Part shown: piece by piece, positions 1-56,613 of the stretch
Position numbering within the stretch: the stretch's first letter is position 1
Layout: the number at the start of each line of letters is the position of its first letter
NCBI GenBank assembly: GCA_013115125.1
Contig: JABANN010000180.1
Span: 1 to 56,613, forward strand
DNA from: Perkinsus olseni
Lineage: Eukaryota
DNA: 56,613 nt
Direction of reading: 5' to 3'
Made by a program: the position numbers and the translations under genes
The notes under the pieces: model-generated
Told to the model about the DNA's origin: nothing
Databases searched by the model: none
Seen by the model: only the letters and a program-made list of their open reading frames with translations

Positions 1-11909: not shown

Positions 11910-13583
11910 CTACTTACAAAGGGAAAGAATCTCCTGGAAATTATCATCGGTCATCCCACGCCGCTCGGATACCTACAAACGAATAGACCCTCCTAAGAAG
12001 GTTGGCAGTCACCGATTGTGCCCTCACATAAACTCCTCGACAGAGCTTGGCAGCCGCTCTGAGCTCCTTAATATCATCCTCGACGAACACGGCCTCATTC
12101 GGTTCATACTTGTCCCCCATCAGTCGTCGAATCACATCAGTTTTTCTCGACCTACACCGCCAACAGGTGAGTGAGCAAACGATACGGGCCGTGGCCTTTG
12201 CTCACCAGGAAGCGTGATCTTCATCACCTTCCAGAGAAGACAGTGAGACATCGTTGTTAAACGACAGATCGAATTCAGTCGCGCCATAGCGATCACCGAT
12301 ATTTCCAAAGACTCCACCGGTGAAGTACCTGAAGGACAGCTCCAGTCTCCTGTCACGGCTCGACGGATGCGCATTAAGAAGCGAATATGCCGTGATCAGC
12401 AGCCAGAGTGGTGCGTGGATTCGAGTTCTAAGATGGTGGATGCGCTTCAATACACTTAAGCTTGAAAAGGACCACTTTCCTTCCAAGTGGACTTGGAAAA
12501 GTGAGCACAGTGGTCAGAACACTTCAATTAGCTGCAACTCTTGCCACTGGCGAATTGCCAGTCACTACTTACTCAAGCAAGCCGCAGTTGTGCAATACTA
12601 ATTGGACGCAGCCGATGTTGCCCCGAGTTATGATGGCCTAGAGAACAGAAGCCACGATCTTCGCTACAGATGGTCCACAGATACTCTCCTACCAAAGTCA
12701 CATGCTTGTCCTCCGAAAGAGTTCGGAAAAACGATCGGAGAGTCTCCACTCGGGCCGCTCCGCCGAGCGACGCAATTGACCAGCTGAACTTCTCGTGGTG
12801 ATCACCTTCCACGGACTCCTGTGGAAGACAAGCACGTCAACCGTCCTCAGCAAACAGTGAAGCGACATTGTGACAAGCAGGCTCCCTCCGTCACCTTAAC
12901 AAGGTTGCCAGTTTGAGAGTCGTAGTGCCAGCGTCCTTCCTCGTCGAGCTGCTGGACCCGGTGCATCTGGCCCCTCTCGTTCGTGGCATACGGCGGAGAC
13001 ACCTGAGTGACGTGCCGACTGAACCTTCCACCGGAAGATTCACACATTGTCAATATACAGACGAGGGGTCCAAGAGGCCTCAAGCAAGTTACGACCTACT
13101 CGAGGCTGACTCGTAATAACGCAGGCGATGTAGGGCAGAGTGAACCGATTACAACAAGAGTGATAGCGCCTTTTCATGCAGTACTGGTCGCACACGAAGA
13201 GTTTTGGTATGGCACAAAGCAACAGTCAAGCCCATAACTAAGAGCCCCCGTCAGAAGAAAAACGTATCTTTGGAGTGCGTGCATGACACATCGGAAGTTA
13301 CTCAGACACAGAGCGTGCGAGTATCATTGATGGGGGTGTGAGACGCGAATGAGTGCCAATCAATAAAAAATGAGGAGGATGATTATTCCTTAATAGGAAT
13401 CGTGCGGAGCGACTCGCAAGCGATGGTGAGCCGCATTGAAAAAGCCTCCACCATGCCGAGCACTACCGTCTCCTCCTCTGCTGGCACCCAGCCAGCTAGT
13501 TGTTTGAATACGTGAGTGACCGATATCGTCTGGTCGAAGTCAAACATGGCCAAGCGTAGCGGAGACGTCCTCTCCGATATCAT
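11910..13583 (-). CDS. HAD-superfamily hydrolase/phosphatase, multi-exon (isoform using proximal first exon)
   Basis: Motif I LAMFDFDQT and motif IV AVFVEDD. Exons include VSPPYATNERGQ..., SLGGAARVETLRSFF..., YFTGGVFGNIG..., VSERRGMTDDNFQEILSLCK* (TAG 11910-11912). Confidence 0.8.
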
Positions 13584-13663
13584 CGATAATCAATCAACAA
13601 GAGAGAGCTGCCTCCGCCGTTTCGCGTTCCTCAGCCACCTCCGAGATTCCGAAACGATTCTAC

Positions 13664-13789
13664 CTTCACTTGGGTCCGGGGGTATTCCGTCAAGGCCGTG
13701 AAAACGTTGAAAACGGCAATGGTTTGATCGAAATCGAACATCGTCAATTTCAGCGTGGATTTATTTGATGGCGAATATGGAGGGCTCAT
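13664..13789 (-). CDS. Alternative (duplicated) first exon of the HAD hydrolase
   Basis: MSPPYSPSNKSTLKLTMFDFDQTIAVFNVFTALTEYPRTQVK ends at a phase-0 donor AAG|GTAGAA and is paralogous to exon 13467-13583. Confidence 0.65.
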
Positions 13790-14289
13790 GATGGACTCCG
13801 ACGAAGTTAGAGGTAAGTCTGATTCTTGAAGCAATCCCCAATACCACAAATATTGTTTCCTTCCCAGGCAGCCTGTCAGCCACAGCACTTGCTACACGAC
13901 ATACTCATGCTTGCGCAGAAATGGCACATGTGCACAACAATACATGACGGATCGCCTTCTAAAGGTCACAGCTGTGGATACTTCCTTCGCGCCAACAAGC
14001 TCAGCGGATTCAACTATTCTCAATGGAATAGCGAGAAGTGACGAACTGTGCTTCCTGAAGGTACCTGCACAATCAGGTCATATCATGAGAATACAGTATA
14101 ATATTATCAAATGGCGAGCGATATCTACCTCTCCTGCATCCGCAATTTTCACAAACGTTGTATGACGATCTCAGTACAGCGTTAGTGGAAATCTACGTAG
14201 GTCAGCATGGAGGATCGCCACTTCTACCCGAGTACTACACTCCTACTCCCATCAGTGAAGCCGGGCGGAGCTCTCTACAAACGGTTCTC

Positions 14290-17200
14290 TCACTTGGACC
14301 CTCGCGGCAGGAATGATTCCGCTTCCTCCTCCAGGGGACGTAGAAATGCTGGTAGCGAGGCATCCTCTACTCGACGGGGTAAGGCAGGAGGCTCGCCAAA
14401 GACGACGTGCCAGAGCGATTCGTATATCAAGCAATGCGTACCTGGGATAGAAATAGGGAGGGCCCACAGCGGTGACACAAAAGAGTCTATATGGCCCTTC
14501 ATAATACTATATAACGAATGACATGAAAGTTACTTGAACCGTGAGGGGGCGTATTGCGATGGAATCTGATACTCAAAGGATTTCGAGTATGCTAATGGGT
14601 CCGACGCGGCAAGAGACGCCGAAAAGCAAGAACCGTTCTTTCCTATACCTTTTAGTTTTTTGACTGATGATAATGAAACCAACTATACTTTCATCCCTGA
14701 TTGGTATTATACTAGTATATCTTTCATACGATATCAGAGTACTCAGATTCACATCTATCCAACTACATCGTTAGATTATGGATCTTATACAACGCGCCTT
14801 ACACCGTGTCCTCGCCCGATTACTGTGTCCGACGATGTCACTGCATTCACCAGGGGAGGCCTCGTTCATGATCCTCGCCATCTTCTCGTAGAAGTCCACC
14901 GCCCTAGCTGTTATCCTCGAGGAGGCCACCAAGAATTGAGCACAGCAGTACGTAGATAACTTCCCTTCTAGCGGCACGCCGAAAACCTGAGTAACTGATG
15001 ACCCTCCTGCACTCGCATCGAGCAGGCCTGACCTGCTCATAAATCGCCTTGCGACACTTAGTTTGCGCAGAGACAAGCCGTTGAGAGTTCAAGTGGACGA
15101 ACTGTGCTTTCACTGTGCCGAAGGATACCCCAACCAGAATCAGCCTCAGTAGACCGCGACTGGCGTGCTTGAGGGCATCCCCTTGCAGAAATAAGATATG
15201 CCTCGGGAAGTTGCCATAGTTAGATACGATATAGGTCAAGTATGCGCTACATTCATCTTGGCGAGTATCACCATCGTCGAGGTGCCGAATCTGAGAACGA
15301 CTGGTTCGATATTTGGCACACCCGACTGCTATTACCTGCACGGAGGAAAATAGTGGAAGGTACGGGTCGTAGTCGGTCGTTGAGTCGCACTTCTCGTAAA
15401 TGGCCAAGTCCGAACCAACAGGAATAACTCCAGCAAAGTCCTGATGCAGCCAGGAAATATCTTCTTTACAGTGAGCGACCACGATGCCGAGTGGGGCCCC
15501 TTGGGTTTGATTATATTGTGCCTGTGGAAGGCATGCCCATAGGATCCGCCCTTTCCTGGATAAAATGTAGTGTCGGCACAGGCTACACCTCGGCCTGATT
15601 CACGATCGCCAAAGGATCAACTTGACGCCTCAGAAAACACCTGCCCTGCACGAGCAGAGCAAAAATCAACCGATCGGGAATACACAGTAGATGTACTCTG
15701 CGACAATCATCTTCGCGGAATTGTCGATGCTCACTCTCAGAAAGCAGGAGCCGACCCACCGAGCCTCGAACTGTGTGGCGAGAAGTCTAAGGATAATTCG
15801 GTAATGATAAAAAACAATCCATCTACATCTGGTTGAACATCTCCCCAAGAAAGAAATTACCACCCTTCTCGAAGTGCTTTACTTCAGCTCGCTCACTACG
15901 CACGACTTGCCTCGCGGATCTCCAGGACTGATGCCTCGTAGTATCTTTGGGCTTCGAGTATCGGCCAGGATTCCATCATCGTTTCAGCTGCAGAGGACTC
16001 GAGCTCGGCCAAGAATTGATGAGCTTGTGCCCAAAAACTCGCGGAGGTTCGAACCTCCCCGAGGCGTAGCCTAATTTCTGCTACGACCATGTAGGCGAGT
16101 ATCAACATAGCTGAGGAACACAGGAACTCGCTCGACGTGAGATAGCATTCAGTCTCCTCGATGCGGGTTTCCTGCACAGTTTCATGCGCATCAACTCATG
16201 TTAAGACTGCAAACAATCTGCAAAATCCCCCAATTTCAAGGGCATACAGTACCCGCCATCTTAAGACAGGTGAACTTCCAACGGGGTTCACGCATCCAGT
16301 TTTTAGTGTTGGGAATGAAATTTTGCATGTATATACCTTCGACGATGATGAGTGGTTTATGATGTAGATACCGTAGGTGTTGCAGAGACTCACGAGGATG
16401 CTCATCGTTCATGCCCATCTCTGAGCTCATCAGCTCTTTTTTTCACATCGAACCGAAACAGTAAACAATGTCGCTCTCACCTCGCCGCCCTACCTGGGCA
16501 TTCCGTCAGCAGATCCTCCTGAAATTGATCGGGCAGTCCCGTGATATAGTAAACCTCCTCAAGGGGCGGCGGCCCTAGTCCAGCGTAGAAGCGCTACGAG
16601 GAGGCACACAATGAGGGGTATCCACACGACATCGGTAACAAAGACTTCAGCCTTCAACTGGAAATCGGCAGCCCTGATTCTATGTCCTTGGTCGCATCCT
16701 TCTCGAGATGGATCGCACCAATGAAATGCCAAGGTGTACCTCGGAGGGAAGGCTCGCAGCCCAGCAAGGAGGGACTGCTTCAGACGTGACAGACGTACTC
16801 ACGTGAAGTAGCAGCTGTTAGCGAGCTCGTTGGCCCCTTCCGAGCCGACCGCGAATAAGAGAGCAATGGAAAGGGGCAGAGAAAGCATTAGATTCTGCAG
16901 GTTGAGCCTGTGTTCTTTGTGAGTCACATAATATAACAGCGGTCAAGCCACGAACGCTATCCCTAGCTTTAAAGCTTGCACTGCAGGCGTGCATCGGGTT
17001 TTCACTAGAATAGAGACGCCAGCCCTTCATAGTGGGACTCACGAGATTCATTCACTCGTGGTGGCTTCAGACTTACCTGGAGCTGGACTAGGTCGTCCTC
17101 AAAGGCAGCCACGATAGAGGCTCCTTGGCAAGCAGCTCGGGTATCTCATCATTAGCCACATCATCCACTCACAGTCCCTCGTATATTGGTCTTGGAGCAC

Positions 17201-17553
17201 TCAACTCTCTAGCGTGGATTTAGCGTGGACTCACTAGTTGTTAGTTTAACAGCAGGGGTTGTTCAAGCAGCCGAGGCCGTGCTTGGTGTTCACAACGCAG
17301 TTGAGACTGACACAAACCCACGAGGAATGCAGAAACGTTCGACCATCGCAAGTAGACAATAAGCCATGCAAAATGACTTAGGTTCGCTATCGATCGCCCG
17401 GCCGAAGGGAGGGGTAGCCCATTAAAAACCGTAGGATGCGGCTCTGAGCAACCTTCCGGACCTTCTTGTTCTTCCTGTCCGCTCTGAGAAGACAGGCAAA
17501 GCGTCGGAAGTAAGGATAAGCGGGACATGGCACACAAGCCCCAGTAATTTCAT
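14290..17553 (-). CDS. DUF3431-family protein, multi-exon, probably secreted; 5' exons uncertain
   Basis: Motifs VVAHCKEDISWL, ECSAYLTYIVSNYGNFPRHILFLQG, YCCAQFLVASSRI and ESLWHVVFGE match my recollection of DUF3431. Possible signal-peptide start MKLLGLVCHVPLILTS at 17553. Confidence 0.65.
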
Positions 17554-17719
17554 TTGACAGTCGGACGAAACACAGCCAGTATGAGAAGACGCGCAAGTAC
17601 GCTCGCGAGTAGCAGGAAGTCGACGACGCGAAGAGAAGATAGTTGAATCGAACTTGACGAGATTAGTTGCTAGTGAGAAGATCGAACAAGCAAAACATGT
17701 AATTCTTCATGTAGTGGTC

Positions 17720-17965
17720 TTACGGGTGAAGTATTCCGATCTGAGCCTCGGGAGCACACTTCCGGATCGCTCGACGGTCATGGAGTACATCGAACTTATC
17801 CGTAGCGTCCCTCCCGCAGTGCGGCAAAATGGCCTTCTGCCCTCCGGGGTGGTCCGCTAGGAAAGTCGTCACATCATAGATTTTATCGGCGATTATAAGC
17901 CAGCAGTCCGAAGCCGAGTTATGAGAGGCAACTTCAGTTGCTCGATATGCTTGGGTATTTGACAT
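17720..17965 (-). CDS. CYB5: Cytochrome b5 (soluble, 81 aa, intronless)
   Basis: EVASHNSASDCWLIIADKIYDVTTFLADHPGG...GRDATDKFDVLH contains both heme-ligand His residues; no C-terminal TM anchor. Confidence 0.93.
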   Translation of the reverse strand: MSNTQAYRATEVASHNSASDCWLIIADKIYDVTTFLADHPGGQKAILPHCGRDATDKFDVLHDRRAIRKCAPEAQIGILHP

Positions 17966-18542
17966 GAGCAAACAAGCCTGTTGTTGCCGAATGCAGCCCT
18001 TCATTATTTCCCACACAAAAAGCGGAGAAGTTACATTACTCCTTGCCCAGCTCAGGCAGTACAGATCGATAAATGCGTATTCGCCCGGTAGTAGCAAAAG
18101 TGGTAGTGGAGGCAGTTACAGTCAGCTACTATCAGAAAGTTGGTTGGTCTCACGTAAACCGTCCGTGTGCGAAATTGAAGTTGATCGCCTCAGATTTACC
18201 TGCTGCTGGACTTAGTTGTCCTCATAGGAAGACTCTCACGAAGAGCGAATCCTTTAGAAACAGCTAGTGTTTTCATCATTGGCACGATCGATACACTTTG
18301 GCATGAGTTATACAGATTTTCGAGTAATGAGGTATTAGCTAAATTGTGGCGTGGCAGTCCGCGCGCACCCATATAATCGATATCTCAGGTCGATCAATTT
18401 GATAGTCGTCGGTGTATGGAGTACTGCTGGGGTAACATGTATAAATTAACTCTAGAAGCCATCCTGAGCTTCTAGCATCGCTCCGCTCAACTGAACTCTG
18501 CTCGATTCCAAAAGCGCCGTTCTCAGGATAATTTTATAATCA

Positions 18543-21070
18543 ATGTTAACCGACGGTACTAAAGGCCTCGAAAGTGTTATCGATCGCCTCTCACCAATTG
18601 CCATCTACGACTTTCTCGAGCCCCGTGACATCCTAGCACTTCTACTATGCAACTCAAGGTTCCTCCACTGGCTTCAACATGACGGGGCTCTGATAGTCCC
18701 CAGTGCGAGACTGGGTGCCCGACAGCAACCCTCTCAGGGACGGATAGTCCTACCATTGGTCGCTCGTGTCACCACCGTACCTCGTGTTTGCAATTTGACC
18801 GCCCTCATGAGCGTCTTCGGATGTGACTACGGTATTGGCCCCAACGTAAAATATTTGCATATTAACACTCTCAGTTCGAAGAACCTCACAGTGCCTGGCC
18901 TAGCGTACGTTGTCAATTGCTGCCCGGCCTTGGAGCGGCTTCGTCTTGTTGGTATCAACTTGGACAAGGAATTCGATCGGCTACTGCTACTACTGCGCAA
19001 ACTACCTCGTCTTAGAGAGCTAGTGGTCTCGGGTTGCGGCGCGGCAATTGACGCGGACCTGATCGCGAGCAGAATGCCCAATGTAGAAACGCTAGAGTTG
19101 GTTGGGAATGCTCCTATGAAGTCTCTCGTGGGCCTGGAAGCTCTCGAGGAGCTCAAGTATTTTGTAAAAGGAAGTGCTGTTAATAAGGAATACATCAAGC
19201 CAATTAAGGAAGGTATTACTTTGGGAGCATCCGTTCACCTTCGCGATTTTAGTGCGTGCGTTTCATGCACTCCTCAACCGGGTGGTCTTGCCCGACACTT
19301 GCTCCTCCCTCAGTGCTTCCGCGGTTGAAAAGTCTCTCATTGGACGCTTCGCGGCTGACTACACCGAAGATGCTGGAGTCTTTGGCATTGGATGATGTAA
19401 TATATTTGCGTGGTGGGAACTAGAGGTGTCAGAATAGGTGCGTATGTAGTCTTTATGGTCTAGCTAGAGGTGTCAGAATAGGTGTACTATGTAGTCTTTA
19501 TGATCTAGCTAGAGGTGTCAGAATAGGTGCATTATGTAGTCTTTATGATCTAGCTAGAGGTGTCAGAATAGGTGCACTATGTAGTCTTTATGATCTAGCT
19601 AGAGGTGTCAGAATACGTGCAGTATGCAGTCTTTATGATCTAGCTAGAGGTGTCAGAATACGTGCAGTATGTAGTCTTTATGATCTAGATAGAGGTGTCA
19701 GAATACGAGCATGTCTGTGTGTAGTTTTTGTATTCCTCAGGATTCCAACCCGCCAATTCTTCTAGAGAACCTGGAGCTGAAGTCTTCGTCGATAAGCATC
19801 GCTCAGGATGATTTTGGTCCAGCTCTGGGTCGACTATTGTCTCATTTACCTCTCTTGAAGTCCCTGTCGTTTAACTGGTCCTTCGTGCTCCCCGGCAAGG
19901 GCAATAGCAGCATCGACTCCTTGGTGGAGCACCTCGACGTTATGAGCAACGTGACGGACCTCCAGTTCGAGTACCAGTCCGGCACGACCCGCCTTGCCGA
20001 ATTCATCAACAAGTTCCCGTCACTGGAGACCCTGGGGCTGACTGGGCCATTGGAGTCTGCAGTTCTCGAATCGAGTGAGGATGCTGAGAAGTAGTTTTTA
20101 TGGGGAGACAGGGGAGCGTTAGATTTATCGGCTAGTCTCCGTCGCTTGGCGAAAATTGATTCCACTTTTCACTCGAGAGAATGGGTATGGGAGAGCAAAA
20201 ACTCCTGAGGAAAGGAATTGTTGAATGCTCTTTGCATCTATGCGACGCAACCCCGAACGATTATTATTCACTACAGTAGGGCTTTTGGAGAATCTTGGAG
20301 GTCGCTTTATGTCTAGCGCGAGGGATTTTCGCCTGCGTGATTGAGAGCTTTTGTCAGTCGGCTGGAGTAGACTCTGCGGTATATACCAGCTTCGTATGTA
20401 AATGACATTGTCTATCATGTCCACTCCGGGTGATAGAATTTCGGAGTGAATAATATCCCTCATATTCGAAAGGCAATCAGAAAACCATGCCGAAGCCAGA
20501 GACTCGGATAAGTTGTTTTTACAGGTCCAACGTGAAGCGTCTGACTGTGGTGGACACATCAGCCTCATCGTCACTGCGCCCCGAAAATCTAAGGGCTCTG
20601 CTACGACTTTGCCCTATGGTGGAGAATCTTACGTTGACCCGCGGATGTGGTGTGACACCGAACGACGTTACAGCACTGAGTCGAGTGTGCCGGGAAACCC
20701 TCAGCAAGTTGACCACCGTTGAGATAAGGAAGGCTAAGCTCGGGGTAGGAGAAATGTACTCCCCTTGGATCGAACCTGGGTCATCTGGTTCCTTTGTTAG
20801 ATGCCTTCTTCTGGACCTCTTCTCGTGGAGTCGATCGTCAGACTGATGCCATCATCAGTGCAATCTGTCACCCTTTTGTACACGGATATCTCTGTCCTAG
20901 GGTAGGCTCTCCCCTGGGCTTTCATTCTCTATCATCTTCCTTTCTTAAGATACCGTTCTGTGAAGTCCCTCGCAGCTCCCGATCGGAAGGCTACTCCCGA
21001 GGTCGAAGGCTGCGGCTCACCTCGGTTCGCTGCTTTGCGTACCGGGTCGACTGGACTGCGAGGTAGGTAG
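18543..21070 (+). CDS. Leucine-rich-repeat (F-box/RNI-like) protein, multi-exon; 3' end uncertain
   Basis: F-box-like N-terminus (IYDFLEPRDILALLLCNSRF) and repeated LxxLxL units (CPALERLRL, LPRLRELVV, MPNVETLEL, LPLLKSLSF, FPSLETLGL, CPMVENLTL). Confidence 0.75.
19420..19710. repeat. Intronic minisatellite, ~45-bp unit, ~6.5 copies
   Basis: Repeated unit CTAGAGGTGTCAGAATAGGTGCACTATGTAGTCTTTATGATCTAG. Confidence 0.95.
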
Positions 21071-21832
21071 CTCTTGACGGGTCTCTGTGGAAGGGTGTGA
21101 CTGTCGACTATCTTTGTGTCGAGTCTGTCCCTTTTTTCTTGATGATGGTTCCTCTTCAGAACGCTCGGCTACGGTGTCCGCGGAACCAGCTGTGGAGTCG
21201 TTGAATGTCTCCTTCGGGCGTTCTGTCGAACTGGTTGTCCGCTCCCAGGCGAATCAGGCTGTCGAACTCTGCCATCTAGATCTCCCCCGCCGACGGACCT
21301 TCTCTTGGGACTTCTAAAGCTACCTGGAAGCGTGCCAAAGTCGCGCTAGATCGCTAGCCCGTGGCGGGTCGCTATAGCCGTACCTACCCGTTTCATCTTG
21401 TTAAAAAGTGCTACCTATCATCTCAGTATAATTTTTTTATCTTGTACCATGGTTTTACGTGACAATAAGACGGTTGGCTGTGTGAGCCTCCCTGCTATTC
21501 TTTCCCTCTTTTTTTGGTATCATTGTTATTGGCGTTCGATCGCCCAGGTTTGGAGATTTGTGCTCCTGCACTGTTTCGTGGTTATTCTCTCGTTGTTGTG
21601 TTGGTAGTGGGGAAACCTAAACGGGTTCCACGAACGTTCGAGTGAGGCCGTCAGTAGTTCCCATGACGTTGAGCCGGAAACGCTAGGCTAGTCGGCGTAT
21701 ACGGTCAGCTGCCCCGTGGAGTGATGCTCGGGTACGATTGGGTCGCCGTTGACGTCGAACTTGGGAGTTCAACTGCTACGTTGTTCGTAAAGTTTGACTT
21801 CTCGTGTAAGTTCAATTGCTACGTTGTCTATA

Positions 21833-22481
21833 ATGTTCGACTTCGCAGCCATCCAGGAGTGGGTTAGCAAGAACTTTTCCACGATCTTCCTCGTTCTCTT
21901 CGTCCTGTTCCGTGTGTGGACAGTCAGAAAAAGTCTCCAAGGGGGAGACACGGCCGAGGTTCGAGTGCCTCTTCACGAGTGATGATTTCTTTTAAGCTGT
22001 TTTTCAGCTTCCGGGTAACAAGGTGGTTACTGTCACCAACATGCAGGAGTGGAATGAGCGTCAGGAGGAAGCTAAGAAGAACAAGAAGCTTCTCATTGTC
22101 GACTTCTTCGCCACATGGTGCGGCCCTTGCAAGCGAGCGTCTCCCGAGTACCAGCAGATGAGCATCGACTACGATGAGAAGACGGTTATGTTCCTGAAGG
22201 TACGCGGGTGCCATCTAAAGTCGTGCTGAAGGAATTCTCAGGTTAATGTTGACGTCGCCACTGATGTCACCACGGCCATGTCCGTGCGGTCTATGCCGAC
22301 CTTCAAGCTCTTCAAGGACGGCCAGGAGCTGGAAACTATCACTGGCTGGGATAAGGCTCGAGTCGCGACTCTGTTGAATGAGAACGGAGCGAATCTTTTG
22401 TCGGCTGAGGAAAAGGAGGAAATTGTGAAGCAAGCTACTGTGGCTGCTGCTTCTGCTGCTGAAACTAAAAAAGATCAGTAG
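21833..22481 (+). CDS. Thioredoxin with N-terminal hydrophobic anchor (3 exons)
   Basis: LLIVDFFATWCGPCK, VNVD, SMPTFKLFKDG; N-terminal segment FSTIFLVLFVLFRVW. Confidence 0.92.
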
Positions 22482-23754
22482 ATAAGTCGGTAGGATTTGT
22501 AACTCTCCCTGCGTTGGTAAGAACGACTTGCGTTTGTAACGAAAGGGTTGCATCTTCGCCGAGCCTGATTGCCCAACGTGCCGTAGTCGACTTCGGGTCG
22601 TATTGAGGTTTTTTGACTCTGCTCGTTGGGTACAAGGTTCCCTCTTCTGCAATAGGGAGACACGCCCATCTCGAAAATTCTGAGGAAGTTCCTTTCAATC
22701 TTCTCTTGGGAATGTGGTAATTTGAGTAATGGCCACACTGGCACTGTTAGTCTAACAGAGACCGTTGGGGCTACCTACTATATGCGAACGTGTGGGAAGG
22801 GTCTGGAGGGCCTCTCCGAGAGCTGATGGAGCACCCATTGCACTTTTGATTACGCAGGCGAATGATCCGCGAGGCTGCAGGCCGTGAGAATGTGAACGTT
22901 TTAACGGCGAAAACCTATAATTGCTCCCTGCAAGACCGACGTTAGTCCAACGCTCCCCTAATAGCTCCATACAGACACTCATGTGTCAAGACGCTGTCGC
23001 CTATCGACTCGCCCTTGTGCACTGTATACTGTCTACACGGGCGAGACCTTTCACCTAGTTACCACGTCTTGAGTAGGGTGTATCTCAGCACCCTTCGGAG
23101 AGGTTGAGACTTCCAACTGTCAAGTTGGAGGTTGGTCCATTGATCTTTCCCGGCCATCGGAAGTTTCGATCCGAAACTCCACGAAACTCACTTAGTGAGT
23201 TTCTTATACAGACGTTGGAATGGGAGTCAAAGGATGGTCTTCAAGAACTAGGAGCTGCCACCGCTACTGCACAATAACTCAGTACAGTGCGGCTATTTGA
23301 GACGGGGCTCGAAAAAGGCAAAAGCGGACTCGAGAGAAGTTAATTGATAATGAGAATAGCGTAAGTTATAGCCTAGCGTAAGTTATAGCATTGAAGGCAT
23401 ACTCGTGCATGTGAATGCGAGGCGCAGAGGGCCAAAGGGAGCTTGTGAGATGGATCTTATGCGAGAGCTTTTTCCCTGACTACTCTGCACGGCGTGCAGT
23501 GCACACATAAACATAGACGCAGCGTAACAAGTAGATGAAGCAGACACTAGCTGATCAGCTATATTAGCCACCGACACTTCGCTAAAGTAGTGGCCAGCAT
23601 TCGCGACAAGTCAGCGCGTGGCCCCTCTCCTCACTCGCTGTCACAGCGAGCGACGCCGGGCCAGCCTGTGCCACTAAGTTACTTCCTTCAAATCGGAAGC
23701 TTCGTAACTGAAGACTCATGACTTTCATGTCAACATTTCTTACCCTGGATAATA

Positions 23755-24209
23755 TGATGGTCTCGTCCAAAATTATCAGCATCATCTCCCTCATGGCGTT
23801 GGTAGCTATTGGGGTCAGTGCCGACCAATCTGTGAGTGGATCCTATAAAAAGCTATTCCCAGTTGACGACTTTACTATCTGTGCGGAGGTCACCTTGGGC
23901 GCTGGCCCGAGTCCGAACGTCCAGCTGGCCGTGACGGTCAATGGTTTCGGGGCTTATTCTCGTCTGCTGCCCGTGGATGACACCGTGGAAGGCTTCTATG
24001 TTGTAGACAAGCCGGGCGCGACTGATCGCGCTTTATTTCGACATATAGTGGGGTACTTCTATGGTCGCTTCGGCTTACTTTGGGGTATGGATATGTTCTT
24101 TTTCGACTTCATTCAAAGGCCCCGAGCAATAACTATCCTATTCAACGGTTCCACGCACAACTTCACACCAGGTGGTTGTCCTCCTCCTCCCCTTCCCGAT
24201 TTGAAGTGA
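23755..24209 (+). CDS. Hypothetical secreted protein (~150 aa, intronless)
   Basis: Clean ORF with signal peptide MMVSSKIISIISLMALVAIGVSA; no recognised domain. Confidence 0.7.
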
Positions 24210-24801
24210 CCCGTACGTTCGGCCGTCGGTTTGGTGACCAAACTTTGGTCGCTCCTTCGAACGTGTCATGGTCGAGTTCTGGGTGTATCAATGTACTGTA
24301 TCGCCTCTGTTCGTCAGCACAAAACGATTTTTCGATGAATCATTCATTATGAAGGACAAATCAAGTGCTAAACTCCGATCTATGGACAGGTACCTCTGGT
24401 GCGTTGTCGTCGACCTGGACGATGATTACGGGATCAGCCCCTGGCGGATCTACGATACTGGCTACGCAACCGGTAAGACCATTTACGAAGCGCTTGCCCG
24501 GATCGTTCACTGTTGAAAGTAGGAAGGTCGCCCGGCAGACTAAGCTAACAATCATCGTTGTGCGCCTCGGCTTCGCCGTTCGTCAGGCATATGACTGTGT
24601 GATTGAACCTGAAAAATACTTTTGCTTTCTCATTTCCTGTCGCCTCGTTAGTTTCACTTCTAGCATAGTTCTCTTGAATCTTCTTGAGTCCCAGAGGTTT
24701 GCGCGAAAGTTTTTCGCGCGGTGACCTTTCGCCGCAAGGTCACTGCGATTATCGCCGGTAGTCGCGGAGGCCTCTCGCGGGTCTCGCGGCGAGACCCTCG
24801 C

Positions 24802-25143
24802 CTATAGACTATCGGCGAGGTAGGTTGTCCCCTCCAACCCTATCTCGGTTCGCAGGAGGTCTAGCGATGCAGCGCTGAAGTTAGGAATGCCGGGAGAGAT
24901 ATGGTCCGCTGTCCTTATCTCAGAGAGGAGCTGAAGATGTTCTTCGTCTCCCTTGCCTCGATGGAATTTCTGCAGGTATATAATCACTGGATGCATAACG
25001 CGCGACGTCTCGCTTCTCCAGAAGGGCCCAGTCGGACATTTGTCAGGTTGATATTGCTCGGAGCCGGCAAAGAGGTCAACGCGTCCAAGTTGAAATGGGT
25101 CACCAACCATTATAACTGTGAGTCCCCCGAAAGGTTTCTCTGC
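24802..25143 (-). pseudogene. PIF1-like helicase fragment
   Basis: KPFGGLTVIMVGDPFQL (motif III) and YLQKFHRGKGDEEHLQLLSEIR (motif IV region). No Walker A/B exon was found nearby. Confidence 0.7.
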
Positions 25144-25405
25144 GTGACCATTACGCAATGGTCTTGTGATTGCTGTGACCAGGGCAAGTGACTGTAAGTG
25201 CTGTGGCCATTACGGAGTATTTTTGTGTTTGCTGTGATCAGGGCACGTGAGTCAGTGACTCAGAGTCACGTGACGTGACTGTTAGTGCCGTGACCGTAAC
25301 GAAGTGGTCTTGTGAATCACAAGTTGTGATCGCTGTGACCAGTGCACGCGAGTGCCAGTGCTATGAGTCACAGCCTGTGACCATTACGGAGTGGTCTTGT
25401 GGTCC
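25143..25405. repeat. Degenerate tandem repeat (GTGACCATTACG... units, 59-87 bp spacing)
   Basis: Recurring GTG(A/G)CC(A/G)T(T/A)ACG, TGGTCTTGTG and GCTGTGA(C/T)CAG blocks at about 25145, 25204, 25290 and 25377. Confidence 0.75.
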
Positions 25406-25868
25406 ACGTTGAATAGAGTCGATCGGCTAAGTGGCACTACACGGGTGGTACTTCTGTTGGGGCATGGCATACCCGGTATGCGCTCTGAGATAGGGCATAA
25501 AGAGCTGATGCATTTTGTGAGGGTCGATCGGGCGTCTATGGCGCGTCATCTCGAATGAACTTCTCAGAGGATACGAACCAGAGTGTGATTGAAGTACCAG
25601 CTTCGCTCATACAGTAGAAATTAGTTACAACATGCCATGTTATGACTCGTGCGAGCGTCCCGTACTAGCGCAACACCGACGTGCCGCCAGTCAATGATAT
25701 CAGTATGCAACGGAACTGATAAAGGCCTCACGAGGGGGAATGTGCGTACACGTGCTGATAGCTGAAATCGATCATCATCAAATCGATCACCGCGTCAGTC
25801 GACGGCGACAACCGTGCCAGTCGACAGCGCTCCATAACATGATGGAGTGCCCCAGTATACACTATTCT

Positions 25869-25952
25869 GCGTCAGGTTCCTGATCACTGGTAGTGATACC
25901 ACAGCTATGACCGTCATACCGTCATAGTAAGACGCTTTCGTGGTGCCTCTAC
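25869..25952 (+). pseudogene. Relic of a third cytochrome P450 copy (I-helix exon)
   Basis: cgtcaggttcctgatcactggtagtgataccacagctatgac...gacgctttcgtggtgcctctac closely matches 31204-31265 and 2349-2410, interrupted by a short insertion. Confidence 0.8.
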
Positions 25953-25959
25953 ACCATTT

Positions 25960-26077
25960 CCAGACCTACTTAGTAAAACCCCAGAGCAATTTAATAAAGC
26001 CCAGCCCAAATTAGTAAAACCCCAAAGCAATTTAATAAAGCCCAGACCAAATTAGTAAAACCCCAAAGCAATTTAAT
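25960..26077. repeat. 41-bp tandem repeat, ~3 copies
   Basis: TTAGTAAAACCCCA(G/A)AGCAATTTAATAAAGCCCAG(C/A)CCAAA starting at 25970, 26011 and 26052. Confidence 0.92.
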
Positions 26078-28427
26078 TTCGTGAAAGACCGAGTGTCCAG
26101 GCAGCCGGCGCTGAAGGCGTGCCCGTGCTGCTCCTGCTTCTTCTTGATGTATAGTTTAACCTCCCTGAGACTCACAGCGAGCAGGGGTATCGATGGCGAC
26201 TGGCGTCTCAACTCGTGGCACTTCACATTGTAGCGATGCAGCAGGTCGGACGCAGTGTCCCGGGGTTTCATATGGAGCCATATATCCTCCCATACCTCAG
26301 TCATCGCCTCATTATATTCACAGTCTGGCACGACGGGGACCTCTCCAGACATCATCCTGAACCGTAACCTTCTCTTCCGGGGGCTTGGTGGGGATGGAAG
26401 GGGGGCAGTGAGCCAATCCGGCTCAACGGTCGAGCCCAACAAGTATTGCTCAATCTTCGAGAGCTCCTCATCAACAGCTTCCCGGGACGTCGACGATTGC
26501 GCAGTCGCATCCACACCGGTCGCCACCCAGTCATCATCCGTATCAATGTTTTGTGGGAGGTCAGCAACATTGACATCCTTGGACCCACACCCTCCATCCT
26601 CAAAGTCCAAGCGCTCGTACTCGAAGCGTGCGAGCTCGCTGAGCTCGTCGTCCGCAGCAGTGTCCACCGTGGAGGCGGTCTCCGCGGTTTTCCAAGCCTC
26701 GTTGAGGGAATCAGTGATCTCATGATTGTAGTAGTCCCACCCAAACCTCACCTCGGTGGCTGACTCCGGAGCCAATTGCCACTCAGGATAATCGTCGGCC
26801 ATTCCCAGCTCTTGATAAAGTGATGCTTCCCTGGGCCCCAATCCAATGTGTGGCATCTTCAGACCCCATTTTTCTCGCTTCCTCCTATTCCATGTAAGTG
26901 CCCACCAGAGAGCTCTACAGTCAAATAACTGACGCCCCAGACCACGGACGCCGAACAGCAGCCTATGGATAGAAGAGTGCCCCGATTCCACCATACTTGT
27001 TCCTCGCAGACTAGCCCACTGTTGAAGGTAGTAACCACTCGAGCGATAGTTGACACGGTTGAGGGGCAGATAGGGAAGCAACGGCTGGCTGTGATCTCCA
27101 CCTCGAACTGGTTGATCGCTCATACAACAATTTCTTACATGTGTTAATTGCGATCGGAACACGGACAAAAAAGTTGAGTTGATGACCCTATAGGCCGGAT
27201 CGGTAGGCGGTAGGGGCTTGGAGATATCCCGGCCTGCCTTCTGAGCGATCGCGATCTGCTCATCGTCAACGGCCCGGTGAGCTCGCACCACGGCCATCAG
27301 GCGGTTCTCCAAGGTGATGGGGTCCGCCACTCGCCGCCTTATGAAACGACCTCGCTCTGTGCGAGTTGGCTCATCCTTGGGATCCAAACCGGCCGCTGCT
27401 CGAGCTTCATTGAGAGCTAAGATATCCCCCGGAAACGGAGTGTACAAACTTCGGGATAAATCCCTAAGCACAGCCTTCTTTCTAGGACATTCCGAATTGA
27501 TGGTTCGACTTAATCTTAGCAAGACATGAAAATTGTCTAACACAATCCGCGCTCCGAACGGGCCCTTCTTAGTTGGTGCTCCCTCGCCGAGTTCTTTTCC
27601 CGAGCAACATCGGGAATCGACAAATATGGTATGGGGCCGAGCCACTCCTGCTTCGTCATGCCTCCGCCCTATCTCATCGAAGCACGCTTCAACATGAGCT
27701 TCTTTCGCGCCTGGCCTGATGCATACTCTTAAAAACTCTGTCTTCTCATGCGCTGTCTTACTCTTCAGCATCCCCATCTTGGGTGTCCGCAGAAATAGTC
27801 CCCTGACATTCCGGTTCGTATCTGGAGTTGCACAACCTTCTCGCCGACCGCTGAAGCATCGCCTTACTTTACGGTGTGAAGACTGCACGTACACGAAACC
27901 CATTTGCTGGCACCGAAGAAGTTCCGCCGCGCGCGAGGCTCTTTCCCACTGCCCAGGTAAGGACAGAGCGATATCCTGGCCAGGAGCTCCCCAGCCTCAG
28001 ACCCCCGAGGCGGTGCCTCCCCTCTCCCCAACTTCTTGCCGCTGTAGGCCACTTGCCGTAGTATAACCATCCACTGATCAATGCCCTTACCCGATTTTGG
28101 CATAAATTGAGGAAATGAGAGACTAACAATGGCCCATGACACTGCTCTCCGGCCCTGGCTCTGGTACCAACCAATTCCAGCACGCATATGCATCTCGCAT
28201 AAAATGTTGGTCGCGCGCGATGTGCTCGCGTGCTAGAGAACTGTGTTGGACCGGCAAGGTGCTTCGTGCCTTTCACGCCCTAATCCTCCCCTTCTTCCTC
28301 TCTTCCTCTCCTCTCTCTTCCTTCTCTTCCCTTTCCTTCCTTTTCCTCTCTTTTTTTCCTCCCTTTCTTCCTCCCTTCTTCTCTTTCTCCCTTTTCCCCC
28401 TCCTTTCAGACGCTTTTCCCCCAGCCC
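26032..28427 (-). mobile_element. Dada-like DNA transposon (DDE transposase ORF 26032-27903), probably degenerate/truncated, abutting a tRNA-Phe gene
   Basis: 623-aa intronless ORF with RRHDEAGVARPHTIFVDSRCC, IVLDNFH (DxxH) and RGTSMVESGH (catalytic-Glu region), a motif order recalled for Dada transposases. The element ends at about nt 8 (TAGCTC) of tRNA-Phe. Confidence 0.72.
28284..28410. repeat. CT-rich low-complexity (polypyrimidine) tract
   Basis: About 125 nt of almost pure C/T near the transposon terminus. Confidence 0.9.
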
Positions 28428-28493
28428 TAGCTCAGTTGGGAGAGCGCCAGACTGAAGATCTGGAGGTCCTCAGTTCGATCCTGGGTCTGGGCA
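28428..28493 (+). pseudogene. 5'-truncated tRNA-Phe(GAA), nt 8-73
   Basis: Identical to 32693-32758, but the 5' acceptor strand GCCCAGA is replaced by CCAGCCC and the upstream flank is non-homologous. Confidence 0.88.
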
Positions 28494-28767
28494 TAGCTAC
28501 TTAGGCTATGGTAGCTTTGCGTAGCTCATATTTAGGCCCCCACCCTGCCCCATAACGAATATATGCCTGACTACAGAAGGCTGTCGACCAAGGCCATCGT
28601 TGCCGTAGAGAGACGTCGAAAGACTTCCTGTGGGTCTTCTGACAAGTTTGGCCTTCACCTCAGTTGTGTCGAGGGGACAACAAAACCCATAGACCGCCCT
28701 TGAGTGATGGATTGAGCTCAACCATTGTATCCCATCGCATCGAGCGTTCAGCTCAGCGTAGTTTTGT

Positions 28768-28839
28768 GTCGCCATCGTCTAGTGGTTAGGACGTCACGTT
28801 GTGGCCGTGACAACCCCGATTCAAATCCGGGTAGCGACT
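28768..28839 (+). pseudogene. tRNA-His(GTG) variant, probably a pseudogene
   Basis: Differs from 33033-33104 by T6>C (C6:A67 mismatch) and G53>A (breaks the T-stem and B-box). Confidence 0.8.
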
Positions 28840-29630
28840 TTACGATCGACGTGGATTTTAGCCTTGACTTGTTTGTCGATAGATAACTGTGAAGGGTGCT
28901 CGAACCTTCTTCGGAGACCGCCAACACAGTCCTTCGTATGTAGCCAGGCCGTTCGGACCATCCAAGTCGGGAGTTGCTCATGATTGTAGTTTTGCCATGC
29001 AGGTAGTCGCATTGACCATGAGAAAGCGTGACAATCGTAGTGAATAACGACATTCCCCAACGAAAACAAACATCCTCATTGCCATGATTGATGACGAGCT
29101 CACCCACACTCTCAGTCGGGCGGAGATTGTAGGGGTAAGTAAAACTGACGAGGTACCCGACGGCGCTACCCATGCGTCCTCGGAGCGGCGCAGCCGTCTT
29201 TCACGAATGTAAGAAGCCAAACCCACTCGAGCACACATGTGAAAGAGATTGTCCTTCGCTAGCGCTAGCTGTGCAGCTAGTGTCCCATTGCTGTACTGTC
29301 GGCACACGACCGGTCCAACCGGTGGTATGTGTCTCCGTTTATGTCTCCAGATGAGGAGCTGTTAGCAGGAAGATGTACCTTTATATACGTTTGGACACAC
29401 GCATACGTCGTGTCCCGGAGACACTGCCCTCCGCGACACGTATAGGGGACAGAAAAGATAGAGCAGGGATAGAGTAGAAGCCCCAGCGACAAGTATTGAG
29501 TAGCTGAGGGAGCGAGTATCTAACGGCTGAGAGACACTGCACGTATCCCAGCGGCGGATCCTGTGCCGCCAAGCTTCTGGGGTTGTGTTTAGAGGTTTCT
29601 CCACAGGGTGTACTTACAGCCCAACTTTTA

Positions 29631-31913
29631 ATGGCATCCCTACTCGCCGCTGCCCAGGGTCTCGTGGTAAAGGGTCGATCAAGTTTCCGGTCGCACGGAA
29701 CACTCATCCTTGTGTGCGGCATAGCCTCAGCACTTGCCTTGAAGGCTCTGAGGTTCTTGCGACGTACCAAGGTGGATCTCCATGCAGTCTTCGGCGGACC
29801 AAATCGGGTAAGTACATACTATTGGTTTGATCGATCCGGAGTTATCATCACCAGCTAATTCGTAACTCGGATTTCTCGCAGTTCCTTCCATTCGTTGGCT
29901 TCATACCGAAGTCGCTGGATCACCTATTTCATGCTTTGGAGATCTATGCGGACACGTACGGTGACATATACCATATCAAGTGAGAGTCAGAGAGTCTCTT
30001 CGGTTGCCCGACCGTCTGCGCGGCGCAGAAGGCGCCACCGATGGGCGTGCACCATTGCGGGAACACTGACGGTATAGCGCACTTTTCAGAACTCTCGGCA
30101 TGGACGTGGTAGCTGTGTCCAAGCCTGAGCTGGTCCGTCAAGTTTTGAATGAACGCCCGAAGACCTTCATCAAACCATTCAACAAGCACAAGATAATGCC
30201 GATCCCGGGTATGTTCAACACGGAGGGAGAAGAGTGGAAGAGGAACAGACGGTTGGGTGCCCCGGCCTTCAACGATAAGAACTCGGACGCCATGGTACCC
30301 GATATGTCCGAAGTTGCATTGAAGCTGGTAGGCTGCCAATCTCCGTCTTCCCTCCACCTTCGGGTATTCAGGTACGTCAGTTGAGATCCCTCAGCCAGGA
30401 CGGCCGTATTGTTTGGCGCCCCACAGAATGGCTTCCCCTCTGTACCCTCGATGTCTTATGTTTTACCACTTTAGGGAACGACTATAATTTTTTGAATCCT
30501 GATGGTGAGTGATGTTTCTTAGTAGAAACTTTCTACTAGAGACAGCTATGTGGTAGCACACTTCTCCTCGGGGGTATTTTATTCGCACTGTCCGCAAATT
30601 CCGAGCTCGGTCATATTCATTATCACGTCAACTATACGCGGCTCCCATGATGTTGCGCACTATGCCTTTTGTGTATCAGCGCTTGCTTGATCATCGTCAT
30701 CGTGATCGGGTCGACCCTGATAGCTCATAAAGTACTCCATCAGGTGTCCCTCTTGGCCATCGCTCCGGAGAAGTACAACAGGCGATAACAGATGGTTTGG
30801 AAGGCTCGGGTTACGCCGTACAGCTCAGTTCCTTCCCATGGATGACCCGCGATAGGTTCCCTTGGAATCTCAATCCGATGATCAAAAAGGTGAGACTCGT
30901 CCCGGGTGAGCTCGTCAGTCAATAACCTGCCCCGTTGATCAGATGCACACCGGAGTGAAGCAGCTCAACAGAATTTGCGATGAGATTAGCAGCAGTCGAC
31001 GGGCTGAGAAGCAAAGGGCAGAAGGGCGGGTGGAGCGACGCGACTTGCTCGACAAACTCTTGCATCTAGGCCCGGAGGACCTGCGGGGAAACCTCATCAC
31101 GTGAGTCATAGCCCCCTTTGGTGACTCGGCACATCCCATTTTCTGGTGCATGTGTGAATCATCGGCGAAGGTGATTAGGAAGGCCTCGGTATGCACCCCT
31201 TGCCGTCAGGTTCTTGATCGCTGGTAGTGATACCACAGCCATGACGCTTTCGTGGTGCCTCTACTATCTGTCCCTCAAACCTCCAATCCAAGCTAAGGCG
31301 AGGGCCGAGGTGGATGCCCTCAGACATGACCCCAAGACGATAGCGGACCTCAACCAGCTACCCTACGTTGAGTGCTGCATACTCGAGACACTCAGAGTGA
31401 GCCATCGTAAAATCAGGTTGAGGTATTGTGGGGTTTTTGTCAGCTGCAGCCCCCTGCTGTATTCCTCCTCAATGAGTGCATCCGTGACACAGTCCTGGAT
31501 GGAAAGAGCATCCCTTCCGGAACAGTCGTGGCGACACTCTTTCGTAAAGCGATGGTGGCGGAATCTCAAGGCGGCAAAAATTTTAAGTACGTGATCAGCT
31601 TCAGTACTTGCTTCTTTGCAACCAATGTCTCCAACGCGCCGCATGTCTCAGGCCGCAACGTTGGCTTACTCGTGATGGCTCTGCTGTTGACCAGTCCCTT
31701 GTACGTGACCATCTCGCGTTTGGTGGGGGACCTCGTCAGTGTCCCGGGCAGAATATGGCCCTCAAGGAGGCGACGATAATACTGACTTTGATTCTGAGAT
31801 ATTTTGATGATATTAAATTCGCTCATTCACCCGCGAGTGTTCGTGGAGAGGTTTCCTTTATTTATGGACCTCAGAATCTTGAGCTACGAATGTGTCAACG
31901 AGCCATCCGGTAG
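29631..31913 (+). CDS. Cytochrome P450, multi-exon, paralog B
   Basis: MASLLAAAQGLVVK..., AGSDTT, ETLR, PQRW, FGGGPRQCPG; collinear with 796-3067. Confidence 0.95.
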
Positions 31914-32685
31914 CTTCAATTTTTATCCTCACCATATCTTGCTCACTCACACCTAACACGTTTGTTTTTCCTAGCTAACAATACGATCGGTGTTGCCAGT
32001 GAATATGTTTTACCTCGCGTGTCCGATCAATCCTGTTTGCGCTTGAGCCGTGTGCACGGAAGCTACGCTCTTGGGCGGGCAACAATTTTCTTGGACCGAC
32101 GTGCCGGTCTAAATCACACCACTGTTGCCTGGCGTCCAGCCTGCAGACTCTAAATGGCCCACTAGTGTTTCAGAAAGTCGTAACAGCCAGTTTCACTCGC
32201 CTGTCAACACTGCGAGTTGGCTTTCTAGTGTCAGCAAGATTTCTGATTTTACGAAGACTCAATATAGATTTTTCGAGAGTTCAAGTATCTTGTCTCAGGC
32301 GGAACTCGCAGGAAGAGGCATCGAAGTTCCAACCCGAAGACCGATGGTGAGGCAGCAAAGCCTAACTCCAATTGATTCTGCTGAACGCAGAGCGCACTCG
32401 AGAAGCACGAGTGCTCGCCGGCGCATTGCGGGCCGTGAACCACTCCTCACGAACGGCGAGGCCCGTACGGTATGGGCCGTACAGAGGTTGGGCCAAGTTA
32501 CATACTCGAAAGCGATATGCCTACCGCTCAATAGCTGAGTCAAGGAGCGGGCATACTGTTCAGAAGAGCAGCGAAAGGTCGATGTGAGGTTATTGCAGCT
32601 CTGCGGTGGCATACCGATACACGGCGGTGCTAATCCGATCCGTACCTAGGCTGCGGTGTGAGCTACCATTCGATATTCTATATAA

Positions 32686-32758
32686 GCCCAGATAGCTCAG
32701 TTGGGAGAGCGCCAGACTGAAGATCTGGAGGTCCTCAGTTCGATCCTGGGTCTGGGCA
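32686..32758 (+). tRNA. tRNA-Phe(GAA)
   Basis: Full cloverleaf: GCCCAGA/TCTGGGC acceptor, CCAGA-CTGAAGA-TCTGG anticodon arm, GTTCGATC T-loop, A73. Confidence 0.96.
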
Positions 32759-33032
32759 TATCTATTTAGGCTATGCTAGCTCTACGTAGCTCATATCTAA
32801 GCCCCCATCCTGCCCCATAATTAATATATGCCTGACTACAGAAGGCTGTCGACCAAGACCGTCGTTGCCATAGAGAGACGTCGAAAGACTTCCTGTGGGT
32901 CTTCTGAGAAGTTCGGCCTCCACCTCAATTGTGCCGAAGGGACAACAAAACCGATAGACCGCCCTTGAGTGAGGGATTGAGGTCAACCATTGTATTCCAT
33001 CGCATCGAGCGTCCGGCCCACAGTATTTTCGT

Positions 33033-33104
33033 GTCGCTATCGTCTAGTGGTTAGGACGTCACGTTGTGGCCGTGACAACCCCGGTTCAAATCCGGGTAGC
33101 GACT
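33033..33104 (+). tRNA. tRNA-His(GTG)
   Basis: GTCGCTA/TAGCGAC acceptor, TCACG-TTGTGGC-CGTGA anticodon arm, CCCGG-TTCAAAT-CCGGG T-arm, discriminator T. Confidence 0.94.
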
Positions 33105-33856
33105 TCTTTCTTCTTGGCCATTATAGGCAAAACCGTCATCACAGCCTACAAACAGGTCTAAAATTTAACTTCGCCCAACCTCTGAAAACATTTCAGCAAC
33201 ACGGATAGAAGTACGTGACGTATTTGAATGCATCTTGTATTACAAGGAAATAACTCATCACGCGCGAATGCGTCATTATAGTGCAGTCAAAGAAAAGGTG
33301 ACGTATATCACCGGTCACAAGCATCATGCTTATTTTTGATACAGCAATTGCCGTTGTAGTGAAACAACTCCAGAGGGGATCCAATTATCGTATATAATAT
33401 GTGGCAAGGCACAGACGGTACGTGCCCTCCCTGTTTGCGGATAAGTGCAGGTTAACGTCAACACGAGGGAACCACTCGCTTGGACGATTAACCTCCAAGG
33501 TAAGACCACCATGATTGATGCTTAATTTACTATCTGTAAAAGTTGGTAACTTCGTTAGTTACTCAACTATCTCAACTCAAAGACCCCCCTTGTTTAGCTG
33601 CTATGCTTAAGCTCTTCCTAGATAGGAAGCAGAACGGATATGAAGACACTGGATTACTAAACAACTCAGAGTAATCAATGATTGCGAGTAAGTACTATAA
33701 TAGATGATCTCTGTGTATAAGACAGTAAATACCGGGCCCGGACTCAGAGAAACTGAGCAACGGTTATGCCCGCCGCCAGAGCACGCTTTGAAGCAGGGGA
33801 CTGACGGAGAGGAGAGAGAGTCTAACCGACCAATTTGTAGGAACTTATGATGAGGA

Positions 33857-35383
33857 TTACTCGGTGACGTCGCCAACTGGGACATCTCTGGGCAACTCAA
33901 GGTCGTCCCAGATGTTGTCCAATGCAGACACCAGCATGTCGAGATCCTTCTCGGAGTGCAGTGGTAGAGGCGTTAACCTAACACGCTCAGTGCCCCTCGG
34001 CACAGTAGGGTAGTTGATCGGCTGAAGATATATGTTGTACTCCTCCAAAAGCTTATCGGTAACTTGCTTGACCTTAACAGGGTCCCTCACCAACACCGGG
34101 ACGATGTGGCTTGTGCTGTTCATCGCCGGAAGACCCTTGGCCGCTAACTTGGCCTTCAGCTGCTTGGCGCGCAACTGCTGCATTTGTCGCTCGACGCCCG
34201 AGTGACGGAGGTAACGAACTGATGCCAAAGCACCGGCAGCGACTACGGGAGGGATCGCAGTGGTGAAAATGAAACCCGCGGCGTAGGAGCGGACGCAGTC
34301 GATGAAGTTGCTCGAAGCAGCCACGTAGCCACCAAAGACGCCATAGGCCTTCCCTAGAGTTCCAGATATAATATCGATCCGGTCAGCGACGCCATCACGC
34401 TCAGCGACACCAGCGCCATGGTCACCATACATACCAACGGCGTGGACTTCGTCGCAGAAGGTGAGGGCGTTGTACTTCTCGGCAAGGTCGCAGATCTTCT
34501 TCATCGGAGCAATAGAACCAGCCATTGAGTAAACGGACTCGAAAATGATCATTTTCGGTCTCTCAAGGGGATAAGACTTGAGGATGGCCTCCAACTTCTC
34601 GAGATTGTTGTTCTGGAAAATGACCTTCTCGCAGCCCGAGTGGCGAATTCCCTCGATCATGGAAGAATGGTTGCCCGAGTCCGAGATCATGACACAATCA
34701 GGCATGATCTTGCCTACAGCGGAGAGGGCGGCCTCGTTGGCGACGTAGCCACTAGAGAACACCAAGGCGGACTCCTTCTCATGGTTCATCGCCAACTCAT
34801 GCTCGAGTTCGACATGGTACTTGGTCGTGCCGGAGATGTTCCTAGTGCCACCAGCACCAGTACCGCTGGTATCAATAGCTTCGTGGCAGGCCTTCAGCAC
34901 CACAGGATTCTGACCCATGCCAAGATAGTCGTTCGAACAGAAAACCATGACCTCCCTAGGGACCGTGGACTCGTCGTTTTGGCCGCGGAAGGTCGCCCTC
35001 GGGAAGGTACCAACGTGCCTCTGCAGATTGGCAAAGTAGCGGTACCTCCCTTCGTCCTTCAACTTCTCGATGTTATACTCGAACTTAGTTTCATACATCT
35101 TGTCGGCGACCTTGGTAACAAGAGACCTCTTCACAACGCCCTCGTCAAGGTCGTTGTGGATCAACACGGGCTTCTCGACAGCGGACATGACCGGACAGAA
35201 GTGGGCGAAACTCTCGACCGCGGCCTGGTCGGGGATTCCCTTCATTCTAGCAACGAAGGGACACACCTCCTTCACTTCTGAGAGATTCACCGTCAACGGC
35301 GAGGACCGGGAGGCTGCAGCCGCGGCGGCCTGACGAAGCCCGGCTGAGAAACGACTGCAAGTTTGCTGACAGACGGACGACAT
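33857..35383 (-). CDS. ALAS: 5-aminolevulinate synthase (mitochondrial type), intronless
   Basis: [45 protein letters not shown] (PLP Lys), [12 protein letters not shown]-terminal transit peptide with CP motifs. Confidence 0.97.
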
Positions 35384-35785
35384 GAACGAGGGAAAACCTG
35401 AAGAGAATATCTTTCAGTTCACAGAGAGGCCGCAGACGACTCTGCATCTTCAGCCCCGAACAAACGACGAACTCCCGTTTGTCCCTCTGCGCTATAGCTG
35501 GCTAGCACGGCCCGGTGCAAAAAGCGCGCGCCCGAAAAATAGTAGCAGAGATACTCATCCAAGACGACGATGATGAATAGGAGATCCTGAACGCAGAAAT
35601 TGTGGAGCCACTGGAGGTGTCCAGATCTCTGATGTACTAAGCAAGCACCCTTACTCGGATACCGCCCGGGAGGCTAAAAAATCTTTTCCTGTCGAAGGGG
35701 ACAGGGAATTGTGTCGGCCCGCAGCGGACGCCCGTACTAGAGAACTCAACTCGTTCCTCGGTGGTGACACCAAAGCTGTCGACCT

Positions 35786-38700
35786 TCATGCAAGCAACCT
35801 GGGTTCGAACCCCATCTCCTCCCGAGGGACGCCGTACCTGAGGCAACACTCAGGCGAGACGGTGCAGCAATAAGCCTACTCCGCCAACTTGGCCTCGAAC
35901 GCCCTCACCAGCTCGGCATGGGCTTTCTGCAGCTTGCGCCGTTCCTGAGGGCAGCGGTCTCAGCAAAGTACCGAGGAAGTGAAGAACCCCTACCTCCTGC
36001 AACTCGGTGATGGTATCGCTCTTGGTTGCCATGATCGTTTCAAACTTCTTAGAGACGCCCTCGGCCGTCCCCAGACTTCCGCCGTTCGCAGAAGTCATTA
36101 CCTCCGACACTTGCGTGTCAGCAACTTCAATGGAATCCTGAGACCGCTCGAAATCCTTCGAGGCCAGCCGGACTCAGGAGACCTGGATGTTCTCCAGTTT
36201 TCTCTCCAGTAACAAGTTCTTGAGTCCACTCTTCTGCTGCACGTCGTAGATCATCTGTTGGAACTTGTCTGCAACCGTATTGCGCTCGGCCGAGGCTGCT
36301 TCCGTTTGCTGCTCCAAGACAGCGTGCTGAGGGCACATCCGCGTCATGGCCATCACAGAAAGGTATGCGTACGCATGGTACGCCAGTGCGCTTTCGCGAG
36401 TTCTTTGACGTATTTAAGGTTCACCTTCGCTGGTCCGTGTGAGTTTATAGTCCAACGCTTACGGTTCCGGCTCGGTTGGCCGACTCAAAGCCGATGCGCT
36501 CAGTTAGAGCCTCTCTATAGCGTTAATATGCACTGCAATAAGACGGTTCGCCAAGACGCTTCCCTCGGGGGTACGTTCGAACACAGAAGTCTCCTTTCCT
36601 CCTGACTTTCCCTCGCTGGTTGTTACAAGAAGGAGACTTTTAGCCCCGCGCCACGATGATGAGAATTTTCAATAGAAATTTTCCAACGCTTCGTATCCCC
36701 AGAACATCTTTGTCCTCAGTTTTCACACAATGACACGAAAGAAACCGCCCGCCGCGTATGTATCACCACCACCTTTTTCCCAGAAATTTTTCATCAGAAA
36801 AACACATGCCTGGCATCCACGCCAATTTCCTTCGCGCCCACCTACCTGGAACGACTGCCTCGAAAGGGCTTTCTCCTGCTCCGCAATCTTCTCCTTCAGC
36901 ACACCTATTTTCCGCTTATCTTCCAGGAACCTGTCGAGGTCGTCAACAACGTCGTCACACAGGTACAGCGTTACGAGGCGTAGGTGTCCTTCAGCTGTTC
37001 AACGTCCTCTTTCGCCCGCTTTAACGGCTCGGAAAGAGCCGCATTTTTACGCTTGAGTTCTCGCCTGCCATACGGAAGATACTTGTAAAGATCGTCCCGC
37101 TGAGACAACCTTCGGCCGATAAGAACCCACCTTACACCAAGCCAAATCACTGATGACAATAAGATAGCAGATGATGAAATGAATCCCAGACGACAAAACT
37201 CCGGCATTTTTTCTTCAAGTTTTCCCCAGGAAAATTTTGCAAGGAAATTTCGTATTGAAGAAGTTACTTGGGCGAAGTGACCGCGTGAAATGACTTCCAA
37301 CGCGATGACTGGAGTTTTACCCGAGATATGGAAAGACTTGTGGAGAAGACACTTCACGTTTCGCACATACGACAGGCGCAATTCACCCGAAGGGCTCTGC
37401 ATTTGGCGAAGCGCTGAAGAGGATTTTTTATTCTGAAATAGGTAAAGTAGTCGCTGATCAACACTCGAGAACGACAATAACAACGGAAACCTATTCGGAA
37501 CCGCTCCGGCTACTAGGCTATCACACTTTTCTATATGCATGAGCGACGCGATTTGGTGAAGGAGTGGTATTGACGCAATCATGACAGTACATGAGCTTAG
37601 CATCGGCCATTTCTCGTTTCTTAAGCTCAGCATGTTCTTCTTTCAACCTTTTGATGAGCTCCAAATTCGAGGAGGTTATATCTCCATAATAGAGTTTGAT
37701 ATCCTGCCGACGACCAACGATGCTGTACCCGAGGATTTGGCAAGTCGCCGAGGGACTTGCCTGAAACTCCCTCATATTTTTGTGCATCAACTCCTTCACT
37801 TGTCGATTTTTATCCGCTTCAATCCGCTGCAGCTCAGCCTTCCTTTCCTTCTCCCGCTCATCTCTCAGGGTTTTCATGCGCAAGCCGTACCTGGTTGAAT
37901 TCACCAAGGGCGTAAACTGCATGAAGCAGTACCACCCCAAACGCTATTAACGGGAGGAGAGAGAGATCCACAGCGATCAATTTATTACATGTAAAAAATG
38001 TTTTCGCCAGGGCGTGTAAATCAAGGCCGAAAAATAAATTTTTTGCTGCGTCATCGGTGATTCAGGCGTAAAACCTAATTACCTATTTTACGAAGCGTAA
38101 AGCTTTCGAGAACCAGATTGGTCCTGGGAGATACCTTCACCGTCGCTGTCAATGACCAACTTAGGACGCTACGATTTTCGAGCTTCACTCAGAGAGCACC
38201 TCCGATGGCGAGGAAGGCTACAACTATACGAACAGAGTCCTAGTAAGCCTAAGGCAGGCATCGGGCTATAAGCCCAACAATAACTCGCCCAAACCAGCCA
38301 ATTCGATGCGCCGAAAACCACACCAAACAATCGTAGCTCCACCGAGCTTGGTTTGGGCCTACTTTTGCATCAGGTCCCGTGCTTTCTTGTCGTACTCCTG
38401 TCTGAGGTGAAGTACTCGCTCGTCCTGCTTCAGTTTCAAGGCTCGTAAATAAGCGGCAGATGTATTCTGCGCTTCCCTGGCTTCCACGTGCGTCTGTCGT
38501 ACGGCTCGGAAGGCTTCGTGTTCCCGAGGCCTACAGAGGTCGCCGGCTAGGGGAGAGGCAAGCGACGTCGGGGCTCACAAGTGGGTCGCCTCAGCGTGCT
38601 GCTGCGACGCCTTCTCGCAAGCAATTCTTTGCTCTATCGTTTGGTCTACTAGGTGAAATCGGAGGTGCTTCAGTCGCTGAGGGAGGACAAGGTAACACGA

Positions 38701-39550
38701 CTCAAGTCTACATGAACCTAATGATCATTATTATGGTATCCGCTTTATTAATATCGACAACTTGATAGACAATATAATGTATCACAAACAAAAAAAACAG
38801 GGATCTGCAATTTACGGTCATATCAAACAGATTTATAATATATAATTTTGAATATTTACAGTAGATAGGTAGTGAAGTAATACCTACTGCAACGACAACC
38901 ACGGCCGTGTTAATTTCTAGGTGAAAGAAATCTGACCTGTTGGAACATCTTCAACTCGATCTGATTCCGCTCCTGAAGATCTTCGAGATCTCGTTCTCTG
39001 TTACGCAGCTCCGCTTCGCGTTCATTTCGAGTCTTCTTTGCACCTTTTTCAAGGCACGGAGCGCTCAACCTTCCATCCTACCGCGCCGGAAAATACGACA
39101 GTCGCTTCTCGTCAAGGTCCTGCGCCAGCTCGGTTCCATTCCGACCAGAGTCGCTCAGCGAATTCTCGCCTTACCCGTCCAAAAGTAGTTTATCTTCTCG
39201 CGTTCTTGCAGAAATTGATTGTACATTTTCTCGTCCTCCTACCACGACCACGACGTCCCCTCCGGCTCACGACAGCAGACAGTGGTACAGTGTATTCCTC
39301 CCTGATTTGCCTTGCCTCCTTTTGAAGCGCCAAGATTCTCGCCGCCAACGCCGGGTCAACTGAAATCAGATTTCAGCTGCAAGATTTCCTAGAGAATGGG
39401 AGACGGTTGGGACGACATCGAGTGCCTCAAAATCCGCGGTAACGAAGTTGATGAGCTTGGCAACTCCGAAGGGCAGGAAATGAACTCACCAGGGACTTGA
39501 GCGTCGTTCTCCGTGCCTTTCTTAGCTTTCTTCGCTTTCTTAGGTGGCAT
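35786..39550 (-). CDS. GAS8: Growth arrest-specific 8 / dynein regulatory complex subunit 4, multi-exon
   Basis: MPPKKAKKAKK start; DIKLYYGDITSSNLELIKRLKEE, LSEPLKRA, IYDVQQKSGLKNLLLERKL, C-terminal EAKLAEYGVPREEMGFEP. Confidence 0.9.
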
Positions 39551-39960
39551 TAGGAAAGAGGTGAGCGCAAATCTGCTAGTCCACGAAGATGGCTACTGAA
39601 GGCAGCTAATGTTTTTGACAAGTTGCCAGAGAGGTCCGACTCTGTCAAACAGAACGCACTCAGTCACTTCTCAGACTGAGGATCTCAGTACAGTTTCAGA
39701 GCATCAGTAGCCCTCCGGAAATTCTACAGCGACTAGCCTCCTCAGGACGCCCTCCTGTTCTACGAACTGAATTCTGAACTTAAAGTTGATTCCAGAATTG
39801 ATTTTTACATGTTCAATTTGTTTCTAGAATCGCTAGTTCGTCGCCGAACCTCACAAAGACCACCTTCGGCTCGAAGGCTTCGAGCCCTCCATTCCACCTC
39901 ATGTCATCAAAGGCCTCGAGCAGTTCTTCCCAGTACCATCTCTCCGATACCGGAGAAGTA

Positions 39961-40196
39961 GGGTGATTCCCAAAATCCAAGGGAGAGGTACAAAATCCAA
40001 GGAAGCGTTTTCAGGGATCTGCATTACCTGGGCAACAGTTCCGGGATCGGGTTGCCCTGTCGGGTTTCGGGAGGGGTTTCTGGTTTCCCGTTCCTGCCTT
40101 CACCCACAATTCAGCCTTTTCTCTGTCGCCTTTGCCTCCCTGTTGCACGCGCTTCCTTGGATTTTGTACCTCTCCCTTGGATTTTGTACTTCACCC
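39961..40196. mobile_element. Mutator-like MITE, 236 bp
   Basis: TIRs begin GGGTGA and contain a perfect 37-bp inverted block CAAAATCCAAGGGAGAGGTACAAAATCCAAGGAAGCG. Flanking 10-bp TSD: CGGAGAAGTA (39951-39960) and CGGAGAACTA (40197-40206). Confidence 0.88.
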
Positions 40197-40753
40197 CGGA
40201 GAACTAAGATTTGACTGCGGGCGAGCGCTAAGTCTGTGATACTCGCGCACGCCCAAAGTCGGAGGACCAATCCGATGATGAAGATGACAATGAACAGGCG
40301 CGGGATGTGATAGTGAAGGGACCGATCCGCTCTTCAGCGTCGTCGTCATTCTCGAGCCAGCTAGGTTGACCACGATGATCCGGTGTCGGCCATCGTGTAG
40401 TGTTGTTGTGTAACCGTTGCGCTCGCGGGTCGACTCTAGCCTAGCCCGCCCCAGCGGGCGGCGTAACGCTAGTGGATTCTTATTCAATAGACGTGAGATG
40501 GGGGAGTTATTGCGCATTGGTAGGTGTGTCATTGGTCGCAGTGTAGAACATGGCTTGTAATACAAAAACTAAGATTATTCTTTATATTCACACTCCTGTG
40601 GACTTGCGTTCCCATTCATCATGACCGATGAACAGCACACACACGCCGGACTGGTTTTACTCAAGCCAAGGGATTCCGAGCTGGCTGATTGAACGCCCAC
40701 AGCGTTCCAAGTTCGATACTCACAGTTTTTATTTTCGTTACTTGATTGTTAAC

Positions 40754-42335
40754 ATGGAGAAATACTCTATCGACAGCAACTTCGTTGCCGGTCTCAAGAA
40801 CAGTGAGCTCGTCACCCTCTCGAACGACCAGATTAGGGTGACTATCGCCGAGTACGGTCTGTATATCATCAGCATCGAGACTCCCGACCGTGATGGGAAA
40901 TTTTCTCCCATTAATCTCAACTACGGTCGTGACTGGTCCAAGTACCTCAACGATGACGTCTACCTCTGCTGCATCGCCGGGAGGTGAGTTCGCGTCCGGT
41001 CACTTCGATGGTGTGGGCGGATCTCCGCCCTTCGCGACTCCACAATCTTCTTTAGTCTTTCATTTTCCTATCCACGATCATAGTTCGAGAGATGTTTGAG
41101 ATCACAGCTCGGCGCGATCTTTTTTCACGTTGCATGCCCGACCTATAACGAAGGAAGCCATTTCGCTGGTCTTGTGTTCAGGTATGCTAATAGAATTGCC
41201 TACGGTCGTATGACGATCGATGGAAAGGAGTATCAAACTACTATCAACAACGGCGAGCACTGCAATCATGGCGGCGTGAATGGTTTCAACAAGAAGCTTT
41301 GGAAGCACAGCGACTCCTATAGAGATGGTGAGAGCGTGGTTAAGTTTTCTTGTGATTTTCGAAATGTTTTTCCTTAGAAAAGTCTGCCTCTGCCACCTTC
41401 ACGGTGCGTTCTGCGGACGGCGATGAGGGTTTTCCCGGTAACCTCGATGTTACCGTTGTTTTCACCATCACCGGCAACAAGTTCGCGATGGAGTACTACG
41501 CCACCACCGACGCGCCCACGGTTGTTAACCTAACACATCATGTCTACTTCAACTTGGACGATGATCATTCACAGACTATTTACAAGCACCTGCTCTGCAT
41601 GCCGACCGCTGACAAGTTCCTGAAGGTCGAAAACGGCGGTATCCCCGTGAAGGGCGAACCGTGCGATGTTAAAGGTGAGTTCATAGCGCGACATTTTCAT
41701 TTTCTTGCGCGCGATGGACGGATAGGCTCTTGAATATGATCATCGCGGTTATCAATTTGCGGGTGTGAATCAGTTGGGGAGATCCATGGCAAGCGTCGTA
41801 GCATCTCGCACTTGGACGTCGAAAAGACTTTAGATATTCGGAAGTTTCGTCTCTCCGGTCTGTCTCATAGTTCGGTAAAATATGGTATGAATAATTCTGT
41901 GATAGCATGATTATTGATGAATGAGTGTAATGAAGTCTCAATAACTTCCATCGGCCTTCGCCGTTCTTAGGTACGGTGTTCGATTTTGCCTCGCCCGAAG
42001 CTCTCGGTGACGTCCTCTCCCAAAAAGATGAGCAGCTGACTGAATGCAAGGGCGTCGACCACACCTTTCTATTGCCTGGCAAGGACAACGACATGAGGCT
42101 ACTCGGAAGCCTCTACTGCGCCTCGTCGGGTCGTCGTGTGACCATCAGCACGACGCAGCCGGGCGCTCAAGTTTACACTGGCAACTACCTCCCTAAGGAG
42201 AACAATGCCGTAGCCATCGAAACGCAGGACTACCCCAACTCGCCCAACCGCCCGGACTTCCCTTCGACCCTGTTGAGGCCTGGCGAGAAGTACTACTCTA
42301 AGACTGAGTATGAGTTCACTGTTGAACAAGCGTGA
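40754..42335 (+). CDS. GALM: Aldose 1-epimerase (galactose mutarotase), 4 exons
   Basis: GR|YANRIA, NNGEHCNHGG, DGDEGFPG, NLTHHVYFNL, TTQPGAQVYTGN, AIETQDYPNSPN. Confidence 0.95.
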
Positions 42336-42512
42336 GGAACGAATGAGTTTATATTGATTTTGGGAAGTTATTATCACCCTTGTTTATGTTTTCGGGTGCG
42401 TCATTGACGGTGTCCGTTTCTAAGCGCGGCTGTTTTTCGTCGTTAATTTTTGCGGGAGATTTTTCGGGCGGAATTTCTCGGGTTCCCATTTCGAGTTCGG
42501 TCGTACTTAACC

Positions 42513-43762
42513 ATGGAAATGCGCGGGACCATTCCTTCTTTTCTGGCTCGGTCAGCGTTGCCGAGCAAGGGAACGGGGAAAAGCAACCCGCCCTCGGAAA
42601 AGCGAGATGACGGCGCTGTTGCCAGACGGACTACTGTTCGCAGTGAATCGCCGGCGACGTCTAGCGTGACGTCAGCAGGAGGCCGGTGTGAGCGAGATGA
42701 TCGCGGAGACGAGAACGAAAGACTTAAGAAGATTGTGGGATCGCAAAGGGCGAAGATACGGATTATGGAGAAGCAGCAGGACCTGGAAGAAGCCATCCTG
42801 GAGGAGTTCAGACTGGAGGCCGCAGAGGAAGCTTTTACGGAACGTCGTGTCCTCTTCTTGAAGGTGGGGTACAGCGCCCTTCGCTCCGCTGTAAGATCTA
42901 TCATCGCGGTCGGGAAGGGAGCACGATAGTCCGACCCCCTATTATTCTCACCCATTGCCAGGCTGGGAATCCCAGCCTATGGTTACTCACCGTGGGGTTT
43001 ACTACCGCACTTTCCGGTGATGACGTACCACCCACCACAGAGCGGCGGCCATAGTGATGGCGGAAGGAAACTCAGATTTTCGGCGTTAGGAGAGAAGAAA
43101 CTACCCCAGTTTGTTTCATCGGTCCATGCAGTAAAAGTCACAGCGGCCCCTAGAAAAGTTGGGTAAAGAACAGGCGCGTCGGCGGAGGCGACTGTCGGTT
43201 GTCGACTCGACAACCTTACCGAGTTCGCGGTCTCGATCGGTGGCTTAGAACTCTCTTTATTGCGCACAGTAAACTGTTTTCCTAATCTTCCAGTCCGGTA
43301 AAGAGTTGACTTGCTCAGGCCCAACTCCTCTGTCTAGAGCGTCGCATTGAAAGGCTCCAACGGGCGCTGAAGAACTCGACAGCGTCACGTCCTCTTCTTC
43401 GCGCTACGGTATCACAGCAGTCGAGGAAGGCTGCTGTGCTCGAGGCCGAATCGGTGATCGCCACGGCTGTTGCCGCCATAAGGGAAGCGCACGCTGGTTT
43501 CGTGGGCAACGGTACCACGGAGGGACTCGATCAGCTGTGTGAAGTCTTACGAGAGACTTGTTATCAACTGTTGATGACGTGGAGAAATGACAAGTCAGAG
43601 CAAGATGGCCAAGATTTCGCTCTAGCTCCTGTTCGACCGAAGGGCTGCTGTAAAGAGTGTCAAAAAGAGATCGATAAGTGGGTGAAGGGATGCTCGGCTG
43701 CTTGCAATTTGAGACTCGATCAAATGAAAGATGAGATTGAGAGAAGACAGTTTCCTCGGTGA
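42513..43762 (+). CDS. Hypothetical coiled-coil protein (2 exons: ~42513-42863, 43319-43762)
   Basis: Two open frames joined by AAG|GTGGGG...CTCAG|GCC in phase 0; heptad-rich sequence. Confidence 0.6.
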
Positions 43763-44425
43763 TGCAACGAGACGTCGTGTTCACAGACATGCTTCGCTCC
43801 GCTCCCTCTAACAGAAGAATAATTTCCAGCTTCGAAAGATTATATCTGCATGATTCTGAGAGCGAGTCTGCACGGCAGTCATCCAACTGTTGCCGCCTGA
43901 AAGATGGATGAAGCTACTCCTGAGATATGACCTGTTCAAACCGTGATATGATTTTACGTTGGACGAAGGATATTAAAAAGAAACTTCACTTGAGTTTTGA
44001 TTCATATTTGCCGCCCCGCAGGCTCTCGAGCTGGACCTAGGATTTGCTTCAAGAAAGCGACATTCGGCAGAAATAGTGATGGGAGTTCATCCCGGTGGTG
44101 TGCTTGCGTCGTCGAGCGGTCGTCTATCCATAGACTGAGTCATACAGTTTCAATACGTCATGCGCTTCGCTCCGCTGACATTTGACATGCGTTTTCCCAC
44201 ACTTTCCTTCGTGGGCTGCGTCTTACAGTCTGTAACTCTGTAAATGAAGCCACTATGCCAGTGACCTCATTTTTCCATGTGCCGCACATTCCTCGTTACA
44301 GACTGAACTTGGCCACTTGGTGCACCCGAACAGCACAACTGTCCGCCATACCGGCTTCAATCCCGATGTACTGAATCCAACATGAATGTTATTAGACAGT
44401 AGAAGTAATATTTTATAAGAACGTT

Positions 44426-44495
44426 AGTGTTGTAGCGACCTACAGTGAGTAGTACTACACTATTGGAGACGCGGGTTCGATCCCCGGCAACAGTA
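44426..44495 (+). other. Degenerate tRNA-like element
   Basis: B-box GGTTCGATCCC, 6/7 acceptor pairing (AGTGTTG/CAACAGT), a 5-bp anticodon-like stem, shortened D-arm and downstream TTTT. Confidence 0.45.
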
Positions 44496-44854
44496 CTTTT
44501 CAGTAACCATAGGAATATCCCAATAAGCCGTTATAGCAAGCCTCAGTCCGCTGCCGTTTAGTACAGCTGCCTTCCAACGATCGTCTTCTCTTGTTGTCCC
44601 TCCTCGCCATCCAATCAGCCAACCGTCGTTGCTTCTCGTAGTCGTCCCACGCCCTCTGCTCGGCATCCCGGAAGGTATCATGTCCGAACAGCATCGGCGG
44701 AACGGGCAATTTTGAAGCGGACAACATACCAAACTGATCAGCACAAAAATTCCTTTTCAAAACTTAACTCAAGCACCACTTTTTCTCACCAGAGTAAGTG
44801 CAGCACAAATTATACAATTATTACAGTAGTACTAGTGTACACCCAAAGTTACTG

Positions 44855-46991
44855 TCACCTGTCCGTGATAGCCCGCACCGGCCGCCCCGAAAGAGGAGGG
44901 CTCAGGAACCGCAACTTGTCCACTTCGTCCTCGTCCTCATCCTCCAACACCGATAGCGACCCTCGCTGTACTGTGGGGGGCACTGGAGTCGGTACTATGT
45001 TAGCACTAGCCGCTCGAGCCCGATTGGCGAGCCAGAGCTTCCGGGGCGTCACGCAATACTCGGTGAAATTGCGCATAGTCATCGCGAACTTTTCCGGCTG
45101 TTCTTCTTCTACCTGAAAAGAAAACCTCATCTTCTGCGGGAAGCGAAGCCAACTTTGCGCCGAAATTTTATCCGAAAAATTACGCTTTAATTCACGAAAT
45201 ACTTACACAACTTACGCAATGCTCACTAGAACCATGGGAGACAGCCGTACCGGTAACGGATACCGCCCAACCACAACAAACAGGACCTCTACGCATGACT
45301 AGCCTTGAACGTTCCACAATTCTTCATCCGTAGCAAAAAGAATATTGACCGATTCATAAAATGCATCTACCGGCGTCAACGCTTTGTCGTTAAAAACATT
45401 TCCAAGCGTAAAAAGCGATGCCCTGCCCTTCCCGTACTACCAGATGGCCACATCTCGGCACGATTTCCCATCTCACATCACAGCGCATGGACAGCAGGTG
45501 AGTGAAGAAGCGCTGATACTCTCTTTTCGGTACTATCTTATCGTGGTCACCCGTCAACAGGAGGATGGGGCACTTGGGCAAGTTAAGGGGTATCTTCCAC
45601 CGCACGTTAGTACGTTGCTTGTTCATCTCCACTATGGCCGCATCCCAGCCCTCCAGCCTTGTCGGTATTCGATAATCCTCTTGCAGCCACTGAGGAATCT
45701 TACTACTCCGATACCACGACTTCCTCATCATGAAGTCCGCCACCTCTGAGCGGAGCATTGACAGGGACAAGGCCCGGCTAACATTGCTGGTCAAGATGGA
45801 GCGGATAACGCCAGGCAAACCCATACCGGTGGTGACGGTTGGCGAAATGAGCACGACACCGCTGACGCTCTCGTTGCGGGCTGCCGACTCCAAGGCGAGT
45901 AGAGCACCAGCACCAACGCCTACGAGAATCTGGGGTAGGTTACTGCTGGCCGAATAGCGACGGAACAGTTCCACCGTCTCCCGGGCGAAGGAGACAGAAT
46001 ACGGCGGTAGGAGGACTGGACGGCCATCAGCGGCCATAATATGAACTGGCGCCGCCGGGTCCCTAGGCCTCTCTGTGAAGCCGTGGGCGGGGCGGTCGAA
46101 GCAGGTGACGTTGGCGTTGCACTCACTCACGAGGAGAGGTACCGACCGTTTCCAGGTGAAACAGCCGCCGCCGAACTGATGAATCAGCAGCAAGTTGACG
46201 ACTGGCGTGGTAGAACGATGGGTTTGATAGTAGCAAAGAATCCCACCAGCAGTATCTCGATACGGCCATTCCATATCGTCATAGTCCATGCCAGTGGCCG
46301 TGCAGAGGTAGTGAGCGTCGGGTCCGGGAGCGAAGACACGGTGAGCGGAGTCAGCAGATACCGTGGAGGACTTCGAACCTTGCTCGAGGTCCATGTCGCT
46401 GTCAACGCTGCTGGTGACGGTGATCTCCTTGGGACGGTCGGGGCCGAGCAAGGGCGCCTCTAGGTCAGCGTTATGGACTTGTCGGTGATGATGACGAGGG
46501 CGACGCCTGGCGAAGGGAAACCGCGCTGTTAACCGGAAGTTGGCGTTGAAGCGACACAGTTTTCGCTGCCGTATACGGTCTGAATGCTTGAGAAAGAACA
46601 CTCCCTCCAGGACACAGAGGACGATGATGGTGAGCGTGTGACCGGGCATCCTCTCTGAAGTGGTATAGAGCCAAAGCGTGTAGACGATAGACGCTACTAC
46701 TGTGACCGAAACGACTATGTCCGGGACCATAGAGGTTCTACGCCGGTACTGGAAGGCGATGTTGATGATAATAAAACGCACAACAAAAATGGCCACATAA
46801 GCGTACAAGGCAAACAGGCTGTAATGGTACTGGTTGTTGACGAAGTTGCCCACGGAAGAAAGGCAGACTATCAGGTCAAGCAAAGAGAGAATGCGGGGTA
46901 CACGGGACTTAAGCAAGAACAACAGGCAGTTAATGGCAAACTTAAGGGCAAAAAGCCATTCTAAGGCCTTAGACGACGATGCCCCTGCCAT
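44855..46991 (-). CDS. Multi-pass membrane protein with C-terminal alpha/beta-hydrolase fold (2+ exons)
   Basis: N-terminal TM helices; LLIHQFGGG, FDRPAHGFT, VGVGAG elbow, TGDHDKIVP, and CGHL|VEEEQPEKF across an intron at ~45114-45442. Confidence 0.8.
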
Positions 46992-47120
46992 TTGGAACGG
47001 AACGTCGTCTGAAGAAGAATCGTATCCTAGGTTGATCCGCGGATTTTGTAGATCGCGCACGCCATTCTAATCGATTGGAATGTCTACGAGCAATTACTTA
47101 TCCATCTTGTAGTTGCTCCT

Positions 47121-48142
47121 ATGAGCGTTCCTGTTGCCTCGAGTGGCTCCTGTTCCTCGGGTTCGGTCACCAGTCCCGAAGTCCAACCGCCGGCCTCCAC
47201 GGCTGATGGCCAGTCAGTGTCCCTCCTCCTGCAGAGTGAGGACGATACCGTAAGGCTAGGCCAGCAGATAGCAAGCGTCGTGCGCCCGGGCTGCACAGTA
47301 CTGCTGAAGGGAAATCTGGGCGCGGGCAAAACATGCCTGGCACGAGCCCTATTGAGACACGTCATGCAGAAGGAAGCCCTGGAAGTGCCGAGCCCCAGCT
47401 ATTTGATAAGCTTCACGTATGTTGTTGAGGACGACTATGGTCTGTTGAAGAAGGGCTCCAAGGTAGCGGTGGTGGGCTGGGGTTGATGGACAGGTCCGGT
47501 GTAGGTGCATCATTTGGACCCCTACAGGCTGGCGTCGGGCAAGGTGGCTGCTTTGTTCGACTTTGATACTGCCTTTAAGGAGGATATCACTATCATCGAG
47601 TGGCCTGAGCGACTTGGTAGGGAGTTAATCGGTTGATAGTGTGATTGTAGCATAAAATTTGAGAAGGTGACACCGGTAGGCTTTAATCAGTTGACAGTGT
47701 CATTGTAGCATAAAATTTGAGAAGGTGACACGGGTAGGCTTTAATCGGTTGACAGTGTCATTGTAGCATAAAATTTGAGATGGTGACACCGGTAGGCTTT
47801 AATCCGTTGACTTTGTTATTGTAGCATAAAATTTGAGAAAGTTAGACCGGTAGGTATTTAATCGGTTGACAGTGTGACTGTAGCATAAAATTTGAGATAG
47901 TGGAACCGTAAGCGCGCTACCAAGCAGGTGCCGTTGCTTTCTCAGGGGCCAATGTGGCACCCCCGACCAGCTCTTCCCTAGTGGTCTACTTCAGTGGCGT
48001 TGGTCCGCAGGCGGTAGGCCGACACGTCACGTTAAGCTGCAGCGACGATGCTGAGTACTGGAGCTCGGTGCTCAAGACCTGGCCGCCAGAAATCCGGACG
48101 GGGAAGCCTCGTCCGGTGGCAGACCAACAGGGGACGATCGTG
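47121..48142 (+). CDS. tsaE: TsaE (YjeE) ATPase domain; exons 47121-47462, 47505-47616, 47946-48142; likely the N-terminal part of a TsaE-TsaD fusion
   Basis: LLKGNLGAGKT (Walker A), VPSPSY, HLDPYRL, IIEWPERL. Confidence 0.92.
47617..47907. repeat. Intronic minisatellite, 58-bp unit x5
   Basis: GTAGGCTTTAATCGGTTGACAGTGTCATTGTAGCATAAAATTTGAGAAGGTGACACCG starting at 47617, 47676, 47734, 47792 and 47850. Confidence 0.95.
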
Positions 48143-48692
48143 GTACTGCGGGAATACCGTTGAGGGGAGCTTACTATGGATAACGGACAGTGCTCGCGTC
48201 AACGCGGATGTCGGTTCAGCCCGATCAACTGTGGTCTCAGCGGGCCTAGGAAAGCCTTTCTAGTGTCGCGAGGCCTTCACGTAGTGACTCGGAGGTGCTG
48301 CCACCAGCGGCAACACTTCGTTTTTGGAGAGCATCGGCGACGGCCACCCCAGCCTGTGTATTAGTTATTAGTGTGTAAAGTCCAACGCCGACAATACTGC
48401 TCAGTTAGACTAGCACCACCGATGAATGTCTCTGTAGGGGACCAGCTTAGCCTGTTGCATTGGCCCGGTGCGTTGAATAGTAAGTATCCTAGCGGTACTG
48501 GGCTCCAGAGGAATTCAAGGCGCGGGGACGTCTTGCTACTCCCGCGGGAGGGCTCGTCAAAACGAAGATCTTTCTTTCGGTGTGGCTGAATATGTCCTAA
48601 ATTCATAGTGGTAGATAAGTCACTTGGATGGTATGGGGGAGTATCTTAGGTTGATGCGTGCTTGAGACGACTGTGCATCTGATCTACTTCAG

Positions 48693-56613: not shown

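Follow-up and report, generated by a model that had tools for sequence, protein, structure and literature searches.

What kind of element abuts the broken tRNA-Phe gene in Perkinsus olseni contig JABANN010000180.1, and did it arrive there by choice of site or by chance? The window, the 56 613-nt stretch analysed here, carries a transposase-like open reading frame directly upstream of the 3′ part of this gene, and a first-pass annotation had proposed a Dada-like transposon inserted at the A box. Dada is one of the few groups of eukaryotic DNA transposons with sequence-specific insertion, and its target reading is treated as unsolved (PMC8869645). The host genus is a shellfish parasite, and Dada families of P. 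marinus are already known (PMC3706591). Statements on these two papers refer to the passages of them covered here. We conclude that the element is very probably a degenerate Dada transposon whose insertion into one of about 10 Perkinsus tRNA-Phe genes was site-specific, at the A box (nt 8-13).

Insertion site

Identity with the intact tRNA-Phe(GAA) gene, the uninserted reference copy at 32686-32758 on the forward strand (tRNA-His partner at 33033-33104; ARAGORN), begins at TAGCTCAG, position 28428, which is tRNA nt 8. It continues through nt 8-73 with 0/66 differences from 32693-32758, so that the homology start given earlier holds, and this 3′ part of the disrupted target occupies 28428-28493 (forward strand). 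The breakpoint between element and tRNA-Phe(GAA), read from the assembled sequence, is 28427|28428, and the junction has the form CCCCAGCCC|TAGCTCAG. The A and B boxes of the disrupted gene are intact, and the element end stands in for the 5′ strand of the acceptor stem. The hexamer TAGCTC (nt 8-13; 28428-28433, forward strand) would be one copy of a target-site duplication (TSD) whose partner is missing; it is the published TSD of Dada-tI/tY_PMar (PMC3706591) and of the fish tY/tK elements (PMC8869645).

The tRNA 5′ half and the distal end of the element are absent from the window, as had been noticed before, and none was recognisable elsewhere in the assembly; neither the window nor the assembly yielded a second element end or a TSD pair for this copy. 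The tRNA-Phe 5′ 13-mer GCCCAGATAGCTC has 11 matches in the genome, comprising eight genes (intact as far as assembled), one 3′-truncated gene and two bare 13-mers. The bare 13-mers, on C2213 and C2691, were considered as far ends and rejected, there being no Dada homology nearby. A Dada insertion is present in one of 10 tRNA-Phe loci, the window copy included.

Element end

The stretch upstream of the junction, from about 28270 to 28427 (forward strand), is 94% C+T, in agreement with the CT-rich terminus of the first-pass annotation, and closes in TTTTCCCCCAGCCC at 28414-28427. This is a pyrimidine-rich end with the CCCCAGC motif, a feature of published fish Dada ends. Such ends are seen in the published Dada sequences rather than stated as a criterion in the passages covered; within the supplementary Dada set, TTCCCCAGC occurs 19 times, and in 17 of these it is the last part of an entry, behind a pyrimidine run (PMC8869645). 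The GCCC directly before TAGCTC had been thought to blur the breakpoint by a few nucleotides. It belongs to the element, because TTTTCCCCCAGCCC also closes the elements in front of tRNA-Asn, -Asp and -Val targets, which leaves the breakpoint unambiguous.

The TTTTCCCCCAGCCC motif has 23 genomic matches at up to one mismatch, against three for a control. We inspected 19 of these 23 and eight of 22 matches of a different end pattern, and lined up 14 pyrimidine-rich ends from this genome. Ten of them adjoin tRNA genes: seven at nt 8 (Phe, Tyr, Lys, Arg, Asn, and Gly twice), with degenerate hexamers at Tyr and Asn, and three antisense in the anticodon arm (Asp twice, and Val), the Asp calls being made by eye, at Rfam scores under the cut-off. 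The same two classes of site are described by Kojima 2022 (PMC8869645). The other four ends (C436, C1150, C2014 and C2815) have no recognisable small RNA adjoining them in Rfam, whose miRNA rows there are low-complexity noise below gathering scores, and targeting is therefore not strict. Random placement of the other copies of this terminus, the outcome named beforehand as speaking against a targeted element, is nonetheless not what this distribution shows.

Several of these loci deserve separate mention. Tandem Dada copies joined by the A-box hexamer lie at tRNA-Arg on C3053 and at tRNA-Gly on C2617; the left ends at these tandem junctions begin like a continuation of the tRNA and have no inverted purine run, and the window copy shows one end only. 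On C2727 (4279-7206) a 976-aa uninterrupted Dada ORF lies antisense in the anticodon arm of tRNA-Asp, and related ends are found at tRNA-Asp and tRNA-Val on C1968 and C1833; the site class of these three elements is that of fish Dada-tD/tV.

Transposase remnant

The ORF that had been taken for the transposase runs from 26032 to 27903 on the reverse strand (623 aa), opposite in direction to tRNA-Phe, and its near-identical database matches are P. olseni hypothetical proteins. Its first ~68 and last ~18 residues have no homology to relatives. The true N-terminal coding piece lies in a different frame at 27864-28103 (reverse strand), from an ATG at 28103 to a stop codon, and matches seven relatives (P0004, P0009, P0011, P0012, P0017, P0020 and P0035) from residue 1 onward (tblastn E 4e-14 to 5e-3); by eye, Dada-tY_CaAu has the same N-terminal pattern. 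A frame-shifted linker remnant and the junction of an internal deletion follow at 27700-27863 (reverse strand). Residues 1-305 of P0003, an 804-aa allele, have no match in the window, homology to P0003 starting only at about 27699. Among them are the cysteines of a CCCC zinc finger and D1, the first catalytic Asp, whose motif is absent from the window core.

The core itself (26091-27699, reverse strand) is recognised by motifs and folds, is 98% identical to P0003, and carries D2 at 27618, DxxH at 27537/27528 and E at 26988, then an acidic linker, together with a helical Myb/homeodomain-like module. The missing C-terminus has a CCHC finger in P0005, which is 95% identical over the overlap; no close match to this P0005 C-terminus was found in the assembly. 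Dada homology stops at 26091, where the terminus of an unrelated TA-flanked inverted-repeat transposon starts (25950-26090, forward strand; the terminal ~141 bp, with 41-bp repeats). This terminus has 50 matches in the genome, is 100% identical to sequences on C2990 and C2818, and shows where the Dada far end was lost.

The 623-aa ORF is thus a chimera, since the true start is at 28103, an internal deletion took out the zinc finger together with the first Asp, and the far end was lost at the other transposon. With a frameshift, an internal deletion and no far end, the tRNA-Phe copy is dead. The earlier description of a DDE-type transposase opposite to the tRNA stands, while its identification with the 623-aa ORF does not.

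Two side observations concern these parts. At about 26095-26340 (core residues 455-535) the model shows a three-helix module that resembles DNA-binding domains of the Myb/GARP and homeodomain types at Z 6-7 and is a tentative candidate for the part that reads the target. The TA-flanked transposon with its 41-bp subterminal repeats has copies on C2990, C2818, C2841 and C349; a piece of it interrupts a Dada-like copy on C349, and the C2990 copy carries an ORF that is Tc1/IS630-like by eye.

Assignment to Dada

The pyrimidine-rich CCCCAGC end, a DDE fold, catalytic spacing like that of Dada-U6_DR and the junction at nt 8 support identification of the element as a Dada transposon sited at a tRNA A box, as first proposed. 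Catalytic residues (D567/D635/E811) and zinc-finger positions are published for Dada-U6_DR (PMC3706591). In P0003 the distance from the last zinc-finger Cys to D1 is 133 (135 in Dada-U6_DR), that from D1 to D2 is 68 in both, and that from D2 to E is 210 (176). The DDE triad with DxxH after D2 is present, with D1 (D274) in P0003 and deleted from the window copy. Zinc fingers are found in the alleles, CCCC in P0003 (C101, C104, C138, C141) and CCHC in P0005, and both are lost from the window copy. A fixed site in a multicopy small-RNA gene is given by nt 8 of tRNA-Phe and by the tRNA sites of most related ends.

The P0003 model (pLDDT 83.5, built from 40 sequences) is closest to ISCth4 (Foldseek E 7.9e-4; Z 10.6, rmsd 3.7, 261 aligned), then to the P-element transposase (Z 9.2, rmsd 5.3, 250 aligned), with integrases and Hermes lower. 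This predicted fold is that of the C/DxxH group, to which PMC3706591 ties Dada, described there as related to MuDR, hAT, P, Kolobok and IS256. Modelled alone, the window core (pLDDT 67.9, D1 strands missing) gave Z 5.5 to ISCth4 and no Foldseek match at E <=0.001. The first atlas match was to DUF6729 chordate clusters (0.97) and the third to an unnamed basidiomycete cluster (0.95); the best Mutator row (0.82) is a lead only. Pfam DUF6729 is weakly matched by 9/40 relatives at E up to 0.01, below the Pfam cut-off, and Pfam assigned the 623-aa window ORF to no family, with no MULE match. A PDB sequence search with alignment A3 found nothing below E 0.2. The homologous-protein search returned P. 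olseni alleles only, with none among very long proteins and no named fish Dada. Judged by eye only, the D1, D2, DxxH, E and N-terminal motifs of fish tL, tY and of Dada-tL_PMar follow the A3 consensus.

tRNA-Phe as a target

The first-pass annotation had not counted tRNA-Phe among known targets and had proposed a Phe-specific family. tRNA-Phe is not a new target: goldfish Dada-tY_CaAu has seven copies in tRNA-Tyr and two in tRNA-Phe-GAA, at nt 8-13, with a published tRNA-Phe junction, CCCAGCTT|TAGCTCAG, of the same form as that in the window, and Phe is listed among the tRNAs taken by Dada-tY/tK (Kojima 2022, PMC8869645). For that family Phe is the minor target, entered at the same nucleotide as in the window.

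The transposase of the Phe lineage is 28% identical to that of the Asn family, 33% to that of the Lys family and 29% to P0009, a proxy for the Tyr clade. By this sequence comparison it appears to be a distinct family using TAGCTC A boxes, for which Phe may be the main target or one of several. A family dedicated to tRNA-Phe, which would be a not yet named ‘Dada-tF’ and a special case of the site-specific Dada insertion preferred here, has a chance that we put somewhat short of even. The distinctness of the lineage favours it, as do the position of the sole copy here in tRNA-Phe and the habit of P. marinus families of keeping each to its own tRNA type (PMC3706591). It has to be set against a sample of one, in one of 10 loci, against the spread of fish tY and tK over Tyr, Phe and Lys, which is explained by the TAGCTC that all of these carry, and against the goldfish preference for Tyr over Phe (PMC8869645). 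A Phe-dedicated family is therefore plausible but unproven, given the single occupied locus, the single copy and the missing TSD pair. Among the papers listed by literature searches, none dealt with a P. olseni Dada or a Phe-specific Dada family.

Orientation of the transposase gene

The main oddity of the tRNA-Phe copy is that its gene is reversed relative to its ends. The window transposase starts 324 nt inside the pyrimidine-rich end and reads away from it. The Asn, Lys, Gly, Arg and Asp elements of the same genome have the ORF directed towards that end. In Dada-tY_CaAu, too, the ORF runs along the tRNA direction and towards the pyrimidine-rich end (PMC8869645), in contrast to the window ORF.

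The reversal could be a local rearrangement or assembly artefact, either because end and ORF derive from separate copies or through an inversion of the core where it lies. This copy has undergone much rearrangement, its layout is known from the assembly alone, and in the eight other ends of this genome with linked coding sequence (C2909, C2675, C2617, C2858, C3053, C2727, C2815 and C1150) the ORF is directed towards the end. We nevertheless consider an artefact improbable. The N-terminal piece and core are collinear on one strand, with the ATG 324 nt from the end. The same layout recurs on C209 (4005-5400), where a Dada element adjoins an intron-containing tRNA-Tyr at nt 8, in the one occupied locus of five tRNA-Tyr loci, and has its ORF reversed like that of the window. 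On C700, which belongs to the closest full-length family, a purine run lies before the ATG, where the contig ends, and is suggestive only. A metagenome relative, P0040, has an antisense tRNA-Lys (6758-6830) 5′ of its ORF (about 7200-11363), and its C5-N5-TAGCTC join, though lacking a long run, is probably a tRNA junction, to judge by its sequence. A reversed ORF is also published: that of Dada-U6_CT of Capitella teleta runs opposite to those of sister families sharing its target site, the differences from the present case being the U6 snRNA target and the animal host (PMC3706591).

An in-place inversion of the core, in which a forward-strand CxxC near 27880 would be the C-terminal finger, was examined separately and rejected: no C-terminus of a relative matched there better than E 0.004, and the N-terminus of relatives matched on the reverse strand instead. 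Half or more of the words of 25900-28900 occur in three sequencing studies besides the possible source; no RNA runs were listed. In two other ends of this genome we noted partial matches to the tRNA 5′ strand, the last 7 nt of the C209 element agreeing with tRNA-Tyr in register at 4/7 places and the C2617 Gly end apparently at 5/7.

The trees join the Phe lineage to P0126 and the forward Asn element (SH-aLRT 99) and keep it separate from that of Tyr. The hypothesis that the reversed elements and their proxies form one clade was rejected (AU p = 0.0004), in a test whose group was named after the first tree, in which C209 fills 23% of columns and P0009, P0011 and P0126 have no known orientation. 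The observations suggest that end polarity is independent of ORF direction. A fuller reading, that a Phe-dedicated family belongs to a P. olseni radiation (Phe, Tyr, Lys, Arg, Asn, Gly, Asp, Val) in which the gene cassette was flipped between fixed polar ends more than once, is tentative, and we think it rather doubtful. Were it true, the ends alone would set the polarity of insertion, and intron-poor protist transposases would be reading different versions of one A box.

Timing and proposed course of events

The disrupted and intact genes belong to duplicated tRNA-Phe/tRNA-His pairs (28420/28768 and 32686/33033; ARAGORN). Homology of the two units continues past tRNA-Phe, with 22/234 differences in the spacer and 2/72 in tRNA-His(GUG), which lies at 28768-28839 (forward strand) in the disrupted unit. 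The contrast between nt 8-73 (0/66) and the 9% diverged spacer has P about 0.0015. The unchanged 3′ part of the tRNA fits an insertion after the Phe/His duplication, the alternative being gene conversion. A further piece of the local repeat unit, at 25858-25952 (forward strand), is paralogous to about 31204-31264, a segment some 1.4 kb upstream of the intact tRNA-Phe.

Other features of the neighbourhood were recorded. A second damaged Phe/His unit, on C671 (4042-4092), has tRNA-Phe cut after nt 51 and tRNA-His about 60 nt on. Within the window, 796-3061 and 29631-31904 form a diverged duplicate (73-91%) of an intron-broken gene, P450-like by eye. Tandem arrays lie at 19398-19756, 47567-47908 and 53969-54253 (units of 45, 58 and 55 bp, respectively), and ordinary genes encode a class I/II aminotransferase (33857-35383), an alpha/beta hydrolase (45390-46991) and TsaD/Kae1 (49336-50298).

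From the Dada papers and DDE chemistry we infer that the transposase would recognise the TAGCTCAG target directly and make a 6-bp staggered cut, by which TAGCTC would be duplicated. The ends would be joined in fixed polarity, with the pyrimidine-rich end downstream of the hexamer whatever the direction of the ORF. The insertion would be later than the duplication and divergence of the tRNA-Phe/His unit; the TA-inserting inverted-repeat transposon would then have entered some 1.4 kb upstream, and a deletion starting within it may have taken out the 5′ half of the tRNA along with the far end of Dada and its C-terminal zinc finger. Spare tRNA-Phe copies would absorb the loss of the disrupted gene.

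That loss would be avoided if the element end rebuilt the acceptor stem and the disrupted gene still yielded a working tRNA-Phe. The locus still scores as a tRNA in ARAGORN and in Rfam (46.3 bits), nt 8-73 are unchanged, and CCCAG is able to pair with the acceptor 3′ strand. The stem so drawn requires one C-T mismatch and an additional base ahead of T8, however, a recent insertion accounts for the unchanged 3′ part, and the end is not shaped for Phe, because it also stands before Asn, Asp and Val targets and has been conserved among fish elements; we regard such a rescue as very improbable. Least credible of all is a non-targeted MULE- or Kolobok-like element in the tRNA by chance, since the best structural match, the IS256/MULE-type ISCth4, is offset by the relationship of Dada itself to MuDR, hAT, P, Kolobok and IS256 (PMC3706591), chance insertion is largely refuted by the end survey (10/14 at tRNA sites), and the left ends on C3053 and C2617 lack the inverted purine run.

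Significance and comparison with known systems

What is new here is a further Dada element at a described kind of site, and by itself the window copy adds little, because it is dead and its target site was already described. More can be learnt from the set around it, several diverged families of a single protist genome that each occupy a different tRNA and share the same polar end, with ORFs in either orientation. These families offer natural pairs for locating the target-recognition module, for which the Myb/homeodomain-like helical module is a candidate.

Among more distant systems, ISCth4 (IS256), the P-element and Hermes (hAT) share with P0003 an RNase H-like DDE core and a C/DxxH helical insertion at only 9-12% identity. 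These three have terminal inverted repeats (TIRs) and are not known to target small-RNA genes. MuDR/MULE elements have long TIRs, an 8-11-bp TSD and untargeted insertion.

The nearest published counterparts of the window element include Dada-tIA/tIB/tY/tG_PMar, which share a Perkinsus host, the A-box site at nt 8-13, and TAGCTC followed by AG (PMC3706591). The Dada_PMar families resemble the P0003 and P0005 alleles in having DDE with DxxH and two zinc fingers, and differ in their targets, which are given there as Ile, Leu, Gly and Tyr, without Phe (PMC3706591). Dada-tY_CaAu and the fish tK/tN/tR/tS/tL elements have the pyrimidine-rich CCCCAGC end of the window copy and, by eye, like N-terminal and catalytic motif patterns, whereas the fish elements contain introns and often have TAGCTC exchanged for another hexamer (PMC8869645).
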